From Escherichia coli (lineage in GTDB: Bacteria > Pseudomonadota > Gammaproteobacteria > Enterobacterales > Enterobacteriaceae): a stretch of DNA of 64,000 nt. This document shows positions 1-64,000 of the stretch, piece after piece. The position numbers and the translations under genes were made by a program. A model generated the notes under the pieces. That model saw nothing but the letters and a program-made list of their open reading frames with translations, was not told the DNA's origin and searched no databases. The stretch lies in assembly GCA_025336685.1 (NCBI GenBank), contig GCA_025336685.1_4717.1; one strand, given 5' to 3'. Numbering within the stretch: position 1 is the first letter of the stretch; every line of letters begins with the position of its first letter.

Positions 1-61
1 TTCCAGTCTTTTACAACAGCAGGAAGTCGGCTATTGTAACCTTCAGGCAATCTCTCAATCA
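1..61 (-). CDS. hypothetical protein, 5' fragment (gene continues beyond window start)
   Basis: ATG at c(59..61) preceded by AGGAG about 9 nt upstream; reads MIERLPEGYNSRLPAVV... to the window edge; ATGA-type overlap with the stop of 55..492. Confidence 0.45.
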
Positions 62-492
62 TCGGTTTCTGCTCCTATATCACGTTTGAGGTCGGCCATC
101 AGTTTTTCATAATGGTCTTTTATCACGTTCGCAATAACGAATTGCACTTTTCTCACTAGCTGCTCATCGGCATCACTGAATGTAAAAAGCTCACACACAT
201 CAATCGGTTGTGATGCACCACCAATACGGTAGGTTTTAGTCGATGCGCGCTCAGCAATGACGGGGAGCGGTTCCACAGCGTTCAGTGCGGTACAGATTTC
301 CGTAACGAGTTCTTGAATGCTGCTTCTGCCTTCGATAATAACAGAACAGCGATAGACATCCACCTCGTTAAGCCGTTCAACGACATCCGCCCTGATTTTG
401 AAATTTCCAATAAGCGAGCTCACCAAAGTGCTATGCCAGTTGTTCACCACCCCGACCAACAGCGGATGATTCTCAAGATCTCTTCTATTCAT
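55..492 (-). CDS. hypothetical protein (145 aa)
   Basis: ORF with ATG start and GGAG RBS 7 nt upstream; no recognisable motif. Confidence 0.6.
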   Translation of the reverse strand: MNRRDLENHPLLVGVVNNWHSTLVSSLIGNFKIRADVVERLNEVDVYRCSVIIEGRSSIQELVTEICTALNAVEPLPVIAERASTKTYRIGGASQPIDVCELFTFSDADEQLVRKVQFVIANVIKDHYEKLMADLKRDIGAETDD

Positions 493-571
493 CAGTTAGC
501 TCCTAAATAGCGCTACAACTAATTTTTAATGGAAGGGAATATGTTTCCCTTCCTTGGGTTAGTTTAATGCG

Positions 572-847
572 TCATGCAGCTTTACAGCTCGCGTAACATA
601 CCAGTGTTCCGTTGTTGATTGCCTCAACAACATCCTGGGTCAGTTTGGTCGCAAGTTTATTATCCGCACTCGGTACGTAATAACCTTCTCCTGTTTCAGT
701 GACTAGGCGATAACGTACTAATCCTACCGCACGCTCGACGCGTAGCACCTTTTCAAGTTTGTGTTTGATGATCTTCGTCAGGCTGACGGCGTCTGATGCG
801 TAGATTGCTTTATAAACCTTGTTCTTTGCTGTCGGTTTCATCAACAT
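572..847 (-). CDS. hypothetical protein (about 91 aa)
   Basis: ORF track gives 572..910; internal ATG (M22) has AAGGAAA RBS and removes the overlap with 870..1703. Confidence 0.5.
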   Translation of the reverse strand: MLMKPTAKNKVYKAIYASDAVSLTKIIKHKLEKVLRVERAVGLVRYRLVTETGEGYYVPSADNKLATKLTQDVVEAINNGTLVCYASCKAA

Positions 848-869
848 GGTTTCTGTTTTCCTTGGTTTA

Positions 870-1703
870 TCACGATGCCAGGTCAGCGATATCCCAATGG
901 GTATAACCAACCTCGCGGATGAGCTCTGCTGTCTCTTCGAACAGTGGGGTAGGGCTAATAACCGGTAACCATTTCCCCTCTCGGGTTATCTTGACTTCGA
1001 CGGTCTGTAAGTTCGTGTTCCAACGAACATCATAAACCAGCGCATAGCCAAGAGGATGAACAAGTCCATCTTGGTTATATGTCTCCAAAAGACCTCGTAC
1101 GTCTTCTTCGTAGGATGTTTTCGACAAGACAGCACGTACTCGTCGCAGCCTCTTCGTGATAACCTTTCCCAGCTCGATGCTCTCCCAGCCTGTCATGACG
1201 CAAGGATTACCATCGCGACGAAGAGACCGAGAAATATAAATAGAATCGTTCGTGGTAAGGTGTACCCACCCAAGATCGCAGTATGCGACAGGTCGTGGTG
1301 ATTCTCCTTCGATAACCGTCGTTTCATCCAACATCGCCACAACACCGCAGTCTGCGAACTCCGGCGATACTTCATCCAGCATCTTAATACGGCTTTCTTG
1401 GCCGGTATGGTCAGGATCGACATGCGCGTAGTAGTAATTAGGCTCTATCGCACGGTATTGCGCAATGCTTCTACGGAAGTCGGTATCCTGCATTCCCAGC
1501 GGGTGGTGATACGCAAGCTGTTGCTTTATACCATCCTTGATTACCAACAGAAGATCTTCGCGATCTGATGCGGGATCCTCCACCACGATGTATTTAACAA
1601 TCGCTTTCAGGTTCTTAACGATGCTATCTGGAAGTTTCTCAATATCCCGCGCATCATAGACACGGTTAACTACAGTGTTTACAAGGTGTTTTGATAAGCT
1701 CAT
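870..1703 (-). CDS. hypothetical protein, paralogue family A (duplicated HPLG motif)
   Basis: 277-aa ORF, ATG start; shares YHHPLGMQD and LVHPLGY...VEVKI...W.P...HWDI.DL blocks with 1781..2638 and 2927..3709. Confidence 0.7.
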   Translation of the reverse strand: MSLSKHLVNTVVNRVYDARDIEKLPDSIVKNLKAIVKYIVVEDPASDREDLLLVIKDGIKQQLAYHHPLGMQDTDFRRSIAQYRAIEPNYYYAHVDPDHTGQESRIKMLDEVSPEFADCGVVAMLDETTVIEGESPRPVAYCDLGWVHLTTNDSIYISRSLRRDGNPCVMTGWESIELGKVITKRLRRVRAVLSKTSYEEDVRGLLETYNQDGLVHPLGYALVYDVRWNTNLQTVEVKITREGKWLPVISPTPLFEETAELIREVGYTHWDIADLAS

Positions 1704-1780
1704 CGATGATCTCTCTTTGTTATTTCTACCGATAACGCGGCATAAGGGGACAATGATGTCCCCGTGTTAGAATCAACTAC

Positions 1781-2638
1781 TTACGGCTTCAAATCCGAAA
1801 TATCCCATCGTACGTAACCTGTACGCTCAATTTCATGAACCAGTTCCTCGGTTTGTTTCTCAACACCGACAACGGGAACCCAATTCAACTGTTGGGTGCG
1901 TTTACCGATGTTAACCTCGACACGCTGCAGATCATCATTCCAACAAACCCCAGCCGGTTTCACAAAACCCAGCGGGTGGATAAAACTAAGATCGTCGCTG
2001 AAATCACGAAGAACGCGCAACGTATCGATGGTTGAAGGGTTATCACAGCGAACAAGGCGTACGCTTTGCAATTTATCGTATACCGCTCGAGCTACACGTT
2101 CATCGCGCCAGTTCGTCATGAATACCGGTTTTATACCACGTTTTAGAAGATGATCGATCTGGATTGCGATGTTATCGTGAACATACATGCAACCCTGTTC
2201 GGTTTCGGTGTTGCAGCCACCGTCCTCTAACCGGTTCGGATACGTCTGATGGTCTACCGTCACAGCAACTCCTTCAGCGAGCGTGGTCAACGGAAGAAGA
2301 CGTTGTAGACTCGTTATTGGATAATCAGGCGACATCCCAGGACGGATATGCGCCATCGTACCCCAACTGTCAGGGAATCCGTGTCGGTATGTGTATTGCC
2401 TGAATACCTCATCCTGCATCCCTAACGGATACCATCGTGCAAGCCGCTGTTGCTCGCCATCCTGAATAACAAAAAGCATTTCTTTGCGATTCGGCCATCG
2501 ATGATGTTCCACGGTCAAGCCATCAACAACCGGTCTTAAGTTGACTTTGATATGCTCGGGAAGTTTATCCACCTCTTCGCGACGGTAAAATCGATCGACG
2601 ACGATGATATCAACCTTCCCGTGATTGAACCAATTCAT
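1781..2638 (-). CDS. hypothetical protein, paralogue family A
   Basis: ORF track 1781..2671; M12 start (MNWFNHGKVDIIVVD) has GAGGGAG RBS, aligns with the paralogue N-terminus and abuts the stop of 2640..2930. Confidence 0.7.
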   Translation of the reverse strand: MNWFNHGKVDIIVVDRFYRREEVDKLPEHIKVNLRPVVDGLTVEHHRWPNRKEMLFVIQDGEQQRLARWYPLGMQDEVFRQYTYRHGFPDSWGTMAHIRPGMSPDYPITSLQRLLPLTTLAEGVAVTVDHQTYPNRLEDGGCNTETEQGCMYVHDNIAIQIDHLLKRGIKPVFMTNWRDERVARAVYDKLQSVRLVRCDNPSTIDTLRVLRDFSDDLSFIHPLGFVKPAGVCWNDDLQRVEVNIGKRTQQLNWVPVVGVEKQTEELVHEIERTGYVRWDISDLKP

Positions 2639-2639
2639 G

Positions 2640-2930
2640 TTAACTCCCTCTGTGGTGCGAAAACAAAACATCTAATTGCTCCCGTTGTTCTTTTAAGTAT
2701 GCGGGAAGCTGGTCTTCCCGTACCGTTCCGATTTCCAACGTGATATACCAGCGTTGTTCGGAAGCCTGCCATTGAAAACTGCTCTGTAACCGCAGGATGC
2801 TAGGATCGTGTACCTTGCTTGCACTGTAACGGTTGAACCAATTCAGGTATCCTGCTTTCCCTTCCTCATCAGCAACGTAACGCTGCACGCTGTTCTTCCC
2901 TTTGTTTTCGTATCCTGTTGCGTGTATCAT
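2640..2930 (-). CDS. hypothetical small protein
   Basis: ORF track 2640..2984; internal ATG (M19) with AGGAGA RBS gives ATGA overlap with the stop of 2927..3709. Confidence 0.5.
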   Translation of the reverse strand: MIHATGYENKGKNSVQRYVADEEGKAGYLNWFNRYSASKVHDPSILRLQSSFQWQASEQRWYITLEIGTVREDQLPAYLKEQREQLDVLFSHHRGS

Positions 2931-3709
2931 GCGAACGTTTCTCCTGTAACGTGTTGTGGGCGTTGTAGCATGGTAGCATCCCATTGTACGATCCGGCTCC
3001 GGCTTACCCGCATCATGACGGATTCATCGTCAAGCCCCGGTTGCGCAACCGGCAACCAACGTTCGTTAAGCACCTTCGCTTCAACCCGTTTCTTGCGTGG
3101 GTTGTAACGCACCTCGCTAACCCAAGCGAATCCAAGCGGATGCACAACCCGTGGATAATACGTGCGAAGCAATTGATGCATCCGATCCAGTACCTCCAAG
3201 CTCGCATCGGCCATGTATGGTTTCACCATGGTAAGCTTTTTGGTGTAATACGTCCCAACGGTATGGTTCGCCCACCCGGGAAGCACGTGATGGAATCCTA
3301 CCTGTAATTGTGTATTGCCGTTCACCTTCAGCCAACCGTATTGTCCAGCCGCACGTCCCTCGTCAGTATCGATCCATGTAAGTATATCGATGAACGCACG
3401 ATCGGTGATCTCGATGCGTTCCACCCGTTCATCCAACGCACCACGTACCACGAATCCGCTCGCGCTCACCCGCGCAGGATGCTGGCTGCGATGCGCGTAC
3501 CAATTCTTGTTGCCGGTAAGCAGGTAAGGGTACGTGTGAGCACCCCGCCAAACAACCGTTCCGTTCGTCCCATCAACACAGTGTACATACATCCCATCTT
3601 GACCGTTGTTGTAGCATGCTACCTTCACGCATTCGTTTTGAACATCGCTCGGTAACGCCAGGTATTCACCTTCGGTAAACATGGTATCAAAAATGATTTC
3701 TTCGTTCAT
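2927..3709 (-). CDS. hypothetical protein, paralogue family A
   Basis: 260-aa ORF, ATG with GAGGA RBS; C-terminal VVHPLGFAWV...VEAKV..RWLPV block shared with family A. Confidence 0.7.
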   Translation of the reverse strand: MNEEIIFDTMFTEGEYLALPSDVQNECVKVACYNNGQDGMYVHCVDGTNGTVVWRGAHTYPYLLTGNKNWYAHRSQHPARVSASGFVVRGALDERVERIEITDRAFIDILTWIDTDEGRAAGQYGWLKVNGNTQLQVGFHHVLPGWANHTVGTYYTKKLTMVKPYMADASLEVLDRMHQLLRTYYPRVVHPLGFAWVSEVRYNPRKKRVEAKVLNERWLPVAQPGLDDESVMMRVSRSRIVQWDATMLQRPQHVTGETFA

Positions 3710-4415
3710 CTAAAAAGATCCTCTGTTTTTCACGTTAATTAAACAACGTATTGATTTCTATTTAACGCAATACGAACATCGTACGTATGCATCATGAAGG
3801 TAATATAGTCGTGAAAGGATTTGCATTAAAGCAAGGGTAATTGTTTTGTTTTAAGAAGGGATGGATGATAGCGGTATCTGAAAGGAGAAGGATTTTAAGG
3901 AAGGTCTTGATTGAAGTAAGTGAAGAGGATGATTATTTCGGTTTAAGTAAGTAGGTAAGTTATCGTGTTATTGTTTTTTGTCTTAATGGTTTTATCGTTT
4001 TATCTGTTGTTTATATAAATCAAATTAAATTATAAAGTCAGTTAAGATGTTGGTTAACAACGTTCAACTCAAAAAACCATTTGTGATACTCTTCTTCACG
4101 TTGTTCATCAGAGTATCTCGTCTATACTCATTGCATTCGTATACGACATAACCGTTATACGCTAACGCTACGCTTATAGCTTGATAACTCTAAGGATAAA
4201 AACATAAACTCGCTTCGCTCGTTTAGTTTTTCTTTTTCTTAGAGTTATCCTGTTGCTCGTCTCTAAAGGACTTCGCTCCTCCCCCGTCCCCCGAAGGGGC
4301 CGAGGTCGTGGAAATTTTACTTTCCAAATACATTTACAACATCTGTAAACTTTTACTCCAGGTACTTAATCTTATCATTAGAAATTATAAAGAGAAGAAT
4401 AAACACAAACATAAA
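3710..4415. promoter_or_regulatory. 700-bp AT-rich non-coding region with short direct repeats
   Basis: No ORF of 60 aa or more; GTAAG/AAGG-type short repeats around 3880..3960; motif GGTAATATAGTCG (about 3798..3812) recurs near 40037; GC-rich inverted repeat around 4273..4312. Confidence 0.4.
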
Positions 4416-4447
4416 CCTTCCTCCAACCCAACAGGGAAGGAGGAAGG
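4416..4447 (-). terminator. conserved hairpin element, copy 1 (variant loop AACA)
   Basis: CCTTCCTCC-AA-CCC-AACA-GGG-AA-GGAGGAAGG immediately 3' of minus gene 4461..5354. Confidence 0.55.
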
Positions 4448-4460
4448 GATACAATGGTTA

Positions 4461-5354
4461 TTATTCGGAAACGTTGTAACCGAACACCGCTTTACCGTAG
4501 GTGTGAGTACCGTCAGCTAATGACAGCACCAGCACGTGGTTGTACGTAGCGTTAACACCCTTGTCGGTAGACTCGGTGGTAGCACCGTTGTAGACGAAAG
4601 TAGCCGTTTGCAGATTGGCTTTCAGCTCGGTGATGATCTCATCACCCACACCCGTCTGCTCTTTGATCAGCGTGGTCAGGTTACCCGCCAGGCTTTCATC
4701 GATCTTGGTTTCATCACTGGTAATAGCTTGTAAACCTGCGGTGTAGGTGCTGAAGTCTAACGGATAGGTTAACAGACGCGCTGAGGTCTTGGTACCATCG
4801 CCTTCATCAACGTAGGTTAACTTACCCAGGTTGGTAACCTTGATGATGTTAGCCAGATCCAGCGTGGTGTTATAAACTTTAACTTCAACGGAACCGTACC
4901 AAGCCAGCGAATCTTCTTTGGCCTGCAGGGTGATCGTCTGGATACCATGATCGTCGAAGGTAACCGGCGTAGCTAACGTATCGGCTTTGATGTCTTTCGT
5001 TTTATCTAAGAACTTCTCACCGGAAGGCGTGATCATACCGTAGCGTTGAGCTACAAGGTCAACCACGTCACCAATAGTGGTGTTAGCATTAACGTTAACG
5101 CGTACGGCGATCTTCTGGAACCACTTAGCCAGATCCAGACGATGATAGGTAACATCGCGGTCATTGAAGTAAGGTGTACCTTCACCAGGGCTAAGCGTTA
5201 AAGTTGCATCTGGAGCAGAATCGCTTTTGGATTTAAGAACGTATTTAAGGTCGGTGGGTTTGAAGTTGGCACCAGTGTCGGCGTTGAGTGTGTTAATCTC
5301 ATCAACGATAAGTTGCCAAGGTGTTTTTAAAGTAAGTGATACTTGAGCTGTCAT
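4461..5354 (-). CDS. hypothetical (probable virion) protein, paralogue family B
   Basis: 297-aa ORF, ATG with GAGGT RBS; shares the (Y/W)YxR(I/V/L)xLxxx aromatic block and overall size with 16415..17320, 18237..19088, 19099..20034. Confidence 0.7.
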   Translation of the reverse strand: MTAQVSLTLKTPWQLIVDEINTLNADTGANFKPTDLKYVLKSKSDSAPDATLTLSPGEGTPYFNDRDVTYHRLDLAKWFQKIAVRVNVNANTTIGDVVDLVAQRYGMITPSGEKFLDKTKDIKADTLATPVTFDDHGIQTITLQAKEDSLAWYGSVEVKVYNTTLDLANIIKVTNLGKLTYVDEGDGTKTSARLLTYPLDFSTYTAGLQAITSDETKIDESLAGNLTTLIKEQTGVGDEIITELKANLQTATFVYNGATTESTDKGVNATYNHVLVLSLADGTHTYGKAVFGYNVSE

Positions 5355-5497
5355 TTTCTACCTCTATGGTTGTTACATCACTCTCAAAAGATGTAAGTGT
5401 TTACAGAAATCAATATATTTTATATTAAATGTGAATATTATGGAGAACGACTCCGACTCTCCTTTTCGACCATCAAAAAATCAGAGGATACATAATC

Positions 5498-6040
5498 ATG
5501 GCCTTAGACTTTAACAAAGCAGCGAAATCCCTTCTGCTTGATCTGATCAACACCAAAGCAACCCGCGCACTGTCCGAAGAAGAACTGCAGTTCGGTACTC
5601 CGGCGGCATCTTCCGAAAATGCTAAGAACACCGTTATCCAGCTGAATGCTGCGGCTGAAGCAGAAAACCTGCAGGGTACTCAGCAGTTCTACTACGATCG
5701 TCTGGCTCTGTCTGACGTTTTCGCTGATGTAACCAGCGATGTTACTTTCGAACTGCCGCACGGTACTGACAGCATTAAGGCTTCTGAGCTGGTAAGCAAG
5801 CTGGTCACCAAGTTCGGTCTGGCTTCCCTGACCGGTGAAATCAATGAAGAAACCTTCCAGCTGTCCGCAGGTACTGTTGGTCAGGTAACCCTGACTGCGA
5901 TCGAGGGTGGTATGGTATATACCGGTACTCTGCAGGTTGCCCTGACCTACGCAGCAGCACCGAAAGACAATCTGGCAACCGTTCTGGCGGATAACGTAGC
6001 TGATGGCTTCGTGAAACCTGAAGTTGCTGTCGTTGGCTAA
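5498..6040 (+). CDS. Ala-rich small protein with strong codon bias (probable abundant structural or decoration protein)
   Basis: 180-aa ORF, ATG with AGAGGA RBS; near-exclusive use of preferred enteric codons (ctg, gaa, ggt, aac, ttc). Confidence 0.75.
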   Translation: MALDFNKAAKSLLLDLINTKATRALSEEELQFGTPAASSENAKNTVIQLNAAAEAENLQGTQQFYYDRLALSDVFADVTSDVTFELPHGTDSIKASELVSKLVTKFGLASLTGEINEETFQLSAGTVGQVTLTAIEGGMVYTGTLQVALTYAAAPKDNLATVLADNVADGFVKPEVAVVG

Positions 6041-6050
6041 TAAACACATA

Positions 6051-6100
6051 GAGCAATAGTATGGGTTTTGTACAGCTCGGCTATTGCTCTTCTACAATTT
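6051..6100 (+). terminator. putative hairpin terminator after 5498..6040
   Basis: 9-bp inverted repeat GAGCAATAG...CTATTGCTC followed by a T-rich stretch, just after the TAATAA stop. Confidence 0.35.
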
Positions 6101-6239
6101 GGTTGTAACAATCTGCGTGGTTGCACGCTTATCTTTCTCATTGAACGCTTCGTATGAAGCGTGGTGTTGAAAGGGTTGTGGATCTCCTCAAGCGGCCAGG
6201 GACCCAGACCAACCTGAATAAACACAAACACATGTTAAG

Positions 6240-6272
6240 CCCCTCCTCAGCCCTTATCGGGTTGGGGAGGGG
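6240..6272. terminator. conserved hairpin element, degenerate copy
   Basis: CCCCTCC-TCAG-CCC-TTATC-GGG-TTGG-GGAGGGG between convergent genes 5498..6040 and 6336..6971. Confidence 0.4.
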
Positions 6273-6335
6273 TCTTATACGTCTTTATACGTTTCGTTCG
6301 TTCTGGTGTGTTTTAGAACGGTTTACAGCAGGGTT

Positions 6336-6971
6336 TTATTCAACACTGAAACCGTTCAAACAGATGGCTTCGTAACGTTTACGTTCACGGCGTTTGCGTG
6401 CCTGCCAACCGTAAATGAACTTCTCGTCTTTCTCACGACGTTCCGCTAATTCGATGTAATAGGTGCTCTGCATGTCCAGCATTGCATCGATGAGATAATC
6501 CTTACCGGTTGCGCCACGCTTAGCGATGTAGGCATCAAGAGCCGCCAGTGTTTTGGGACCCATTGCGCCATCAGCGTCGATATTTTTCCAGTAAGTTTGG
6601 CGGTTGTTCATGACGTTCAGATAACGCTGAAGGTTCTTAACCGGTACGGTTTTGCCTGCGTTGATACCCAGGTCAAAGAGACGATCAGCCAAGAACACGG
6701 AACGTTTCATGACCTCATCAAGCTTCATCTTATCCCAGAAGTGGGTCTTGTAGATGAAGAACGCCATTTCCGTGGTAAGGTTACGCATATTACCGTCCCA
6801 CCCGAATTTCGTTTTCAGCGTGGTTTTGTACTGATCCGCAAGCGCTTTCGTAATGCCGTGGTTCGTGATCCCACCAGAGTCATCGGGATCGTCGACGTAA
6901 CCTGCTTCGATGCTAGTTTTATCACGAATGATAAATTCGCAAGTAAAATCTTTTTCAGTAATCTTGGCCAT
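6336..6971 (-). CDS. endolysin, GH108-type peptidoglycan hydrolase with probable C-terminal PG-binding domain
   Basis: 211-aa ORF, GAGGAG RBS; N-terminal EAGYVDDPDDSGGITNHGIT matches the GH108 EGGYxxDPxDxGGxTxxGIT signature. Confidence 0.75.
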   Translation of the reverse strand: MAKITEKDFTCEFIIRDKTSIEAGYVDDPDDSGGITNHGITKALADQYKTTLKTKFGWDGNMRNLTTEMAFFIYKTHFWDKMKLDEVMKRSVFLADRLFDLGINAGKTVPVKNLQRYLNVMNNRQTYWKNIDADGAMGPKTLAALDAYIAKRGATGKDYLIDAMLDMQSTYYIELAERREKDEKFIYGWQARKRRERKRYEAICLNGFSVE

Positions 6972-7097
6972 TAGAACTCCTCGTTGGAATAACGTTTTAG
7001 AGGAATAGGGAAGCCCTAGAACGCGATAAACGATTTAATCCAGGCAAACACCAGACTAAACTTTTCTAAGCGTTAGAACGCGTTCTAGAGCGCAATA

Positions 7098-9146
7098 TCA
7101 AATACCTTTGGTTCCCTTCACGTGATGTGCAATTTCTTCAACCATTGCACGCAACGCACGAAGCTGCTGGTCGTGTTCGTACCAACCGCCCAACAGAACC
7201 CCGCTATACACCATGGTGTCAAGACTTAACAGTCCTTTATCTGATACGTTGATCATTTCCGGGAACTGTTCTTGAACACGCTGTGCGATGACACCGATCT
7301 TCTCTACATCAGGATCGTAGTTGTGACGGAAACGGGCAAGCCCGCTGCGCGCCATTTCACGTAAACGTTCGCTAAGAGATTCTGGATGGTCTTTCAGGTA
7401 ACGGATGTCATGTTTACTACGCTCATCTGAACGGATGTAAGCGTTAGGAACATCGATGTTACTGTTGAAGTACAGTGCGCTACCACCACCTGCAGAGTTA
7501 CCCCAATAGAAGCGTGTGATCTCCCCACCGCCATTTTCCGTGATGATAACATGTTTACCTAAACGCGTGCCACCATTGCCGTCAACGAAGACCAGTTTGT
7601 TTCCGCTGTAAGAACCCCAGAACAAACGTGTGTCGATGATGTGCGTTGCAGCGAGACGAGCGTTACGCGGTGTAGAATACACGGTGTTAACATCTTGCTG
7701 CGCTTGCGCATCGGAAGCGATACCGTAGTTCTGTACGTTCCCTAAACCTACCTGCGCTTTCGTAACAGCATGTGGGTTATCTCGACGGTTAGCGTGAGCG
7801 TTAACCAGATCGCCCGCCAGTTTTTGAATAGCCCAGTTGGTAGACTGTGGTGTCATGTAACGGTTCGTTGCAGAACCACCTTGCGCCTCAGCTTGGTTAG
7901 CGGTTGGGTAGTTCTCAACGCTTCCTAACCCCACTTGTGCTTTAGACACTTGGTGTGGGTTGTTCTTGTCAGCGATGTGTGCATTAAGCGGAACTAACGC
8001 AAAGGTCTCAATGGACGCTTTGGTTGTGTTCGGTGCCATTAATCGGTTAGCTGCAACACCGGCACGCGCTTCATCCTCAGACGCCATTGGGTAGTCTTGT
8101 ACATTCCCTAACCCAACCTGCGCTTTGGTTACCCTGTGTGGGTTGTTGTAATCGGCTTTATGTGCGTTAAGCGGAATCAATGCGAACTGTTCAATCGCTG
8201 CAACGGTACGCAACGGCGTCATGAAACGGTTGTTCGCGGTTCCGCCCTTCGCCTCGCTATCCGAAGCGGTAGGGAAGTTATCAACGTTCCCAAGGTTAAC
8301 CTGCGCTTTGGTGACGCTATGCGGGTTATCTTTACGGTTAGCGTGAGCATCGACTAGGTCACCAGCCAGTTTAGCGATTGCCCATCCAACCGTTTGTGCG
8401 GTCATGTACCGATCAGGTGCGGTACCGGCTTCTGACTCCGCCTTGTTTGCGGTAGGGTAGTTCTGTACGTTACCTAGTCCAACTTGGGCTTTGGTGGTTT
8501 CGTGTGGGTTATCGGTACGGTTAGCATGCGCGTAATGCAGATCGGTAAGATTTTTATCCGCTGCTTGCATGTCTTTGCGTAACTGATCGATTGCTGCCCA
8601 GAGACGGTTATCGGACGCAGCGTCGCCGATAAGTATCGCGGCTTTCAGTGAATAGATCGCTAAGCAAAGATGTTCGGTACCGTAGATAGCACTAACGTGG
8701 TGGATGTGTGGTTCAGGCGGATAAAGTTCCGGTTTGTTCTTGATGTCGTCCCAGTTGATCGGACGATCGTCAAGTTTGAGTTCTTCGATAGCCTGATATA
8801 ACGCGTCAATAAGACTTACGTAAACACCACCGATGATACGATAGTCGTTAACTAACGTACCCTCGATGTCATCGTTGATGATGGCGATAGCCGCACAGAT
8901 TTCTTTACCGGCGTAAAGCGTAGCGTCCTGATACAAGAAGATGGGTTTGTAGTCCACGCCTCGCACCAGTGTCTTACCGGTAAGCTTTTCAGTGATGACC
9001 AGACTTTCGGTGAAGAACGGTCCGCCGTCGAGGGCGTAACATTTATTCTCGGTTCGTGGAACGGTGTGCTCTTCACCAACGATGTGGTTGCTATCGAGCG
9101 TGCCGGTCCAGTCCTCGGGGTACTTCAGGGTAATTGGTGTTGACAT
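7098..9146 (-). CDS. tail fibre protein with C-terminal intramolecular-chaperone (S74-like) autoprocessing domain
   Basis: 682 aa; at least 4 tandem repeats of about 40 aa (NPHxVTKAQVGLGNVxNY...); C-terminal SDERSKHDIRYL matches the SDxRxK chaperone motif; N-terminus paralogous to 12825..14978. Confidence 0.8.
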   Translation of the reverse strand: MSTPITLKYPEDWTGTLDSNHIVGEEHTVPRTENKCYALDGGPFFTESLVITEKLTGKTLVRGVDYKPIFLYQDATLYAGKEICAAIAIINDDIEGTLVNDYRIIGGVYVSLIDALYQAIEELKLDDRPINWDDIKNKPELYPPEPHIHHVSAIYGTEHLCLAIYSLKAAILIGDAASDNRLWAAIDQLRKDMQAADKNLTDLHYAHANRTDNPHETTKAQVGLGNVQNYPTANKAESEAGTAPDRYMTAQTVGWAIAKLAGDLVDAHANRKDNPHSVTKAQVNLGNVDNFPTASDSEAKGGTANNRFMTPLRTVAAIEQFALIPLNAHKADYNNPHRVTKAQVGLGNVQDYPMASEDEARAGVAANRLMAPNTTKASIETFALVPLNAHIADKNNPHQVSKAQVGLGSVENYPTANQAEAQGGSATNRYMTPQSTNWAIQKLAGDLVNAHANRRDNPHAVTKAQVGLGNVQNYGIASDAQAQQDVNTVYSTPRNARLAATHIIDTRLFWGSYSGNKLVFVDGNGGTRLGKHVIITENGGGEITRFYWGNSAGGGSALYFNSNIDVPNAYIRSDERSKHDIRYLKDHPESLSERLREMARSGLARFRHNYDPDVEKIGVIAQRVQEQFPEMINVSDKGLLSLDTMVYSGVLLGGWYEHDQQLRALRAMVEEIAHHVKGTKGI

Positions 9147-9159
9147 AACCTGGAGGTCC

Positions 9160-11754
9160 TTATAACGTGACTGTACCTAATTTGGTTGTCTTATTGAGAT
9201 TGATGACAGAGATCTGGGTATCGCTGGTCGTAATCGTTCCGATGTTAACGCGCTGCCCTTTATCATCTTCTTGCTTGTGGATGGTTAACTCCAATTCTAA
9301 CTGGTTACCGTTAGGAACAACGGAAACGTACCACGTTTTATTACCTGGCGAACTATTATAGTCTTTTAGGTTATAATGGCCTTTAGGTAAAGTCATGGCC
9401 TTACCAGCAAACAAGCAAGCGATGTCTTCGTTGATGTAGATATCGTAACCGGAAGCAGCAACGACCGTAGAAACCATGTAGACATGTTTGACGGTACCTG
9501 CGAGGTATTCGGCTACGCTTGGCCCATATGCTCTGAATACCTGTCCGCCATTGGATAAACGGTACGCTTCCCCAAGGTCGACGTACCCCAGACCCCATAC
9601 CGGATGGACGTTGTAACGACGTCCGCTGCTGGCCAAATACTCATAAAGGTCATCTACCGATAACCCAACCCACGCACCACTGGCGTTCTTAGCACCACGG
9701 AATTGAAAATCGTTTGCGTTTCCTGGAGTAGCAACGCGCACGGACATCGCCCCGGCGATTAACCAACCATCAGCGCATTTACGATACCCTAATGGTCCCC
9801 ACGCCCCCAGAGTGTTGTCAATGTTATTGATTTGGTCCCGAAGCGTGTAAGTTACCGTTGTGATGACCCCCGTTACGGTAATGTTCCCTTCCCGAGCGCT
9901 GGTCGTCACTTCAGACGTCATGATAGCCGCCTTCCTGGAGACAGGATCGTACACCGATATGAACATCAAGCAGGGGGCCCCTGTGGACGCTGGAGGAACC
10001 ACGATAGAGCCGCGTATAACGGAGTATCTCTCAAGCTTCGGCGACGTGTAGGTATCCCAACAAAGTTTGGCCGCTCTGTCGAGTTCTGCCTGCGTGATGC
10101 TTATCGATGCCCCCTTTAAGGCTAACGTATCAGGGTCGACCTCAACCCTGCTGCTTAATCTCCCTTCCTGTAGCCAGCTGCCAGTCACTATCGTCTGGTC
10201 GTCGCTCATGTGAATTGTCGCGAAACGTTCGCTCACTGAACCGCCTACGTGGACGCGACTGGTTGGCGGGAATCCCATCACATCGACCACGCTGTTCTTA
10301 TAGCGATAACTCAAATCCCAATCAGCGGTTATTAACCGCTTTTCGAAATTGCTCTGACCCCCTGGGATGCGGGATAAGACATAGACCTTGTTCTTCGCCG
10401 TGAAGCCAACGAAGCCGTGTGGACCACAGGACCCAACAACGCGGTCCTTGATGTTAATCCAGTTCCCCGCCTCGTACGCGGATATTGGGGTGAGTTTTGC
10501 AAGTTCGTCGAAGACATTACCAGCGTAGTCACCAATGCGATACGATCGAACCATCGGCGAGGCCAGGTTATCATTCACACAGCTGGTAACCAGACCGTCC
10601 TCGCGAATGACCATGTTCCCGGTAAGGTTGGCCCCACCCCATACCCAGAATCCGTCTTTATAATCACGGTCACGAGTTGACATCGTACAAGGGCCACGAA
10701 AGGACACCGAACCATCGGAGTTCACTTGTAATGACGGTGTTCCAGCATTGGGACTTAATGTCCATTGCTTCGTATCCAGGTTCAAATCGACGTACCAGAT
10801 CGTTGTCCCCTGATCGGCGATATTCACGGTACTGTTAGTGTACCATGCCGTCGTGCAGTAGATTCGCGCAATGTTACCTTTTACAACAGCGTAATTTCTA
10901 ACACCCGCACGAATAGGGACAAGCGTCGTTAATTGACTAGGGTACGCTGTATGGTTTAACACTTCCCAGAAAAGAATATGGTCGAGGTTGGTTTTCGTCG
11001 TTCCCTCAAAAATCTTTCCACTAAACCCGGTTTCTTTGGTGAACTGTACGGCCGCACCATTTTTAATGTCCGATAACATACAGGTATGTACATCGAGCCC
11101 GTTTTTCCCTTCATACGCCCACCAGACTAACAGGTACACTTTGTTTTTGTAGACGAACGTACTACAGCGCGCCATGCTGTCGGTAATACCCTCTACCGAC
11201 CCGGTACACATGGCGGCGACATGCTTCTCTACGTTGAATGTGCCGTTAGTCAGAACGATGTAGGGCTGTGTGTTCTCGTCGTTTGCGTCCATCGCGACAC
11301 CCATCATCACGCCGTGGTTATGACACCAGACTGATTGTGGGATTTTAGGTAGTGCTGTAGGGTTGTACTGGCGACTGGTACCTATGGCGGTATCGAGCAG
11401 CCCTTCACCATTGTTTTTACAGATAGCGTAATACACCCCGTTTTTCATGCTGTTGGATGCAGAGCGAAGGATGGAAACACTCCCGTCTGCTTCCTGACAG
11501 ATTCCGTAGGTACGACGTTCGGTCATGGCTATCGCGCCATCAGCTGACCCTTCGATGGCGAGAGGGAAGTAACTTTGATCGCCAATTTGTTCGATATCGG
11601 TTACGTCAATATCAATGTACTTTTCCATCTCGGTGTTGAACTCTGCGGTGCTGTACGCGCCGAGATCGCCAGCCTTTAACCCTGTTGGATTGCTTCGACT
11701 AGCGATACGTTCGGTAACGCTGGTCACCAGTTCGCTAAATTTTTTCATTGCCAT
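9160..11754 (-). CDS. large tail-associated structural protein (possible tailspike or receptor-binding protein)
   Basis: 864-aa ORF, ATG with GAGGTG RBS, placed between two tail-fibre genes; no catalytic motif recognised. Confidence 0.65.
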   Translation of the reverse strand: MAMKKFSELVTSVTERIASRSNPTGLKAGDLGAYSTAEFNTEMEKYIDIDVTDIEQIGDQSYFPLAIEGSADGAIAMTERRTYGICQEADGSVSILRSASNSMKNGVYYAICKNNGEGLLDTAIGTSRQYNPTALPKIPQSVWCHNHGVMMGVAMDANDENTQPYIVLTNGTFNVEKHVAAMCTGSVEGITDSMARCSTFVYKNKVYLLVWWAYEGKNGLDVHTCMLSDIKNGAAVQFTKETGFSGKIFEGTTKTNLDHILFWEVLNHTAYPSQLTTLVPIRAGVRNYAVVKGNIARIYCTTAWYTNSTVNIADQGTTIWYVDLNLDTKQWTLSPNAGTPSLQVNSDGSVSFRGPCTMSTRDRDYKDGFWVWGGANLTGNMVIREDGLVTSCVNDNLASPMVRSYRIGDYAGNVFDELAKLTPISAYEAGNWINIKDRVVGSCGPHGFVGFTAKNKVYVLSRIPGGQSNFEKRLITADWDLSYRYKNSVVDVMGFPPTSRVHVGGSVSERFATIHMSDDQTIVTGSWLQEGRLSSRVEVDPDTLALKGASISITQAELDRAAKLCWDTYTSPKLERYSVIRGSIVVPPASTGAPCLMFISVYDPVSRKAAIMTSEVTTSAREGNITVTGVITTVTYTLRDQINNIDNTLGAWGPLGYRKCADGWLIAGAMSVRVATPGNANDFQFRGAKNASGAWVGLSVDDLYEYLASSGRRYNVHPVWGLGYVDLGEAYRLSNGGQVFRAYGPSVAEYLAGTVKHVYMVSTVVAASGYDIYINEDIACLFAGKAMTLPKGHYNLKDYNSSPGNKTWYVSVVPNGNQLELELTIHKQEDDKGQRVNIGTITTSDTQISVINLNKTTKLGTVTL

Positions 11755-11766
11755 TATTCACCTCAG

Positions 11767-12252
11767 TTAAATCGGCGAATCAGGTAATTGGCCATCGACA
11801 ATCTCGATAGTGGCCACTTTACATGTCGCAGCGAGATGTGCTGTGCCCTGAACTTTGTTCCAGGTACCGATACGCATCACGTTTTTATAGCTGCTGTTAC
11901 TGTCGCTCAATGTGTAAACAAAACCGTTATCCGTGACAGCAAGATAGATCCAACCGGTTGATGCGCTAACACCAGAAACATCCAACGTGGTCGCGGGAAC
12001 CGTTCCTGTTATCGTGTTGTATTCCGCTTCACCTTGGCCGATGCTGATCCTCCCGTTGTTGTAGCTGGCTGCTGGAATTATTTTATTTCGGCTGAAGAAA
12101 AGGAACGGAAGATAACGTTGTGTAACAAGAGGCGTAAGTTTAGGAGCCACTTCTGTCTTAGCGTACACGTTTGTCTGCGTCGTTGTTACTGAATGAGGAT
12201 TCTTCTTGGCCAGGTAGGCTCCCCATTCAGAAAGCAATGTCGATAACTTCAT
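11767..12252 (-). CDS. hypothetical protein in tail-fibre cluster
   Basis: 161-aa ORF tightly packed between fibre-cluster genes. Confidence 0.6.
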   Translation of the reverse strand: MKLSTLLSEWGAYLAKKNPHSVTTTQTNVYAKTEVAPKLTPLVTQRYLPFLFFSRNKIIPAASYNNGRISIGQGEAEYNTITGTVPATTLDVSGVSASTGWIYLAVTDNGFVYTLSDSNSSYKNVMRIGTWNKVQGTAHLAATCKVATIEIVDGQLPDSPI

Positions 12253-12256
12253 ACGG

Positions 12257-12766
12257 CTACCCCATGTAACGTTTTTGGCCGAGGATAAAGACCTTGTTAA
12301 GGACCACCGAGGTAATGCCTGACGCGTCGCAACTCACCTGCCCAACACGAATCGCTGTTGATGAATCAGCCCCAGCACTACTGTTCCAACTCCACCCGAC
12401 CGACCCACCTTTCTGATGAATAAACAGATAGCCGGTTTTGTTCGCCCAGTCGGAAGTAAGACTTTTGATGTCTAACGTTCCTTTCGCCAGAATATAGTCG
12501 GTACCGGCGATCATGACGGGTATTTCAGGATACGAGATTACCGTACCGCTAGCGGTAACGTTGCTGATGCGATCATTACGGATATCAGTGCAATCACCGA
12601 AATACGCTACGGGGAGTATCCCCTTAGGTAGCTTTTTGTCGATTTTCGTATCGACCGTGCTTTTATCGGGCGCGTCGATTTGCGCTGCAGTGACTTGGTT
12701 AGGGTTATCCTTCCTTGCGTACCATGTCGTCATGCGAGCACCCAATTCACTCATTTTTGTGCCCAT
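12257..12766 (-). CDS. small fibre-related protein
   Basis: ORF track 12257..12772 starts at GTG; ATG two codons in has AGGA RBS; contains NPNQVTAAQI resembling the fibre repeat. Confidence 0.6.
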   Translation of the reverse strand: MGTKMSELGARMTTWYARKDNPNQVTAAQIDAPDKSTVDTKIDKKLPKGILPVAYFGDCTDIRNDRISNVTASGTVISYPEIPVMIAGTDYILAKGTLDIKSLTSDWANKTGYLFIHQKGGSVGWSWNSSAGADSSTAIRVGQVSCDASGITSVVLNKVFILGQKRYMG

Positions 12767-12780
12767 TTTCACGTCCTATC

Positions 12781-12820
12781 GAAAAAATAAAAAGATGGAA
12801 AGGTGGGCAGAACCCACCCA
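12781..12820 (-). terminator. rho-independent-type terminator after tail fibre 12825..14978
   Basis: Minus-strand hairpin GGGTGGG-TTCTG-CCCACC followed by TTTCCATCTTTTTATTTTTT. Confidence 0.5.
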
Positions 12821-12824
12821 TCCG

Positions 12825-14978
12825 TTATAACGTTTCGAAGTCTTTTGCCTTGATGACTGCGTTGAAGTTGGCAAGGAATTCCTTAAGTAATGCTTGGAAA
12901 ACATCGCGGAACGCCGCGTTCGTCTTCAAGCTGGTTAAATAATCGTTCTTAAGGTAATCGCTAAGCTTACCGATCTTCTGCATCGTCACGCCTTCATCGT
13001 TCTCTCCGGGTTCTTGGCTATTGATATTAGCCCACTTGATCCCTTCGAGATCACCATCAGCAAGGAAGTTAGCTGGCGTCTCATCATCGTTCAGGATTTT
13101 GATCGTATCGCTGGATTCAATACCGCCGTAAGCTTCCAGAAGCTGGTTGACGGTCAACTTATTGACGTTGATTGAACCATTAGCACCATCGATACCGAGT
13201 CCGGTACCCGTGATAGACGTTACTGAAAGATCGATTGGTCCGGTTAACTTACCCCCATTGATAGGGAGCGCGCCAACCTGTTCGGCTGTGTGTGTATGAT
13301 CGGCTAACGCGGCGAACGCTGCAATCGACTTGTAAGTCGAGTACGGTGTCATGTACGCTGTCTGGTTAGTCCTGTCGGCAGCTTGCACGTCGGTGGCGAC
13401 AGCAAAGTCCTGTACGTTCCCTAACCCCACTTGTACCTTGGTTACTTCATGCGGGTTACTCTTATCGACAACGTGTGCCGCAAAACCATCACCTGCTAAA
13501 GCGATGATCGCTGCTTTTGTCGCAGCCGGTGTCATATAGCGGTTGGTCGCTACACCGGTTTGTGCTTCCACATCAGAAGCAACAGGGTAGTTCTCAACAC
13601 TCCCCAACCCAACCTGGGTTTTCGTTACCCTGTGTGGGTTCTCGGTATTTGCGATGTGACTACTGAACCCTTGACCAGCCATTTGCTCGATCGCGTAACG
13701 AACAAGTATTGGTGTCATGTACTTGTTGTTAACCTGACCATCGATCGCTTCTTGGGTAGTAGCAACCCCGAAGTTCTGCACGCTTCCCAGCCCAACCTGG
13801 GCTTTGGTAACACCATGTGGGTTATTGGTGTTACCGATATGTTCGGTTACGGTTGGGGTGATTAGCGCTGCGATAGCGGCGGCTGTGGTCGCAGGCGTCA
13901 TGTATTTGTTGTTAGCAACACCCGCACCAGCTTCCCCATTAGACGCTACACCGTAGTTCTGTACGTCCCCCAGCCCTACCTGGGCTTTCGTAACAGCGTG
14001 AGGGTTGTTATTATCCTCGGTATGGGTTGTTAACGTAGCGTTGACATGATCGATGCGTGTACTTAAGCCGTCCGTGATTGCCTTGATTGCTGCTCGTACA
14101 CCCGCTGGAGTCGTGTACAGATTAGTGGCTGTACCGGTAACGGTTGTATTATCATCGGCTACACCATAGTTCTCAACGTCCCCGAGTCCCACCTGGGCTT
14201 TGGTCACCTTGTGTGGGTTGTTGCGGTTACTGATGTGTGCGGCAGCACTATCACCACTAAGGTTAGCGATCATCTTACGTGTCATCGCCAACGTCATGTA
14301 CAGATTTTCACCGACAGTTTCCAGATCGCTCTCGGTCGCTGTTGTGAAGTTCTGTACATTCCCCAACCCAACTTGGGCTTTCGTGACGCCATGGGGATTA
14401 TCACGTCGATTCTCGTGCTGCACTAACGCAGTCATTGCTTTATTGAACCCTTCTTCAAGCGGTCCTTTCAATGACTCGATTGCAGCCACCACATCGTCCC
14501 ACGTCATCGTGTCGGTTTCGACATTATGTTGGTGGTTGATTGGTGGGAATACGGAAGGAACGTCAGCAACCTTTTCCCAGAACGTAACGCGAGGGTCATA
14601 AAGGTTGTTGGCTAAAACGTTAAGAATTTGTTGTTGATCAAGTGTAAACTCACCCCCCAGTGAATAGTAGTTCAGTTGCAACTGTCCACTGAATGCGGTG
14701 TCCAACAGCATGATGGAACCGTATAATTCCAGGCCGGTCAGCGCAGCCATGGCACGGAAGGGGTGAGTGCATAAAAAGTCAACGCCTTCTTCCAGATACG
14801 CGTTTGTTTCAGGGTTGTAGATCTTTAACCCATTACGAAAATAGGGTGCGTATTTAGGAACGAGAAAGTTAAATCCGGTCCCCGTGGAAGGACGGACAGT
14901 GACGAGTTCTTCTGGAACCCATGCGCCATCCAAATTCCCCTGCGGGTTATACGGAAGGCGTTTAATTTCATCTGTCAT
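12825..14978 (-). CDS. tail fibre protein (paralogue of 7098..9146, no chaperone domain)
   Basis: 717 aa; at least 6 tandem NPHxVTKAQVGLG(N/D/S)V(Q/E)N(Y/F) repeats; N-terminal 200 aa alignable with 7098..9146. Confidence 0.8.
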   Translation of the reverse strand: MTDEIKRLPYNPQGNLDGAWVPEELVTVRPSTGTGFNFLVPKYAPYFRNGLKIYNPETNAYLEEGVDFLCTHPFRAMAALTGLELYGSIMLLDTAFSGQLQLNYYSLGGEFTLDQQQILNVLANNLYDPRVTFWEKVADVPSVFPPINHQHNVETDTMTWDDVVAAIESLKGPLEEGFNKAMTALVQHENRRDNPHGVTKAQVGLGNVQNFTTATESDLETVGENLYMTLAMTRKMIANLSGDSAAAHISNRNNPHKVTKAQVGLGDVENYGVADDNTTVTGTATNLYTTPAGVRAAIKAITDGLSTRIDHVNATLTTHTEDNNNPHAVTKAQVGLGDVQNYGVASNGEAGAGVANNKYMTPATTAAAIAALITPTVTEHIGNTNNPHGVTKAQVGLGSVQNFGVATTQEAIDGQVNNKYMTPILVRYAIEQMAGQGFSSHIANTENPHRVTKTQVGLGSVENYPVASDVEAQTGVATNRYMTPAATKAAIIALAGDGFAAHVVDKSNPHEVTKVQVGLGNVQDFAVATDVQAADRTNQTAYMTPYSTYKSIAAFAALADHTHTAEQVGALPINGGKLTGPIDLSVTSITGTGLGIDGANGSINVNKLTVNQLLEAYGGIESSDTIKILNDDETPANFLADGDLEGIKWANINSQEPGENDEGVTMQKIGKLSDYLKNDYLTSLKTNAAFRDVFQALLKEFLANFNAVIKAKDFETL

Positions 14979-15010
14979 GATGCGCCCTTTACAAGTTGTT
15001 AGTAAGTGTG

Positions 15011-15028
15011 GGATACCCTGGGGTATCC
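15011..15028. promoter_or_regulatory. inverted repeat upstream of 15083..16363
   Basis: GGATACC-CTGG-GGTATCC about 55 nt upstream of the start, followed by CTATAAAATAAG (TATAAATA-like). Confidence 0.3.
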
Positions 15029-15082
15029 TGTGTTAACAGCGGTAAAATATTACTGTAACTATAAAATAAGGGGGCCTCTCCC

Positions 15083-16363
15083 ATGTATACATTGGTAAAA
15101 ACTTACGGATTACCCGTAGGTTCTGGCACGGCCTGGACAGCACTTGAGGCGGGTGAAAGTGTCCTGAGTACGTTGTTCTCAGCGTATCAAAAACTCAAGA
15201 TCCAGGTTCATGAAAGCTATGCTGACCAGCAACAAGTTATTGATCTGTACACATTTCAATCCGAGCTTCAAAACAGCAATGACACGCTCAATGCGTGGTT
15301 GAAAGCGAAATCGGATGCACATACCAACCTTCGAGGACAGCCTGGTGAGCTGTCGATTAAAACCCACAAGCTTTATTGCCATGACGTTATTACCGTAGGC
15401 TTTCTCCCTAAAGTCGGTAATAGTGGTTATCATCCGAGCAATGCGATCCCTGAGTCGGAACGTACCGATATCCTGTTGACGAAAGCGAATACGAATTACG
15501 AAAATATCGGCAAACATTGCTTGTTCACCGTAGGCGGTTATATTCATCCTCATGTTTACGGTAAAGACGTTGGCGTCTATATCCAGGGTGGGTTCGAGAC
15601 AGCACAGCGTAGCCAAGAAAACGATATCGGCATGATTGATTTTAGCCGTATCGGGAGTTTGGAAATCCACGCCATCACAGAAGAGATGATTGCTGATTCC
15701 ACGAAGCTCTTGCCGTATAAGGACGAGATGTACTTACGGCTACCACGTAAGGTCGCCGAAGATGAAACCGTTGCGCTGGTGTTCGGGGGATATCTACACC
15801 TTCTTGACGATTGTTACACGATCGTTAGTGACACGACGGCAAAAATAAACTGCAGAAACATGTTTCTGTATGAAAGATACTTCCGCTCCCGCAAATACCT
15901 TGATTTAACGTCTCTTGGTATTCTGTTGAACGAAGAAGACCCGCAGTCCGATATTGTTGCCAATCGTTTACTGTCTGATAAGACTTTAAAAGCATGGGTG
16001 ACGCATCCCTGCAGTTTCTGGGTGTATATCAAAGCAACATCGATTCAGGTTACACAAGAACCTTTACCACGAAGTGGCGTACCAGGACAATATTTCTTAG
16101 GTAAGAAACCGGAAGGACTGATTCGAGCCGATCTCGGTGAGTTACCGGCCTACGTGCAGACCTATGAAAAACCGTTATGGGTACTTCACTCACGCTGGGG
16201 GCTTCGTAAGAACATGTTGTTTGAAAACACATTGTACAAACATACACGCGTTAAGCGGCTTAACGATACGCCTTATCTTCACCAGGTCTGGTTGAAAACG
16301 CATGCGACGTTGCAGACAGTACATAAGCTCGAATTGATCGATTCCAGTCAGAAAAACAAATAA
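15083..16363 (+). CDS. hypothetical protein (426 aa)
   Basis: ORF with ATG and AGGGGG RBS; plus-strand island inside a minus-strand block. Confidence 0.7.
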   Translation: MYTLVKTYGLPVGSGTAWTALEAGESVLSTLFSAYQKLKIQVHESYADQQQVIDLYTFQSELQNSNDTLNAWLKAKSDAHTNLRGQPGELSIKTHKLYCHDVITVGFLPKVGNSGYHPSNAIPESERTDILLTKANTNYENIGKHCLFTVGGYIHPHVYGKDVGVYIQGGFETAQRSQENDIGMIDFSRIGSLEIHAITEEMIADSTKLLPYKDEMYLRLPRKVAEDETVALVFGGYLHLLDDCYTIVSDTTAKINCRNMFLYERYFRSRKYLDLTSLGILLNEEDPQSDIVANRLLSDKTLKAWVTHPCSFWVYIKATSIQVTQEPLPRSGVPGQYFLGKKPEGLIRADLGELPAYVQTYEKPLWVLHSRWGLRKNMLFENTLYKHTRVKRLNDTPYLHQVWLKTHATLQTVHKLELIDSSQKNK

Positions 16364-16373
16364 ACAAACATAA

Positions 16374-16405
16374 CCCTCCTCCTTCCCTTACGGGTTGGAG
16401 GAGGG
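16374..16405. terminator. conserved hairpin element, copy
   Basis: CCCTCCTCC-TT-CCC-TTAC-GGG-TT-GGAGGAGGG between convergent genes 15083..16363 and 16415..17320. Confidence 0.6.
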
Positions 16406-16414
16406 AATATGCTG

Positions 16415-17320
16415 TTATGCCACGTATAACGTTAGATAACCGTCGATGAGCGTATTCATAACACTGAGTTGAAGTACAACAGCTTTACGAGCGTCTGTAC
16501 GTACACCAAATGGTAGTGTTTTGAAATGCTCTGGATCGGCTATTACTCTCGCATTCTGCAAGTTGAGCGGTCCAGGCGTTGCCGACAATACCCAGCGATC
16601 GTTGGCCGTAAGACCATCGATCTCTTCAGAGAGACCCAATTGCAGCATGTTCATTTCTGCAATTAGCGCCTCTGATTGCATATCACCTGAGGTTAACGTA
16701 TACCCATCAGTAAGTGACGCTAGAACATCATCAGACATGAACCAGTTGTACGAAACAATAGCGCCCGGGAGTTTATCACTATCTCGATCGATGAGATAAT
16801 TCAACCCAGCCAACATATTGTTGCGAATGAGGTTGTTGAGGTCGTTATGTCCTGAAGTTAACTCAACAAGTAATTGACCAACCCATACTTGGTTACCAGG
16901 TTTAGGTGTTATCGCAACATGTATCGGTGATTTGGATTTATCCAGATCCGCGTCGACAATCTCGGTTTTATTGAGAAGGATACCGTACGTTGATGCTAAG
17001 ACAGGTAATATCTCAGAGACCTTGGTTAGTGTATCTAAGGTTTCGATCTCGATGGGCCAGCGGTGCTGTCCGCCAGGCCAAATACCCAGTTTACCAAGAT
17101 CGACGCGGTTATAATAGATGTCGACAGAGTTCACCAGCCCTGAACCCGGTTGGGGATGCACGGTTAACTTGCTGTTACGCTTGTACCCTGTGCTTTCAGA
17201 AGCCTCACCGATAACCAGTTTATCCAGCGTTACGCCTCGAGCGTCGAAATCGCTATGCTTTCGAATCAGCCGAAAGAGGATTTCTTTCGATTCTAACCCT
17301 AGGATTTCACTGTACTCCAT
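16415..17320 (-). CDS. hypothetical (probable virion) protein, paralogue family B
   Basis: 301 aa, ATG with AGGGGTG RBS; YYNRVDLGKL block shared with family B. Confidence 0.7.
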   Translation of the reverse strand: MEYSEILGLESKEILFRLIRKHSDFDARGVTLDKLVIGEASESTGYKRNSKLTVHPQPGSGLVNSVDIYYNRVDLGKLGIWPGGQHRWPIEIETLDTLTKVSEILPVLASTYGILLNKTEIVDADLDKSKSPIHVAITPKPGNQVWVGQLLVELTSGHNDLNNLIRNNMLAGLNYLIDRDSDKLPGAIVSYNWFMSDDVLASLTDGYTLTSGDMQSEALIAEMNMLQLGLSEEIDGLTANDRWVLSATPGPLNLQNARVIADPEHFKTLPFGVRTDARKAVVLQLSVMNTLIDGYLTLYVA

Positions 17321-17335
17321 TTAACACCCCTTAGG

Positions 17336-17545
17336 TTACGGTAGGATTTCTGCGCCCGTCGGGCCTGCCTTACGAGCTTCCAACGCACCAAGGTCGTATT
17401 TCAACGTCAGCGTATCGTTGGTGGTAAATAGGTTGTGGTAAGTCGAAATCAGATCGGTAACCTGTGCGCCTACGATCTCGTTCATGTCGAAGGCAGAACC
17501 TTGACCATCATCAGCACGAACGATTTTGTCGCCAGCAGAGACCAT
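17336..17545 (-). CDS. small hypothetical protein
   Basis: 69-aa ORF filling a gap between two genes; weak evidence. Confidence 0.35.
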   Translation of the reverse strand: MVSAGDKIVRADDGQGSAFDMNEIVGAQVTDLISTYHNLFTTNDTLTLKYDLGALEARKAGPTGAEILP

Positions 17546-17614
17546 CCCAATTTCAGAAATAACCGCGCAGTACTCTTCAATTACCCGGAGAGTTTAGCCA
17601 CATTGAGATATTCG

Positions 17615-18220
17615 TTAATATCCTGATGGTGTCCAGACCAAAGAGACTCCAGCTATAATCGTAGTACTTCCGGTCGCTACCAGAATTCCTGTTGTTGGAA
17701 TATCCGGTCGGGGCGGGTTGAGGTTCTTGTCGGTCGGATGCCATTCGATAGTCTGAGCAACACCATCGATGTACTTGGTATATCGCATGGAGCGGACAAC
17801 GTTATCGAAATCGATGCGACGACCGTAATAACAGATGTACTTTTTACCGTTTTCCAGCGTCTCAATACGACGTAACCCAAATCTAGCACGTTCGTCCGTG
17901 GTCAAATCGTTACCAACTTCACGCATCACGAAAGGTTTGATTTTCCATGGTGAAAGATCGCTTGCTTCGTGAGCGATCGGCATCGAGGAAGGGATGCCGT
18001 TAGCGTTGCGGATGAATTCGTGACCTTGGTTGCCGATACAGAAGTAACGTACAGCAGGATTACCCTCGGGGTAAATCTTTGATTGAATCTGAAGCTTTTC
18101 GTTCAAGGTGCTGTGTTCTTCCCACGCATGAGGAAGACCGAGCGTAAGGTTCGTTTGTACTTGACCGCCGATAATCGTACGGACGATACGATCGGTAGCA
18201 CGGATTTGTGTAGAAGCCAT
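17615..18220 (-). CDS. hypothetical protein (201 aa)
   Basis: ORF with ATG and AGGAAAA RBS. Confidence 0.65.
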   Translation of the reverse strand: MASTQIRATDRIVRTIIGGQVQTNLTLGLPHAWEEHSTLNEKLQIQSKIYPEGNPAVRYFCIGNQGHEFIRNANGIPSSMPIAHEASDLSPWKIKPFVMREVGNDLTTDERARFGLRRIETLENGKKYICYYGRRIDFDNVVRSMRYTKYIDGVAQTIEWHPTDKNLNPPRPDIPTTGILVATGSTTIIAGVSLVWTPSGY

Positions 18221-18236
18221 GTCTTTTCCTATTTAA

Positions 18237-19088
18237 TCAGTTATATTGCATCAACAGGATACCGCCGTAGTTCGTGCAGTAATCTTGGCTAAGCGTAACG
18301 ATAACAGCGTTAGCGAACGCAGGGTTAACAGGATAACCCTGTGCGATAAGTTCTGTTGTTTTACCGGTTGCGAGTACGGTAGCCCCGTAAAGGTTGTTTT
18401 CGTCTTCACGACCGTTATAAACCCATGGGGTTGGCGCAACGTTGTTGAATAAGCTAACCATTGCGCTTAGGTTACCACCAACCTTTAACCCGGCAAGATC
18501 GGAACGGATTGCTGTGCAGTCTATAGCGTAACTGTAGACCAACGCTTGGATACGATTTGCGGTGTAGTACGGGAAATTGAGACCGGCCATCACCGTGGTC
18601 TTCATCATCCCCGCAATATCGCGCGCGCTATCGAGGAGGTAGAATGTAACACTTCCCGTCCAAGCCAATCCGGTTGTTTTCAATTCTACGACATGAGGGA
18701 ATGGGTATTCATTCCCTCGAACAATCGGAGAATCGACGCAGCTATCCCGATCGATAACGATTCCGTACGTCGATTGGATCAGAGGGATAAGATCGTGCGT
18801 TGTTTTAACCCCGGCGTCGATAGCAAGCTTCGGTTCCATTCCCAAGAAGAAGTCTTGGATAGGGATACGATCGTACCACACGTAGCTGCTTTCACGGTAT
18901 TGTGCTGGCGTTACTGTTGCCGAAGGCGATACCTTAGCGCGGGTGTTCCGTTTATACGCATGGTTTCCGTTTTCAGCAGCATCCGTGATCTCAAGCGCAT
19001 CGAAGTTAAAGTCGAAGTCAGGATTGGCAGCCTGAATAAGTTCGGCGACCAGTACTTTAGGACTTTTGTTTAACAATTTCTGACTCAT
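18237..19088 (-). CDS. hypothetical (probable virion) protein, paralogue family B
   Basis: 283 aa, ATG with AAGGAA RBS; WYDRIPIQDF block. Confidence 0.7.
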   Translation of the reverse strand: MSQKLLNKSPKVLVAELIQAANPDFDFNFDALEITDAAENGNHAYKRNTRAKVSPSATVTPAQYRESSYVWYDRIPIQDFFLGMEPKLAIDAGVKTTHDLIPLIQSTYGIVIDRDSCVDSPIVRGNEYPFPHVVELKTTGLAWTGSVTFYLLDSARDIAGMMKTTVMAGLNFPYYTANRIQALVYSYAIDCTAIRSDLAGLKVGGNLSAMVSLFNNVAPTPWVYNGREDENNLYGATVLATGKTTELIAQGYPVNPAFANAVIVTLSQDYCTNYGGILLMQYN

Positions 19089-19098
19089 TGTTTATTCC

Positions 19099-20034
19099 TT
19101 AGCCTTGTTCTTCTGGAGAACGACCCTGGAGGCTTGCGGTATGTCCGTCGACGTTGTAATAGAAAATCAATGGACCGCCGACAGCAGTACAGTAGTTTTC
19201 ATCCAGACTGATCTCGATACCGTATTGGTAACCTGCTCGTGCTGGAATACGTCCGCCTAACTCGCCGTTGAAAGCCACTTTAGCGTTATACAGGTTATAC
19301 GGTGCGATGTTGTCGTCTAATACCCAACGATCGGCGGTCATTTCAGCCAGAAGATCGGCGACCACCACATCGCTAATGACCGTACCTGTTACCAGCGAAG
19401 CCAGCAACTCACCGTAATCGGAAGTATCACGACTGTAGCTGTAGATTTCACCGCTAGCGCGTACGCCTTGTCCGAAGAACTTAAGACCATCAAGCTCTTT
19501 GATTGCGATAATATCATCAAGATTCGGTACACGCGATTTCATCAAGATACGAACACTTCCCGTCCAAGCCAGGCAATCAGATACGACACGGAGCAATTGT
19601 CCGTTAACGGTATCCCAGTTAAGTTCGTCGTTGACAATTTCTTCTGCGGTAAGGCCGAGACCGAAACGTTCTTTGATGATAGGCCAGATATCACGCATCT
19701 TGGTGGCATCTGGTGCATCGATAAGAATAGGTGCTACGTTACGTAGATACGCACCGATGTTAATACGATCGTAATACAGCGTCGTCGAACCTTCGTAATC
19801 GTCTAACTCGGTAAGCTTAGCGGTTGCCGTTGCCGTAATCTGGGTATCGCGCTCGTAGGCGCTTTGGTTGGTGGTTGGTGTCCCTAAAACCAATAATTCA
19901 GGGGTTAGAACATGTTCTCCGTTCTGAGGTGGGTTATCGTGGTTGATAAGACCATACACGAGATCGGATGAGGGTAAAGAGACGTCGACCGGGTAAAGTT
20001 CGGTGTCGTCAATAGTTGTTACCGTATCACTCAC
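19099..20034 (-). CDS. hypothetical (probable virion) protein, paralogue family B
   Basis: ORF track 19099..20046 (GTG); second GTG (V5) has GGAGG RBS 5 nt upstream; YYDRINIGAY block. Confidence 0.65.
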   Translation of the reverse strand: MSDTVTTIDDTELYPVDVSLPSSDLVYGLINHDNPPQNGEHVLTPELLVLGTPTTNQSAYERDTQITATATAKLTELDDYEGSTTLYYDRINIGAYLRNVAPILIDAPDATKMRDIWPIIKERFGLGLTAEEIVNDELNWDTVNGQLLRVVSDCLAWTGSVRILMKSRVPNLDDIIAIKELDGLKFFGQGVRASGEIYSYSRDTSDYGELLASLVTGTVISDVVVADLLAEMTADRWVLDDNIAPYNLYNAKVAFNGELGGRIPARAGYQYGIEISLDENYCTAVGGPLIFYYNVDGHTASLQGRSPEEQG

Positions 20035-20093
20035 GGTGACCTCCACGCCAGGAATTAATTAAAAAAGACTTTACGATTTGCTGCGCTATCACG

Positions 20094-22505
20094 TTAAGCG
20101 TCCTCGATAGGCAAAGGTTTAACAATCAAACGATTGAGCGGATTCGATAGACGCATACTGACAGGCTTATACGCAACATGATTCGTCTCACTTAGAACCG
20201 CTGACCTGAAACGACCATTCACCTGTTTGTAGATTGGATCTATCCAAAGACCTTGAAGGTCGCGCTTACGGAAACGTTGTTCGAACGGTTTGATCGGGTT
20301 TATGGTCAGCCCATGCAGCGACTCCGACAGTAAACGCTCACGAAGGTCGCGTGGTGCCCGACCCGGGAACGGTGCAAGCCACAAACCATCGAGTGGGTTT
20401 TTACGGAAACGTAACGAGATGGGATCACTGATGACTTGTGCCCAATATTGCGTACTGAATCGAACCGTTTGGGTATTCTCGTAACCGCTACAGTCACACC
20501 AGGTTGGTTTCGGAGGTGCTTCCAAACTTTCAACCACCGATTCGCGCCAGTTCGTCATCGGGTTGTTATCATGTACGAATTTGATAACTTCCGTAGCCTG
20601 GTTATCCGTATCATGAACGTTTGCCTGTGCCCAGTCTTCCCACAGTTCTTCACTACCACTTACTAAACTCGAACCAAGACGAACGGCGATTTTGTTTAGT
20701 GGTTTGATTGGATCACTGTTGATTGTCTGGATAAAATGGATGGTGTAACTACTCAATGTCTTAAGCAGCTGCAGCATTCCGTATTGAATATCCTTAAGAC
20801 TGGTGACATCTTCCAAATCTTGACCGGTGGCCTTTGTGAAGATATCGAGAGCCAGAATTCCCGCCTCTTCTTGACTGATTGCGTCAAGCTCCCAATCCAT
20901 CGCTAAGAACCATTCCTTGTAAAGCTGCCCAATACCGAAGTCGACACCAACATCCATGTAAAAGTTTTCAACGATGGCTTCAGCCATACCTCGAGCTTGA
21001 TAATGCTCTTGGAGCTGGTACATGAACTGATGACGACGCCAGCCCTGGTAGATCTCGGTAACGACGTTGAGAAACTCTTCAGTACTGACGACCGGACGCA
21101 ATGTTACTTGCTTATCCAAACACCACCAGATCAGTTTATCGGGAATGATAGCGGGATCGGTAATGCTACGGAGATGGTCGAATGTCGGTAGCGTTAACAC
21201 CCTGACATGGTTAGCATGGATCTTAGGTACTTCAATCAGCGTCATGCCCATCGAATAGTTCAGCAAATACAAGAACAGCTTGTATGCATCTTTCATCGAC
21301 ATCGTCATGGTATCACCCGTCACCGGGTTGGTTGTCGTTAACCGTGACTGGTACATGCCTATAGCGCTAAGATGAATCCATTCGTTCAGTAGGAAATCAT
21401 ACTTAGGATACAATTCACTGTCTGTAAGGTCTTCCGCTTCACTTTCCAACACCTTGGTCGTTAAGGTGTTGTTGTCATGCATCGACATTTTCTCTATCGT
21501 GCGGTTAAGCTCGGTATAATACTCCGCTTCGTTATCCCGCGCTAAAGGGAACTGTTGCTGCATCACGGTGGTGACCTTACGCCTTACCGTGCCGTTGCCG
21601 ACGATCTCTTGAAGGTTAAGTGGTTTACGCTCCATGTAAACGGTAGGTTTTAACGTCTGAGGTATCTCGGAAGCGTCTTGTTTGATCGAGAACGCACCGA
21701 TTGGAATTCCACGTTCGGTTAATACCTTTTGAATGAGCTTATCGTAGTTTTCCGTTCTGCCCATGTTTCTTTCAACGTAAGCAATGTTACGATAAAACCA
21801 GAGCATTTGAGATTCGGTCATGTATCGCTCGAATCGATCAAGACCTTGATGGCTTGCCAGATAACTCCAGATATGGAAGCTATGGGCATAATGGGTATGA
21901 CAGTTTTCCCAACGAATACCTTTTATCATCTCAGGTATTTGTGTGAATAGAATGGCGTATAACGCAGGCCAATGAAGCATATCGACGCTTTCATACGCCG
22001 GGTGTTCCCAACGTCTAAAGTAATCATCGATTTCTTGCTGTAAGCGTGGAATAAGATTGGCCTCGCGCGATTCAACCTCTCGTGTATCGTACCAGAGAAT
22101 CTCATGATTGCGTGCCGCAATTGCTTTCTCGATATCGATGGGGTTAAGGATACCCAAGATCAACATACGTTGTTCTGGATACCGCGCAATTAAACGATTG
22201 AAATAATCTCCGCCGTACGCGTATTCCCTTGCTGTCATGCGATGTCGTAACATGTTTTCCTTGGTGAACTCGATCTCTTCGAGCGTATCCAGGGAATTTA
22301 CGGTCATCATTGTCTGACAAGGATGATACTCGCCAGCGAGATTCATGTAGTATAACCACGTGCGTGGGTCGTCCCCGACGGCCATCTGGTAGACTTCGGA
22401 AACCTTGAGGTTTAACCGTTCTGCCGTGATGTCGCTTTTAATAATCAGGGTGTCCGTTAGACGCTGCACGCTTTCCGAATAAAGCTGATAGTCAGTGTTG
22501 GACAC
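20094..22505 (-). CDS. large hypothetical protein (about 803 aa)
   Basis: ORF track 20094..22574 begins at TTG without RBS; in-frame GTG at 22505 has GGAGGA RBS 6 nt upstream and removes the head-on overlap with 22533..25439. Confidence 0.65.
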   Translation of the reverse strand: MSNTDYQLYSESVQRLTDTLIIKSDITAERLNLKVSEVYQMAVGDDPRTWLYYMNLAGEYHPCQTMMTVNSLDTLEEIEFTKENMLRHRMTAREYAYGGDYFNRLIARYPEQRMLILGILNPIDIEKAIAARNHEILWYDTREVESREANLIPRLQQEIDDYFRRWEHPAYESVDMLHWPALYAILFTQIPEMIKGIRWENCHTHYAHSFHIWSYLASHQGLDRFERYMTESQMLWFYRNIAYVERNMGRTENYDKLIQKVLTERGIPIGAFSIKQDASEIPQTLKPTVYMERKPLNLQEIVGNGTVRRKVTTVMQQQFPLARDNEAEYYTELNRTIEKMSMHDNNTLTTKVLESEAEDLTDSELYPKYDFLLNEWIHLSAIGMYQSRLTTTNPVTGDTMTMSMKDAYKLFLYLLNYSMGMTLIEVPKIHANHVRVLTLPTFDHLRSITDPAIIPDKLIWWCLDKQVTLRPVVSTEEFLNVVTEIYQGWRRHQFMYQLQEHYQARGMAEAIVENFYMDVGVDFGIGQLYKEWFLAMDWELDAISQEEAGILALDIFTKATGQDLEDVTSLKDIQYGMLQLLKTLSSYTIHFIQTINSDPIKPLNKIAVRLGSSLVSGSEELWEDWAQANVHDTDNQATEVIKFVHDNNPMTNWRESVVESLEAPPKPTWCDCSGYENTQTVRFSTQYWAQVISDPISLRFRKNPLDGLWLAPFPGRAPRDLRERLLSESLHGLTINPIKPFEQRFRKRDLQGLWIDPIYKQVNGRFRSAVLSETNHVAYKPVSMRLSNPLNRLIVKPLPIEDA

Positions 22506-22532
22506 GATCGGTCCTCCAAGGAGCCAGTGTAA

Positions 22533-25439
22533 ATGAACGATATAAATAAAGGGCGCGTCGCCCTCGAACGTCAAATGAGCAATAATGACGTTGCGAAGGC
22601 ACTCATGAACAAATTTGTCGCTCCTGCTCCGCAGTCACGTCTTTATAATACACGTGATGCGGAAGGAGCGAGCGGTCGTTTCGGGTTAGTTGTTCCCGAC
22701 CAAATGACGATGAACACGGTTACGCGTGCGACCGCGACAAACATCGAGGATAATAAAAACATCCTCGAGTTGTTCCCTGAACTTAAACGCGTGATGCAGA
22801 TCTACGTTGCCGCGTTGACGAACCCTAACGATCTTAAGACGGTCGAGATGTTTATCGATAGCGAAGATTTCCCGGGTAGGGTCGCAGAAATCGTTCAGCC
22901 GATGATCGATACCATCGACACGCATTTTAAGAATATCTATAAAATAAAGACGCTTATCCCTCGTATCATCGAAGACGTCTTCTTTATCAAGGGCAGTTAT
23001 AACTTCGTTGTTCTGCCAGAAAGCACGCTCGACCGCGCTATTAATGGTAACGGTCAACTGAAACTTGAAGAATACGGGTTTAGAGACAACCATTTCGCAA
23101 GTTGGGGGCTTTTAGGTAACGACAGTCGCAAACGTCACGAAAATCAATTACCTTCGACGGTCTCGATGGAAGATTATTTCTCGGGCGTTAATGAAACCAT
23201 ACCGTACGATCCCGTTGTCCGTATAGACAGCATTAAGTTTACCAATACCCTGCTTCGTGATAAGGACGGTAAATTCATTGAAGCGAAGATCGATATTCCG
23301 GATATGGTTACGGTTGTCGATAACCCAGATATTCTCCGCATGCCTATTTTGCATCAACGTCGAGCAGCGACAGCGGTGCAACGCGCGTTACGCACGAACA
23401 CGTTAGGAGGTAGTGGTTTGGTAACACTGTCAGGTGATCCAACCCTAACCGCTAACCGACGTGAGCTGTCGCAAGAACAGGTTAACGAGATTTGGAATAA
23501 ACTCAACATCCAACGTCACACCAAGGTATCTCCCGTTTACGCGCTGGCAACCCCAGATACGCTTGATCGTCAAAGCGTTGGCCATCCTGGTGTGATGCAC
23601 GTACCACCTGAGGCATTAGAACCCGTACATGCACCAGGTGATCCGGAGAACCATATCGGGTATTTAGTTCAGTTGGATGAGTTTGGTTATCCGGTGCGTT
23701 TGGTTGAGGATGCTGCGTATTACAAGCAGTTGGAAGGTCGGTTGTCGAAGATCACCGCGGATATCGCGGGTACGTCAAGCAACGGCATGGCGAGCGAGAT
23801 GATCGGTGCGGCCAAGAACATGATCCAAGGTACGTCGTGTAATCAAGTAGACATGTCGGCCTTCGTGTCATCGTACGAATCATTGATGCAACGCTACATC
23901 GTTGAACGAATCGTCAACGGTTATCTTGGTAGTGCGGTGGAGATCGGTGCGACATCATCGTTTTACCTATCGATGCTTGCTCGCAGTCTCGCCCACAAGC
24001 AGACCCGTGTTTTGTTTATTCCTCGAGAGATGGTGACATACATCGCTTATGAATACAACAAATACGGTATTGGTCGTTCACTGCTTGAAAGTACGAAGAT
24101 GATCTCGTCGCAACGAGCCATGCTCATGGTTCAAGAACTGATGGCGAAAATCAAAAGTTCGTTGAACTATACGACGCTAAGTGTAATGCTTGAAGATACC
24201 GACAGAAACCCGGTCGATACCGTCGAACAGGCACTACATAGTTTCGCTCGCGTCTACCAGTCTGGTTTCCCGTTGGGTGAAACTAACCCAATGGACATCA
24301 TCAACGCATACGAACGAAGCTCGATTCGATTGAAGGTTGAGGGGAATAACCCACGCTTCCCGAAATTGAATACGGACGTCAGCGTTGAGCAGCGTAACTA
24401 TCAGTCTCCTGATAATGAATTGATGGATCGTTACCGTCGTGACCACTTCATGGGTTTGGGAGTTTCTCCAGAGATTATCGATACTTCCTACCAATCTGAA
24501 TTCGCGGCTTCTGTGATTACCGCTAACGCGATGCAAGAGAAGCAGTTCACGGTTTGTCGTGAGGTTATCACGAACGGATTAACTGATCACATCAAGAAGT
24601 ACACGGCTTACAGTCCTGTATTGTTGACGTCGCTACGAAACACGGTTCGTGCGAACATGTCTAAGCTCTCCCAAGCACAATTGAAACAGCTTTTTGGTAG
24701 CGATTTCGAAAACGGCGTTATTCGTAACGTTAATGCTTATCAGGAGATCGACGACCAGTCAGCAACAATGGACCTGGATTATTCTAAACCGGAAGTTCAG
24801 GAAGTTATTGCCGATGCTTATGTATCCATGTTCTTAAACAGTCTGCAGGTGCGTTTACCGAACAGCAATGCTCGCCGCCTTGAAGATCAGGTACGTGAAT
24901 ATAATCAGTACAAGGAAGCGATTACAGCGCAACTTGATGATTATTTAACGCCTGATTACGTCATGGGTCTGGGTGGGGTTGATGAAACAACACTGCAGAT
25001 GATCCGTGCATGCATTATTGGTACCGCGATGCGTACATGGGCAAAAGAGAACAACTTCAATCAGGAGCTGGCTGATCTCTTCAGTCTCGACGATAAGAAG
25101 AATGCCGTGCAAGATTGGAAACGTGCATCCATGGAACATATTGAAATCATGGGTAAATGCATGGGTGATTTTGCATTGTATATTCAGAATCTGACGAAGA
25201 AGATTGAAGAGAAGATGGGAGATCAAGCACAGGACGGCAGCGTTTCATCTGATGGTTCTTGGTCGTCTGATTCAAGTAGTGATACCGGTTCTTCTGATGA
25301 CTTTGGCGGTGATGATTTCGGGGATACCGATTTCGATACCGAAACGATGGAGGAAACCTCAACAGAGGAGACAACCACGTCTGAGGATACGACTACCGAT
25401 ACAACGTCAGAAGACGAGACTTCAGGTGATATTGTCTAA
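22533..25439 (+). CDS. large structural-type protein with S/D/T/E-rich acidic C-terminal tail (portal-like feature, speculative)
   Basis: 968-aa ORF, ATG with AAGGAG RBS 9 nt upstream; last 70 aa are low-complexity acidic (SSDGSWSSDSSSDTGSSDDFGGDDFGDTDFDTE...). Confidence 0.75.
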   Translation: MNDINKGRVALERQMSNNDVAKALMNKFVAPAPQSRLYNTRDAEGASGRFGLVVPDQMTMNTVTRATATNIEDNKNILELFPELKRVMQIYVAALTNPNDLKTVEMFIDSEDFPGRVAEIVQPMIDTIDTHFKNIYKIKTLIPRIIEDVFFIKGSYNFVVLPESTLDRAINGNGQLKLEEYGFRDNHFASWGLLGNDSRKRHENQLPSTVSMEDYFSGVNETIPYDPVVRIDSIKFTNTLLRDKDGKFIEAKIDIPDMVTVVDNPDILRMPILHQRRAATAVQRALRTNTLGGSGLVTLSGDPTLTANRRELSQEQVNEIWNKLNIQRHTKVSPVYALATPDTLDRQSVGHPGVMHVPPEALEPVHAPGDPENHIGYLVQLDEFGYPVRLVEDAAYYKQLEGRLSKITADIAGTSSNGMASEMIGAAKNMIQGTSCNQVDMSAFVSSYESLMQRYIVERIVNGYLGSAVEIGATSSFYLSMLARSLAHKQTRVLFIPREMVTYIAYEYNKYGIGRSLLESTKMISSQRAMLMVQELMAKIKSSLNYTTLSVMLEDTDRNPVDTVEQALHSFARVYQSGFPLGETNPMDIINAYERSSIRLKVEGNNPRFPKLNTDVSVEQRNYQSPDNELMDRYRRDHFMGLGVSPEIIDTSYQSEFAASVITANAMQEKQFTVCREVITNGLTDHIKKYTAYSPVLLTSLRNTVRANMSKLSQAQLKQLFGSDFENGVIRNVNAYQEIDDQSATMDLDYSKPEVQEVIADAYVSMFLNSLQVRLPNSNARRLEDQVREYNQYKEAITAQLDDYLTPDYVMGLGGVDETTLQMIRACIIGTAMRTWAKENNFNQELADLFSLDDKKNAVQDWKRASMEHIEIMGKCMGDFALYIQNLTKKIEEKMGDQAQDGSVSSDGSWSSDSSSDTGSSDDFGGDDFGDTDFDTETMEETSTEETTTSEDTTTDTTSEDETSGDIV

Positions 25440-25468
25440 ACGGACGTAAAAAAATAACACATAGTTAA

Positions 25469-25503
25469 CCTTCTCCCCAACCCGATGAGGGAAGGGGAGA
25501 AGG
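25469..25503. terminator. conserved hairpin element, variant copy (loop GATGA)
   Basis: CCTTCTCCCC-AA-CCC-GATGA-GGG-AA-GGGGAGAAGG between convergent genes 22533..25439 and 25516..25797. Confidence 0.55.
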
Positions 25504-25515
25504 GCTATGCGCTAT

Positions 25516-25797
25516 TTAATTATTTCGAGAGGTTAACCACGATTCAATTGCGGTGAGGTTGCATTTCAGTTCACGCCAACTAGGGTGTGGTGGGATCACA
25601 GCACCTTTGTCAATTACGGTTAGCTGAACCTGGTATTTCTGTTGCATACGTGCTACCGTATCGCTTACCGAGAGGAAAAGCTGGTAACGTTCGTACGCTG
25701 TCAGTTCGCGGTCCTGATAAACCGCGTAGGTGGCTAACGTAACTTCGCGTAAGTCCTTTGCGTCCACAGAGACGGTGATGAGTTTATATTGACTCAT
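25516..25797 (-). CDS. small hypothetical protein (93 aa)
   Basis: ATG with AAGGAA RBS. Confidence 0.55.
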   Translation of the reverse strand: MSQYKLITVSVDAKDLREVTLATYAVYQDRELTAYERYQLFLSVSDTVARMQQKYQVQLTVIDKGAVIPPHPSWRELKCNLTAIESWLTSRNN

Positions 25798-25859
25798 ACG
25801 GTTTCCTTATCGACTAGGGTATTGCAAACTACAATACCCGTCATCGGATGATAACTTAA

Positions 25860-28418
25860 TTACTGCTCTTCACGTTCCAACAGATACTCGGAAGCGGTAA
25901 TACCGTTTACCGTACGTACCGCTTTCAGACGAGTATCGTCACTCAGAATCACGGTAACAGACTGCAGACCTTTTACTTTGGTCTCGAAGGTCTTGAATAC
26001 CTGATCCAGCATACGAGCAATGCTTGGGTTGGTTGCAGCCGATGCGTGAGTGTAACCGTTCTGGTTCAGCTTCAGAATCTTGGCGTTGGTTGGTACACGA
26101 AGAACAACATGCGGACGCATTGCGAACACACTGTGGTTAAACCAGTAAGCATCGTTACTATCTTCGTCAGTGACGATGTCTGGATTAACACGCATGTCTT
26201 CGGTAGCCGCACCCGCCAAACGACGTTCGATTTCGTCAGCATCCAGAGAGCCGTCCTTCTCCAGTTCTGCACGATACTCACTCATGGCAACCAGATGACG
26301 TTCACGATTCGCTGCAGATTTTTCGTGAGCGGCTTTCAGGTAGTCATGCATGTTGTACAGTTCTGCCATGGAAAGACGAATGTTCCACTGACCTTCGCCG
26401 TCACGATTGCAGTAGAGACACTTCAGCATGTTGACCCAGGTGTAGTAGCAATTGGAGAACTCATCTTCAATGAACTTCTGATCCATTTTAAGATCGTGAA
26501 TCAGCCAACCGGACAGTTCTCCGATATCATCAACGAAGCTAGAAATGGTGGTTTCAGAGAAGTTCTTCGGTACGATACGTTTGATCAGCTTGTTAACGTC
26601 TTTGGTCATGCTATCATTCAGGAAATGCCAGATACGCAGAGGAATGACATCACGATACTGTTGCATGATCTGACGATAAGCTTTGATATCGTCGCTACGA
26701 CCTTTATCAATAGACAACGCGTCCAGGAATTCATGGATAGCATCCAGCTCTTTGTCGGTATAGGTTCCCAGATAGGAATTGACCGTGGCAAGGAATGCTA
26801 ATGCGTCGTTTTGGTTGACGTCGGTGTTGGTCTGCTGAATGATCGCTACTGCAGCTTTGGTTTCAGCATCCTCAACGCTTGACGCTGCGATTGCGTCGGT
26901 AACAGTAAACAGTTTCATTTCGCGCTGTTCGCCGACAACGATCGGTTCGCGTTGAACCGGTTTGTTAAGACTAACGCGAACAACTTCTGCTTGCGCGATA
27001 CGATCCAGTTTTACCATTTCCTGCTCCGCCATACGACGAGCGGTCGGATCTGATTCAAGTTCGATGTATTCCACTTCTTCCTCCGTGAGGGATGTAATGT
27101 CAACAATGGTTTCATGAAGAATTCCGTTTTCGTCGATACGTGCTCGACGAGCGAAGTGTCTGAAGTCATACAACGTTGGCCAGCGACAATTAGGCGCATA
27201 GTCTTTGGCCTTCAGACGCATCTGCATAAATTCTTCATGTTGAACAACACGACCGTAACGCTTAGCATCTTCGGTCGCATCAATTGGATTAACGGTCTTT
27301 GTTACCGTAGCAGAACGAGCCGTACGAATGGGTTCCGGTTTAGTCTGCACTGGTTCAGGTTGAACGGATTTCTGTTGTCCAGCCTTAACATGCCATTCGG
27401 GTTCTTCGTACCGTTCAGCAAATTGCTCGGCTGCTGCAAAGATATCATTGATACCACCAATATCTCCTTCTGGATTCGTCGAATATATCCGTGGTTGCGG
27501 TGCCTCGTAACGCGGCGCTGAGGTAGCAGATGCGTCGTTAACGACAGGATCGTCATCGCCAACATCATACAAACGGTTGAACGCACAATCCTTCGAATCG
27601 ATGTACGATGGAGTTTGTGGTTGGATAACCGTCGGTCGAGGCTGTGCGCCGTATCCCGGCATTGTTGGAGCCATACCACGCATAACTGCTGGGTTAGGTT
27701 GGTATTGTGGTTGTGGGTAGGTTCCGCCATACGTGGGATATGCAGGCTGTTGCGGTTGACCGTACCCACCACCAACCATCGCATTTGCTTGCGGTCCACG
27801 GTAAGTCATCCCCAGTTGCATCACCTGTTGCTTCAGACCGCGGGACTTCTGCGCTATTTGTGCTAGACTCCCACTTTTATTTAGCTGCGTGTACTTATTC
27901 GCGGCTTCCGGGTTAATGCGCGATAATTCAATCGCACGATAATACTCCGGGTATTGATTGGCTTCAAAGAGCCACGTTACAAGGTGATACAGCGCAACTG
28001 TGCTCACAGCAGCAGAGACGATCTGGTCGTTGGACGCATTCTGCGGCATCGGGTTGATGTAAGAGAATACGTTCCAGCAACAGTCTTCAACAAGCGATTC
28101 CATCATCATGTCGTTATTGGTGTAACGTGAGACGAACTCGGTTTGTATTTTATCCTGTTGGGCGAAGTCTTTCAGGACATTGAAGACAGCTTGACGGATT
28201 TTGACGATCGTCGCTTCTTGGGTGATGAAGTTATAGTTCTGCTGATATGATGGTTGCTGGTACTGTGGTGGTTGATAGGTGTTATTCGGGTATGCGCTGT
28301 ACTGCGGTTGCTGGTACTGTTGTTGGCGAACCTGTTCAGCCGCATAATTAATCGTACTCGCATAAGGGTTTTCGTTGTAGCCCATTTGCTGATACATGTT
28401 GTTACTGCCATTATACAT
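25860..28418 (-). CDS. hypothetical protein with two Q/Y/P-rich low-complexity (prion-like) regions
   Basis: 852 aa, ATG with AAGGA RBS; residues 1-65 (QQQYQQPQYSAYPNNTYQPPQYQQPSYQQNY) and about 205-270 (GGGYGQPQQPAYPTYGGTYPQPQYQPNP...). Confidence 0.75.
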   Translation of the reverse strand: MYNGSNNMYQQMGYNENPYASTINYAAEQVRQQQYQQPQYSAYPNNTYQPPQYQQPSYQQNYNFITQEATIVKIRQAVFNVLKDFAQQDKIQTEFVSRYTNNDMMMESLVEDCCWNVFSYINPMPQNASNDQIVSAAVSTVALYHLVTWLFEANQYPEYYRAIELSRINPEAANKYTQLNKSGSLAQIAQKSRGLKQQVMQLGMTYRGPQANAMVGGGYGQPQQPAYPTYGGTYPQPQYQPNPAVMRGMAPTMPGYGAQPRPTVIQPQTPSYIDSKDCAFNRLYDVGDDDPVVNDASATSAPRYEAPQPRIYSTNPEGDIGGINDIFAAAEQFAERYEEPEWHVKAGQQKSVQPEPVQTKPEPIRTARSATVTKTVNPIDATEDAKRYGRVVQHEEFMQMRLKAKDYAPNCRWPTLYDFRHFARRARIDENGILHETIVDITSLTEEEVEYIELESDPTARRMAEQEMVKLDRIAQAEVVRVSLNKPVQREPIVVGEQREMKLFTVTDAIAASSVEDAETKAAVAIIQQTNTDVNQNDALAFLATVNSYLGTYTDKELDAIHEFLDALSIDKGRSDDIKAYRQIMQQYRDVIPLRIWHFLNDSMTKDVNKLIKRIVPKNFSETTISSFVDDIGELSGWLIHDLKMDQKFIEDEFSNCYYTWVNMLKCLYCNRDGEGQWNIRLSMAELYNMHDYLKAAHEKSAANRERHLVAMSEYRAELEKDGSLDADEIERRLAGAATEDMRVNPDIVTDEDSNDAYWFNHSVFAMRPHVVLRVPTNAKILKLNQNGYTHASAATNPSIARMLDQVFKTFETKVKGLQSVTVILSDDTRLKAVRTVNGITASEYLLEREEQ

Positions 28419-28453
28419 TTCTTACGATCCTTTTTATTTTATTCGGTTATGTG

Positions 28454-30250
28454 TCAATCGATTATGTCACGATCGTTAATTTCTACAATTTCTTCATCGA
28501 ATCGACCGACGTCTTTCTTCAAGCCTGCATTTGTTGCTGCAACGTCATTTGCGATTTGTGGGGTAACGATTAACCGACCACGCTCATCGATAGGTGCGTA
28601 CATACTGAACTTCTGACGTCCGGTTGGTTCGGAGTGTGGAAGATTCAGATAGCTTGCACAGAACGGGATGGAACCACTAACCAAACGACTCTCGTCAGCC
28701 AATGCAGCACCGCCTGCGTTTTGGCTCTGGAGAACAACATGCGTGCTCACTTTGAACAGCATGCAATCACCAGGTGACTGAATCGATGTTGCCACTTTCT
28801 CACGTTTATCACGATTGCTCTGGATATTGAGAATCGCTTCCGTTGCAACTTGATTTCGCAACGCCTTCTGTACATCGCGATTGGTCATCTCTTTACGGTT
28901 GTTCTGTCGTTTACCACGTTCCGTGGTTTTAAGATGGAACCCCAGTTTAAAGATGCTTTTACGCACATCCTCCATGACATATTCCAACACCATCAATTCC
29001 TTACCGAACATCGTCGTGGTATCAACACGACTCATTTCGATAGTAACATTGTCAATCAGATACGCCATAAATTCGTAGAAGTCGTCGCAAGGAATATTTT
29101 CCTGTTTGAACTTCTTCTGTTGAATTTCGTCAACGTAAAGATCGAGACTGTCGATGTGGTGGTTTACATCACGCAACAAACGCGCATCCGCATTGTTGTT
29201 ATTAAAGATAATCAAACCGAGTAATGTACGCCAATGGTCTGGCGCATTCGCGAACTCTTCAACCGGATAGTCTTCCGGGAAACGATCGTAATAACGGTCG
29301 ATGAGATATAAGAACGCACCGACAAGGCCAAGAACAATACGTTCCGTACCTCCACGTCTTACAGCGATTTGAATATCAGGATGTTTATAACGTACAGCGT
29401 TAGCGCTACGGCTTTTACCGCTTTTGCTGATACTAAAGCCTTTAGGAATAACCCCCATGGTGCGATAGATTACCCATTGGTCGCGCGGAAAATCACGTTC
29501 AGCAAGGTTCCGTCCGGTTACGGCTTCGACACCTGCAAAACGTCGGAAACATTCACCCACCCCATACTTCGCAAAGAGATAATGACCCAGTGTGGTTACG
29601 CTGGTGTGGTTGATGTTGTCACCGTTCACTTTACTTTGTTTGGTAAGATGATAGATTTGCGACCAGGGTAACGACAGATAATGACGATAATCGATACCCG
29701 TTGGTGTATCATTGCTCAGGAACTGATACGGTGTACGTTTAACCGTGATTTTGTCACGCGGAAGCATGATGAACGCCATGTCTTTCGTGTAACTGATTAC
29801 AGGGTCAGCGAGCACCGCACTGAGAATGAAGTTCGCACCACGTAGACGCATTTTACCACCCTGACCTACTGCGGGCAATAGGAGAGGATGTCGGATAATG
29901 CAGTAGTCCTTTCCCGGCTCACGGCGGTCACCTGATTCCATCGCACCGTACCAGCGGAATTCTAGCATCACCATAAACACGTCGGAAGGTGCAAGGTCGA
30001 AGGTCAGCTTACCGCTATCCTTCCCTTTGGTTTTCTTTCCTCCGCTTAAGTAGTGGAACTGTTCGCGGGCCATACAACGACGTAGGCCATGATACACCAG
30101 ATCCTTAGGTAAACTATCTTTGCTGTTCCGCCAAAGACGATCAACATAGGACTCAACATCTTGCATCTTATCGACGACGATGTTGCGTGCTATCTTCTCG
30201 TTCATCTTCGGTGCAAGCTCAGCGACAGCTTTGCAGAATCTAGGATCCAT
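28454..30250 (-). CDS. hypothetical protein (598 aa)
   Basis: ATG with AGGAG RBS; no motif recognised. Confidence 0.75.
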   Translation of the reverse strand: MDPRFCKAVAELAPKMNEKIARNIVVDKMQDVESYVDRLWRNSKDSLPKDLVYHGLRRCMAREQFHYLSGGKKTKGKDSGKLTFDLAPSDVFMVMLEFRWYGAMESGDRREPGKDYCIIRHPLLLPAVGQGGKMRLRGANFILSAVLADPVISYTKDMAFIMLPRDKITVKRTPYQFLSNDTPTGIDYRHYLSLPWSQIYHLTKQSKVNGDNINHTSVTTLGHYLFAKYGVGECFRRFAGVEAVTGRNLAERDFPRDQWVIYRTMGVIPKGFSISKSGKSRSANAVRYKHPDIQIAVRRGGTERIVLGLVGAFLYLIDRYYDRFPEDYPVEEFANAPDHWRTLLGLIIFNNNNADARLLRDVNHHIDSLDLYVDEIQQKKFKQENIPCDDFYEFMAYLIDNVTIEMSRVDTTTMFGKELMVLEYVMEDVRKSIFKLGFHLKTTERGKRQNNRKEMTNRDVQKALRNQVATEAILNIQSNRDKREKVATSIQSPGDCMLFKVSTHVVLQSQNAGGAALADESRLVSGSIPFCASYLNLPHSEPTGRQKFSMYAPIDERGRLIVTPQIANDVAATNAGLKKDVGRFDEEIVEINDRDIID

Positions 30251-30289
30251 TACTCACTCCTTTCAGAAAGTTGCTTAAGCAGATTAAAG

Positions 30290-31723
30290 TTACTTTTTCG
30301 ATGACGCCTTCTCAAGAATCTTGAAAAAGGTCATACCTATACCGACAACAGCCGCGGTTATACTCGCAGCGGCTTTCCAAACATCGACGTTACGTTGACG
30401 TCGTGCTTCTTCCGCTTCACGTTGTCTTTTTGCCTCTTCATCACGTCGACGTATCTCAGCAGCAAACTCGTCATGCTTACGTTTGGCTTCTTCGTCTCGA
30501 CGACGAAGTTCAGCGACGAATTCTTCATGTTTGCGTTTAGCCTCATCATCACGACGTTTTAAATCAGCTTGATAATCTTCGTGTATTTGTCTACGTAGAT
30601 CATCTTGACGTTTCATTTCGGCTTGGTGTTGTTCCATCCTACGTTTTTGTTCGTCTTTAAGCTGATCGAGTTCGGCTTTATGTTGTTCGTCGCGCAGCTT
30701 TGCGTCGGCGCGATGCGCTTCATGCATCTGTGCGATAACTGCCTTGTGTTCATCCGCCATACGTCGCATTTCAGCCATCACCCCTTTAAGGGTTTCTTCT
30801 GACGACTTACGTTCGTAGCTGCGTTGGTCGAAATCATTTTTGTAGGCTTCTTTTTGGATGGGATCGCGCCAATGCAATGCCGATTCACGCGTCGGAAAAA
30901 CATTGTACTTCCACATCTCTTTTTCCAAATCTTCGACCGGTACGAAGATGGAGTCATTATTCCCGAAGGTAACCAACATACCTGGCGCGCCTGCTCCATT
31001 CGTTGGTTTTATTTCGAACGCTTTCCCCAGCACGTTAACCCATAGGCTATACGGATTATGAAAGTCGGGTGGCGTCCAGTGGATAGTGAGTTGCGTTCCG
31101 AGAATCCGGAAACCCTCTGTCTTTCCTGTTAAACTACGCGCACATGTTGCGATGTAGGGGTGATCAATCCCTTTCGTAACATGGTCTGCGCTTTTGTATT
31201 CTCCTTTAACTTTTACGATTGCCACGTTGATTTGCGCGACATAAATAGGTTGATTAAAGTTCAACGTGTTGAGGTCAATTTGACATATCTCGTCCAGCGT
31301 ATCGTACCAGTCTTGCTGGTCTAATAGACGCGGTATTTTCTCTGTGTTAACGATGCGACGGATATGCGGTTTCCTTATCGCGTAACCTGTACCATTTTTA
31401 ACACGGAGTATATCCCGACGTCTACCCGCGTAGACGAAGTTTCTGAATGCACCATTCGCATTAGATACGTCATGGCTGTCAACTATTACAGGACTACGAA
31501 ATTTTGAACGTCGTACGATCCTGAATGTATTACTGTCCTCAACTCTACCAGGAATGTACTGGAACATATTGTCGGAGGTGATAACCAACACGGTATGGCC
31601 GGATTCATTAATACATGCCCACCCTAATTCCAGGTCATACAACGGTTCAGCATAACCGTCAATGCGATATGCGTACCATCCCCACGGTTCGAACGCGGTA
31701 TCACATATTGGCATGGAGGGCAT
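30290..31723 (-). CDS. tail-anchored membrane protein: N-terminal globular domain, ER/K-rich helix, C-terminal TM segment
   Basis: 477 aa, ATG with GGAGGTG RBS; residues about 330-450 are E/R/K/D/Q/H repeats (EEAKRKHEEF..RRRDEEAKRKHDEF..); C-terminal AAASITAAVVGIGMTFFKIL then KASSKK. Confidence 0.75.
   Translation of the reverse strand: MPSMPICDTAFEPWGWYAYRIDGYAEPLYDLELGWACINESGHTVLVITSDNMFQYIPGRVEDSNTFRIVRRSKFRSPVIVDSHDVSNANGAFRNFVYAGRRRDILRVKNGTGYAIRKPHIRRIVNTEKIPRLLDQQDWYDTLDEICQIDLNTLNFNQPIYVAQINVAIVKVKGEYKSADHVTKGIDHPYIATCARSLTGKTEGFRILGTQLTIHWTPPDFHNPYSLWVNVLGKAFEIKPTNGAGAPGMLVTFGNNDSIFVPVEDLEKEMWKYNVFPTRESALHWRDPIQKEAYKNDFDQRSYERKSSEETLKGVMAEMRRMADEHKAVIAQMHEAHRADAKLRDEQHKAELDQLKDEQKRRMEQHQAEMKRQDDLRRQIHEDYQADLKRRDDEAKRKHEEFVAELRRRDEEAKRKHDEFAAEIRRRDEEAKRQREAEEARRQRNVDVWKAAASITAAVVGIGMTFFKILEKASSKK
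30380..30560 (-). repeat. imperfect tandem repeat of about 54 nt inside 30290..31723
   Basis: Repeated cttacgtttggcttcttcgtctcgacgacgaagttcagcgacgaattcttcatg-type units encoding the RRRDEEAKRKH(E/D)EF(V/A)AE(L/I) repeats. Confidence 0.5.
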
Positions 31724-31931
31724 CGCTCACCTCCATCAGATTGAAAATTATCATGCATAACGCATTTCCCTTTTCTTGTTCTTATCAAACTGACAGCCGA
31801 CGGTTTCCAGTATCGCCCCCAGCGCGAGAACGACCTTACGTGTTGTCTATGCCTTATTAATCGCAGGCTTCTGTCACCTAGGTAATGTAAGCGTCAAATT
31901 TTTTCTATTCGCAACGATAAACGGCATAAAT

Positions 31932-31960
31932 CTCCCCCAACCCTTACGGGCTGAGGGAGG
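31932..31960 (-). terminator. conserved hairpin element, degenerate copy, 3' of major structural gene
   Basis: CTCCCCC-AA-CCC-TTAC-GGG-CTGA-GGGAGG about 95 nt downstream of the stop of 32057..34279. Confidence 0.4.
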
Positions 31961-32056
31961 CTGACTTATGTATCACGGTGCCGGATGAATGTCCGCAATG
32001 AAACCATCCGCAACGTTGTCGTCAAGAATATCATCCAACGAAGCAGCTACGGTAGT

Positions 32057-34279
32057 TCAGTTAGTCTGAACAGGCAGCTTGATGTTTTCGGTGTAGACCT
32101 TACGCAGGTTCACAACGTTAATCAGACCCAGCAGCGGGCAGTTGTTAACGAAGCGGCAGCGAGGCTGAACCATGGTTTCTTTAGAAACCTGACCGTTACG
32201 GGTAACCTGAGCAACAGATACCAGTTCCGGTACGTACAGGAACATACCGAAGGTCAGCGGATCCGGAGAACCCTGGATACCACGAGACAGGGTCACGAAG
32301 ATCTTATCACGCAGCAGAACGTTCGGGTTATCTACAACCACGAAGTTGAAGCTTACACCAACGGTACGGAAATCACCATCGGTCTGCAGGAACTGCGGGA
32401 TGTAGTTGTCAGTTGCTACCACGCAACGCGGTTTCTCATCAGCGTTGGAAGACAGCAGCTGCAGAGCTGGCTGATAACCAGACTCGGAGTACATGCGATA
32501 TGCCATCTCACGAATCACGTTCATGATCGCAGCGGACACTTCAGCACGACGTTCTGCAGTGGTGGTGCCCTGAACAGATTTCGCCAGGTCCAGATTGATT
32601 TCTTCGAACCACGGACGGATCAGGTAACGACCGAAACCTTCGATCTGGATGTCACCGAACTGACGGAAGCGAGAGGTCGCAACCGCTTTCAGTGCATCTT
32701 TGTAGCTGAACAGTTTCTCAACCATCAGGTTGTCGAAACGTGCGTTAGCAGCTTGGATCAGAACGTCCAGGTCAGCAGCGTTTTCTTCCCAATCCAGCGG
32801 ACGAGGAATGGAGAACGGAGCCAGCAGGCCGATTGCATAACGCTCTTGCTTCATGTTGAAGTCAAGGTGTTTACCACGTTCACGACGGTTGCTGTTGTTA
32901 CGGCGAATACGCAGTTCGTAACCAACCAGTTTGAAGCTCAGGTCGTCAGCCAGGTCTTTAAATTCTTGGCTCTTACGCGGCTGTTCGATGTTGTCCTGAT
33001 CAACCAGGCGATACAGTTCAGCGTTAGCACCGTTAACACGCAGACCTGCTTTCTCTACGTTGGAAGAACCGTAAACTTCGATAGCCAGCTGAGCAGCAGA
33101 TTTCGCATCGATGATGTCCTGCAGCGCTTCGGCTTTCGCACCTTTAACGTCAACGGTGTTCTCATCAACGAAGATGGAGTGGGTGTCGAACGCCAGGGTC
33201 ATTTTGCGGAAGTCGCCTTCCAGGGATTTCTGGAAACCGTTGGTAATCAGACCGGATACGTCGAACGGAACGTAAGAGGTCTTGCTGTGCTTGGCTGATT
33301 TGATTTCCACCAGGATTTTGGTCAGCGTGATCTGAGCATCCAGCGCATCGGTGTTGTCGCTGTAACCGTTAGCCAGAATGCTATCGTCTTCAGCGATACC
33401 GATCATGTCGATCAGTTTATCAACAGCCAGGTAAGACGTTTTGTAAGTTACGCCTTTAATCTCGATGTCGCGCGGAGCAACGATAGTTTTGTCAACGAAG
33501 TACTGCGCGTTAGCATCGTCGGCACGATAGATCGGATGCAGATCGGTCACGTCGTTGGACAGAACGTCGTTGTACATGAACGCATCCAGCAGCGGACGAC
33601 GTACCCAATCAGCCGGAGTACCGTCAGCGTTACGACGCAGGTGGTTGAACACCAGCGGACGACGGAAAGATACGTCGTAACCGATCTGGTTCGGAGCCAG
33701 AACGATGGTGTTGTACAGTTCGTTACCCATGCGGCTCAGACGAGAAGCCTTCACGTTGAACACAACGGAGTACGGCATCATGTCACGCAGTTCTTTCTGG
33801 TCGTAGGACAGCTGAACCAGTTCTTCAGATTCGCAACCGCAGGAATCAGCAGCCATCATGACGAAGTTAGAGCTGTCAACTTCACGGCCAGACGGAGTGG
33901 TGCTGATGTTCATGGAACGTGCTTGTTTAGCATATTCTACCGGGTTGCCATGAGCCAGCATGATCAGTGCTGCTGCACGAGCCTGCTGTGCGTTCATGGT
34001 GAACAGCTGTTCTTCAATACGCTGCTTCTCTTCCGGAGTGGTGGTTTCGAAGCCCAGCATGGACAGAACCGGTTCTTCTGCTTTACGGATGTCGCTGCTG
34101 AAGCTCTTAACATCCATATCGTTAACCAGTTTGTCCATGGATTTGAAATCAACCTTAGAAGCAGATTCCATAGACAGGAAGGTGTTCTCCAGACCTTTGT
34201 CTGCTGGTTTGCTACCATTAGCGGTCAGGAACTGGCGAGTGGCCGCGACCTGTTGGCTAAGAAGGGTTTTATCATTCAT
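32057..34279 (-). CDS. major virion structural protein (major capsid protein or tail sheath; capsid favoured)
   Basis: 740 aa, ATG with AAAGGA RBS; strongest codon bias in the window; size typical of jumbo-phage capsid or sheath proteins; identity not verifiable without a search. Confidence 0.8.
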   Translation of the reverse strand: MNDKTLLSQQVAATRQFLTANGSKPADKGLENTFLSMESASKVDFKSMDKLVNDMDVKSFSSDIRKAEEPVLSMLGFETTTPEEKQRIEEQLFTMNAQQARAAALIMLAHGNPVEYAKQARSMNISTTPSGREVDSSNFVMMAADSCGCESEELVQLSYDQKELRDMMPYSVVFNVKASRLSRMGNELYNTIVLAPNQIGYDVSFRRPLVFNHLRRNADGTPADWVRRPLLDAFMYNDVLSNDVTDLHPIYRADDANAQYFVDKTIVAPRDIEIKGVTYKTSYLAVDKLIDMIGIAEDDSILANGYSDNTDALDAQITLTKILVEIKSAKHSKTSYVPFDVSGLITNGFQKSLEGDFRKMTLAFDTHSIFVDENTVDVKGAKAEALQDIIDAKSAAQLAIEVYGSSNVEKAGLRVNGANAELYRLVDQDNIEQPRKSQEFKDLADDLSFKLVGYELRIRRNNSNRRERGKHLDFNMKQERYAIGLLAPFSIPRPLDWEENAADLDVLIQAANARFDNLMVEKLFSYKDALKAVATSRFRQFGDIQIEGFGRYLIRPWFEEINLDLAKSVQGTTTAERRAEVSAAIMNVIREMAYRMYSESGYQPALQLLSSNADEKPRCVVATDNYIPQFLQTDGDFRTVGVSFNFVVVDNPNVLLRDKIFVTLSRGIQGSPDPLTFGMFLYVPELVSVAQVTRNGQVSKETMVQPRCRFVNNCPLLGLINVVNLRKVYTENIKLPVQTN

Positions 34280-34428
34280 TGAAAGTATCCTTTACAGAAT
34301 TAACTTATATAAGTCGGTCGATAGACCATAGCGTACACGCGTGCATGCGCCACTATAGTATCAGTAAACACTTACCGTTATTGAGGTCGTGATACAACAC
34401 TAAAAATGCCGCATAACTTTTCCCTACG

Positions 34429-34833
34429 TCACAAACGACGCAGGCGATAATGGATGGAACGATTGGTGCAATATGAACGGAACAGCGGCAATTGCGCAAC
34501 TTCCGCAAGACTCATATTAATTCGCAGGTGTTCAATAACGGCGCTGTAGTTATCAGCAATACGATCGCTCAATAACTCTTCTGCCAATAAAGGAAGACAA
34601 TCGACAACAATCGCGATCACATCCTCATTAACATAACGCACCCGAACACTCAACGGACGTTTGTCTGGGTTGTAAGTTGGATCCGCCAAACGACGTTCAA
34701 TATCACGCGGATAGCTCGTCAGTAAATGGTAATAACCATTGTCATAACGATTGATGTACTCACACAGCACACCAACGTTCTTCTCTGGCGGTAAACCTGT
34801 TTCGTCATAGTGGATACGCAAACATACCACCAA
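34429..34833 (-). CDS. hypothetical protein (start uncertain)
   Basis: 134-aa ORF without ATG near the 5' end (TTG/GTG only); protein-like composition. Confidence 0.4.
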   Translation of the reverse strand: MVVCLRIHYDETGLPPEKNVGVLCEYINRYDNGYYHLLTSYPRDIERRLADPTYNPDKRPLSVRVRYVNEDVIAIVVDCLPLLAEELLSDRIADNYSAVIEHLRINMSLAEVAQLPLFRSYCTNRSIHYRLRRL

Positions 34834-35050
34834 GCAGGTTGTTAAGATGGACCGCAGGGTTCGCTTGTTCGTGTTCTTTCGTGATGAAGAAAGGCACGTT
34901 CTGGGCCGCGAAATAAAAACCTACATCATTGGGCGATAGTATGCCGAAAAGACTTTTAGGATCCAATAACACCTGTAAGTCATCACGCGCATTTCGAATA
35001 ATCGCGTGTTCTACCCAATTCGGAACGACGAGATATCGGAGTTCCTTCAT
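34805..35050 (-). CDS. small hypothetical protein (81 aa)
   Basis: ATG with GAGG RBS 8 nt upstream. Confidence 0.5.
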   Translation of the reverse strand: MKELRYLVVPNWVEHAIIRNARDDLQVLLDPKSLFGILSPNDVGFYFAAQNVPFFITKEHEQANPAVHLNNLLGGMFAYPL

Positions 35051-35089
35051 TATGATTACCTCTTTGCAAGTATCGAAAGGATTGAGTCG

Positions 35090-36700
35090 ATGGACCCAAA
35101 ACAGATAGCCATTAAGATTATTACGTTACTGTTTCGTAACGCACAATTGAACCATCCCGATCCCAGTACGATCGACCATGTTAAATCCGTCTTAGATAAA
35201 GTCGAACCCCCGAAAAACCATCTCGCTACGGACATAGATAGAGAGGTTTTCAACAACCTGATGAATACCATTCATTGGATGTTGGAACAACCGTTATCGG
35301 AACCTTTCGACAAACAACAGTTGTTACAAAGGATACGTTTAGATTGCCTTGAGCAAAGCAATCTTTACGAGATTCTTGCCGACGGACTGTACGATATCGA
35401 AGACGATGCTCATATCAGTAAGGTCTGTTCGCTTTATTACAACGAATTGCGTAACCTGATTACCCGCCGTCGTGTTTTCGAAACCTTTAGAAACACGTAC
35501 ATGGATATCAGTAACGGGCGACTTGGGGATAAAGAATTTTTCGACGCGATGGCGAATTTGAAATTATCGCTTGACAGTATCGAAATGGATACCGAAAATC
35601 CCGAAGAGATGTCGTGTATGGTTGATGGCTTTATTGCTGACAGCGAAGACGATATCGAGAAAGTCGAACGTATGTTCGTTAAAGCGATGGAACGTAACAG
35701 TCCTGAAGGTGGGTTTGTAACCGGCTGGCAAGGTTTTAATAAAATGTTGGGGTCGGTCGGCGTTTTACGTCGCGGTACCTTAGGACTGATTGGTGCGATG
35801 CAGCACCGAAATAAATCGGGTGTGTTGTTAAAACTGTTCACGCATCTGGCATTGTACAACAAACCTCATTTCTTTTTTCCGGAGCGAGCAAAGAAAGCGT
35901 TACTGATTCATTTGTCAACAGAAAACGAAGTAGAAGAAAACACGCTTCAGATATACAAGAACATGCGAGAACAGGAAACAGGCGAATATGTCGATATTCG
36001 TAAGATTGACCCTCGCGAGGCATCACGTTATGTGTTGAAGGTGTTCAACGATGCGGGTTTCTCTGTTTGTATGCGTCGTGTTGACGGGATGAGTTACAAA
36101 CAACTCGCTAATCTCATCGACCATTTCGAACGCATGGGTTATGAGGTCATGGCGTTGTTCATTGACTATCTGAAAATGTTCTCATCGGAAGGGCTGGATA
36201 GAAATGGACCGACCGGCGCATGGCTCCAAGAACTCTTCAACAAAGTTCGTAACCTCTGCAGTGTTAAACGTATTTTAGGTATGACCGTACACCAGCTGTC
36301 ATCCGACGCGAAGATGCGTGCACGTGACGGTAACGATGAAGAGTTTGTTGACCAAGTCGCAGGCTTAAGTTACTGGGATGGTTGTAAAGGGATTGACCGT
36401 GAGATCGATCTTGAAGTGATTGTTGATATCGTTAAGGAGCCAGGTAAACGTCAAAGCTGGCAGGTCTTTGCGTTAGGGAAAGACCGTCAACCGGATAACG
36501 GTTCAACGAAACCTGAGGATAAACATTTCACAATGCCATTCCAAACCATCGGGATGCTTCCTGATGATTACGGTAAGAAAGCAGTATACTGTCGTAAGGT
36601 TGGTGGACAACCAGTCTCCGAGGGAGGTAAAGGTCCGTGGAACAAGTTCGATGAAAACGCAGCACCAAGTAATGAATTACAATTTGATTTAGAATTTTAA
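35090..36700 (+). CDS. hypothetical protein (about 536 aa)
   Basis: ORF track 35006..36700 starts at GTG; ATG at M29 has AAAGGA RBS and avoids overlap with divergent 34805..35050. Confidence 0.7.
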   Translation: MDPKQIAIKIITLLFRNAQLNHPDPSTIDHVKSVLDKVEPPKNHLATDIDREVFNNLMNTIHWMLEQPLSEPFDKQQLLQRIRLDCLEQSNLYEILADGLYDIEDDAHISKVCSLYYNELRNLITRRRVFETFRNTYMDISNGRLGDKEFFDAMANLKLSLDSIEMDTENPEEMSCMVDGFIADSEDDIEKVERMFVKAMERNSPEGGFVTGWQGFNKMLGSVGVLRRGTLGLIGAMQHRNKSGVLLKLFTHLALYNKPHFFFPERAKKALLIHLSTENEVEENTLQIYKNMREQETGEYVDIRKIDPREASRYVLKVFNDAGFSVCMRRVDGMSYKQLANLIDHFERMGYEVMALFIDYLKMFSSEGLDRNGPTGAWLQELFNKVRNLCSVKRILGMTVHQLSSDAKMRARDGNDEEFVDQVAGLSYWDGCKGIDREIDLEVIVDIVKEPGKRQSWQVFALGKDRQPDNGSTKPEDKHFTMPFQTIGMLPDDYGKKAVYCRKVGGQPVSEGGKGPWNKFDENAAPSNELQFDLEF

Positions 36701-36725
36701 ACGCAAAAAAAAAGATTGTACGGTT

Positions 36726-36757
36726 CCCTCCTCCAACCCGTAAGGGAAGGAGGAGGG
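36726..36757. terminator. conserved hairpin element, canonical copy
   Basis: CCCTCCTCC-AA-CCC-GTAA-GGG-AA-GGAGGAGGG between convergent genes 35090..36700 and 36773..37099; A9 tract just upstream. Confidence 0.6.
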
Positions 36758-36772
36758 TTATGACCGCGGTGG

Positions 36773-37099
36773 TTAACTTATTGTCATAAATTCGCTTGGT
36801 GAGAATTTCCAACCATTCTCATTGAGAAGTGTGTTGAGTTTCGCTGCGACAATAAGCCATGCATGCATAGCCGTTATGTCGTATTGGCGATTCACTCGAC
36901 GTTGGTTTTCGATATTGATTTGCTCCTGTTCAGTGATGTTTGGATAGAGTGAGATAGCGCTGGGCTTACCCAGCGCGCTAGCCATCACCGCAGTACATTC
37001 ACTGATAATGTTGTTTAAGTGGTAGTTGTATACCGTTCCGCGCATGACGCGATGACGGCATTCGATAATAGCGTCGTAAATGATTTCTCGAGTAATCAT
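36773..37099 (-). CDS. hypothetical protein (108 aa)
   Basis: ORF with ATG; weak RBS. Confidence 0.5.
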   Translation of the reverse strand: MITREIIYDAIIECRHRVMRGTVYNYHLNNIISECTAVMASALGKPSAISLYPNITEQEQINIENQRRVNRQYDITAMHAWLIVAAKLNTLLNENGWKFSPSEFMTIS

Positions 37100-37105
37100 G
37101 ATAAC

Positions 37106-37507
37106 TTAAAACATGCGTTCGTTTTTAGCACGGGCAGCCATTACCAGATCGTAGATACCTGCGGTTCGTAAACATTCGTCGTAGTAACGATGTGCGCCTT
37201 CCTCAGCCATCCATGATAACCCACGGCTATCCGCAACGATAACCAATTTGTTATTGTTGAATGCACACACCACACGGTAAGTCGCGTTGTTATTCGGATC
37301 GCGAGTGATCAGCTCATAGACACCGTTAACAGGTTTACTGAATTCGCCATTTAACGGGACGAGTTCGGTAGTACCTTCAGCAAACGTTACGTTGATCGGA
37401 GACGGATCTTTAGCGATAACAGTATATTCCACATTGTGTTCTTTACTGGTCATAATGCCGAAGTAAGAACTGATAGGGGAACGTGGTACACTAAGAATAT
37501 TAAACAT
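37106..37507 (-). CDS. hypothetical protein (133 aa)
   Basis: ATG with AGAGGA RBS. Confidence 0.6.
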   Translation of the reverse strand: MFNILSVPRSPISSYFGIMTSKEHNVEYTVIAKDPSPINVTFAEGTTELVPLNGEFSKPVNGVYELITRDPNNNATYRVVCAFNNNKLVIVADSRGLSWMAEEGAHRYYDECLRTAGIYDLVMAARAKNERMF

Positions 37508-37577
37508 GAGAGTTGTCCTCTTAATTGGATTTAGATTGTTGGATATGTAATCGGGAAATGAAAACGCTGTTTCGGTT

Positions 37578-38147
37578 TTAGACGATATGTGACCAGGTGG
37601 TAAGCACGCCGCTTGCGAATTCGAGCTTAAGACGTTTACCGATAAGTTGTTGTTGAATCATCTTTTCAGTGATACGTCGATCATGCTGAACAGCTTTATC
37701 AAACGCTTCTTTCGCTTCGGCTTGGTAGAAGTTCGTTTCTTCGTTGTCGTCGATATCTTCGAGAGCGTCATCGTCAACATCAGCAAGCTTTACTCGACCG
37801 TTTTCATCAGGTTGTTCTGCAGGTTCGTTGTCATAAGGCGTGTCTTTTGTTGGTGCGACACGATGATGCAACTCGACCTGTGTTAACATGATCTCCATCT
37901 CACCATCGATAGGGATGATTTCATCGGCGCAGCCGTTTTCGGTCAGCTCTCGACTTTCTAGCAATGTCGTGGTAACAGAGAACACCTCTTCAACAGGAAC
38001 CTCATCATCGTCGATAGTGTTAACCGTATTGCTGGTAACTTCGGCAACGACCATCAAATCAAATGCGTGAGGATCGCCTGGCATTTTGATTCCTGGGAGT
38101 TTGTTGAGATACCAAGGATCGAGAATCATGATTTCTGGATTAAACAT
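37578..38147 (-). CDS. acidic hypothetical protein (189 aa)
   Basis: ATG with AAAGGT RBS; D/E-rich central region. Confidence 0.6.
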   Translation of the reverse strand: MFNPEIMILDPWYLNKLPGIKMPGDPHAFDLMVVAEVTSNTVNTIDDDEVPVEEVFSVTTTLLESRELTENGCADEIIPIDGEMEIMLTQVELHHRVAPTKDTPYDNEPAEQPDENGRVKLADVDDDALEDIDDNEETNFYQAEAKEAFDKAVQHDRRITEKMIQQQLIGKRLKLEFASGVLTTWSHIV

Positions 38148-38214
38148 CGTTTTACCTTTCTATGTTAGGTGGATTGCGGATAGAAGAATCAATGCATAGA
38201 TTGATCGTTCTTTG

Positions 38215-39117
38215 TTAGAAATTATTGCCGAACCGGTTATGGTTGTATGGTTGGTAGTGTCCGTAATTGCCTGGGAAGCCACCATACGTCGTAGGCTCCG
38301 GTTTAGGGACTTCCATAATCGGATTTTTAGAATTGATCGCCATCACGTAAAGGGTTACGGGTGATGCTGCGTGGCCCATTTCGACGACCACACGGCGGAT
38401 ATAATCAATGTATGCTGTTATTGCAGGCGTCAGTTTGTCTCCTTCGGTAGTTATAACGGTGCCGTCGGAAAGAATCTCACGAACCGCGCACCATTTACCA
38501 AGATGAACTCCTTGCTGCGGCTTTACTCCAGCAGAGATAGAGAGATAGGTATCGTACGTCGTTTGATGATACGGATGACTATAAATAGATTCCGCTTTGT
38601 TTTCGTCTTTCCCTAAGTACTCGCCTTGCTTAGGAGTATGAGTTGATATCATATCGGTATTTTCCACGAATGTCTTTCCTTCGAGTTGTTTGATTAATCG
38701 TTTAACCGATTCAGTTATGTTGTTGTGTCTAGGGATCAGCTTTAAGTAAACAGTCGGTAACTGGATTGTTGACCCATCACTACTGCGCGGATAAGATAAT
38801 TTGTAAAACTGTTCAAAAATCCGCCGTAACGCTTCGTTGTCTGAAGTTGCCAATTTAACATAGGAGCATCGTCCTTTAGCATTGGGATTGTAGAGAAGGA
38901 GAATAACGTCTTCGTCAGTACGTGTATCCTGAGGATGACAAGCGATGTAGTGAATGGGAATAGCCGTATCTTTTTCGTCTCCCGGTTTGATAGACAATGA
39001 AAAATCATGAGTTTCTTTTAACGTTCGTAACGTGCAGGATGCGTCGTCACTATTAAGTAAGAACACACCGAAACGCACGCTTTCGTATGCTGACGGGTCG
39101 CGTATTAATAAGGTCAT
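38215..39117 (-). CDS. hypothetical protein, paralogue family C
   Basis: ORF track 38215..39195 (TTG); ATG at M27 has AAGGAG RBS; shares HxTTYDxYL(S/T)I(S/T)(A/G)GV...G(K/E)W..(V/I)REI..DG block with 39203..39976. Confidence 0.65.
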   Translation of the reverse strand: MTLLIRDPSAYESVRFGVFLLNSDDASCTLRTLKETHDFSLSIKPGDEKDTAIPIHYIACHPQDTRTDEDVILLLYNPNAKGRCSYVKLATSDNEALRRIFEQFYKLSYPRSSDGSTIQLPTVYLKLIPRHNNITESVKRLIKQLEGKTFVENTDMISTHTPKQGEYLGKDENKAESIYSHPYHQTTYDTYLSISAGVKPQQGVHLGKWCAVREILSDGTVITTEGDKLTPAITAYIDYIRRVVVEMGHAASPVTLYVMAINSKNPIMEVPKPEPTTYGGFPGNYGHYQPYNHNRFGNNF

Positions 39118-39202
39118 GTTCGGCTCCTTGATTACGATAAGGATGATTGCGGTTTTGTGGTGCTGGTAGGGCCCTAAACAAAGGAACCCTACCAATATTA
39201 GG

Positions 39203-39976
39203 TTATTCAGGATCGGCGTAGAAATGGTGAGGATAGCCGGAGTACGATCCTGCGTTACCGGCTATGGATTCTTTCTGGGAATCGACGACGAGCGCATAGA
39301 ACTGTCGGGAATTTGTTAGCGTTGAGAAATAAGCGGAAAGGACTTTTTCATTCAACGCATCGCAAGGTAGACAGGTGCGACCGCAAAACGTAACGATACG
39401 GCCGTCAGGATAGATCTCACGAATCATTCTCCACTCACCGATATCCACTGGTGATGGTGCTGCTACACCACCTGTTATCGTTAAGTAACGATCGTACGTG
39501 GTATGGCATTCAGGATGAATATAGATCGGCTTGTTCGTTTCGACAGGTTCCGAAGTGTCTCGACGACTAAGGAGTTCAACGACTTCAAGATAAATCGTTG
39601 GTAGATCGCGGAGAATACCGGTGTTACGACGTTTCTTTGTGATTCGCGGACGAATCTCGTTAAGAGCGTATTCGAGCTTACGTTCAGCTTCGTACGCATC
39701 GAGTTTTATTAGGTGGCCCGGTTCATCGGAATGATCCTGAGTTATGTAAACGAAATACGTGTTGTCTTTTGCAGCGCGAAAGATTCGAGCGACCTTAAAT
39801 GTTTCTACAGTGCGATAACCAAGGCGCGATTGATTTTCCACAGGAGAAAATATCCAATGTCGTCCTTCGTCCGCCCCAACAATTTCGTTGAAACTATCCG
39901 TTTGTTCTGGGACCTGGTAGTCAGCCATTAATGTATCAAGAGCGTCATCGGCCAGTTTGGTGTAAATATCTGTCAT
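39203..39976 (-). CDS. hypothetical protein, paralogue family C
   Basis: 257 aa, ATG with GAGGA RBS. Confidence 0.65.
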   Translation of the reverse strand: MTDIYTKLADDALDTLMADYQVPEQTDSFNEIVGADEGRHWIFSPVENQSRLGYRTVETFKVARIFRAAKDNTYFVYITQDHSDEPGHLIKLDAYEAERKLEYALNEIRPRITKKRRNTGILRDLPTIYLEVVELLSRRDTSEPVETNKPIYIHPECHTTYDRYLTITGGVAAPSPVDIGEWRMIREIYPDGRIVTFCGRTCLPCDALNEKVLSAYFSTLTNSRQFYALVVDSQKESIAGNAGSYSGYPHHFYADPE

Positions 39977-40090
39977 GTTTGTATCCTCGGTTGTTAAGAG
40001 AAATTTACAATGATAACAGTAACCGTTGCTATCACCTAGGTAATATAGTCGCGAAATAAACTGGAGTAATACGCTTAAGACAGTATAGAA

Positions 40091-40122
40091 CCCTCTCCCT
40101 TCCCTTACGGGTTGGGAGAGGG
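40091..40122 (-). terminator. conserved hairpin element, copy
   Basis: CCCTCTCCC-TT-CCC-TTAC-GGG-TT-GGGAGAGGG immediately 3' of minus gene 40127..41494 (GUAA loop in the minus-strand RNA). Confidence 0.6.
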
Positions 40123-40126
40123 AATA

Positions 40127-41494
40127 TTAAACGGTTGGGCGAACGGTATTGTCTTTTTCTGGTGCGATCCATAACGTGACCGTACCATGACATGTCCATT
40201 GTGGTTCACGTACAGAAGAACCTGCCATCGTCACAGCGCAATCGGTACGCATAATGACCCCGTATGCTTCGCAGAGATTGTTATCCTGCATCCACACAAC
40301 TTTAGCAGGCATGCCGGGATACAACAAGTCCATGTTTGCGTATTCCCACACCAACTGCATCGTTCTACCACGTAATCCGGCAGTATTGCTTAATTCACGC
40401 CATCGGTTATCGGTTACGCGTCCCATCCCTTTCGCCACCTTCACGTTATCGCTACGCTCTTCAGTTACGTACTCGCTAACGTTTACAGTACGGCTGATTA
40501 TTGTATCGCCCCCTTTTGATAATGTCATCCCCTGACTCATCTGACTTGCCGAAACAAAACGCCCACCCGCATTACCTAACAACGAAGCCGCGTTATTGAC
40601 GTCGCTTACCGACGCCCCTCTCGTACATGCAATTTCCACGTATTTGTCACGATTGATCCAGGTCTTGTCCATGCCTGGAAACATATCGGCAGGATAGTTG
40701 TAAAAGATCGCCGTGCGTCGACCGTCAGAGAAACGGGTTTCGTCGTAGAGAGGATAAATATACAGATACGGGGATTGATAATAACAACCGACATCTGCTG
40801 AATAAATACCGACCTGGTTCTGGATTTTATCTACAAGATCCATTGCGTTGGTACCGTGCGGAAGAATAAGCAACTTGAATGGGTTGTCGTTATTCGGTGC
40901 AACAATATCCACACCCTGCATTTTGAATCCGGTGTCAGCTTCAACCGCAGAAAGTATCTTGCTGAATTCAAGGCGCAACACATCCAGCACTTTCGATCCG
41001 GTATAGTTCTCACCGGTTTCCGATTGCATGAAGCTTTCAAGAACAGGATCGAACAGTTGAAATTGAAGGTCGACCATTTGTTCGTAGTCTTTCTTCGAAG
41101 AATCGGTTGCGGTACGTTCGTCGGTAGCAGACATACGACTGTCTACGGTTGTTAAACAGACCGCCCGGTAGACATAAGCCTGTGCGGCATCGTCTACGGT
41201 TTGGCGTTGTCCGCGCATCAGGCTGTACGCCTGCACGATGATGCGCATTTTAAGTTGTTGTTGGTACGGTAGAATGTATTTTCCGTAACTGCCTGGTGGG
41301 AACTTTACAGAGATATAAAGTTCATCCCCTGCGTTACGTTCATAGTCTCGATACGTGTGGACTTGAGTCACTAAAGGAACAGACACCGTCATTGACGGCG
41401 TGATTAGTTCCGCGGTGACTTTATACGCAACAGCAACAGCTTCCTGCGCAAACGTACCGATATACCGTCCTAACGGCGTCTGTTTGTAATCCAT
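40127..41494 (-). CDS. hypothetical protein (455 aa)
   Basis: ATG with GGGGT RBS. Confidence 0.7.
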   Translation of the reverse strand: MDYKQTPLGRYIGTFAQEAVAVAYKVTAELITPSMTVSVPLVTQVHTYRDYERNAGDELYISVKFPPGSYGKYILPYQQQLKMRIIVQAYSLMRGQRQTVDDAAQAYVYRAVCLTTVDSRMSATDERTATDSSKKDYEQMVDLQFQLFDPVLESFMQSETGENYTGSKVLDVLRLEFSKILSAVEADTGFKMQGVDIVAPNNDNPFKLLILPHGTNAMDLVDKIQNQVGIYSADVGCYYQSPYLYIYPLYDETRFSDGRRTAIFYNYPADMFPGMDKTWINRDKYVEIACTRGASVSDVNNAASLLGNAGGRFVSASQMSQGMTLSKGGDTIISRTVNVSEYVTEERSDNVKVAKGMGRVTDNRWRELSNTAGLRGRTMQLVWEYANMDLLYPGMPAKVVWMQDNNLCEAYGVIMRTDCAVTMAGSSVREPQWTCHGTVTLWIAPEKDNTVRPTV

Positions 41495-41496
41495 GT

Positions 41497-42102
41497 TTAA
41501 CGACCCCGTTGCTGTTGTTGAATGATGAATTCTTCGATCTTCGTGCCACGGAATTCGCTGTGACGAACTGCTTGCAGCTGTTCTTCAACGGTTGGACCAG
41601 CGTGGAGACCACCACGACGTGCGCGATTGATGCCAATACGACGACGTTGACCGATTTCACGCAAACGTGAAGATAATCCGCTCATTTCGGTTGGGTCTTT
41701 AATACGACCGCGTGCAACGTTCCACAGACCACCCATGAACTCTTCGAGAATACGGCTGGCTTCGAGAGACGGTACGCGTGCGTTAGGGTCGTTTTCGAGA
41801 TTGTATTTAACGTATTCCGTGTGTTCCAGAAGTAACATGAACATCTTCATGGCGTTCACGTCGGGATTTGCAATACGCATAGGGACACCACGAGAATGTT
41901 TTTCAGCAGCCTGCGGTACCGTGAGTTGTGCGGGCACCTCTTCGTTCATGGTCATATCGTCGATTTCTGCAACCCCTGAAGAGTAGACACCGCTGACCTC
42001 ATTGGTGTAGTTATCCACCATGAATTTACGGGGAATCCAGAATTCGAATTTACGTTCAAATAGACGTTTGGTTGGAGTATCTTTAACGTGTTGTAGACTC
42101 AT
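41497..42102 (-). CDS. hypothetical protein (201 aa)
   Basis: ATG with AGGAG RBS; start overlaps the stop of 42099..43415. Confidence 0.65.
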   Translation of the reverse strand: MSLQHVKDTPTKRLFERKFEFWIPRKFMVDNYTNEVSGVYSSGVAEIDDMTMNEEVPAQLTVPQAAEKHSRGVPMRIANPDVNAMKMFMLLLEHTEYVKYNLENDPNARVPSLEASRILEEFMGGLWNVARGRIKDPTEMSGLSSRLREIGQRRRIGINRARRGGLHAGPTVEEQLQAVRHSEFRGTKIEEFIIQQQQRGR

Positions 42103-43415
42103 GGTTCAATAGCTCCTGCTCGTAACAGCATAATAACGAACGGTGTGAAATAATAACGATCTAGCGGAGAAAGCAACGGTAACGCGTCAACCATCTGTTT
42201 CAATGCTGGATGACTGATCGCTTTCTCGTCGACCATATCACGCACCATACTCTCAATGATTGTCATTGGGGCTTGGTTGCGATAGAAAGCCTCTGTGAAA
42301 ACGTAGTACGGATCGTCTGCTACCGATGGAAATAGCGGAACGTCATCGTATTCCATCGATGTATGATTGGTCACCAACGGGTTCGTCGGTGGTGTGTTTT
42401 CAGGCACAGCCAACTCTTTACCTACGTCTTCACCGAGCGATGTGGCCGCAGGCCACATACAGAATCGCGCCCCGCTAAAACGAATCCCACCTGCAGCCGG
42501 GTACTGATAGAAACGCTTTGTTGACAACAGTGTGAATTTCACCGTCAGTCGCGCCTCGTCTTCCCGACGTCCGTCCATGACCCATTCAAAGACAGAAATC
42601 GCATTCGCTTCCTGGCTATCATCTACATTAAGACGTCCGAAGTTCCATGAGGGCTTTCCTTCAAGCGACGACCATAATTTCGTAAACGCGTTAACACACC
42701 AGGGATCGTAGGTTGCAGCATCCTGACCAGGAACAAGCAGTGTGTTTAATTCACGGCTGTAAAATTCGTGGTAATACGCATGACAAAGTCCCAGCGCACG
42801 ACGGAGATAATCATACTTGCGATTGTATTTCTCCGTTGCCATTACGGGGTGTTTTCCGTGCTTTAACTGGTCTTGGTCGTATAGTGTATCCTCAACGATT
42901 TTCGCTTCCAGTTCGATAAGCTGTTTTTCGTCAAGAATACGCTGGAAGGAAATGTCGCATTCGTAAGCCGGTGCTAAGCTGATGTTCTTCGGCGTGATTC
43001 TGGTGATAGTGTACACTGCGATACGATGATCGAGACCGGAGATTAACAGCATGTTACCTAAAAGCGGAACGGATACTGCCGGAAGTATACACGTACCCTC
43101 GGATTGAAAACGTGCGGTGCCGCTGTCGTACGAGGGTGTCAATGACGACATTAACTTGATAGGGTAATGTCTGATACGACGATACTGTTGTTCGGCAATA
43201 TCACGGTTAGCTTGAAAACTACTTTGTTCATCATCACGACCGAGAATCTGTTCGTAATAATCACATTCTACGGAATAACCGGATGCGTAATTCACCAGTC
43301 CGATTTGACTATTATATTGCTCATCCACCACCGCAGAACGATAAACATCGTCGCGAGCCTTCGCGGGCTGTTGGGGGTTGATGATGGGTTTCGCGGGCTT
43401 CTTAGCGAGCGCCAT
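42099..43415 (-). CDS. hypothetical protein (438 aa)
   Basis: ATG with AGGAGTG RBS. Confidence 0.7.
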   Translation of the reverse strand: MALAKKPAKPIINPQQPAKARDDVYRSAVVDEQYNSQIGLVNYASGYSVECDYYEQILGRDDEQSSFQANRDIAEQQYRRIRHYPIKLMSSLTPSYDSGTARFQSEGTCILPAVSVPLLGNMLLISGLDHRIAVYTITRITPKNISLAPAYECDISFQRILDEKQLIELEAKIVEDTLYDQDQLKHGKHPVMATEKYNRKYDYLRRALGLCHAYYHEFYSRELNTLLVPGQDAATYDPWCVNAFTKLWSSLEGKPSWNFGRLNVDDSQEANAISVFEWVMDGRREDEARLTVKFTLLSTKRFYQYPAAGGIRFSGARFCMWPAATSLGEDVGKELAVPENTPPTNPLVTNHTSMEYDDVPLFPSVADDPYYVFTEAFYRNQAPMTIIESMVRDMVDEKAISHPALKQMVDALPLLSPLDRYYFTPFVIMLLRAGAIEP

Positions 43416-44967
43416 AGCGTTTCACTCCTACGATGGTACCGACAAGAATTCTCGGTACGAATAAACTACGATGTTTGAACCATGAAGCGGTTGTTGGGAT
43501 ACGTTTGATGGCTTCGATAAGCCCGATTAGCGTATAACATCCCCGGCTGTTCTTCTTAGGCCAGTACTTTTTATCTAAACCTAATACTGCAAACAGTTCA
43601 TCCACCAGATTGGGATAACAACACAACGCTTCAAGCGTCTCAACCTGTAACTGACTTAAATCTAACAGTATCGCCAGACGAACGTGGTAATCACTCCGTA
43701 AGTCTAACGGATCTTTCGCTTCAAGATCACCAACATCGGTTAATGTCCATGCGTCTCTTGCGTAGCGGTATTTACCCTTCCAAACCTCAAGGAAAAAAGG
43801 AGATTGGTAATGACATTTTGACCATTCTGGGTACTCGCGGAACCACCGAACAAGATCGGGATGGAATTCACCTTCTTCAGCTAACGCGTCCAACGTCACC
43901 AACAGGTTAGGTTGTTCAGGATCGATAGCGAGCAGCGCGGTGAAAAGCGTGCTTGATGGAAGCTCGGTCTCCACGCTCGATGGAGGCAGCCATTCATCCA
44001 AATCGGGATACCGATACGCTTGAATCGATGCACCCTGTTCCGGCAAGAACGAATCACGAAGAATGTCCTGATACTGCACCACCATACCACCACGACGTGC
44101 ACGGGATTTATCGCGCACCGAGAGGCTCGGTTTGTAAAGGTACTCTTCGGGGAGTATCTGCTGGTGTACTTGAACCGGATACCGCGCTACGATGTGTGTT
44201 GGTGTGTCGTACGTGTAACGGTAAGAGAATGTAGCGTTGTACGAAGAACTGTTCTCATTCTTCTCTGGCTTCGGAGCGTCAGTGAAATCAAATTGACCAG
44301 AGATCTCTTCTTGCATTTCCCTGATAACCAATTTAACGCTCTTACCGTCACCTGCGACTGTCGTCATGGTGGTTGCACGGTTGTCGAACCCGTCTCTAAG
44401 GTATTCGCTGAACTTATCCTTGTAACCCGCTATTGCTTCTCGGTGTGTGTGAATAACTTTTAACAACATGAGAAACTGTGTTGGGATCGCATAGCTGTAT
44501 TCGGCGCTAAGAAAGGCGGCAACATGCTGACTTGTGAGCAACCGTTTCATGTCGTACCACCAACGTTCGGCGGTGACCTGATCCTCGAACCGTTTGGTGA
44601 TCTGCATGGTCGCAACCATCGTACTGTAGACAGGTACTAACGATACGCCAAGGTTACGGTCTTCAAATACTGGAAGACTGTTTCGTTTGTAAACGGTATC
44701 GTACATGGACGCCTGTTCTTCAGGAACAACGTTAAGCTCAATTTGGATAAACCCGTCAGCAGGCCCCTTTACATCCTGATCAACAACTTGCGGTGGTTGC
44801 TCGTTCGCAGCACTCATTTTAGCGTGAAGAGCTTCCCCTCGAAAAAGAATGTTCTCCCGATTATAATCCCACCCGCAAAGCTCGCTGATCTGCCGTAACA
44901 CCGCGATTGCAACTGGACGTGTTACCGTCGCGTATACGTCATTGATTTTTCGATCAAGTTTAGGCAT
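43402..44967 (-). CDS. hypothetical protein (about 521 aa)
   Basis: ORF track 43402..44994; ATG at M10 has GAGGA RBS 8 nt upstream. Confidence 0.7.
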   Translation of the reverse strand: MPKLDRKINDVYATVTRPVAIAVLRQISELCGWDYNRENILFRGEALHAKMSAANEQPPQVVDQDVKGPADGFIQIELNVVPEEQASMYDTVYKRNSLPVFEDRNLGVSLVPVYSTMVATMQITKRFEDQVTAERWWYDMKRLLTSQHVAAFLSAEYSYAIPTQFLMLLKVIHTHREAIAGYKDKFSEYLRDGFDNRATTMTTVAGDGKSVKLVIREMQEEISGQFDFTDAPKPEKNENSSSYNATFSYRYTYDTPTHIVARYPVQVHQQILPEEYLYKPSLSVRDKSRARRGGMVVQYQDILRDSFLPEQGASIQAYRYPDLDEWLPPSSVETELPSSTLFTALLAIDPEQPNLLVTLDALAEEGEFHPDLVRWFREYPEWSKCHYQSPFFLEVWKGKYRYARDAWTLTDVGDLEAKDPLDLRSDYHVRLAILLDLSQLQVETLEALCCYPNLVDELFAVLGLDKKYWPKKNSRGCYTLIGLIEAIKRIPTTASWFKHRSLFVPRILVGTIVGVKRYGAR

Positions 44968-45343
44968 CGGTGTCGTCCTCGCTAATTTCACCATATCCTT
45001 GTTGTCGATATCCGGTATAATGAATCAGACTGCTCTGTAGAAGCTCTTTAACGAGCCCTAGACGCGTTTTATCTGCTTCATTGGACGTTTCCATTAATGT
45101 TTCTATTTCGTTGTTTAAAACAGCGTATAGCGCTTCTAACGGCAATCCTTGGATGATTGGTTTGCTGGTGCCTTCTGGCAATGCCGCAACAGGAATCTGC
45201 ACGACGGTTTCACGCGCGGTATGCGGGTTAATACGACAAATGTACATACCTGGTACTGAATGTCGCGGACATACCGCTACCAAGCATGTCTGTTGTTGCG
45301 CACCGTTAAGTGCGAGGGGTAGAAATTTTGCTTCACGTGTCAT
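44960..45343 (-). CDS. hypothetical protein (127 aa)
   Basis: ATG with AGGAA RBS. Confidence 0.55.
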   Translation of the reverse strand: MTREAKFLPLALNGAQQQTCLVAVCPRHSVPGMYICRINPHTARETVVQIPVAALPEGTSKPIIQGLPLEALYAVLNNEIETLMETSNEADKTRLGLVKELLQSSLIHYTGYRQQGYGEISEDDTDA

Positions 45344-45431
45344 CGCAGATTCCTGTTTGAAAGATAAGATATCACATGATGGTCGACAGCATAAAGCCCA
45401 CCCCGAAGGGCGGGCTGTTTATGCGTACGGG

Positions 45432-48400
45432 TTACTTGTAGGCACCACAATGTGCTTTGATGAGGAAAAGCACCGCTTGCATCGGTTTATTGAACTGTTG
45501 CCATAACGTCAATGCCGGATGGAACAACCAATCTTCCAGGCCAAGAACAATACCGTAGTTAACGACATTATTAACATCGTTCTCAACGTTGAGTTCGCTA
45601 TCCAGGAATTTATCGATTGAACGCAGGGCCTGCATGGCGTTGTCGGCAATAAGCCACGCTTCATGCGCTTCACGAGCCGCACGCAGCAATGCTTCCAGTT
45701 CGCCGGTGCTGGCTACCGGTAACTCCTCACTGGTGAGGTCGTCAGAAACCGTAAACTGACGGTTGATACCAGTGTAGATCCACTGCATCAGTTTCGCTGC
45801 TTCCTCGTTCGGGTTGTTACGCGTTGTCGCATAGGTCGCGCTCATTTTCACGATATGCGTTTCACCAAGATACGCTTTGGACCCAACGCCTTTACGATCG
45901 CTGTCTTTCCACGGTTGTACGGTAGCGACCATGAGCTTATCCCATTTCTGAATAGGAATACGCTTCAGACCAACAACCGATCCGGCGGATGTTTCGGACT
46001 GGTTGCTCTTCCGCACTTCGCTGAGCTCACGATCGATAGCAACGATTAATTCACGCGTCATGTTACCAAGCATTTTGATTTCACCCAACGCAGCGATGAG
46101 CTTCTTCACATCGGTAATAGGTTCACCACCGATGGTAAGATGACGGATGAAACGTTTCAGAATAATCCGTTCTGCTGCTGGGTTACCACGACGCGCTTTA
46201 GCCAACGCTTGCTGTGTTTCGGCGAACAGCTTATCCCATGGAGCCGTAGCGGCGGTATAGTAACGGTGGTTGGTTTCAATCCAGTTACCGATACGGTTGA
46301 CCGCACTCTTAACGGTATCCATGAACCCTTCCATCGCAATTTCGGTGGCTTCGACGTTACCCTGGAAGTTATCAGGACCGATCTCGCGTGCCGCTACCAG
46401 AATACCTTCCACTGCACTCACCGCGTGACGACCGATAGCCAGATTTCGCTGCGCTTCTTCAGCACGCTCAACGAATTCCACTACCGCAGGATCGTCAACG
46501 ATTTCCGCCTCGGCAACAACACGTGTACCTGCATCGCCTTCCAGTGTCTCGATAGTGACAACCGGATCGTTTTCACCAGCAACATCCTGGTACTCTTCCT
46601 GTTTGAGTTCGCCGTTATCGGCCGCTGCGACAGCGGTGAGTATACGGACGGTAACATCACCGAGTTCTTTCGCAGCGAATCCGTAGACGGTACATGCTGT
46701 TGTCGCAAAGTTCATCAGTGTGCGTGTGCGTTTAACGATGTAGCCAACGCCGTAGTCACTACCGTTCTTATCGATGTCGCGGATTAACCGTTCAGCTGTC
46801 TCCTGAAGTTGTGTAGCTGCTTTCAGAAGGTCTTCGTCAAACAGTTTCGTTGACGCATCGATCAGCATATCGACGCTAACGTTAGACGGTACGGCATCAT
46901 CCTGCTGTTTCATGGCGCTAAGTTCATCACGGAACTTACGAATACCGTCTAAAGCGGCGTCGGCGCTATGTCCGAACGCGGCCACGCCAGACATTGTTGT
47001 TGCTGTCAGCATGTCCGTATCAGCGTTTGGACTTTCGCCTTCTTTAAGATCCTTCAGCTGGTCGAAGAACTTACGGGATGCTTCAGCGATACGTTTGCTG
47101 TCTTTTACCGCGTTTACGATTTTATCAACCGATTTAGCGTCGTTCGCAAGCAGCGTGTCGAGTTTGTTCCATTCGATGTCGACTTTCTTTTCATCCGAAG
47201 TATTACTCGGTGGAGGAAGCAGTTTCATCACTGGTGCTGTGCGTTGTTCTTTGGTGAGCTTACCAGCCTTCTCTTCGATTTTCTTTTTATTAACACCGAA
47301 AAGTTTTCTTAGGCGTGCCACGATTGCTTTTAAGAACTTCACAACCGCTTCGTAAACCGATTTCAGAATCTGTTTAAAGCGACCTGGCTGCTTTTCCCCG
47401 TCTTCCAGATTGAGATCGCTATTTAGTGCGATATCAAGCTGTTTGTACGATTCCATGATGTATTCGTCTTTGATTTCAGGACGAATCTCGAAGCTTTCCA
47501 TCGGACCCTCAGCCGGACGGAATTCCATTTTCAGTTCGCCTTGCAGAGTAGGGTCGACAATGGCGATAGCTTCACCCTGACCATCAGCGTTAAAGCGCTC
47601 AGCGTAACGAGTACGACGAACAATAACACTCTTATCCCCATCAAGACGACGTACCACCATGGTGCCAGGAATGTACGGTTGTTCTGTTTCAATGACGGTT
47701 ACATCTGTTTCACCTTCACCGAGAATAACAGAAGTGCGCTGTTCAACAACAGGAACATCTAATACACCGCGGGCTTCCAGCTCTTGATGAATTTCGAACG
47801 ACTCTTGTTTCAGATCTTCATCTTCTTCGTTTTCGTCGTCTTCATCGTCACCTTTGGTGGTTTTGGTGTCGGTAGCATCAGCATCCGTGTCTGCGTTGGT
47901 AGCTTCTTCGGACGCAGGTTCGGTGGTGCCGTCCTCGGTAGGCGTTTCATCAGCGTTATCGACGTCAACATCACCTTGCAGTTCTGTTTCCTGAGCAACT
48001 GCTTCGGCTTTCTGCTCACCGGTGTTACCGTCATTAGCGTCGACAGCAGGTTGTTCGTCAGCGACGGTATCTTCAACCTTTTCTACTTTCTCCACGACAC
48101 GTTTAATCACGGTGACTTTGATGGGTTCTTCCGTTGTTTTGGTTTCTGGTGTTGCGTCGGCTACCGCAGGTGCTGTTTCAACAACAGGTTCTGCTTTTTC
48201 CGGTTCGACGACACTACCTTTAACACCTTCGGTGGTTTCTGCAGGTTGCGCTGCCTGTTCGATTTGTGCCGGATTGGTCGGATCGATGGCATTAGCCGCA
48301 TCCTGAATCTTGTTCTTCAGGTTGTCACGGTCAGCGCTAACGGTCGGGTCATTGGTCACTTTCGGTGCCGGTGTTTCGGTCGGCGCGTTTGCCGGATACG

Positions 48401-48797
48401 GGTTCTTCGGCTCTTCACCAGGTGCGGTTGGTACCGCGATCAGAACGAACGGTTGAACATCGTTACCGTCTTCCATGGTCACGCCACCGTTGCTCGGCGT
48501 GAAACGGATTCGCAAGCTACCATCAATAGGACGGGTAACAATAACAGCACGTACGACATCCTCACCGTTTTCATCCGTGCTACGAATCACACGAACGGCG
48601 TCATCAACAGTAGCCCCTTCCTCGAGCGTATCTGATTCGATCGTCGCTTCGATGCTGTCTGGTCGTGCCGCTGTAGGTAATGCGATCACTTGCTCTTCTT
48701 TATCGGTAGAAAGCGTTGCTTTGACTTCGATAGGTGTATCGCCGCTTTCCAGGTTAAGATGCGACTTACGCATCAGATCAGCTAACGATTTTTTCAT
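45432..48797 (-). CDS. very large virion-type protein with acidic T/P/E/A-rich low-complexity N-terminal third
   Basis: 1121 aa, ATG with AGAGGA RBS; residues about 120-330 low complexity (PTETPAPKVTNDPTV..., ...GDDEDDENEEDEDL...). Confidence 0.8.
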   Translation of the reverse strand: MKKSLADLMRKSHLNLESGDTPIEVKATLSTDKEEQVIALPTAARPDSIEATIESDTLEEGATVDDAVRVIRSTDENGEDVVRAVIVTRPIDGSLRIRFTPSNGGVTMEDGNDVQPFVLIAVPTAPGEEPKNPYPANAPTETPAPKVTNDPTVSADRDNLKNKIQDAANAIDPTNPAQIEQAAQPAETTEGVKGSVVEPEKAEPVVETAPAVADATPETKTTEEPIKVTVIKRVVEKVEKVEDTVADEQPAVDANDGNTGEQKAEAVAQETELQGDVDVDNADETPTEDGTTEPASEEATNADTDADATDTKTTKGDDEDDENEEDEDLKQESFEIHQELEARGVLDVPVVEQRTSVILGEGETDVTVIETEQPYIPGTMVVRRLDGDKSVIVRRTRYAERFNADGQGEAIAIVDPTLQGELKMEFRPAEGPMESFEIRPEIKDEYIMESYKQLDIALNSDLNLEDGEKQPGRFKQILKSVYEAVVKFLKAIVARLRKLFGVNKKKIEEKAGKLTKEQRTAPVMKLLPPPSNTSDEKKVDIEWNKLDTLLANDAKSVDKIVNAVKDSKRIAEASRKFFDQLKDLKEGESPNADTDMLTATTMSGVAAFGHSADAALDGIRKFRDELSAMKQQDDAVPSNVSVDMLIDASTKLFDEDLLKAATQLQETAERLIRDIDKNGSDYGVGYIVKRTRTLMNFATTACTVYGFAAKELGDVTVRILTAVAAADNGELKQEEYQDVAGENDPVVTIETLEGDAGTRVVAEAEIVDDPAVVEFVERAEEAQRNLAIGRHAVSAVEGILVAAREIGPDNFQGNVEATEIAMEGFMDTVKSAVNRIGNWIETNHRYYTAATAPWDKLFAETQQALAKARRGNPAAERIILKRFIRHLTIGGEPITDVKKLIAALGEIKMLGNMTRELIVAIDRELSEVRKSNQSETSAGSVVGLKRIPIQKWDKLMVATVQPWKDSDRKGVGSKAYLGETHIVKMSATYATTRNNPNEEAAKLMQWIYTGINRQFTVSDDLTSEELPVASTGELEALLRAAREAHEAWLIADNAMQALRSIDKFLDSELNVENDVNNVVNYGIVLGLEDWLFHPALTLWQQFNKPMQAVLFLIKAHCGAYK

Positions 48798-48812
48798 AAA
48801 GCGTTATTCCTC

Positions 48813-49919
48813 TTAAAAGTAATATTTCAGCGCCTCGCGAGAGACATCAAGCATAGCCGCCGTTGAATTCGTAAAGAACTCGGCATAGCCCACAAGCGGC
48901 ACCTTGATCCACGCGGTATACGCTGTAAGGTATCGAGAAAGGGCTACCATAGCATCATCAGAAGCAGTAGTAACTGACAACTGACCTTGTTGACGATAAA
49001 CGTCGTTAAGTTTCGCTTGTAGATTCCCTGCAATTTCGAGTAACTCGTTGGCGTACTTTTTACGATGGTAACTAACCAGCAAATCAACGCCCGTATTCAC
49101 AGACTCGAGCAACACACCAACTTGTTCTAATGTTGGCATTGTAACCACCATATCCCGTTCAATGGACGGCACATCCTGGACTTCAAACCGTGCGGATTGA
49201 ATAGCGAGGGATTGTTGAATTGAACCAGAACCTGAGGTGGTAACCTGATCGAGTCGTAGCGTACGGTTGCCCAGTAACGTTACGTTGACAAGTCTCGATT
49301 CGTTCAGCGTACTGTAGACTTTATGCAATAACGTATACGCATCACGATTAATCACATCGATTAATGCGGTATCCGTCTGTTTTAAGATAATGTCGAGTGC
49401 TCTATCTAACGTATTAGCGAACTGCTTGAAATCATCACGGAATGACGAAGACAAGAGATATTCGGCGATTGCCAAATTCTGTTTGTATAGCGTATTCCCG
49501 GTTGTGAAATCGAACCCAAAACTGTTCCCATACCGTAGGTGCGGAGCCAACGTCGACGTAGCTTCGAAGCTTTGCGCGATAGGTTTACGACCAACGGCTT
49601 TTGTGTAGTGACGGCGGATGTTACTGAGTTCGAGTTGTAGTGCGCGACTACGATCGATAAACCGTGCGATAAACGCAGTAATGTTCCGCAACGTTGTCCA
49701 GATTGCATCGATGATAGCTTTGATGATTTTCATCGCAAGCTGATTGTACGATTCCATCGTGAGGAGATCAGCACTTTCTGTGGTATAACCGGTCGTCGGA
49801 ATACCGCCCGCTTGCTGATAAATAAGCTGATGAATTTGTCGTTGCGTTGCTGTCTCTGGCACAGGTAATGTCTTTAACAAGCTTAACGCTTGAATCTGTC
49901 CGTCATAGGTCTGCGGCAT
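48813..49919 (-). CDS. head internal (inner-body-like) protein candidate, paralogue family D
   Basis: ORF track 48813..49970; ATG at M18 has GAGGAA RBS; shares central helix-rich block with 49903..55396 paralogues. Confidence 0.65.
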   Translation of the reverse strand: MPQTYDGQIQALSLLKTLPVPETATQRQIHQLIYQQAGGIPTTGYTTESADLLTMESYNQLAMKIIKAIIDAIWTTLRNITAFIARFIDRSRALQLELSNIRRHYTKAVGRKPIAQSFEATSTLAPHLRYGNSFGFDFTTGNTLYKQNLAIAEYLLSSSFRDDFKQFANTLDRALDIILKQTDTALIDVINRDAYTLLHKVYSTLNESRLVNVTLLGNRTLRLDQVTTSGSGSIQQSLAIQSARFEVQDVPSIERDMVVTMPTLEQVGVLLESVNTGVDLLVSYHRKKYANELLEIAGNLQAKLNDVYRQQGQLSVTTASDDAMVALSRYLTAYTAWIKVPLVGYAEFFTNSTAAMLDVSREALKYYF

Positions 49920-51204
49920 TGCTGGTTTCCTCAAGTTCGAGATGCGCATCAAGATAATCATTAAGACCATCGATGACGTCGCAGACAGTTAACAGGAATC
50001 GGGCAAAAGCGACCGCCTGGAAGCCGACGACGTTACGCGCGATACCTACACGTTGAACGATAGCGGATGATGCGGTATCGTTGTTATCCATCTGTTGTAG
50101 TAAACGCTCGTAAGGTTGAATCCATTCGTCCTGGTCGGCAAGGCTTGCTTCAAGACAACGTTTAAATTCCAACTGTCGTAGCGTAGACCATAATGTACTT
50201 AATGCGTTGATGATCGCGTTGGTTCCGTCGATAACATCGTTTAACGGTAAGAAACGGAATCCGTCTTTTGCTGATTGGAAAGGTACAGCTTCCCACACAA
50301 CGCTGAACTGCGTTCCTGATGTGTCTTCGATGTTGTGTAATTTAAGGTAGGAAGCACCAACAGGAACGTCAACGACCAGATCGTCTGTTCCGGTAGGTGT
50401 TAACGGCTTCTCGCATAACGCATCGTTGATGACCTCGAGAATATTCTCCCAACAGGCTTCGTTTTCTGCAGCGATACCTTCTTTGTTATCCACTGATGGT
50501 GCTTTTAGTAGCTGCATTAATAACGGATCGAGTTGACGATGCCATGTTGCGAGTATCCCTGTGTTCGTTACGATGTTTTCTGCGGTTTGTTGTAAATCAG
50601 CAATACTGCTTACCGCACCGCCTTTCGGATGAAGATATCGCCAATTGTAAGGAAAGTTCTCCCAGAATGCGTTATCTTCATTAACATCGTATTCAGAAAT
50701 AGTTTTCAACGCAGCCGCTTTCTTTAATAACGGCTTCACCTGACGAACGAATCGACGATAACAGCGATTGCAGATATCGATCGCGTAGCGGTATAACTCG
50801 TTCATGTAAAGCCATAATGCACGGGTTGCTTCTTTTGCGGTCTTGTCAAAACTTTCCATGTTCAAGCTCATCCCGCTGGAAGTTTCCTCTTCCATACCTT
50901 CGATGATGTGGTTTGGATCCATCCCCATCCCGGCTGCTGCGGTCGATGCGATATGTTTGATCGTGCTGATATCGCGTTCTTCAGCCTCAGTCATATCTGG
51001 GATAATATCCAACCTGAGTTTATTTAATGTTTGAAGGTGTTGTTCACCTTCTTTCATCACCATGTTTGTTTCGTCGATTGAGTGAAACTGGTTCTCAATA
51101 TTACTGGCATCGAGAATATTGCCAGCGATACCGAACGATTCTACAGGTTCATCATCAATCCCTTGAAACAACGATGTCATGGGTTGTTGCAACACGTTTT
51201 CCAT
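49903..51204 (-). CDS. head internal (inner-body-like) protein candidate, paralogue family D
   Basis: 433 aa, ATG with AGGAG RBS; DISTIKHIASTAAAGMGMDP block. Confidence 0.7.
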   Translation of the reverse strand: MENVLQQPMTSLFQGIDDEPVESFGIAGNILDASNIENQFHSIDETNMVMKEGEQHLQTLNKLRLDIIPDMTEAEERDISTIKHIASTAAAGMGMDPNHIIEGMEEETSSGMSLNMESFDKTAKEATRALWLYMNELYRYAIDICNRCYRRFVRQVKPLLKKAAALKTISEYDVNEDNAFWENFPYNWRYLHPKGGAVSSIADLQQTAENIVTNTGILATWHRQLDPLLMQLLKAPSVDNKEGIAAENEACWENILEVINDALCEKPLTPTGTDDLVVDVPVGASYLKLHNIEDTSGTQFSVVWEAVPFQSAKDGFRFLPLNDVIDGTNAIINALSTLWSTLRQLEFKRCLEASLADQDEWIQPYERLLQQMDNNDTASSAIVQRVGIARNVVGFQAVAFARFLLTVCDVIDGLNDYLDAHLELEETSNAADL

Positions 51205-51310
51205 TTGGGACTCCTACGTAGGGAAATCTTGGCGGGTGATCATGTCCGCCATTTACCTTCTGAACCGTTGATTCAGAAGTCAAAAGATAACCGGATACCG
51301 GCGTCATAAA

Positions 51311-51342
51311 CCTTCCTCCTTCCCTTACGGGTTGGAGGAAGG
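51311..51342 (-). terminator. conserved hairpin element, copy
   Basis: CCTTCCTCC-TT-CCC-TTAC-GGG-TT-GGAGGAAGG 3' of minus gene 51353..52642. Confidence 0.6.
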
Positions 51343-51352
51343 GATAGGGTGA

Positions 51353-52642
51353 TTATGCTTTTTCGGTCGCTGCGTTGAAGTATTTCGCAGCAGCAAATAC
51401 AGCATCCGCATACTGACGTACAGAGGCACGGAGGATCTTAGTTCCTAATACAGAGCTTAAACGAGCCATTTCTGTTACAGCTGTGATATAAGGACGTACG
51501 GTTTCACGATCAGCCTCAGGTAACTTGTCGAGCATTTCGCCCCACTTCGTTTTGATCTGCATTCCGTTGAGTTTAGCGTCTCGTCCTACAGAGCGCGCCA
51601 AACTTTCAACTTTATGCAAATACGTCGGTTCCACCATACGGAATGCCTTCAGATATGCAGTCAATGCGCTTTTCAGCTCATTCCCATCGTGGAAAATATT
51701 CGCATTTTCGATTTTATCTGTTACGGTGTCAACAACTTCAATATGAACATCCTTCACCAAAGCACATGCTTTAACGACATCCTTCTCTTTTTCTAGCGCA
51801 TCCAACCCTTTAACGACATATTGTTTTCCACCACTTTCTGGAAGTCTGAACGCCCTCAGTGCGGCTTTAGTGGCCTGAAGATACTCGTCTAGGACACGAT
51901 CAAGCGTTGTTAAATCAGTTAGGACATTAATGTCGTAGTTGATATCGCCGATCTTAGTAAATAAGAAATCTGATATCGTCGCACTTGCAGCCAGTTGTTC
52001 GATATGTTTGCTAACGGATGCCGCATCAACAGATTTTGCGTTCGGGAACATATTAACCATATTCCCGGTAGGCTTCTCTAGTTGTTTGATCTGACGTTCC
52101 CCTTTATTGACTTCGGATGCAATTTTGGTGATCTCAGCATAAGCCAGAACGAGATTCTTGAACAACATCTGGAACAGTTTGAACAGTTGCTCAGCAATAT
52201 TTGCAATGATTACCCAAACTGCGTATAACGCTTGTGCTGCGCGTTCTTTAAAGCCTTCCAGTACGATAGCCTGTCCTTCCACTAATTTATCATTAGCCTG
52301 GAACATGTCTTCATCAGACATCCCCAGGTTTGCTGCTGATGTCGAAGCGATCTGACGGATAAGTGCGACGTCGCTCACACGTGCTTCCGAGATCGTTGGT
52401 GCGATCATGTACGCTGTATCTTCCAGCGTTGCTGAGGTACGCACTGCAATTTCAGCCAGTTCGCTGGATTCATCGATTGTCTCGTCGGTATGTCGAATCA
52501 CCAACTCAACTTCACCCTCTTCAATTTCTGCGTTAGGATCGTGTTGCTCCGTCGGAATCGTCGCGAGAAGATCTTCGGCGCTGAGCAATGCGAGTTCGAA
52601 TGCGTTTTTATTGACGTTGTCAAAAAGAGAAATACGTGCCAT
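51353..52642 (-). CDS. head internal (inner-body-like) protein candidate, paralogue family D
   Basis: 429 aa, ATG with AAGGAA RBS; SDVALIRQIASTSAANLGMSDEDMF block; acidic N-terminus with repeated (A/L)xE. Confidence 0.75.
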   Translation of the reverse strand: MARISLFDNVNKNAFELALLSAEDLLATIPTEQHDPNAEIEEGEVELVIRHTDETIDESSELAEIAVRTSATLEDTAYMIAPTISEARVSDVALIRQIASTSAANLGMSDEDMFQANDKLVEGQAIVLEGFKERAAQALYAVWVIIANIAEQLFKLFQMLFKNLVLAYAEITKIASEVNKGERQIKQLEKPTGNMVNMFPNAKSVDAASVSKHIEQLAASATISDFLFTKIGDINYDINVLTDLTTLDRVLDEYLQATKAALRAFRLPESGGKQYVVKGLDALEKEKDVVKACALVKDVHIEVVDTVTDKIENANIFHDGNELKSALTAYLKAFRMVEPTYLHKVESLARSVGRDAKLNGMQIKTKWGEMLDKLPEADRETVRPYITAVTEMARLSSVLGTKILRASVRQYADAVFAAAKYFNAATEKA

Positions 52643-52651
52643 GTTAGTTCC

Positions 52652-53968
52652 TTAACCTTTGGTATAGGCTTTAACGAGAGTGTTGATAAATGAAGTCAGT
52701 GCGCGAAGATACTGGTACGCGAACTGGTTTTCAATACGGTTCTCTTTACCGCAAAGCAGAATCGCGCGCTTAACGAGCTTAGGATAGATCTCGATGTACG
52801 GTTGGTAGCTTGCATCAAAATTCTGCTCGTTGAAGCGTTTCATGGTGATTTCCTGGATACGCTCCATGGTGCGAATTTTATTGCGAGAGAATATCTCAGA
52901 GAAAGCACGTCCGCGTTTTGTTACCATCAACAGATCTTTCGCGAACGTCAGTTGTCGAACGCTACGCAAATCGTCAGGTGTTGGTAGGACGTACGTTTCT
53001 GGATCGTTATCCCATTCAACATCTTCAACGACAATATCCAAGTCGAGGTAACGTTTAACAGCATCGATGATATTGTCTTTTGACGCATCGAATTCTTTCA
53101 AGAAGACTGCGCCGTTGATGTAGCGGATACGTTTTCCGGAAACCGTTGGGGTGATAACGTCAGCACCTTCCACAGAACCACGATTTTCCAGCGTCGATTT
53201 GACAGCGTTCAAGAAAGTCAGATAATCAACGGGAAGTTTTTCAACCTTATCTAAATGGAAGTCGATGATGTTTAATCCTAACCCATCAATAACTGAATAA
53301 CCGTCCGATTTAAGGAACATCTGATTGAAGGTATCGATGTTGCTTTTCAGCGTGTCTACACCACCAACGTTGTTACGGTTAGGGAAAAGTGTTCGCCACT
53401 CTGCTTTAAACGCGACCTCTTTATTTTCCGTGTATTTGCCTTTGGGCATTTGTTCGAGGGCTGCAATAGCTTTCTGAAAATTGCGTGTCTCGTCATAAAC
53501 AAGATGGGTAAGCTTCTCGAAGGCTGCTGCCAGAGTCAGGGCAATATCAACGATGATATCCCAGATCTTTTTCATGGCTTTTACAACGGTGTCTTTAAAC
53601 CCTTCAACAACCAAAGCTTCTCCAATCTCAACACGGTCGGTTGGAGTCAGCAATGCTTCGGAGGGCAAGCCCAAAGCAATCGATGCGGATTCTTGAATGT
53701 TACGAACCAACGCAACATCACTGTAGTTAGCCGATTCGATAGTCGGGGCAACATCAAAACTGATTTCCCGCAGTGCTTCAACAGCAGGGAAAGCACGATC
53801 AAGTGCATCTTCATGTTCGTCGATTGTCGCCAAACGTAACTCAACACCATCAGCATCGATGACTTCAGCGGTAGGCTCCACAGCAAGCGCTTCAGCAACA
53901 ATAGGATCTTTTTCAAACGCTTCGAGGCTGATATCGCCTTGGGTCGCAAATAGCGGTATGTGTACCAT
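52652..53968 (-). CDS. head internal (inner-body-like) protein candidate, paralogue family D
   Basis: ORF track 52652..53992 (TTG); ATG at M9 has GGAGA RBS; SDVALVRNIQESASIALGLPSEALL block. Confidence 0.7.
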   Translation of the reverse strand: MVHIPLFATQGDISLEAFEKDPIVAEALAVEPTAEVIDADGVELRLATIDEHEDALDRAFPAVEALREISFDVAPTIESANYSDVALVRNIQESASIALGLPSEALLTPTDRVEIGEALVVEGFKDTVVKAMKKIWDIIVDIALTLAAAFEKLTHLVYDETRNFQKAIAALEQMPKGKYTENKEVAFKAEWRTLFPNRNNVGGVDTLKSNIDTFNQMFLKSDGYSVIDGLGLNIIDFHLDKVEKLPVDYLTFLNAVKSTLENRGSVEGADVITPTVSGKRIRYINGAVFLKEFDASKDNIIDAVKRYLDLDIVVEDVEWDNDPETYVLPTPDDLRSVRQLTFAKDLLMVTKRGRAFSEIFSRNKIRTMERIQEITMKRFNEQNFDASYQPYIEIYPKLVKRAILLCGKENRIENQFAYQYLRALTSFINTLVKAYTKG

Positions 53969-54016
53969 GTGTTGTCTCCAGTAATGATTCAAAAGATAAA
54001 CCTGAGCGGCATAGAA

Positions 54017-54048
54017 CCCTCTCCCAACCCGTAAGGGAAGGGAGAGGG
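54017..54048 (-). terminator. conserved hairpin element, copy
   Basis: CCCTCTCCC-AA-CCC-GTAA-GGG-AA-GGGAGAGGG 3' of minus gene 54071..55396. Confidence 0.6.
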
Positions 54049-54070
54049 AATATGTCAGTTTATTAACTGA

Positions 54071-55396
54071 TTACTGCTGTGCTGCGTCAGCCGGTTTCTC
54101 GGCCGCCTGGCCGCCGTACTCTTTCAGCATTTTAGCAGCGCCATCCAGGACAGCGTTACCTGCCTGAACACCGTATTTCATCAGACCAGTCTGTGGGTTC
54201 ACGTAGCAGGAACGTGCGTCTTTCAGTGCAGACAGTACAGCTTGAACACGCTGTTTTTCCTGAGCGGAAACTTCGCCTTTCTTAGACAGATCAGCTTCCA
54301 TTGCGTCGCCGAATTTAACAGCGTCTTTGAAGCCCTGGGATTTCTTACCGATGTTGCCTTTCAGCGCCAGCAGTTTGTCAGCCAGTACTTCAACACCGCT
54401 AACCGCAGCGGCCAGCTGATTCAGGGACAGGACGGTAGCTTCAACTTCTTTTGCTTCACCGGAGCGTTCCCAGGTTACTTTACCATCGTTGGCTTTGAAA
54501 CCCCAGCCCGCAGGACCAGCAACGTCAGCAATCGCCGGAGCGTTCAGTTTATCGGCGTACTCGGTGTGAGATTTAGCAACAACAGTGTTGACGAATTTAT
54601 CAGCACGATCGTCAGCAGCCTTCATTGCTTTCTCGAAGGTGTCGGCGATTTTGGTCGCACCGGTAACCAGATCGTCGCCACCGATGTAACCTGAAATGCC
54701 ACTACCCAGGGTAACTTTGGCATTTTTAGCAGCGCCTTTACGCTTGGCGATCATTTCTTTCAGTTTAGCAGCGCGTGCTTTCAGTTTGGTCGCGCCGTCG
54801 AAGATGCGATCCATGAACTTCACGAAGGTTTCCCAGGAAGTTTTCAGGAAGTTCTTGATGGTTGCCCACAGTTTCTGCCACCATTTTTGTTCTTCCAGGA
54901 AGATCATGTTGGTTGCATCGTAACGGGAAGCAGAACCACCGAAGCTTTCGAAGGACGGCATGGTTTCCGGCAGTTTGAAACCGATAGTACCACACAGGCG
55001 TTTCAGGTTACGCATGTGTTCCTGAGCGGTTTGTGCAGACATACCACCGTCTTTCAGGTAGCTTTCGGTTGCAACAACGGTTTCCGTCAGTTCATCCATG
55101 GCTTCATCCATGGCTTCTGCGGTTTCGTCGTCTTTTGCAATTTCGATAACAACAGCGTCAACCTGCTCGATATCGCCACGAACTTCGATAGCCAGTTCGG
55201 TTTCAGCTGCAGTATCTTCAGCGATTTCAGCGCGTTCGGTCAGTTCAGCTACAACGGTTTCATCTGCTGCTGCTGCGGCATCAGCTGCCGGTTCTGCTTC
55301 AACGGTTGCCGCTGCATCCGGATCGATCTCAGCAGCCAGTTGAACCAGCTGTGCGTTAGATGGATTTGCGACAAGACGATCAAAAATAGAAGGCAT
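54071..55396 (-). CDS. abundant Ala/Glu-rich head protein candidate (family D-like; scaffold or internal protein)
   Basis: 441 aa, ATG with AAAGGAA RBS; strong codon bias; N-terminal 100 aa acidic with many AxE motifs. Confidence 0.75.
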   Translation of the reverse strand: MPSIFDRLVANPSNAQLVQLAAEIDPDAAATVEAEPAADAAAAADETVVAELTERAEIAEDTAAETELAIEVRGDIEQVDAVVIEIAKDDETAEAMDEAMDELTETVVATESYLKDGGMSAQTAQEHMRNLKRLCGTIGFKLPETMPSFESFGGSASRYDATNMIFLEEQKWWQKLWATIKNFLKTSWETFVKFMDRIFDGATKLKARAAKLKEMIAKRKGAAKNAKVTLGSGISGYIGGDDLVTGATKIADTFEKAMKAADDRADKFVNTVVAKSHTEYADKLNAPAIADVAGPAGWGFKANDGKVTWERSGEAKEVEATVLSLNQLAAAVSGVEVLADKLLALKGNIGKKSQGFKDAVKFGDAMEADLSKKGEVSAQEKQRVQAVLSALKDARSCYVNPQTGLMKYGVQAGNAVLDGAAKMLKEYGGQAAEKPADAAQQ

Positions 55397-55420
55397 AATT
55401 TGTTTCCTTTACAATAAATT

Positions 55421-55436
55421 GCACATTAGCTAATGT
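55421..55436. promoter_or_regulatory. perfect 16-bp palindrome upstream of 54071..55396
   Basis: CACATTAGCTAATGTG about 25 nt upstream of the start codon, adjacent to a second imperfect hairpin (GCTTAAGTG...CACTTAAAAGC). Confidence 0.35.
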
Positions 55437-55460
55437 GGCTTAAGTGAGCCATTAGCCCAC

Positions 55461-55991
55461 TTAAAAGCCCTTAAAACCCGGTGCCATAGGTTGCCCAAAC
55501 ACCGCATTCAAAGTACATATGATGTCCTGGATGCCATTGTCCCAATGGAGCCAAGTACGCACCATCTCTTCGTCTGACAACGTGATATAACTCATAAGTT
55601 TACCGCTGCTTTCCAGACGTTGGTGCGAACTTAGCGACTGACGATCTGACCAGTTATCAATCAGTTGACCAGCGATCTGAACGTTCGTGTCTCGTCTACC
55701 TGTGTGAATGAACCGCAGTGTATCACGGATAAACTCCAGACTGGTGAAGTTCAGATTTGGGTTATGGCTGTTCATTTCCACCCAGTCGGTAATGGGGTAC
55801 ATCAAACGATAAAGGGTAGAAAGAACCTGACGCTCGTATTTCCAGTCATCGAGAGGAGTACCGTCGACCAGACGCTGATACAAACTAACAACGTCGCGAT
55901 CGTAGTTCTCCTGACGTTTTACGCCGTTAACCGGAAATCCGAAGAATCCGGTACCGTATAACGTTAAAGGGACGTCACGAAGTGCACTCAT
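55461..55991 (-). CDS. hypothetical protein (about 176 aa)
   Basis: ORF track 55461..56123; ATG at M45 forms ATGA overlap with the stop of the upstream ORF; sequence before it overlaps 55988..56464 out of frame. Confidence 0.6.
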   Translation of the reverse strand: MSALRDVPLTLYGTGFFGFPVNGVKRQENYDRDVVSLYQRLVDGTPLDDWKYERQVLSTLYRLMYPITDWVEMNSHNPNLNFTSLEFIRDTLRFIHTGRRDTNVQIAGQLIDNWSDRQSLSSHQRLESSGKLMSYITLSDEEMVRTWLHWDNGIQDIICTLNAVFGQPMAPGFKGF

Positions 55992-56464
55992 ACAGCCGCC
56001 TCTTCTTTTCGTTTGATGTCGTAACGAAGTTTCTTCAGTCGCTCTTCGTGATATTCGATCTGCTGCTGGATTTTTGGATCGTTGCCCGCATTCTGTTGCT
56101 TTTGCTTCAGTGACAAAATCCAATACTCCAACGCTTGGGCTTCTTCTTTGGCTGCTTGTAACGACGCTTCTTCACGTTCGCTGCGCCAGATGCGATAACG
56201 GTAAATAAGCGTGTTGGTCATTTGAGTGTCGGACCATGAACCCATGCGCATCGGGTCAGTATTACCCGCGTTGTACAACCCATTACCAACACCGTCTTCA
56301 TCAGAAACCACAACATCCGGGATTTTATCCAACCCAGCAAGGATCTGTTGTTTCTGTCCACACAGCACCTCGGTGGCAATGGCGAAACCGTACATGTTGG
56401 CGGTCAGGTAAGCAATCTCGTTTTTGGTGAAGAACTCACCAAGTGCTTTATCACCACCTGGCAT
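55988..56464 (-). CDS. hypothetical protein, 3' segment of a possibly interrupted gene
   Basis: 158 aa from the first ATG; the same frame stays open and strongly codon-optimised for 66 more codons upstream (to in-frame TAG at about 56663) with no canonical start. Confidence 0.5.
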   Translation of the reverse strand: MPGGDKALGEFFTKNEIAYLTANMYGFAIATEVLCGQKQQILAGLDKIPDVVVSDEDGVGNGLYNAGNTDPMRMGSWSDTQMTNTLIYRYRIWRSEREEASLQAAKEEAQALEYWILSLKQKQQNAGNDPKIQQQIEYHEERLKKLRYDIKRKEEAAV

Positions 56465-56662
56465 GCTTTCGCAGATGACTGTCGCACGAAGCAGCGTACG
56501 AGCGTAGCTAACGTAGAAGCCCAGGGACTCAACAAGACGTACCAGAGCGGCTTCTTTGAAACTCAGACCGTCGGCAGCAACATCGATTTCCAGGTTTTTG
56601 TTAACACGTTTAACAATTTCTGGAATCAGATCAACAGCATTACGTAGCGCTATGAACGTTTT

Positions 56663-57132
56663 CTACCCAGCTTCCAGAGCGAACGCGGGTTAAACGCTGA
56701 TGCAGATCCTTGTCAGCGAGTTTCCATAAGGCGCTTTCCCTTTTGGAGAAGCGGAGCGGATGTCTCGTAGGCGGAATCGCGGTGTTGTTGATTTCGTCAC
56801 GGATCGATTCAAGTGCGTCAGCAACACCGGCAGGTTTAAAAGCGGCTTCAAACTGCGAATGAATTCTTTAAAATCAATTGCCATGAGTGAGCAATTCCGC
56901 GCTATTTCGAACAGGTTACGTGTGTTAACGAATCTGTGGGACGTTTCCGGTACGGAGGCCTGGAGGATCGTCAGAAGATCAACCCGAGGTTGACGAACTG
57001 TTGATTTTTCCAGCTGTTTGAAGCTTACTGTGGTCCCTTGATCCAAGCTGTGGAAATAGAAGGTCACCATCTCTTCAGCTTGTCGATGATGATCAACTGC
57101 ATTGCAAGGGCTTCAGCCATGACTTTCACGTG
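56663..57132 (-). other. 470-bp interval interrupting coding sequence (frame-disrupted gene, intervening sequence, or recoding region)
   Basis: Lies between the TAA stop of 57133..58020 and the in-frame TAG preceding the optimised 55988..56662 frame; contains a 126-aa ORF (56690..57070) with poor codons and a second open frame entered by -1 shift at T_TTA_AAC (about 56834..56840). Confidence 0.4.
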
Positions 57133-58020
57133 TTATAGCCGACAAACGACGTCCGATTCATGCCTGATGGCTTCCTGGTTAGCCTTAGAGATGATATAGG
57201 TGGAGGCGATTGCTCCAGAAGAAGGGATCTTTGTGCTCGCTGCAGCTTTTGCGGCATTGATGCGCGCAGCATTAACAGCCTTGCGGATACCCTCTTTATC
57301 CATACGTGAGATTCGTTTGTGTTCACGAACCAGGTCACTAAGCAGGATCATGTCGCTCCAGAAAGACAGCTCACCCGCCATCATGCGATGCCAACGTGCT
57401 CGCCAGGTGTTCTGTGGGCCGCCGATCGCTAAAATCGACGCAAGCACTTCCGCTGGTGAACTTGCAATACGCATGCTGATGTTCAATGGCATTTTCATCG
57501 TTGCCTGACCATCGGTCAGCGTCACGGTTAAGAACTTGCCGGTGACCGCGTTTGCATCTTTGTTCAGCAATTCGATCGCTGCGTCGCTGGCCCCAACATC
57601 GAGGCTATTTTTTTGTTTCCCCAGCAGGTTGAATCCTTTGTCATCAAGGAAAACAAGGCTTTTGCTATCCGCACTTTCCAGTGCTAATTTAACAGCCTTA
57701 TCCATCATGTTAGCGTTACGGTTTGGATTCACACGACCCAGCGTTTTATCGACACTGATATTACCCACCTGCATGATGGTGTTCAACGCCAGTAAATAGA
57801 ACCCGGTATACATATTTTCAGCGGTGCGCATGCAGTTGCCTAACGCATTGCGTGCGTCGCTATAATACAACTCACGTTCAAAGATCAACGGCGCGATAAC
57901 GCGTGAAGGTTGTGAGAGTTCAACCAGCGAACCTGGCTGGATAAGTTTATTAACTTCGTAGACTTTAGCGATACCGGACGCAACAACGTTAACAGCGTCG
58001 GCAATTTCTGATGCTACCAT
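57133..58020 (-). CDS. hypothetical protein (295 aa), possible 5' part of an interrupted gene
   Basis: ATG with AAGGA RBS; good codon usage. Confidence 0.7.
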   Translation of the reverse strand: MVASEIADAVNVVASGIAKVYEVNKLIQPGSLVELSQPSRVIAPLIFERELYYSDARNALGNCMRTAENMYTGFYLLALNTIMQVGNISVDKTLGRVNPNRNANMMDKAVKLALESADSKSLVFLDDKGFNLLGKQKNSLDVGASDAAIELLNKDANAVTGKFLTVTLTDGQATMKMPLNISMRIASSPAEVLASILAIGGPQNTWRARWHRMMAGELSFWSDMILLSDLVREHKRISRMDKEGIRKAVNAARINAAKAAASTKIPSSGAIASTYIISKANQEAIRHESDVVCRL

Positions 58021-58054
58021 ATTGAAATCCTTATTTACAAATAAAGGAAAGAAA

Positions 58055-58264
58055 ATGTCTAATTACTACGACCAAGCTATTCAAACCATTCAGGAAGATA
58101 ATGCGTCGTTAACACCCGAAGCTGTGGAGGCAGCGGGCAATGCGGTGTTATTCACTGATTCAGATTGGGCAATGGCGCGGAAGAATATTCGTACCAGTGT
58201 CGGTCAAGGGACATACGGACAGTATCGCCAGACGGTATCGGAATGTGTCACCTATTCCGGGTAA
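58055..58264 (+). CDS. small ORF (about 69 aa), possible N-terminal part of a frameshift fusion with 58140..59258
   Basis: ORF track 58022..58264; ATG at M12 has AAAGGAAAG RBS; good codon usage; ends GGG TAA. Confidence 0.5.
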   Translation: MSNYYDQAIQTIQEDNASLTPEAVEAAGNAVLFTDSDWAMARKNIRTSVGQGTYGQYRQTVSECVTYSG

Positions 58265-59258
58265 CAGTCCGATTCCGATTAACCGCGATCATGCCGGTAT
58301 TACCTTCTTCACACGACCTAATTTACATCTTACCGACGCGAACTTAAAACGAGATCGACGTTTGTGGTCGTTACGTACGGATAACCCTAACAGTATTCAG
58401 GCTGTTGTCCGTGACTACTTGGACCCTGTGGGTGCCAGAAAGCGGAACCATCGAGGACGTGCCATCGTCGATGAGCGCAATCCATTCATAAGTATACTGA
58501 CGGACAACCTGACGGATATCAGCGGTTTCAATGACATGGAAATGCAGGTCTATCAGGGTAAACCGGGATTACGCCAAGAAACCGTTGTGATGGCTGACGG
58601 TTCAGTGGATATGTTTCAACCCTATAACCTGAACGCGACGTTCAAGAACATCATGGGTAACCCCATCATGTTCCTTCATTATATTTGGTTGATTTACATC
58701 GCTGGTGTGCATAATGGTGAACTGACGCCAAGCCCTCAGGCCATCATCGACAATGAAATGGATTACTGGACAAGATGTTATCGTATCATCCTGGATCCGA
58801 CTGGGATGTATGTTCGTTATATCTTCGCACCGACCGCGATGTTTCCTGTCGGGTTACCGACTGGTAATATGGCTAACTACAGCATCGATAAACCCTTCAC
58901 GCAAGATAACGAACGTATCACTATTCCATACCAAGCGGTTGGTAACAACGCATTCGATGAAATTCTGAAGGATGAATTCAATCGACTTGTCCTGATGTTC
59001 TATTACGGTGAGAACGATACCCGTACGTTCCTTGAAGATGAGGAGTTGGTACCTATTTCACCCTACGAGCGTCGAATCATGTCGTATCGTGTCGATATGT
59101 ATCCATTTATTCATCCGTTGACCTCAGAGCTTCTTTGGTTCGTACCCGCTGATGCTTACAACGAATTCTATCTGGATCTTGAGCCATCGGCGTTACCACC
59201 GGATACGTTCAGTCGCGATCTTGTCCGTACCACCATTCCGCAAAATTACGAGGGATAA
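58140..59258 (+). CDS. hypothetical protein (start ambiguous)
   Basis: 372-aa ORF; ATG at 58140 has GGAGG RBS, but codons 1-35 are rare-codon-rich and overlap 58055..58264; clearly coding only from about 58265 onward. Confidence 0.65.
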   Translation: MRCYSLIQIGQWRGRIFVPVSVKGHTDSIARRYRNVSPIPGNSPIPINRDHAGITFFTRPNLHLTDANLKRDRRLWSLRTDNPNSIQAVVRDYLDPVGARKRNHRGRAIVDERNPFISILTDNLTDISGFNDMEMQVYQGKPGLRQETVVMADGSVDMFQPYNLNATFKNIMGNPIMFLHYIWLIYIAGVHNGELTPSPQAIIDNEMDYWTRCYRIILDPTGMYVRYIFAPTAMFPVGLPTGNMANYSIDKPFTQDNERITIPYQAVGNNAFDEILKDEFNRLVLMFYYGENDTRTFLEDEELVPISPYERRIMSYRVDMYPFIHPLTSELLWFVPADAYNEFYLDLEPSALPPDTFSRDLVRTTIPQNYEG

Positions 59259-59261
59259 TAA

Positions 59262-60377
59262 ATGAGCGTAACCAACAAAGATCTTGCTGAACAGCTCAAT
59301 CGCTATATGCTTTCACCCATTGAAATGCAGGCTGTTGCAAGCGATATGATCCGTTTGGCTTCCGATGGTGAGTTAACCCTGGTTGACCCCAGCTGTCCGT
59401 TTGTTTATCTGCTGGAGGTTGCAACGGCGACGGCTGCGAACCAGAACGCGCGGGATGAATCCCGTGTTCGCGAACTGTATCCGAAACTTGCAACCAACTG
59501 GAGCCAGCTCTATCGTTGGATGTATGACGAGTCGTACGTCGGACGTTTCGCAATGCCGGGTAAAACGGAAATCATTTATTCGTTAGGGTATCAGGAAATC
59601 CTCGATCGTGCTGTAGAGATTCCAAACACCGCCGCATCCGATGATTTAAGCCGTTCTTACAGCCGTAAGTTAGTGATACCACGTACGACGGTGTTTACGG
59701 TAGCCGGAATGGATTTCGGGCTGCATTATCCCATCGAAATCCAAGTGCAGGCGCACGACCAGATACGCGTTGTTTATAACACTGATAACATCAGCCCGCT
59801 GCAAACCTTGGAGAGTAACCAAGTTGAGTATGGTGTTGTTCGTGTAAAAGCGGGTAAAGTGTTGGTGATGCGTATCCCACTGTTCCAGTTTAAAACGCTG
59901 GTAAAAGATGTGCCGTTTAACAGCGTTCACGGGATGAACAGCAGCATTACCTTCGAAGATCAGTTTTACCATTGTCGTGCGTACATGTCGTCGGATAACG
60001 ATACCTGGACGGAGATAGCGACAACCCACAGCCAGCAGATCTACGATCCGTTAACACCGACCATCGCGTTACAAGTAGAAGGGAACAAACTTAACTGGCG
60101 TGTTCCTGAAATTTATTTGTCTCAAGGTACGATGGATAAAAGCACCATTCGACTCGAGGTGTTGACGACGAAAGGGAAAATCAGCGTCGACCCGTCTGAT
60201 TACGACGTGACTGATTGGAAAGATAATTACATCGATCTGTCACCAAAAGCCGAACAGAAATACAGTGCGCCGCTAAGTGCGTTCAACATTAAAGGGATTT
60301 ATAGTGAAGGGGCGTTGTCGGGTGGACGATCTGCGTTAACATTCGAGGAACAACGTGAACGCGTTATGGCGAAGTGA
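59262..60377 (+). CDS. hypothetical protein (371 aa)
   Basis: ATG with GAGGGA RBS. Confidence 0.75.
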   Translation: MSVTNKDLAEQLNRYMLSPIEMQAVASDMIRLASDGELTLVDPSCPFVYLLEVATATAANQNARDESRVRELYPKLATNWSQLYRWMYDESYVGRFAMPGKTEIIYSLGYQEILDRAVEIPNTAASDDLSRSYSRKLVIPRTTVFTVAGMDFGLHYPIEIQVQAHDQIRVVYNTDNISPLQTLESNQVEYGVVRVKAGKVLVMRIPLFQFKTLVKDVPFNSVHGMNSSITFEDQFYHCRAYMSSDNDTWTEIATTHSQQIYDPLTPTIALQVEGNKLNWRVPEIYLSQGTMDKSTIRLEVLTTKGKISVDPSDYDVTDWKDNYIDLSPKAEQKYSAPLSAFNIKGIYSEGALSGGRSALTFEEQRERVMAK

Positions 60378-61711
60378 ACAAAACCGGAGTACCGATCACG
60401 GGAACACAGGTAGAGCTGGTGCTTCAAGATGCGGGTTATGGGATGGTAACCACTATCGACAACGTAACCAATCGTTCGTTCCTGGCAACCCGAGATTTAC
60501 CGCAATTGAGCGACAGCGTGCCGCAAGCCGGTTCGTTGATGGGGTCTTTCTATACTTCAGCCGCAGCGTTGGTGAAAAGTAAGTTTGTCGCCGATAACGG
60601 CGATCGTATCACGATTAAACCGGACTGTCTGTATCGCGACAGTAACGGAAGTATCGCACTGTTGTCGGACGATGAAATTGACCGTATTAATGCAGGTAAC
60701 TCTGATGCGAAGTTGAACGCGGTAAACAACGCCATGTTGTTTTACAGCCCGTTTCATTACGTGTTGGATGCGACAAGCGATTTCGACATTCATGCTTATT
60801 ACCTGGATGCTCCTAAGATCGGCACACAAGCATTCCTCGACGCGAACGAGACAATCCCGTTAACCGCTATGGTGACCGGATACCGTCTGGATCGTATCGC
60901 TGAAGGATATCGTCTAAGCCTCATTGTAGAAGGTAACGACGCATGGAAGGCGCTCGACGATAAAAACGTGCACGTGCAGCTGGGGTTCAATCCGCGGGGT
61001 GAGGGTGATTATGCGACGATGTTAGCATCACCGACAACCGATGAACAAGGTCGTCGTTTGTTCACCTTCGATATCACCACGAATTATGATTTCACGCGAA
61101 TCCTGGCCGATGATTCCACGGCGTATGAACCATATATCGCATTGACCTCTTTCTCGATGTATGAATCGACACCGCGGGATTACTGGGCATCACTGCAGCA
61201 GTATTTGGAAATCTTCCATGTGGTGACGGATTATGCGCCGGAAGATGTCGACGGTATTTTACACAGTGCTTCCGATAATTACCTGGTTAAGAAACTTACG
61301 CTTCAAAATGGGTATTGTTTCTACCGTGAACGTCTCACCGCAACCTTTGGTTATGATCTGGATGGTCTTTGGATGCGCTCTCGTACGGTAGCCTCGGAGA
61401 TTACGTATAAACGTTACACCGAGAACATTCCGTGGGTGTATGAAGAAGATATTCCAGCGACGGATGAGACCGGTTCGGTTATCATTGAACAAGGTGATGA
61501 CGGTACGCTGTCAGTTAAATACCTGCATCGTAAAGGTGACCCGAAATTAAACAGTGATGGAAGCCAAGCCTATCGTTATCTGAAAGGCGACATCATGAAA
61601 GATAATTACGGTAATCCGATCCTGTCGATGAACGTGAAGTTCTGCGTAGCCTGGACATGTTCTTTATTGATGCGTCGTATCTGCTTTAGCGAACGATACG
61701 GACGTGATTGA
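60374..61711 (+). CDS. hypothetical protein (445 aa)
   Basis: GTG start overlapping the upstream TGA stop (GTGA). Confidence 0.65.
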   Translation: MNKTGVPITGTQVELVLQDAGYGMVTTIDNVTNRSFLATRDLPQLSDSVPQAGSLMGSFYTSAAALVKSKFVADNGDRITIKPDCLYRDSNGSIALLSDDEIDRINAGNSDAKLNAVNNAMLFYSPFHYVLDATSDFDIHAYYLDAPKIGTQAFLDANETIPLTAMVTGYRLDRIAEGYRLSLIVEGNDAWKALDDKNVHVQLGFNPRGEGDYATMLASPTTDEQGRRLFTFDITTNYDFTRILADDSTAYEPYIALTSFSMYESTPRDYWASLQQYLEIFHVVTDYAPEDVDGILHSASDNYLVKKLTLQNGYCFYRERLTATFGYDLDGLWMRSRTVASEITYKRYTENIPWVYEEDIPATDETGSVIIEQGDDGTLSVKYLHRKGDPKLNSDGSQAYRYLKGDIMKDNYGNPILSMNVKFCVAWTCSLLMRRICFSERYGRD

Positions 61712-62256
61712 GTATCGTAACACGATTCCTACGCAGCTTATCGGAGTGGATCAAGAACGATATCATCACATTCAGGAATTTCTGTTATGAGGAAACAGAG
61801 ATTTCACTGTATCCTAAACAATCGTTGGGGTATGTGGATGTTATTGTCGAAAACGGATTGGAAACAACGCTTCCTGCCGCTCTATCGTTCAACGTGACGC
61901 TTTACTTACCAGCTAAGCAATACGCGGATTTGGATCTCCGTCAAGTCCTTCAAGCGATGGTATCGAAAGTCATCAACGAATGCTTAACGTCCCGTACGGT
62001 GGCTAAAGCAGAAATGATCGCGATGATTCGTGAGGAGGGTGGTGACGACATCCTTAACGTTGAAATCGATGATTTTGGACCAGGTAAGAACCTCAGTGTT
62101 TATACTGCGAAGAACGATGGTGTTCGCTGCGCGGTGAAGAAAGAGCTTTATGTGAAAGCGGATGGTATCTTGTCCGTACGTGAAGCGATCGATGTAAGTT
62201 TTGTGAAACATGCACAAAGCAACAGTTCGGCATTAGCGCAAGGCCTTCGTGTCTAA
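61708..62256 (+). CDS. hypothetical protein (start uncertain)
   Basis: 182-aa ORF starting at TTG overlapping the upstream stop; first 40 codons rare-codon-rich; an RBS-preceded ATG exists in the +1 frame near 61787. Confidence 0.5.
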   Translation: MSIVTRFLRSLSEWIKNDIITFRNFCYEETEISLYPKQSLGYVDVIVENGLETTLPAALSFNVTLYLPAKQYADLDLRQVLQAMVSKVINECLTSRTVAKAEMIAMIREEGGDDILNVEIDDFGPGKNLSVYTAKNDGVRCAVKKELYVKADGILSVREAIDVSFVKHAQSNSSALAQGLRV

Positions 62257-62277
62257 AACAAAATAGCATGAGCATAA

Positions 62278-62309
62278 CCCTCCTCCAACCCGTAAGGGAA
62301 GGAGGAGGG
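62278..62309. terminator. conserved hairpin element, canonical copy
   Basis: CCCTCCTCC-AA-CCC-GTAA-GGG-AA-GGAGGAGGG between convergent genes 61708..62256 and 62319..63980. Confidence 0.6.
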
Positions 62310-62318
62310 AATATGTTG

Positions 62319-63980
62319 TTATCTTACGTTGCTGCTATTCTGCTGTTCGCTGAACCAACAGTACACCTTGAGATCGGTACCGTATTTCAATGCGATATAC
62401 GCATTCAGTGCGGCACAGAACAAAGACGCGAATGCCCATATCAGTGAAGGATCAACATCTTCCGTTACCACCCGGGGAGTATTATCCGGTTCCCATGATG
62501 GAGAACTGTCCATGAACGTCGTGTACCATTCCCGCCGTTGTTCTTCAGTGGTAAAGTCACTATGAGGCTCCAGCGCTTCTTTTGCCAGACGTCGATATTC
62601 GAACACATACGTTGCGAAAGCCGATGAGTTACCAGATTCGCCTTCATAGTTCGGATCCACCGCACAACAGAGTTCTGTGGAATTTAACAAAGCAATCGCT
62701 TGTATGATGCTGTCGGCAGTGCCTGCACTATAGAGCTCGATAGACCGCGAAAGCTTTTCACAGAACGTATTTAACGCGGTAGGATTGGACACCTGAAGGT
62801 CGAGGCCTAATGTCCACGGATAGTTACTGAACACACCCGTAAACCGCGGCATAACACCCAACAGATGTTGTCCGATTACGGCACGGTTATAAACAGCCCG
62901 GTTATAGACTTGAAACGCAGCCTCCAAGGCTTGGTTATAATGACGACGAAGTTCATCACGCGAGTTGCGGAATCTGTTTGCCGCAAGACTTGTGGCTGCG
63001 ACGCTACAAACATCGTAATCGGTGGACGAGAGCACGGTTTCGTTAAGATCGAACGCTTCCTGTTTCAATGTTCCGCTAACCGCTGTCGCTTCGCTGTTTG
63101 CTTTATCGACAACAGTACTCAAAGCGTTGATGTAACGTTTAGCTCGGACCTCCAACCATTGTGCGATGCCGAGAATATCCACCGCAGCTTTAGCAAGATC
63201 GCGGGCGTTCACGATTTCGTTCTTCAACGCACCTAAACCTTTATTCTCAGGCGAAGAGGCTTGTTGACGAATCATGCTGTTCAACATGGTAAGCAGATTA
63301 TCCAACTCATGCCCACTGACCTTGTTACGCGCATCGGTAACTGGTCCTTGCAGGAATTTACGGCAACCGTCGTTGTATCGAATCAGTTTATCCACATCGA
63401 TAGATTCGTTCGTGGATTCCTTGAACTGATCCTTCAATTCTTCACGGTAGTCATGGATTTCACTTGCGAGATTATCGATAGTGATGCCGTTATGTCCAAG
63501 AAGAACTTTATTGAAGTTACCTTTCTCGAATGCAAGAGCAAGACCTTCACGAATCTTAGCGAGTTTATCCTGATCGAGTTCGCGACCGTTCGATAGCTCT
63601 TTCACTTCCGAGCTGATTAGTGCCGCAACGTTACCCAGATTGTCGGTAACCCCTTTGAACGCTCCCGACCAGATCGTTCCTGCTCCAGCGTATTTCGCAA
63701 TGGTCTGAATACCGACGGTGTGCAACGACGCTAAACGTTTCTTTGTGCCTTCGGTAAGCAGAGCGTCTTTAGCTCGCGTAAGTTGACTGTTATTCGCTTC
63801 CGCCTGCTGAATCGCTGCTTTCGCACTTCCATTACGCCAGCTCTTAACCAGCCAATCAACCAAACGTTTTAGGATATTGACGGTGTATTCCATTGTCCGC
63901 CGTAACGTTTCCCACGCGCTTTCTGCGGTATAGATGCCGTACCCTTCCATCTTCGTTGGGTCAAAGAAACCTTCCTGCAC
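62319..63980 (-). CDS. hypothetical protein (at least 553 aa; may extend past window end)
   Basis: ORF begins at GTG without RBS; the frame stays open to the window edge, so the true start may lie beyond 64000. Confidence 0.6.
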   Translation of the reverse strand: MQEGFFDPTKMEGYGIYTAESAWETLRRTMEYTVNILKRLVDWLVKSWRNGSAKAAIQQAEANNSQLTRAKDALLTEGTKKRLASLHTVGIQTIAKYAGAGTIWSGAFKGVTDNLGNVAALISSEVKELSNGRELDQDKLAKIREGLALAFEKGNFNKVLLGHNGITIDNLASEIHDYREELKDQFKESTNESIDVDKLIRYNDGCRKFLQGPVTDARNKVSGHELDNLLTMLNSMIRQQASSPENKGLGALKNEIVNARDLAKAAVDILGIAQWLEVRAKRYINALSTVVDKANSEATAVSGTLKQEAFDLNETVLSSTDYDVCSVAATSLAANRFRNSRDELRRHYNQALEAAFQVYNRAVYNRAVIGQHLLGVMPRFTGVFSNYPWTLGLDLQVSNPTALNTFCEKLSRSIELYSAGTADSIIQAIALLNSTELCCAVDPNYEGESGNSSAFATYVFEYRRLAKEALEPHSDFTTEEQRREWYTTFMDSSPSWEPDNTPRVVTEDVDPSLIWAFASLFCAALNAYIALKYGTDLKVYCWFSEQQNSSNVR

Positions 63981-64000
63981 GAGATCAGTACGTGTGTAGC

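What the first reader, a model, noticed from the sequence alone, without database searches (positions are those of the whole stretch)
25860..28418. 852-aa protein with two Q/Y/P-rich prion-like low-complexity regions
Residues 1-65 and about 205-270 are dominated by Q, Y, P, N and G (QYQQPQYSAYPNNTYQPPQYQQPSYQQNY; GGGYGQPQQPAYPTYGGTYPQPQYQPNPAVMRGMAPTMPGYGAQPRP). This composition is typical of eukaryotic phase-separating or amyloid-prone domains and unusual in phage proteins. The rest of the protein is ordinary and acidic. It could be a condensate-forming or matrix protein of the virion or infected cell.
Basis: seen in the sequence. Interest (0 to 1): 0.65.

Follow-up and report, generated by a model that had tools for sequence, protein, structure and literature searches.

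The report
Tyrosine/glutamine-rich tails on phage JADA protein
The 852-residue protein is the Goslar-group version of JADA, a recently described essential early protein of nucleus-forming jumbo phages. Its two "prion-like" stretches are real, selected, disordered segments: an N-terminal tail and part of the linker between two folded domains, and their role is still untested.

Summary
An 852-aa ORF on the minus strand (25860-28418) has two Q/Y/P/N/G-rich, almost uncharged stretches (residues 1-65 and 205-272). The best 60-residue window has 41 Q/N/Y/P against a 17.6% background (P about 7e-18), and nothing comparable exists in the window or in the whole Goslar genome.

The window is a relative of E. 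coli jumbo phage Goslar (93% nt), and the gene is Goslar gp38. [quoted passage not shown] In Pseudomonas phages JADA is an essential, early, dimeric protein that gathers at the early infection vesicle and triggers the Avs5 defence.

The low-complexity regions are the N-terminal tail and the first third of JADA's disordered interdomain linker. All 47 family representatives analysed have such a linker, but its composition changes between clades: Q/P/Y/M, G/N/W, RGG-like or R/D-rich. The Goslar clade is the most tyrosine-rich. There the low-complexity regions are under purifying selection (dN/dS 0.07-0.18) and 20 of 21 aromatic positions are kept.

Condensate formation is plausible but untested; amyloid or prion behaviour is unlikely. 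This is a new member of a known family.

The parts
25860..28418 (-). Complete CDS (852 aa plus stop), ortholog of Goslar gp38 and member of the JADA family (phiKZ gp124 / Pa36 gp316)
   Evidence: 93.1% nt and 95.4% aa identity to Goslar_00038; family membership
28428..28433 (-). Shine-Dalgarno-like AAAGGA, 9 nt upstream of the ATG. Only 35 nt separate this gene from the stop of the upstream RNA polymerase subunit gene.
   Evidence: sequence read directly; ORF coordinates
28224..28418 (-). Low-complexity region 1, residues 1-65: N-terminal Q/Y/N/P tail with 13 aromatic residues about 5 apart and 3 charged residues. It contains QQQYQQPQ and PQYQQP words.
   Evidence: dN/dS 0.07-0.17, and this is the only region with indels in the clade
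27807..28223 (-). N-terminal helical domain, residues about 66-204, homologous to the JADA N-domain
   Evidence: hhalign of the Goslar clade against the family N-domain profile: probability 93.7%, E 2e-7, 94 columns. Plain HMM searches do not bridge the clades
27603..27806 (-). Low-complexity region 2, residues 205-272: P/G/Q/Y-rich first third of the interdomain linker
   Evidence: dN/dS 0.07-0.18, no indels, and 8 of 8 aromatic positions invariant in the clade
27279..27602 (-). Rest of the linker, residues 273-380: acidic, proline-rich, low in hydrophobic residues, presumably disordered. A recombination breakpoint between Goslar-like phages lies here.
   Evidence: (no confident structure)
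25863..27278 (-). C-terminal domain, residues 381-852, homologous to the dimer-forming JADA C-domain solved in PDB 9RP3
   Evidence: Iterative HMM search; hhalign probability 98.2%, E 5.9e-14, 249 columns; family profile against PDB gives 9rp3_A at E 1e-83; Foldseek of a weak AF2 model has 9rp3_B as its only hit at E<=0.001 (E 7e-4; 9rp3_A next at 2.6e-3)
28454..30250 (-). Upstream, co-oriented gene: non-virion RNA polymerase beta-type subunit (Goslar gp39, phiKZ gp123). This is the conserved synteny partner of JADA.
   Evidence: PMC12931631

Best explanation
The ORF encodes the Goslar-lineage ortholog of JADA, an essential early protein of nucleus-forming jumbo phages (Chimalliviridae). It is always encoded directly after a subunit of the phage's non-virion RNA polymerase.

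By homology, the C-terminal domain (residues about 381-852) forms a rigid homodimer. A small helical N-terminal domain (about 66-204) hangs from it on a disordered linker of about 180 residues. The two 'prion-like' stretches are (i) an N-terminal tail ahead of the N-domain and (ii) the first third of that linker.

Shown here: family membership, the domain architecture, the fact that every family representative analysed has a low-complexity linker, and that in the Goslar clade both regions are under purifying selection with their tyrosines conserved.

Taken from the literature on Pseudomonas phages: the protein is made early and is abundant, gathers at the early-infection vesicle, is needed for normal phage transcription and propagation, and is the trigger sensed by the Avs5 defence.

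Inferred: the tyrosine 'stickers' in Q/P/G 'spacers', four such segments per dimer, act as flexible, weakly adhesive, multivalent tethers. These would help concentrate JADA and whatever its N-domain binds at the vesicle or nascent nucleus, by self-association or by binding partner proteins or nucleic acids. They would not act as amyloid-forming prion domains.
For: Identity:
- 93% nt and 95% aa identity to Goslar gp38.
- An iterative HMM search started from residues 381-852 reaches 82 of the 84 sequences in the target set (the ORFs found directly downstream of the nvRNAP gene plus the window protein, P0001-P0007 and phiKZ gp124), including phiKZ gp124 (E 3.7e-56) and RAY gp4. The only hit among the 861 control ORFs is the displaced L012 homolog, which is not a false positive.
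- Direct profile-profile alignment of the Goslar clade against the phiKZ clade: probability 98.2%, E 5.9e-14 for the C-domain and 93.7%, E 2e-7 for the N-domain.
- The family profile hits PDB 9rp3 'Gp316/JADA' at E 1e-83, and 9rp3 differs from phiKZ gp124 by one residue.
- Synteny (capsid protein, gp40, nvRNAP subunit, JADA, small ORF, portal on the opposite strand) is conserved in L002, RAY and phiKZ. A 610-940 aa ORF follows the nvRNAP gene in 75 of 80 IMG/VR loci.
- The Prichard 2023 table places Goslar gp038 in the same column as RAY gp004 and 201phi2-1 gp204.

Biology of the family:
- PMC12931631.
- phiKZ TnSeq: 0 insertions in 2166 bp of PHIKZ124 against 16 in the downstream gene.
- Antisense knock-down of PHIKZ124 impairs propagation and strongly alters phage transcription at 30 min.

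Low-complexity regions:
- All 47 representatives analysed have a 95-433 aa linker (median 159) with a median of 14% ILVFC. 18 of 47 also have an N-tail of at least 30 aa that is at least 55% Q/N/P/G/aromatic/M.
- The window protein ranks first of 48 for tyrosine density and joint first for Q/N/Y/P density.
- dN/dS in the two regions is 0.07-0.18, against 0.03-0.16 in the folded domains, and 20 of 21 aromatic positions are kept.
Against: No experiment addresses the low-complexity regions in any JADA. Pa36 JADA purifies as a soluble dimer and is diffuse in uninfected cells, so its linker is not sufficient for self-condensation at those expression levels. The JADA paper does not mention low complexity or condensates.

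Linker composition is not conserved between clades, which also fits a passive spacer. N-domain homology rests on one profile-profile alignment. Both structure predictions were poor (pLDDT 35 and 51), so the fold match to 9RP3 has a low TM-score of 0.23-0.27. All functional data come from Pseudomonas phages; for the Goslar lineage there is only virion mass spectrometry.
Confidence: 0.5

Rival explanations
1. Same protein identity, but the low-complexity regions are only passive, flexible spacers. They set the reach between the N-domain and the dimeric C-domain, with no adhesive or condensate role. Their composition drifts with lineage.
For: Linker composition switches completely between clades (Q/P/Y/M, G/N/W, RGG-like, R/D-rich) while its presence and approximate length persist. 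Pa36 JADA is a soluble dimer and diffuse without infection, and the C-domain alone triggers Avs5. Region 1 tolerates indels.
Against: Within the Goslar clade the regions are as constrained as the folded domains (dN/dS 0.07-0.18), and 20 of 21 aromatic positions are kept at synonymous divergence of up to about 1-2. A pure spacer should not keep tyrosine positions. Every alternative flavour (RGG, R/D, G/W/N) is itself a typical interaction-prone composition, not a neutral G/S/T spacer. An N-terminal tail has no spacing function.
Confidence: 0.3
2. The protein is, in addition or instead, packaged into the capsid at low copy number and injected with the DNA. The disordered, uncharged tails would help it pass through the tail or act at the entry site.
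For: Goslar gp038 was found in CsCl-purified virions with 26 peptides and 28% coverage, at an estimated 17/25/39 copies. That is as abundant as the portal (estimated 16 for a true 12) and more abundant than the virion RNA polymerase subunits at 7-21 copies. The gene lies between the capsid and portal genes. JADA acts at the entry-site vesicle.
Against: The same preparation contains clearly non-virion proteins at higher levels: chimallin about 126 copies, PhuZ about 171, ChmC about 76, thymidylate synthase about 20. gp38 was not modelled in the cryo-EM maps or discussed. phiKZ gp124, 201phi2-1 gp204 and RAY gp4 are not annotated as virion proteins while their neighbours are. JADA is reported as newly made and abundant at 10 min.
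Confidence: 0.15
3. The regions are true prion or amyloid-forming domains that switch the protein into a self-templating aggregate.
For: The composition resembles yeast prion domains in being Q/N/Y/G-rich and nearly uncharged. The resemblance to the Sup35 repeats is recalled from memory only.
Against: Proline is 9% in region 1 and 21% in region 2, and proline is known to inhibit prion formation (established knowledge, Toombs et al. 2010, from memory). The maximum is 28 Q/N per 80 residues, under the classical threshold of 30. The Pseudomonas ortholog is a well-behaved soluble dimer solved at 2.1 A. An essential early protein is a poor candidate for irreversible aggregation.
Confidence: 0.03
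4. Region 1 imitates the host's own PQ-rich FtsK linker, or another host Q/P/Y-rich segment, in order to engage host division or replication proteins.
For: Region 1 shares the 8-residue word QQQYQQPQ, plus PQYQQP, with the repeated linker of E. coli K-12 FtsK. Only 1 of 5000 composition-preserving shuffles reaches an 8-mer. A second-hand statement says phiKZ gp124 was among phage proteins found bound to host DnaX and FtsZ (PMC11849849).
Against: FtsK was chosen after the fact from memory, so the test is biased. There is no DNA similarity. Both sequences are internally repetitive, so convergence is easy. The primary source for the DnaX/FtsZ claim could not be read. Other clades, including another Goslar-related lineage (P0005), lack this motif.
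Confidence: 0.05

Closest known systems
[quoted passage not shown]
   Same: Homologous C-terminal domain and N-terminal domain, with a disordered linker between them. The gene lies directly downstream of, and co-oriented with, an nvRNAP subunit gene, in a chimallivirus genome. The size class is similar (852 aa against 721 aa).
   Different: Only 12-18% identity to non-Goslar members. The N-domain is recognisable only by profile-profile comparison. The Goslar clade adds a 65-aa tyrosine-rich N-terminal tail and has the highest Tyr and Q/N/Y/P density in the family. Nothing is known experimentally for this lineage apart from detection in virion preparations. Whether it activates any Avs5 is untested.
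ChmC (PhiPA3 gp61 / phiKZ gp67 / Goslar gp176), the phage-nucleus-associated RNA-binding protein
   Same: A chimallivirus-specific protein that carries a low-complexity tail (an N/G-rich C-terminus in Goslar). The ChmC preprint has a condensate analysis.
   Different: No sequence relationship was found. ChmC is much smaller (262 aa in Goslar). Its RNA-binding role comes from the paper's title and abstract, whereas the activity of JADA is unknown.
Eukaryotic prion-like low-complexity domains (FUS, hnRNPA1, Sup35 N): the sticker-and-spacer model (e.g. PMC9748015)
   Same: Nearly uncharged, Q/N/G/P/S spacers with evenly spaced tyrosines about every 5 residues in region 1. They are attached to an oligomerising folded domain, which gives multivalency.
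   Different: Bacteriophage context. Short (65-68 aa) and proline-rich, just under the classical Q/N threshold. No evidence of phase separation or amyloid. Sister clades use RGG-like or R/D-rich linkers instead.
PQ-rich linker of E. coli FtsK
   Same: The same peptide words (QQQYQQPQ, PQYQQP) in a disordered, uncharged Q/P/Y repeat of the host.
   Different: No DNA similarity and no homology of the flanking domains. FtsK has far less tyrosine and regular 13-residue repeats. The functional link is pure conjecture.

Membership tests
JADA (phiKZ gp124 / Pa36 gp316) | C-terminal domain homologous to the dimeric domain solved in 9RP3 | tested here: met
   Iterative HMM search; hhalign of the Goslar clade against the phiKZ clade gives probability 98.2%, E 5.9e-14 over 249 columns; family profile against PDB gives 9rp3_A at E 1e-83
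JADA (phiKZ gp124 / Pa36 gp316) | Separate N-terminal helical domain | tested here: met
   hhalign probability 93.7%, E 2e-7, over residues about 78-179. Plain HMMs fail to bridge the clades, so support is moderate.
JADA (phiKZ gp124 / Pa36 gp316) | Long disordered linker between the two domains | tested here: met
   Residues 205-380 have low-complexity composition and few hydrophobic residues. All 47 family representatives analysed have such a linker. Disorder itself is inferred from composition and the lack of any confident structure.
JADA (phiKZ gp124 / Pa36 gp316) | Gene immediately downstream of, and co-oriented with, an nvRNAP subunit gene in a chimallivirus genome | tested here: met
   35-nt gap after the nvRNAP beta-type gene at 28454-30250. 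The same arrangement is seen in 75 of 80 fetched loci.
JADA (phiKZ gp124 / Pa36 gp316) | Same three-dimensional fold as 9RP3 and homodimer formation | tested here: inconclusive
   The AF2 model of residues 381-852 has pLDDT 51. In Foldseek against the PDB, 9rp3_B is the only hit at E<=0.001 (E 7e-4, probability 0.99; 9rp3_A follows at E 2.6e-3), but the TM-score is only 0.23-0.27. Dimerisation was not modelled.
JADA (phiKZ gp124 / Pa36 gp316) | Early expression, essentiality, localisation to the early infection vesicle, activation of Avs5 | not testable with these tools
   Shown only for Pa36 and phiKZ. There are no data for Goslar-type phages.
Prion-like / amyloid-prone domain | At least 30 Q/N in an 80-residue window (Michelitsch-Weissman criterion) | tested here: not met
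   Maximum 28 per 80
Prion-like / amyloid-prone domain | Very low charge, with evenly spaced aromatic residues in polar spacers | tested here: met
   3 charged residues in 65 and 3 in 68. Region 1 has 13 aromatic residues with spacings of mostly 5; region 2 has 8 aromatic residues.
Prion-like / amyloid-prone domain | Low proline content; positive PLAAC or PAPA score; amyloid formation | tested here: inconclusive
   Proline is 9% in region 1 and 21% in region 2, which argues against amyloid. PLAAC, PAPA and IUPred are not available here and were not run. Amyloid formation is not testable with these tools.
Virion (packaged) protein | Reproducible presence in purified particles at defined stoichiometry, above the level of non-virion contaminants | tested here: inconclusive
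   Literature table only: about 25 copies (range 17-39), in a preparation that also contains chimallin, PhuZ, ChmC and thymidylate synthase

The most novel reading that the evidence does not exclude
JADA's disordered tail and linker may be the scaffold of a membraneless hub around the early infection vesicle. Each dimer would carry four adhesive low-complexity segments that concentrate the newly made non-virion RNA polymerase, phage transcripts or ribosomes during the switch from vesicle to phage nucleus. Different phage clades would achieve the same phase behaviour with interchangeable flavours: tyrosine/glutamine 'prion-like', G/N/W, RGG or R/D mixed-charge. The Goslar clade would be the extreme tyrosine-rich solution, possibly tuned to host Q/P/Y-rich partners such as the FtsK linker. 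That would be a phage example of composition-swapping condensate scaffolds.
Probability: 0.15. Interest if true: 0.8.

Novelty: new member of a known kind. Interest (0 to 1): 0.42.

Why it matters
JADA is essential to nucleus-forming jumbo phages and is the trigger of a dedicated bacterial defence, yet its molecular function is unknown. The published work describes its linker only as 'disordered'.

Three results here give concrete handles on how JADA gathers at the infection vesicle. Every family representative analysed has a low-complexity linker. The flavour of that linker flips between clades among compositions typical of nucleic-acid-binding or condensate proteins. In the Goslar clade the tyrosine-rich segments are under purifying selection. 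Tyr-to-Ser mutants, linker swaps between clades and deletion of the N-terminal tail could all be tested in the E. coli/Goslar system, where RNA-targeting knock-down already works. If instead the segments prove to be passive spacers, that closes off a tempting but wrong 'phage prion' reading.

Tried and rejected
- **Family libraries.** Pfam and PHROGs give no family for the protein. The only hit is Cas9_C_2 (E 0.003 and 0.0012, 18-19 bits against a cut-off of 27). A weak profile hit to a Cas9 chain (E 0.032) falls on a different part of the domain. Both were treated as chance.
- **Sequence searches.** tblastn against 50,697 phage records and the word-indexed protein search found only Goslar-like sequences. 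The exhaustive HMMER scan of 1.84 billion representatives with residues 271-852 found only one further cluster, P0005. The family could be reached only by collecting syntenic ORFs and iterating profiles locally.
- **Family-profile search.** The last word-indexed search, run with the family profile, returned only 3 proteins.
- **Structure prediction.** Full-length AF2 with 5 sequences gave pLDDT 35. The C-domain with 9 sequences gave pLDDT 51.
- **N-domain HMMs.** Neither a Goslar-clade nor a phiKZ-clade N-domain HMM bridges the clades. Only hhalign does.
- **Repeats.** Tandem Repeats Finder found no repeat under the low-complexity regions.
- **Promoter and terminator scans.** These gave fewer sites than shuffled sequence and are not relevant for a phage with its own polymerases.
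- **Literature.** Searches for Goslar gp38, phiKZ gp124, PhiPA3 gp140 and 201phi2-1 gp204 gave nothing functional until the PDB hit supplied the name JADA. The primary source for the 'gp124 binds DnaX/FtsZ' statement is not in the library. The stored peptide table of the Goslar virion study is truncated, so peptide coverage of the N-terminal half could not be assessed.
- **FtsK.** A DNA-level relationship with ftsK was rejected.
- **Not run.** PLAAC, PAPA and IUPred were not available.
Full report
**1. The observation**

The window carries an 852-codon ORF at 25860-28418, on the minus strand. It has an ATG start and an AAAGGA ribosome-binding site 9 nt upstream.

Residues 1-65 are Q 23%, Y 18%, N 15%, P 9%. 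Residues 205-272 are P 21%, G 15%, Q 15%, Y 12%. Each stretch has only three charged residues.

Against the window's own proteome (Q+N+Y+P = 17.6%), the best 60-residue window has 41 such residues (P 6.7e-18; 1e-13 after correcting for all windows). The next best protein in the window has 23. I reassembled the whole genome of the closest sequenced phage and scanned its 245 proxy genes. The orthologous protein is again the single outlier, with 34 of 50 against 22 of 50.

Aromatic residues in the first region are spaced about five apart. No DNA tandem repeat underlies either region.

**2. Where the window comes from**

The gene is 93.1% identical in DNA and 95.4% in protein to Goslar_00038 of Escherichia phage vB_EcoM_Goslar, a nucleus-forming jumbo phage, where it is annotated 'hypothetical protein'.

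A 2026 preprint on the Goslar virion identifies gp41 as the major capsid protein, gp36 as the portal and gp35 as an inner baseplate protein (Table S4). My searches identify gp39, the gene immediately upstream of the target and in the same orientation, as a non-virion RNA polymerase beta-type subunit.

**3. Finding the family**

Standard routes failed:
- Pfam and PHROGs gave no family.
- tblastn against 50,697 phage records found only Goslar.
- The word-indexed search found four near-identical clusters.
- An exhaustive HMMER scan of 1.84 billion representatives with residues 271-852 found one further cluster, P0005, at 38% identity.

P0005 sits in a contig with identical gene order: capsid protein, two ORFs, nvRNAP subunit, homolog, small ORF, portal on the opposite strand.

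A supplementary table of Prichard et al. 2023 places Goslar gp038 in the same column as RAY gp004, 201phi2-1 gp204 and PhiPA3 AEH03563. RAY gp4 and phiKZ gp124 occupy the same position after the nvRNAP subunit gene.

I then fetched 80 IMG/VR loci using an alignment of the nvRNAP subunit. In 75 of them a 610-940 aa ORF follows directly.

A local iterative profile search was started from residues 381-852 of the window protein (inclusion E 1e-3, database size set to 1e6). It converged on 82 of the 84 sequences in the target set, which comprised those downstream ORFs plus the window protein, P0001-P0007 and phiKZ gp124. Its only hit among 861 control ORFs was a displaced true homolog in L012.

Direct profile-profile comparison, using only Goslar-clade sequences on one side and only phiKZ-clade sequences on the other, gives probability 98.2% and E 5.9e-14 over 249 columns for the C-terminal domain. 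For the N-terminal domain it gives 93.7% and E 2e-7 over 94 columns.

**4. The family has a name and a structure**

A profile of 48 C-terminal domains hits PDB entry 9RP3, 'Gp316/JADA', at E 1e-83. That chain differs from phiKZ gp124 by one residue.

The paper is Muralidharan et al., Mol Cell 2026 (PMC12931631). [quoted passage not shown]
- It is an essential, early-expressed, chimallivirus-specific protein, invariably encoded downstream of an nvRNAP subunit.
- The C-terminal domain forms a rigid homodimer of novel fold and is sufficient to trigger the Sir2 NADase of Avs5.
- A fluorescent fusion is diffuse before infection and forms foci at the early infection vesicle afterwards.
- Its molecular function is stated to be unknown; a role in early transcription is suggested.

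Independent data agree. phiKZ TnSeq found no insertion in the 2166 bp of PHIKZ124 but 16 in the downstream gene, which argues against a polar artefact. Antisense knock-down of PHIKZ124 reduces propagation and strongly alters phage transcription at 30 min.

The paper does not mention low complexity, prion-like composition or condensates, and it does not name the Goslar ortholog in the text held here.

**5. What the low-complexity regions are**

Mapped onto the family architecture, region 1 (residues 1-65) is a tail in front of the N-domain. Region 2 (205-272) is the first third of the interdomain linker. The remainder of the linker (273-380) is acidic and proline-rich.

All 47 family representatives for which both domain boundaries could be placed have a linker of 95-433 residues (median 159) with a median of only 14% ILVFC. 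Of these, 18 also have an N-terminal tail of at least 30 residues that is at least 55% Q/N/P/G/aromatic/M.

Linker composition, however, changes completely between clades:

| Flavour | Examples |
|---|---|
| Q/P/Y/M/G-rich | Goslar, RAY, phiKZ |
| G/N/W/Q-rich | L008, L015 |
| RGG-like | L033, L054 |
| Long R/D mixed-charge repeats | L019, L034, L036, L037, L056, L060, L084 |

The window protein is the extreme of the family. It ranks first of 48 for tyrosine density and joint first for Q/N/Y/P density.

**6. Are they selected?**

I compared five Goslar-clade genes (window, Goslar, L006, L007, L085). Results are:

| Region | dN/dS |
|---|---|
| Region 1 | 0.07-0.17 |
| Region 2 | 0.07-0.18 |
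| N-domain | 0.03-0.16 |
| C-domain | 0.04-0.10 |

Synonymous divergence reaches about 1-2. Twenty of 21 aromatic positions remain aromatic. Indels occur only in region 1.

Within the clade, then, the segments are not neutrally drifting spacers.

**7. Mechanism**

Shown here or taken from the literature:
- The protein is a JADA ortholog.
- By homology it should dimerise through its C-domain, which places two tails and two linkers, four low-complexity segments, on each particle.
- JADA accumulates at the infection vesicle and is needed for normal transcription (shown in Pseudomonas phages only).

Inferred: the tyrosine stickers in Q/P/G spacers act as flexible, weakly adhesive, multivalent tethers that help concentrate JADA and its partners. 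I put this at roughly 0.35-0.5.

The main rival is a purely passive spacer, at about 0.3. It is favoured by the compositional turnover between clades and by the soluble, diffuse behaviour of Pa36 JADA without infection. It is disfavoured by the conservation of tyrosines, by the existence of an N-terminal tail, and by the fact that all the alternative flavours are themselves interaction-prone compositions.

True prion or amyloid behaviour is unlikely. Proline is 9% and 21%, Q/N reaches 28 per 80 residues against the classical 30, and the ortholog is a well-behaved soluble dimer.

**8. Virion association**

Table S4 of the Goslar virion preprint lists gp038 with 26 peptides and 28% coverage, at an estimated 17/25/39 copies per virion. 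That is comparable to the portal and above the virion RNA polymerase subunits.

The same preparation contains chimallin, PhuZ, ChmC and thymidylate synthase at similar or higher levels. Orthologs in phiKZ, 201phi2-1 and RAY are not annotated as virion proteins.

Packaging therefore remains open, at about 0.15. It is not exclusive of the main explanation.

**9. Structure prediction**

The full-length model built from five sequences was unusable (pLDDT 35). Its only PDB match at E<=0.001 is 9rp3_B (E 7e-4, probability 0.99), with 9rp3_A next at E 2.6e-3, but the TM-score is 0.23-0.27. The fold test is therefore inconclusive, and membership rests on sequence and synteny.

**10. Verdict**

The finding is real and well described. 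It is not an orphan curiosity. It is the tail and linker of the Goslar-lineage member of a family characterised in 2025-2026.

What appears new is the family-wide picture: a low-complexity linker in every representative analysed, interchangeable flavours between clades, an extreme tyrosine-rich version under purifying selection here, and an extra N-terminal tail. The condensate idea is a reasonable, testable hypothesis, not a result.

Noticed in passing
window 28224-28418 (residues 1-65) compared with E. coli K-12 ftsK (L091:2225-6214): Region 1 shares the 8-residue word QQQYQQPQ, and also PQYQQP, with the repeated PQ-rich linker of the host protein FtsK. Only 1 of 5000 composition-preserving shuffles reaches an 8-mer. 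There is no DNA similarity. FtsK was picked from memory, so the test is biased.
   Followed up: partly
window 30290-31723 (minus strand; Goslar gp40, same column as RAY gp001 in the Prichard table): The last 150 residues or so form a very highly charged E/R/K/D/Q stretch with three copies of RRRDEEAKRKHEEFxAEx. A hydrophobic C-terminal segment follows (AAASITAAVVGIGMTFF...KK) that looks like a membrane tail anchor. RAY gp1 and phiKZ gp122 also end in a hydrophobic or amphipathic tail after a charged helix. PHIKZ122 knock-down strongly affects phage transcription. It could be a vesicle-membrane partner of the neighbouring nvRNAP/JADA genes.
   Followed up: partly
window 25860-28418 compared with L006:7832-10423 and L085:6001-8592: The gene is mosaic among Goslar-like phages. 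In L006 the N-terminal part (regions 1 and 2 and the N-domain) matches L085 (dS 0.1-0.28), but its C-domain matches the window (dS 0.21, against 0.82-0.84 to L085). This implies a recombination breakpoint inside the disordered linker, around residues 273-380.
   Followed up: partly
Goslar genome MK327938.1 160931-161719 and 156216-157496 (outside the window): The second-tier low-complexity segments in the Goslar proteome are the N/G-rich C-terminal tail of ChmC (gp176) and a G/M/P/W-rich C-terminus of Goslar_00173. Both are possible heterotypic partners for the JADA low-complexity regions.
   Followed up: no
L035:5275-7479 and L048:7633-9852: Two 734-739 aa ORFs occupy the JADA position downstream of the nvRNAP subunit gene, yet neither was reached by the C-domain profile or the N-domain profile. 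They may be very divergent JADA proteins or replacements.
   Followed up: no
Goslar virion mass-spectrometry table (bioRxiv 10.64898/2026.04.21.720040, Table S4): The stored peptide list contains a semi-tryptic gp038 peptide, AAAEQFAEQYEEPEWHVK, which begins after Phe-327 inside the linker. This could reflect in-vivo or in-sample cleavage within the disordered region. The stored file is truncated, so coverage of the N-terminal half could not be checked.
   Followed up: partly
window 25516-25797 (minus strand; Goslar gp37, 93 aa): A small ORF always follows JADA before the opposite-strand portal gene: 91-110 aa in Goslar-like contigs, 146 aa in RAY, 210 aa in phiKZ (gp125). PHIKZ125 tolerates transposon insertions. 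Its function is unknown.
   Followed up: no

What the first reader, a model, noticed from the sequence alone, without database searches (positions are those of the whole stretch)
30290..31723. Tail-anchored membrane protein with an ER/K single-helix spacer encoded by a DNA tandem repeat
The 477-aa product has a 330-aa N-terminal domain, then about 120 aa of E/R/K/D/Q/H repeats (EEAKRKHEEFVAELRRRDEEAKRKHDEFAAEIRRRDEEAKRQREAEEARRQR) typical of stable single alpha-helix or coiled-coil spacers, then a C-terminal hydrophobic helix (AAASITAAVVGIGMTFFKIL) and KASSKK. The repeat is also a roughly 54-nt imperfect DNA tandem repeat (about 30380..30560), so spacer length may vary among isolates. The architecture (globular head, rigid rod, C-terminal anchor) is the reverse of i-spanin topology and is not a standard phage module.
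Basis: seen in the sequence. Interest (0 to 1): 0.6.

Follow-up and report, generated by a model that had tools for sequence, protein, structure and literature searches.

The report
Membrane-anchored stalk protein of nucleus-forming phages
This gene is the Goslar-type copy of an uncharacterised core gene found only in nucleus-forming jumbo phages; it encodes a globular head on an unusually long, length-variable charged helix that ends in a probable membrane anchor, which suggests a tether between a membrane and a phage structure, although its function has not been tested.

Summary
The ORF (30290..31723, minus strand, 477 aa) is real. The window is a 97%-identical relative of E. coli jumbo phage Goslar, and the ORF is Goslar gp040. 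This is Chimalliviridae core gene cg35 (PhiKZ gp122, RAY gp001), one of 21 genes unique to nucleus-forming phages and annotated 'hypothetical'.

**Confirmed**
- A beta-rich head (about aa 1-287).
- One continuous charged helix (aa 288-446) with seven 18-residue repeats.
- A 17-residue apolar C-terminal helix flanked by lysines.
- Stalk length varies among relatives (460, 478, 489 and 507 aa) through indels of exactly 18 or 11 residues.

**Not confirmed**
- A DNA tandem repeat. TRF finds none and the units are 22-70% identical at nucleotide level.
- A pure ER/K single helix. The stalk has a hydrophobic seam with a period of about 3.65 residues.
- 'Not a standard phage module'. Head, helix and C-terminal hydrophobic helix recur in all 18 chimallivirus loci examined, always between the major capsid gene and a non-virion RNA polymerase subunit gene.

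The protein is absent from Goslar virion mass spectrometry. The PhiPA3 ortholog was weakly detected near the nuclear shell.

My best reading (about 0.45) is a tail-anchored, cytoplasm-facing tether. The C-terminal helix is only amphipathic in PhiKZ and PhiPA3, so membrane insertion remains unproven.

The parts
30290..31723 (-). CDS, 477 aa. Ortholog of Goslar gp040, PhiKZ gp122 and Chimalliviridae core gene cg35.
   Evidence: ORF list. 98.3% aa identity to Goslar gp040. cg35 assignment from Prichard 2023 Table S3. PHROG 7727 match, E 2e-5.
30863..31723 (-). N-terminal globular, mostly beta domain (aa 1-287). It has no Pfam or PDB relative. Motifs HPY, LWxNVxGxA, PG and FPTxExA are shared with the family.
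30386..30862 (-). Continuous charged alpha-helical stalk (aa 288-446), about 24 nm long if fully helical.
   Evidence: AF2 helix 288-474, pLDDT about 90. Composition, salt-bridge counts and periodicity.
30791..30823 (-). RSYERKSSEET motif (aa 301-311). It resembles the EERSxxRKDSSE motif that directly precedes the C-terminal helix in other family members.
   Evidence: Family alignment and tail sequences. The homology of the motif is my inference.
30389..30766 (-). Seven 18-residue (54-nt) repeat units (aa 320-445). The last three are the clearest (RRRDEEAKRKH-EF-AE).
   Evidence: Lag-18 self-identity 0.35; unit table with 0-14/18 aa and 22-70% nt identity.
30617..30688 (-). Pair of 18-nt direct repeats spaced 54 nt apart (30617-30634 and 30671-30688). 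They flank the 54-nt segment that is missing in the 460-aa relatives.
   Evidence: the repeat finder family D1. DNA alignment of window, Goslar, L019 and L021.
30314..30379 (-). C-terminal hydrophobic helix WK-AAASITAAVVGIGMTFF-KIL (aa 449-470), the putative tail anchor.
   Evidence: Kyte-Doolittle maximum 1.76. Crude Hessa sum +2.8 kcal/mol. The K-x17-K layout is conserved in P0015 and P0016.
30293..30313 (-). Short basic C-terminal tail EKASSKK (aa 471-477).
   Evidence: Translation. Invariant among close relatives.
31932..31960 (-). GC-rich hairpin followed by a U-rich tract, downstream of the major capsid gene and upstream of this CDS. It is probably a terminator or transcript-end structure that separates the two genes.
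   Evidence: RNA fold -28.6 kcal/mol, z -5.1. Conserved in Goslar. The simple terminator scan did not call it.
28454..30250 (-). Downstream gene for a non-virion RNA polymerase beta-type subunit (PhiKZ gp123 ortholog, cg36). It starts 39 nt after the stop of this CDS.
   Evidence: PHROG 2943, E 5e-120. tblastn to 249 phage records. The gap is 4-47 nt in 17 of the 18 loci as annotated; SPLA3's annotated start is 216 nt away, about 29 nt by the tblastn match.
32057..34279 (-). Upstream gene for the PhiKZ-type major capsid protein.
   Evidence: Pfam PF25620, E 1.6e-217.

Best explanation
The ORF is the Goslar-clade ortholog of Chimalliviridae core gene cg35 (PhiKZ gp122, PhiPA3 gene 138, RAY gp001).

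**Proposed mechanism**
- It is a non-virion protein made inside the infected cell, probably from the same transcript as the adjacent non-virion RNA polymerase subunit gene, which is an early gene.
- It has no signal peptide. Its only hydrophobic segment is the last helix: 17 apolar residues bracketed by lysines, 7 residues from the end.
- It would therefore insert post-translationally as a tail-anchored protein into the inner membrane, or into a membrane derived from it such as the early-infection (EPI) vesicle.
- The beta-rich head (aa 1-287) would then sit in the cytoplasm on a stiff, salt-bridged helical stalk of about 24 nm.
- I propose the head binds a phage assembly, most likely the nuclear shell (ChmA/ChmB) or a structure docked on it. 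The protein would then act as a spacer-tether that fixes the distance between membrane and partner.

**Stalk evolution**
- In the Goslar clade the stalk has been expanded by 18-residue (5-turn) units.
- Relatives differ by 18- or 11-residue indels (5 or 3 turns). These change length but keep the rotational phase between head and anchor.

**Shown versus inferred**
- Shown: identity, synteny, architecture, length polymorphism, absence from virions.
- Inferred: membrane insertion, co-transcription, binding partner, tether function.
For: **Identity**
- 97.2% nt identity to Goslar over 5.9 kb.
- Goslar gp040 = cg35 = PhiKZ gp122 = RAY gp001*, unique to chimallin-encoding phages.
- PHROG families 7727, 7286 and 15024 link the orthologs. 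Foldseek recovers only cg35 orthologs, E down to 8e-11.

**Synteny**
- The order capsid gene, cg35, nvRNAP subunit gene, gp124-like gene holds in 18 of 18 loci. The gap to the RNA polymerase gene is 4-47 nt in 17 of the 18 as annotated (SPLA3: 216 nt annotated, about 29 nt by the tblastn match).
- A strong hairpin follows the capsid gene.

**Anchor**
- The most hydrophobic 19-mer lies within 10 residues of the C-terminus in 16 of 18 orthologs. Kyte-Doolittle exceeds 1.6 in 9 of 18, including the window at 1.76.
- The K-x17-K layout is kept in the 31%-identical relatives P0015 and P0016.
- No other hydrophobic segment is present.

**Stalk**
- Single helix over aa 288-474, pLDDT about 90.
- 76 opposite-charge i+3/i+4 pairs against 9 like-charge pairs.
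- Indels of exactly 18, 11 and 18 aa among relatives.

**Not a virion protein**
- gp040 is absent from a Goslar virion MS table that lists even trace nvRNAP gp039.
- There is no PDB sequence match.

**Partner hint**
- The PhiPA3 ortholog appears in the ChmA-miniTurboID list and in the GFP-ChmA and GFP-ChmB pulldowns.
- PhiKZ122 antisense knockdown gives a reproducible plaque phenotype and a strong effect on phage transcription at 30 min.
Against: - The anchor is only marginally hydrophobic. The crude position-independent Hessa sum is +2.8 kcal/mol, and the segment is rich in Ala, Gly, Ser and Thr.
- In PhiKZ, PhiPA3, Vibrio, Centimanus, Haymo and Aeromonas D6 orthologs the C-terminal helix contains internal D/E/K. 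It looks amphipathic rather than membrane-spanning. The feature conserved across the family may therefore be a peripheral membrane-binding or protein-binding helix.
- The lysine-rich tail EKASSKK would have to cross the bilayer.
- The ChmA evidence is weak: one peptide and one spectrum in the pulldown, and a broad proximity list that also holds capsid proteins.
- The PhiKZ122 knockdown phenotype could be a polar effect on gp123, whose start lies about 10 nt downstream.
- No localisation data exist for any ortholog in the literature I could search.
Confidence: 0.45

Rival explanations
1. **Shell-associated factor, not a membrane protein.** The C-terminal hydrophobic or amphipathic helix docks into the ChmA/ChmB protein lattice, or bundles with copies of itself. 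The stalk projects the head away from the nuclear shell, for example toward capsids, ribosomes or filaments.
For: - The PhiPA3 ortholog appears in ChmA proximity labelling and in the ChmA and ChmB pulldowns.
- In PhiKZ and PhiPA3 the C-terminal helix carries internal charges and is amphipathic (muH 0.40-0.46), which suits a protein interface better than a bilayer.
- The gene is unique to shell-building phages.
Against: - In the Goslar clade and about half of the family, the helix is a 17-residue apolar stretch flanked by lysines with Kyte-Doolittle above 1.6. This is the classical signature of a membrane span.
- The pulldown evidence rests on a single peptide.
- No such protein has been modelled in the shell, as far as the reviews I searched say.
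Confidence: 0.25
2. **Procapsid assembly or release factor.** The protein is anchored at the inner membrane, where chimallivirus capsids are reported to assemble. The head binds portal or capsid protein. The prohead protease cuts at the S-x-E-like RKSSEE motif and releases the particle.
For: - The gene sits next to the major capsid gene in every genome.
- Capsids assemble on the membrane in the Pseudomonas phages (PMC10299810 introduction).
- ChmB pulls down portal and capsid proteins together with the PhiPA3 ortholog.
- A conserved RKDSSE motif sits just before the anchor in many orthologs.
- From my own knowledge, PhiKZ-type prohead proteases cut after S/A/G-x-E.
Against: - The gene is tightly coupled to an early RNA polymerase gene and is separated from the capsid gene by a strong hairpin and more than 300 nt.
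- It is absent from the virion MS.
- Jumbo phages that share the capsid and RNA polymerase genes but lack chimallin also lack this gene.
- In the window protein the motif lies before the stalk, not next to the anchor.
Confidence: 0.15
3. **Lysis-related membrane protein** (holin, antiholin or spanin-like), or another envelope effector.
For: It has a single hydrophobic helix next to a coiled-coil-like region, as in spanins.
Against: - The orientation is the wrong way round for an i-spanin, and there is no partner lipoprotein gene nearby.
- The gene lies in a replication and structural core block, not a lysis cassette.
- The PCH45 lysis genes are elsewhere, at gp54 and gp152.
- The large cytoplasmic head is atypical.
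Confidence: 0.03

Closest known systems
Chimalliviridae core gene cg35 family (PhiKZ gp122, PhiPA3 gene 138, 201phi2-1 gp202, RAY gp001, Goslar gp040; PHROGs 7727, 7286 and 15024)
   Same: - Same genomic slot.
- Same head motifs.
- Same layout of head, helix and C-terminal hydrophobic helix.
- The window protein is 98% identical to Goslar gp040.
   Different: - The Goslar clade carries a stalk about 80-130 residues longer than in other members. The region after the head is 159-206 aa, against 57-111 aa elsewhere.
- The extra length is built from 18-residue repeats.
- The Goslar-clade anchor is among the most membrane-like in the family.
Eukaryotic tail-anchored tethers such as VAP proteins (beta-sandwich MSP head, coiled coil, C-terminal membrane helix). 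This is an analogy only.
   Same: - Same order of parts.
- The head faces the cytosol.
- VAPs tether other organelles to a membrane (PMC9213790).
   Different: - There is no sequence or demonstrated fold relationship.
- Bacteria have different insertion machinery.
- The partner here is unknown.
E. coli tail-anchored inner-membrane proteins ElaB, YqjD and YgaM (from my own knowledge, not tested here)
   Same: A helical cytoplasmic part followed by a Gly/Ala-rich C-terminal membrane helix and a short basic tail.
   Different: - They are about 100 aa and have no globular head.
- There is no homology; Pfam gives no DUF883 hit.
ER/K single alpha-helix (SAH) spacers
   Same: Very high density of opposite-charge i+3/i+4 pairs (76 against 9) and a long uninterrupted helix.
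   Different: - Only 56% charged.
- 15% strongly hydrophobic residues, aligned in a seam with period of about 3.65. This points to helix-helix packing.
i-spanin (Rz-type)
   Same: One membrane helix plus a long charged helical region.
   Different: - The anchor is at the opposite end.
- The bulk of the protein is cytoplasmic rather than periplasmic.
- There is no o-spanin partner, and the gene is not in a lysis cassette.

Membership tests
Chimalliviridae cg35 / PhiKZ gp122 family | The gene lies between the PhiKZ-type major capsid gene and the nvRNAP beta-type subunit gene. | tested here: met
   Window layout. Same order in 18 of 18 loci.
Chimalliviridae cg35 / PhiKZ gp122 family | Sequence or profile similarity of the head domain to family members. 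| tested here: met
   PHROG 7727, E 2e-5. Orthologs bridge PHROGs 7727, 7286 and 15024. Foldseek E 8e-11 to 1e-4 against orthologs only. Listed as cg35 in Prichard 2023.
Chimalliviridae cg35 / PhiKZ gp122 family | A charged helix followed by a hydrophobic or amphipathic helix at the extreme C-terminus. | tested here: met
   The hydrophobic maximum is within 10 residues of the end in 16 of 18 orthologs.
Tail-anchored membrane protein | A single hydrophobic segment within about 30 residues of the C-terminus, with no signal peptide and no other membrane segment. | tested here: met
   All of the top Kyte-Doolittle windows lie at aa 446-473. The N-terminus is polar.
Tail-anchored membrane protein | The segment is long and hydrophobic enough to span a bilayer. 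| tested here: inconclusive
   17 apolar residues between K450 and K468. Kyte-Doolittle 1.76, above the classical 1.6 threshold. Crude Hessa sum +2.8 kcal/mol. No dedicated predictor was available.
Tail-anchored membrane protein | The protein is integral to a membrane with the N-terminus in the cytoplasm. | not testable with these tools
   Needs fractionation or microscopy.
ER/K single alpha-helix domain | Almost exclusively E/K/R(/Q), with no hydrophobic seam. | tested here: not met
   56% D/E/K/R, 15% V/I/L/M/F/W/Y. The hydrophobicity spectrum peaks at 3.64-3.68 residues.
Canonical heptad coiled coil | Hydrophobic periodicity of 3.5 residues. | tested here: not met
   For aa 288-446, power at 3.50 is 8.8 against 40.7 at 3.66. 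The repeat is 18 residues and indels are 11 or 18 residues.
DNA tandem repeat (length-variable by slippage) | Head-to-tail nucleotide copies at or above about 70% identity, detectable by TRF. | tested here: not met
   TRF gives 0 rows at score 30. Unit identity is 22-70%, and synonymous codons differ.
i-spanin | An N-terminal membrane helix, a periplasmic coiled coil and an adjacent or embedded o-spanin gene. | tested here: not met
   The anchor is C-terminal. The neighbours are capsid and RNA polymerase genes.

The most novel reading that the evidence does not exclude
cg35 is the phage-made membrane receptor that links the lipid-bounded early-infection (EPI) vesicle, or the inner membrane, to the nascent ChmA shell. 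It would nucleate or position the phage nucleus next to the vesicle so that the genome can be handed over. This would make it the first tail-anchored organelle tether described for a bacterial virus, with stalk length setting the gap between the two compartments.
Probability: 0.12. Interest if true: 0.85.

Novelty: new variant of a known kind. Interest (0 to 1): 0.52.

Why it matters
**Open question.** Nucleus-forming phages make two successive compartments, a lipid vesicle and a protein shell. Reviews up to 2025-2026 state that vesicle formation and the transfer of the genome from the vesicle to the shell are not understood. In those I searched I found no phage-encoded membrane protein described.

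**What this gene offers.**
- It is a core gene unique to this phage family.
- It appears to be co-expressed with an early RNA polymerase subunit.
- It is absent from virions.
- It was weakly detected near the shell.
- It is built like a tail-anchored tether.

This makes it a concrete candidate that can be tested in the tractable E. coli/Goslar system. The natural length variants (460 to 507 aa, in whole helical turns) are ready-made reagents for a ruler experiment.

**If it is not membrane-inserted.** The conserved C-terminal helix would still be a defined handle for finding what this essential-looking core protein binds.

Tried and rejected
- **DNA tandem repeat.** TRF and the repeat finder do not support a DNA tandem repeat. 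I rejected a slippage-prone VNTR reading.
- **Sequence family searches.** Pfam, NCBI-style family and PDB sequence searches on the protein and on a 20-member family alignment gave nothing.
- **Large protein searches.**
  - The first search found only relatives at 89% identity or above.
  - The 1.8-billion-representative scan added just two 31%-identical proteins.
  - The two profile searches were swamped or limited by the word index and added few sequences.
- **AlphaFold2.**
  - The accepted 14-sequence job gave pLDDT 52.
- **Promoters.** The sigma-70 scan found nothing relevant, and a candidate upstream motif is not repeated in the window. Expression class is therefore inferred from gene spacing only.
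- **Expression and essentiality tables.** The Goslar RNA-seq and PCH45 Tn-seq supplementary tables are not held in the library.
- **Literature.** 'gp122' hits in two papers concern other phages' gene numbering. A mention in the SPN3US paper was also unrelated.
- **Tool quirk.** The tools display the string for PhiPA3 gene 138 as 'xxxxx'. I identified it by the search term and by accession YP_009217217.
Full report
**What the window is**

A 5.9-kb stretch around the finding is 97.2% identical to Escherichia phage vB_EcoM_Goslar, a nucleus-forming jumbo phage. In the Goslar record the ORF corresponds to HOV27_gp040, a 478-aa 'hypothetical protein'. It is 98.3% identical at protein level.

The upstream neighbour (32057..34279, minus strand) is the PhiKZ-type major capsid protein (Pfam PF25620, E 1.6e-217). 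The downstream neighbour (28454..30250, minus strand) matches PHROG 2943 'polymerase' (E 5e-120). It is the ortholog of PhiKZ gp123, a non-virion RNA polymerase (nvRNAP) subunit.

**Check of the observation**

- *Helix.* AlphaFold2 predicts one uninterrupted helix from residue 288 to 474, with pLDDT near 90 over most of it. The globular part therefore ends near residue 287, not 330.
- *Repeats.* The charged part has a sharp 18-residue periodicity. Self-identity is 0.35 at lag 18 and 0.24 at lag 36, against about 0.1 at other lags. Seven units can be laid out from aa 320 to 445 (window 30389..30766).
- *Hydrophobic helix.* The most hydrophobic 19-residue window of the protein is aa 452-470 (Kyte-Doolittle 1.76). 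All of the top windows lie at the C-terminus, and nothing resembling a signal peptide is present.
- *DNA tandem repeat.* This does not hold up.
  - Tandem Repeats Finder returns nothing at minimum score 30.
  - The repeat finder returns only one 18-nt pair spaced 54 nt apart.
  - The 54-nt units are 22-70% identical.
  - Even in the best pair (14 of 18 identical residues), only 4 of those 14 residues use the same codon.
  - The repeat is therefore old and kept by selection on the protein.

**Length variation**

A search of 5.8 billion proteins found only close relatives (89% identity or above), with lengths of 460, 478, 489 and 507 aa.

In the alignment all length differences fall in the helix. 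They are exactly 18, 11 and 18 residues.

At DNA level the 460-aa form (locus L019) lacks exactly 54 nt. The junction lies in the repeated GAACAACA-y-M-AAGCCGAA, which is the very pair that the repeat finder reported. The 507-aa form (L021) has insertions of 33 and 54 nt.

Hydrophobicity in the stalk peaks at a period of 3.64-3.68 residues, not 3.5. Indels of 11 and 18 residues therefore add three or five whole turns. They change length while keeping the rotational register between head and C-terminal helix.

Between the window and L021 the stalk is 81% identical at nucleotide level, while the head is 95% identical.

**Nature of the stalk**

| Property (aa 320-446) | Value |
|---|---|
| D/E/K/R content | 56% |
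| V/I/L/M/F/W/Y content | 15% |
| Opposite-charge i+3/i+4 pairs | 76 |
| Like-charge i+3/i+4 pairs | 9 |

The salt-bridge density resembles an ER/K single helix. The aligned hydrophobic seam (A7, H11, F14, V/A15 and L/I18 of each unit) does not fit a pure SAH, and it does not fit a heptad coiled coil either. I read it as a non-heptad (hendecad or 18-residue type) helix that may pair with itself or with a partner. Oligomeric state could not be tested.

**What the gene is**

Supplementary Table S3 of Prichard et al. 2023 lists cg35 = Goslar gp040 = PhiKZ gp122 = RAY gp001*, annotated 'hypothetical'. [quoted passage not shown]

I verified this independently.

- In PhiKZ, Eowyn, PCH45 and 14 further diverse chimalliviruses, the gene between the capsid gene and the nvRNAP subunit gene encodes a 311-392 aa protein.
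- These proteins connect through PHROGs 7727, 7286 and 15024.
- They share head motifs.
- Foldseek with my head model hits only these orthologs (E 8e-11 to 1e-4).

The exhaustive scan of 1.8 billion representatives added only two 31%-identical relatives with the same layout. No Pfam family and no PDB sequence matches the protein.

**Architecture across the family**

Every ortholog ends in a hydrophobic or amphipathic helix preceded by a charged helix. The hydrophobic maximum lies within 10 residues of the C-terminus in 16 of 18 proteins, which cannot be chance.

The character of that helix differs between lineages.

| Group | C-terminal helix |
|---|---|
| Goslar clade, P0015, P0016, Burkholderia FLC9, PhiEaH1, EarlPhillipIV, SPLA3 | 17 apolar, Gly/Ala-rich residues following a Lys (K-x17; a second Lys closes the stretch in all but EarlPhillipIV and SPLA3, where the protein ends) |
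| All 18 orthologs | Kyte-Doolittle above 1.6 in 9 of 18 |
| PhiKZ, PhiPA3, Vibrio, Centimanus, Haymo, Aeromonas D6 | Internal D/E/K; amphipathic |

The region after the head is 57-111 residues in other lineages but 159-206 in the Goslar clade. The long 18-residue-repeat stalk is therefore a clade-specific expansion.

A motif EERSxxRKDSSExxK directly precedes the C-terminal helix in many orthologs. In the window a similar RSYERKSSEETLK lies at aa 301-313, before the repeats. This suggests the repeats were inserted between motif and anchor (inference).

**Context and published data**

- *Gene spacing.* The stop of cg35 lies 4-47 nt from the start of the nvRNAP subunit gene in 17 of the 18 loci as annotated; in SPLA3 the annotated start is 216 nt away, about 29 nt by the tblastn match. 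The capsid gene, by contrast, is followed by more than 300 nt containing a strong hairpin (-28.6 kcal/mol, z -5.1). One annotated genome marks a terminator there.
- *Expression class.* nvRNAP subunits are early gene products (PMC10612078). cg35 is therefore probably early as well, but this is inferred. I could not retrieve expression tables.
- *Virion content.* Goslar virion mass spectrometry lists portal gp036, gp038 (26 peptides), gp042 and even trace nvRNAP gp039 (3 peptides), but not gp040.
- *Shell proximity.* In PhiPA3, the ortholog (gene 138, YP_009217217) was reported in GFP-ChmA and GFP-ChmB pulldowns and in ChmA miniTurboID labelling, with 'no annotated or predicted function' (PMC10643120). 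The ChmA pulldown rests on one peptide.
- *Knockdown.* In PhiKZ, two antisense oligomers against gene 122 each gave a '+' phenotype. Knockdown was among those with strong effects on phage transcription at 30 min (PMC12571901). A polar effect on gp123 cannot be excluded.
- *Essentiality.* In PCH45 Tn-seq, 18 of 22 homologs of the chimallin-specific core were essential. The four exceptions named are other genes. The cg35 entry itself could not be checked.
- *Reviews.* Reviews to 2025-2026 discuss no phage membrane protein. They list vesicle formation and genome hand-over as open questions.

**Interpretation**

The best-supported reading is a tail-anchored, cytoplasm-facing tether. The C-terminal helix would sit in a lipid membrane. 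A stiff stalk of about 24 nm would act as a spacer. The beta-rich head would bind a phage assembly, most likely the nuclear shell. I put this at about 0.45.

| Rival | Confidence |
|---|---|
| The C-terminal helix binds the protein shell rather than lipid | 0.25 |
| A membrane-based procapsid assembly or release factor | 0.15 |
| A lysis function | 0.03 |

- *Known:* the gene family.
- *Apparently undescribed:* its architecture, and the Goslar-clade stalk expansion with whole-turn length polymorphism.
- *Ordinary:* that the ORF exists and is conserved.
- *Interesting:* what the architecture implies for an unsolved step of the chimallivirus life cycle.

Noticed in passing
window 25860..28418 (-): The 852-aa product (Goslar gp038, PhiKZ gp124 slot) starts with a Q/Y/P/N-rich low-complexity region and has a second such region around aa 200-330. 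Goslar gp038 is detected in virions with 26 peptides (about 17-39 copies estimated) but is not placed in the virion model. PhiKZ124 knockdown also perturbs phage transcription.
   Followed up: partly
window 31932..31960 (-): An 11-bp GC-rich hairpin with a GUAA loop (-28.6 kcal/mol, z -5.1), followed by AUUUAUGCCGUUUAU, sits just after the major capsid gene. The simple terminator scan missed it. It is conserved in Goslar.
   Followed up: yes
window 30791..30823 (-); orthologs in L004, L005, L006, L009, L013, L015: A conserved EERSxxRKDSSE motif precedes the C-terminal helix across the family. It contains an S-x-E pattern like the cleavage sites of PhiKZ-type prohead proteases (from my own knowledge). 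In the window it sits before the repeats instead.
   Followed up: partly
L021:3001-4524 compared with window 30290..31723: The gene is mosaic. The head is 95% identical at nucleotide level but the stalk only 81%, so the stalk evolves faster or has been exchanged by recombination.
   Followed up: partly
proteins P0007, P0009, P0012-P0014: Goslar-like gp040 homologs sit on contigs of up to 244 kb that are labelled as Salmonella enterica or E. coli O157 isolate assemblies. Goslar-type jumbo phages therefore seem to travel with sequenced bacterial isolates, as a carrier state or as contamination.
   Followed up: no
window 31985..33298 (+) and 33536..34282 (+): Long ORFs of 437 and 248 aa run antisense to the major capsid gene. 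They are most likely non-coding by-products of its codon usage.
   Followed up: no
L002:4494-4946, L012:947-1480, L015:663-1361: Some lineages (PhiKZ gp121, PhiPA3 gene 137, SPLA3) carry an extra small gene between the capsid gene and cg35. Goslar and the window do not. PhiPA3 gene 137 is also in the ChmA proximity-labelling list.
   Followed up: no

What the first reader, a model, noticed from the sequence alone, without database searches (positions are those of the whole stretch)
32057..34279. 740-aa major structural protein: capsid versus tail sheath unresolved
This gene has the strongest codon bias in the window, a strong RBS and a downstream hairpin element, as expected for the most abundant virion protein. 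At 740 aa it is far larger than HK97- or T4-type capsid proteins and matches the size class of jumbo-phage major capsid proteins, but tail sheath proteins are similar in size. The N-terminal 130 aa contain (A/S)-x-E motifs that could be prohead-protease sites.
Basis: inference. Interest (0 to 1): 0.4.

Follow-up and report, generated by a model that had tools for sequence, protein, structure and literature searches.

The report
Goslar-type jumbo phage major capsid protein
This gene encodes the major capsid (head shell) protein of a Goslar-like, nucleus-forming jumbo phage of E. coli, 98.5% identical to a protein whose capsid structure is already solved, so the capsid-or-sheath question is settled and the finding is ordinary.

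Summary
The 740-aa ORF at 32057..34279 (-) is real. It is the major capsid protein (MCP) of a PhiKZ-like (Chimalliviridae, Goslarvirus-type) jumbo phage. It matches Pfam PF25620 PhiKZ_MCP end to end (E 1.6e-217) and PHROG 3231 "major head protein". It is 98.5% identical to Goslar gp41, whose cryo-EM structure is deposited (PDB 11bt, 36za).

For gp41 the literature reports a T=27 shell of 1,615 copies. The fold is HK97 with an inserted I domain, and the first 157 residues are not seen in virions.

The tail-sheath alternative is excluded. Goslar's sheath is gp218, about 150 kb away in that genome, and shows no similarity to this protein.

- Strongest codon bias: confirmed (Nc 30.5, lowest of 50 ORFs).
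- Downstream hairpin: confirmed (31932..31960, -27 kcal/mol, conserved).
- "Strong RBS": not confirmed (AAGGA, rank 30 of 45).
- S/A/G-x-E motifs: present in the propeptide, only about twofold enriched.

The likely maturation site lies past residue 130. It is S151-E-E153, four residues upstream of the position that aligns with PhiKZ's mapped E163|N164 cut.

Verdict: already known, low interest.

The parts
32057..34279 (-). Major capsid protein gene (740 aa plus stop). It is the ortholog of Goslar gp41 and PhiKZ gp120.
   Evidence: ORF. PF25620 at 724 bits, covering profile positions 2-635 of 635. PHROG 3231. PDB 11bt/36za. 97.5% nt and 98.5% aa identity to Goslar gp41. Nc 30.5, the lowest in the window.
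33809..34279 (-). Codons 1-157: the N-terminal propeptide, absent from the mature shell in Goslar. It carries seven S/A/G-x-E motifs.
   Evidence: The Goslar cryo-EM models start at S158. Motif count. tblastn alignments to many distant MCPs begin at residue 158/159. This region is poorly conserved in the alignment.
33821..33829 (-). Codons 151-153 (S-E-E), the inferred maturation cleavage motif nearest the first ordered residue. G148-C-E150 lies directly upstream of it.
   Evidence: Motif positions. PhiKZ GLE163|N164, 201phi2-1 ALE|N, SPN3US-type ATE|Y and RTH11 AME|A all align with window V155-Q-L157|S158, which has no Glu at P1. The assignment to S-E-E is an inference.
32057..33808 (-). Codons 158-740 plus stop: the mature HK97-fold shell subunit (N-arm, I-domain linkers, I domain, P and A domains, C-arm).
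   Evidence: Near-identical (8 substitutions over residues 158-740) to the 583-residue modelled chain of PDB 36za. Domain description from the Goslar preprint.
34288..34292 (-). Shine-Dalgarno core AAGGA, 8 nt upstream of the ATG. It is of ordinary strength.
   Evidence: Sequence. Duplex energy -5.4 kcal/mol, rank 30 of 45.
34280..34428 (-). Upstream intergenic region, presumed to hold the late promoter and 5' UTR. It is 100% identical to Goslar, whereas the flanking coding DNA is about 97-98% identical.
   Evidence: Alignment A2, columns 632-781. No sigma-70-like promoter on this strand. The promoter role is inferred and was not tested.
31932..31960 (-). G+C-rich hairpin in the 333-bp region downstream of the MCP stop codon. 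It is probably a transcript 3'-end or terminator structure.
   Evidence: dG -27.2 kcal/mol, z -5.0. It occurs once in the window. It is identical in Goslar and 10 further contigs. It fails the T-run terminator scan.
34429..35050 (-). Upstream neighbour, the homolog of Goslar gp42. That protein is a component of the inner vertex-binding complex and sits in the same position as PhiKZ gp119. In the window it is split by a 1-nt insertion.
   Evidence: Synteny. gp42 listed in the vertex-binding complex. Extra C at about 34813, absent from 12 related loci.
35090..36700 (+). Divergently transcribed DnaB-like helicase (Goslar gp43). It is a conserved synteny partner of the MCP in PhiKZ-like phages.
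   Evidence: PF20307 divDNAB, E 2.2e-120. Synteny in Goslar, 201phi2-1 and SEGD1.

Best explanation
The gene encodes the major capsid protein of a Goslar-like, PhiKZ-type (Chimalliviridae) jumbo myophage.

Inferred from the 98.5%-identical Goslar gp41:
- It is made late in large amounts as a 740-aa precursor.
- About 1,615 copies, arranged as hexons and 11 pentons, build a T=27 icosahedral shell of about 147 nm.
- The mature subunit (from about residue 154-158 to 740) has the HK97 fold, with a large I domain inserted at the E-loop position.

Inferred from family knowledge:
- The N-terminal propeptide of about 153-157 residues is removed during prohead maturation. The enzyme would be the phage's S80 head-maturation protease, the ortholog of Goslar gp212 and PhiKZ gp175, which lies outside this window.
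- Cleavage most likely follows S151-E-E153, with additional cuts at the other S/A/G-x-E motifs that break up the propeptide.

The extreme codon bias reflects the very high copy number of this protein.
For: Shown here:
- Full-length match to PF25620 PhiKZ_MCP, E 1.6e-217, 724 bits against a cut-off of 27.
- PHROG 3231 major head protein, E 6.5e-165.
- phmmer hits to solved capsid chains: Goslar MCP (11bt, 36za), PhiKp24 (8bfl, E 1e-61) and PhiKZ gp120 (8y6v, E 3e-55).
- 97.5% nt and 98.5% aa identity to Goslar gp41, with 11 aa changes among 52 differing codons, which indicates purifying selection.
- Conserved helicase / gp119-like / MCP gene order.
- 226 phage records carry homologs annotated as major capsid or head protein.
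- Lowest Nc in the window. The runner-up is a phiKZ_IP internal head protein.
- A gp175-type protease exists in Goslar: gp212, E 9e-25 against PhiKZ gp175.

From the literature:
- Goslar gp41 forms a T=27 shell with 1,615 copies and an HK97 fold. Residues 1-157 are unseen, gp41 is among the high-copy proteins in virion mass spectrometry, and GFP-gp41 localises with capsids (bioRxiv 10.64898/2026.04.21.720040).
- PhiKZ MCP is cut at E163|N164 (PMC11297242).
- SPN3US gp75 loses 130 residues after an A-x-E motif.
Against: Nothing argues against the capsid assignment.

The details of maturation remain open:
- At the position aligned with the PhiKZ, 201phi2-1, SPN3US-type and RTH11 cleavage motifs, the protein reads V-Q-L|S, with no Glu at P1. 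The exact cut is therefore unproven.
- The protease gene is not in the window.
- The single-sequence AlphaFold model of residues 1-200 was uninformative, with pLDDT 37.5.
- The virion-level facts come from Goslar, not from this exact phage.
Confidence: 0.97

Rival explanations
1. It is the contractile tail sheath protein, the other abundant 650-750-aa virion protein of jumbo myophages.
For: Only its size (740 aa against 690 aa for Goslar gp218) and its high expression signature.
Against: No sheath family appears even at E <= 1 in Pfam; PhiKZ_MCP is the only hit. BLASTP against Goslar sheath gp218 finds nothing, with a best E of 0.16 over 66 residues. In Goslar the sheath gene lies at 197-199 kb, about 150 kb from gp41. 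The ortholog of this protein is modelled in the capsid, not in the tail.
Confidence: 0.005
2. It is a capsid-fold paralog with a specialised role, such as a vertex or penton protein like T4 gp24 or a decoration protein, rather than the main shell subunit.
For: Some large phages, T4 among them, encode an MCP paralog for the vertices (background).
Against: In Goslar the same gp41 forms both hexons and pentons. The match to the MCP profile is full-length. The gene sits in the syntenic MCP slot. It has the strongest codon bias in the window. In each related phage genome the query matched a single place (places equal records), so no second copy showed up in those genomes; the window itself was not searched for a paralog.
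Confidence: 0.01
3. It is the MCP, but maturation differs from PhiKZ. Either the cut is non-canonical, at L157|S158 with no Glu at P1, or the N-terminal region stays attached in a disordered state inside the capsid.
For: The first ordered residue, S158, aligns exactly with PhiKZ's mature N-terminus N164, yet the preceding residues are V-Q-L rather than S/A/G-x-E. The Goslar authors inferred processing only from missing density.
Against: Canonical S-E-E and G-C-E motifs sit 4 and 7 residues upstream, and four disordered residues at a new N-terminus are unremarkable. All characterised relatives cut after Glu. Goslar has the gp175-type protease. An uncut 157-residue tail on each of 1,615 copies would add about 27 MDa inside the head, by my own arithmetic.
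Confidence: 0.12

Closest known systems
Escherichia phage vB_EcoM_Goslar gp41 (YP_009820726.1), major capsid protein; PDB 11bt and 36za
   Same: Same length (740 aa). Identity is 98.5% at the protein level and 97.5% at the DNA level. The flanking genes are the same, the 150-bp upstream region is identical, and the downstream hairpin is identical.
   Different: There are 11 substitutions: D54E, S73T, M74L, T265A, A329T, V376K, Q438E, D442Q, D445E, A566E and L655M. Over 25 kb the surrounding genome is only about 95% identical, with 93% coverage, so this is a related strain or species rather than Goslar itself.
Pseudomonas phage PhiKZ gp120 (PDB 8y6v; Pfam PF25620 type member)
   Same: [quoted passage not shown]
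   Different: Sequence identity is only about 23-26%. PhiKZ is cut after G-L-E163, and the aligned residues here are V-Q-L157.
Salmonella phage SPN3US gp75 and Klebsiella phage PhiKp24 MCP (PDB 8bfl)
   Same: Homologous jumbo-phage MCPs. SPN3US gp75 also forms a T=27 shell of 1,615 copies and loses a 130-residue propeptide after an A-x-E motif.
   Different: About 25-28% identity. SPN3US is not a chimallin-clade match at the genus level, and the propeptide lengths and sequences are not alignable with confidence.
HK97 gp5 and T4 gp23 capsid proteins
   Same: Shared HK97 fold, and an N-terminal segment removed by a prohead protease: the HK97 delta domain and the T4 65-residue propeptide, which is cut after Glu.
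   Different: No detectable sequence similarity in Pfam. This protein is about twice the size of HK97 gp5 (my own knowledge; that length was not checked here), mainly because of a roughly 225-residue I domain at the E-loop position.

Membership tests
PhiKZ-like major capsid protein (Pfam PF25620 PhiKZ_MCP; PHROG 3231) | Full-length match to the family profile above the curated threshold | tested here: met
   724.1 bits against a cut-off of 27. Residues 98-731 cover profile positions 2-635 of 635. PHROG 3231, E 6.5e-165.
PhiKZ-like major capsid protein (Pfam PF25620 PhiKZ_MCP; PHROG 3231) | HK97 fold with N-arm, P, A and inserted I domains, forming hexons and pentons of a T=27 shell | tested here: met
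   Met by near-identity to solved chains: 98.5% to Goslar MCP (11bt, 36za), plus significant matches to 8bfl and 8y6v. The architecture is as described in the Goslar and PhiKZ papers. No model of this exact sequence was built here.
PhiKZ-like major capsid protein (Pfam PF25620 PhiKZ_MCP; PHROG 3231) | Conserved gene neighbourhood: divergent DnaB-like helicase, small gp119-like virion protein, then MCP | tested here: met
   Window: helicase at 35090..36700 (PF20307), gp42 homolog at 34429..35050, MCP at 32057..34279. The same order is found in Goslar, 201phi2-1 and SEGD1.
PhiKZ-like major capsid protein (Pfam PF25620 PhiKZ_MCP; PHROG 3231) | N-terminal propeptide removed by the S80 (gp175-type) prohead protease after an S/A/G-x-E motif | tested here: inconclusive
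   Motifs are present, including S151-E-E153. Goslar models start at S158, and Goslar encodes the gp175 homolog gp212. However, the site aligned with the mapped cuts of relatives lacks Glu, the protease is not in the window, and no N-terminal data exist for this protein.
PhiKZ-like major capsid protein (Pfam PF25620 PhiKZ_MCP; PHROG 3231) | Most abundant shell protein of the virion (about 1,615 copies) | not testable with these tools
   Reported for Goslar gp41 by cryo-EM and LFQ mass spectrometry. Here there is only the indirect signal of the lowest Nc in the window.
Contractile tail sheath (PhiKZ gp29 / Goslar gp218 type) | Sequence similarity to sheath profiles or to the sheath of the closest relative | tested here: not met
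   No sheath family at E <= 1 in Pfam. BLASTP against Goslar gp218 gives a best E of 0.16.
T4 gp23-type or classical HK97-type capsid sequence families (my own knowledge: Pfam Gp23, Phage_capsid) | Match to those sequence profiles | tested here: not met
   PF25620 was the only hit returned at E <= 1. The relationship to these families is at the level of fold only.

The most novel reading that the evidence does not exclude
The Goslar-type MCP may mature at a non-canonical site. Its first ordered residue, S158, aligns exactly with PhiKZ's mapped mature N-terminus, but the preceding residues are V-Q-L rather than S/A/G-x-E. One possibility is that the Goslar-clade S80 protease has a relaxed or altered P1 specificity. 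Another is that a second trimming step removes L154-L157 after a canonical cut at E153. Mapping the site would show how cleavage specificity drifts in chimallivirus head maturation.
Probability: 0.12. Interest if true: 0.3.

Novelty: already known. Interest (0 to 1): 0.08.

Why it matters
The gene matters mainly for annotation. The exact protein sequence sits on at least 77 public contigs, many of them 236-241 kb long. These come from E. coli and Salmonella draft assemblies and from metagenomes, and where the sequence carries a name it is "hypothetical protein". It can now be labelled the major capsid protein of a Goslar-like nucleus-forming jumbo phage. It also serves as a marker that such contigs are phage genomes rather than bacterial DNA.

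Biologically it adds nothing new to what the Goslar and PhiKZ capsid structures already show. The one exception is the small open question of where exactly the propeptide is cut.

Tried and rejected
- **Tail sheath.** Rejected: no family hit and no similarity to Goslar gp218.
- **Known RNA element around the gene.** The Rfam scan of 31500..34700 gave only a chance-level mir-880 hit at E 0.27, far below its gathering score. Rejected.
- **Repeated "hairpin element".** The 29-nt hairpin occurs once in the window even with 3 mismatches allowed, so it is not a dispersed repeat.
- **Classical intrinsic terminator or sigma-70 promoter.** The consensus scan found none on the gene's strand. This is expected for a phage that uses its own RNA polymerases for late genes.
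- **AlphaFold with the 6-sequence alignment.** A single-sequence model of residues 1-200 had pLDDT 37.5, so its helices are not evidence.
- **Prohead protease in the window.** tblastn with PhiKZ gp175 found nothing. The gene lies elsewhere, as gp212 in Goslar.
- **Complete E. coli genomes and PLSDB plasmids.** No match to the gene, so this is not a resident prophage or plasmid in finished genomes.
- **Thomas et al. 2012 (PMC3323674).** The paper is not held. The PhiKZ cut site was taken from PMC11297242 instead.
- **Long antisense ORFs on the + strand** (31985..33298, 437 aa; 33536..34282, 248 aa). Treated as shadows of the strongly biased MCP frame, not as genes. Goslar annotates nothing there.

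Full report
**Observation.** The window contains one uninterrupted ORF at 32057..34279 on the minus strand, running from ATG to TGA and encoding 740 aa.

I selected 50 non-overlapping ATG-started ORFs of at least 100 codons and computed Wright's effective number of codons for each. This gene has the lowest value, 30.5. The next lowest is 31.7, and most ORFs lie between 45 and 55. The codon-bias claim therefore holds.

The ribosome-binding site is AAGGA, 8 nt before the ATG. Measured as duplex energy against the 16S 3' end, it scores -5.4 kcal/mol and ranks 30th of 45 ORFs. "Strong RBS" is not supported.

The hairpin downstream of the gene is real:
- The core lies at 31932..31960, with an 11-bp stem and a GUAA loop.
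- The 56-nt context folds at -27.2 kcal/mol, z = -5.0, and no shuffle folded as well.
- It begins about 97 nt after the stop codon.
- It has only a broken U-tract and is not called by the terminator scan.
- It is unique in the window.
- It is identical in Goslar and in ten other contigs.

S/A/G-x-E motifs occur seven times in residues 1-157, against about 3.5 expected from composition (p about 0.03). The remaining 583 residues also hold seven.

**Identity.**
- Pfam gives a single, full-length hit: PF25620 "Bacteriophage PhiKZ major capsid protein gp120". It scores E 1.6e-217 and 724 bits against a cut-off of 27, covering profile positions 2-635 of 635.
- PHROGs gives phrog_3231 "major head protein", E 6.5e-165.
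- Among solved structures, the best matches are two Goslar "Major capsid protein" depositions: 11bt (740 residues) and 36za (583 residues, starting at the residue equivalent to S158). Next come the PhiKp24 major head protein (8bfl, E 1e-61) and PhiKZ gp120 (8y6v, E 3e-55).
- The DNA is 97.5% identical to Escherichia phage vB_EcoM_Goslar gp41, which RefSeq annotates as "major head protein".
- The proteins differ at 11 of 740 positions, while 52 codons differ. Most changes are therefore synonymous.
- tblastn finds homologs in 226 phage records, all from jumbo phages of Pseudomonas, Erwinia, Salmonella, Serratia, Ralstonia, Vibrio and others. Where annotated, they are labelled major capsid or head protein.

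**Context.** The gene order matches Goslar (gp43-gp42-gp41), 201phi2-1 (gp197-198-200) and the SPN3US-type phage SEGD1 (072-073-075):
- a divergent DnaB-like helicase at 35090..36700 (+) (PF20307);
- a small gp42/gp119-like protein at 34429..35050 (-);
- the MCP.

Over 25 kb the window is about 95% identical to Goslar at 93% coverage. It is therefore a Goslar-like phage, not Goslar itself.

The tail sheath of Goslar is gp218, at 197-199 kb of that genome, well outside the stretch this window corresponds to. It shows no similarity to this protein.

**How it works.** The facts below come from the literature on the 98.5%-identical ortholog and its family.

Goslar gp41 (bioRxiv 10.64898/2026.04.21.720040):
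- It builds a T=27 (h=3, k=3) shell of about 147 nm from 1,615 copies, forming both hexons and pentons.
- It has an HK97 fold with N-arm, P, A and inserted I domains and a short C-arm.
- No density is seen for the first 157 residues, which the authors take as evidence of proteolytic processing.
- It is one of the three high-copy reference proteins in virion mass spectrometry.
- GFP-gp41 localises with capsids around the phage nucleus.

Relatives:
- The PhiKZ MCP is cut between E163 and N164 by the gp175 protease (PMC11297242).
- SPN3US gp75 loses 130 residues after an A-x-E motif.
- Goslar encodes a gp175 homolog, gp212 (30% identity, E 9e-25).
- That gene is not in this window.

My inference is that this protein is likewise made as a precursor and assembled into proheads, and that its propeptide is then cut off and fragmented at the S/A/G-x-E motifs.

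**One detail that is not settled.** In a six-sequence alignment, four cleavage motifs fall in the same columns, immediately before a conserved (Y/F)(N/D)(E/Q)K(E/S)(L/Q)RD block:
- PhiKZ-type G-L-E|N (E163|N164 after correcting for PA7's shorter annotated start);
- 201phi2-1 A-L-E|N;
- SPN3US-type A-T-E|Y;
- RTH11 A-M-E|A.

In the window protein, and in Goslar, those columns read V155-Q-L157|S158. S158 is exactly the first residue modelled in the Goslar structure. The nearest canonical motifs are S151-E-E153 and G148-C-E150.

The simplest reading is a cut after E153 with four disordered residues. A non-canonical cut at L157|S158 cannot be excluded without N-terminal data. Many distant tblastn alignments start at residue 158/159, which fits a mature domain beginning there.

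**Comparison and novelty.** This is a member of a well-characterised family, and the structure of a near-identical ortholog is solved. It is already known.

Practical value remains. The exact sequence is present on at least 77 contigs, the longest about 241 kb. They come from E. coli and Salmonella draft assemblies and from metagenomes, and where the sequence carries a name it is "hypothetical protein". It is absent from finished E. coli genomes and from PLSDB plasmids.

**Things that led nowhere.**
- Rfam found nothing credible around the gene.
- There is no sigma-70 promoter or T-run terminator on the gene's strand.
- AlphaFold could not be run with the outside alignment, and the single-sequence model of residues 1-200 was of too low confidence to use (pLDDT 37.5).
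- Thomas et al. 2012 was not available.

**Verdict.** This is the major capsid protein of a Goslar-like jumbo phage. I put confidence at about 0.97.

Noticed in passing
window 34429..35050 (-), extra C at about 34813: The homolog of Goslar gp42 (206 aa), a component of the inner vertex-binding complex, is split into an 81-aa and a 134-aa ORF. The cause is a single extra C (GCGTATCCACTATGA against GCGTATCACTATGA). Goslar and all 10 other contigs that carry the identical MCP have the intact 206-aa gene. This is either an assembly error or a strain-specific frameshift in a structural gene.
   Followed up: yes
window 54071..55396 (-): This gene has the second-strongest codon bias in the window (Nc 31.7). 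It encodes a 441-aa phiKZ_IP (PF12699) internal head protein, a family that the Goslar preprint reports among the most abundant unmodelled virion proteins. Codon bias in this window therefore seems to track virion copy number.
   Followed up: partly
window 34285..34296 (-) and 55402..55413 (-): The two most codon-biased genes share the 12-mer TGTAAAGGAWAC, which ends exactly 5 nt before the ATG in both. These are the only two matches in the window with up to 1 mismatch. By count alone this is not significant (12 of 100 shuffles gave 2 or more), but the identical placement is curious.
   Followed up: partly
window 34280..34428: The 150-bp intergenic region upstream of the MCP is 100% identical to Goslar, while the coding DNA on either side shows scattered substitutions. 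This suggests constrained regulatory sequence, perhaps a late promoter or 5' UTR. It contains a run of short palindromes (GCATGC, ACGCGT, GTAC).
   Followed up: no
window 31985..33298 (+) and 33536..34282 (+): Long antisense ORFs of 437 and 248 aa lie opposite the MCP gene. They are most likely shadows of its strong codon bias. Nothing is annotated there in Goslar.
   Followed up: partly
loci L010-L019; cluster of P0001: The identical MCP occurs on 236-241 kb contigs in E. coli and Salmonella isolate draft assemblies (NCBI GCA_ records) and in metagenome assemblies. It is absent from complete E. coli genomes and from plasmid collections. Near-complete Goslar-like jumbo phage genomes therefore turn up repeatedly in isolate sequencing runs, whether through a carrier state or contamination.
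   Followed up: partly
window 31724..32056: An unusually long (333-bp) non-coding gap separates the MCP gene from the next gene (the gp40 homolog). It is about 96% identical to Goslar with three small indels. Besides the conserved hairpin, the first about 60 nt after the stop codon also fold into a stable stem, and the whole 161-nt stretch has z = -3.3.
   Followed up: partly
L009 23818..24246 (Goslar 211817..212245): The Goslar record annotates a group I intron next to the virion RNA polymerase beta-subunit genes. This lies outside the window and was seen only while looking for the protease gene.
   Followed up: no
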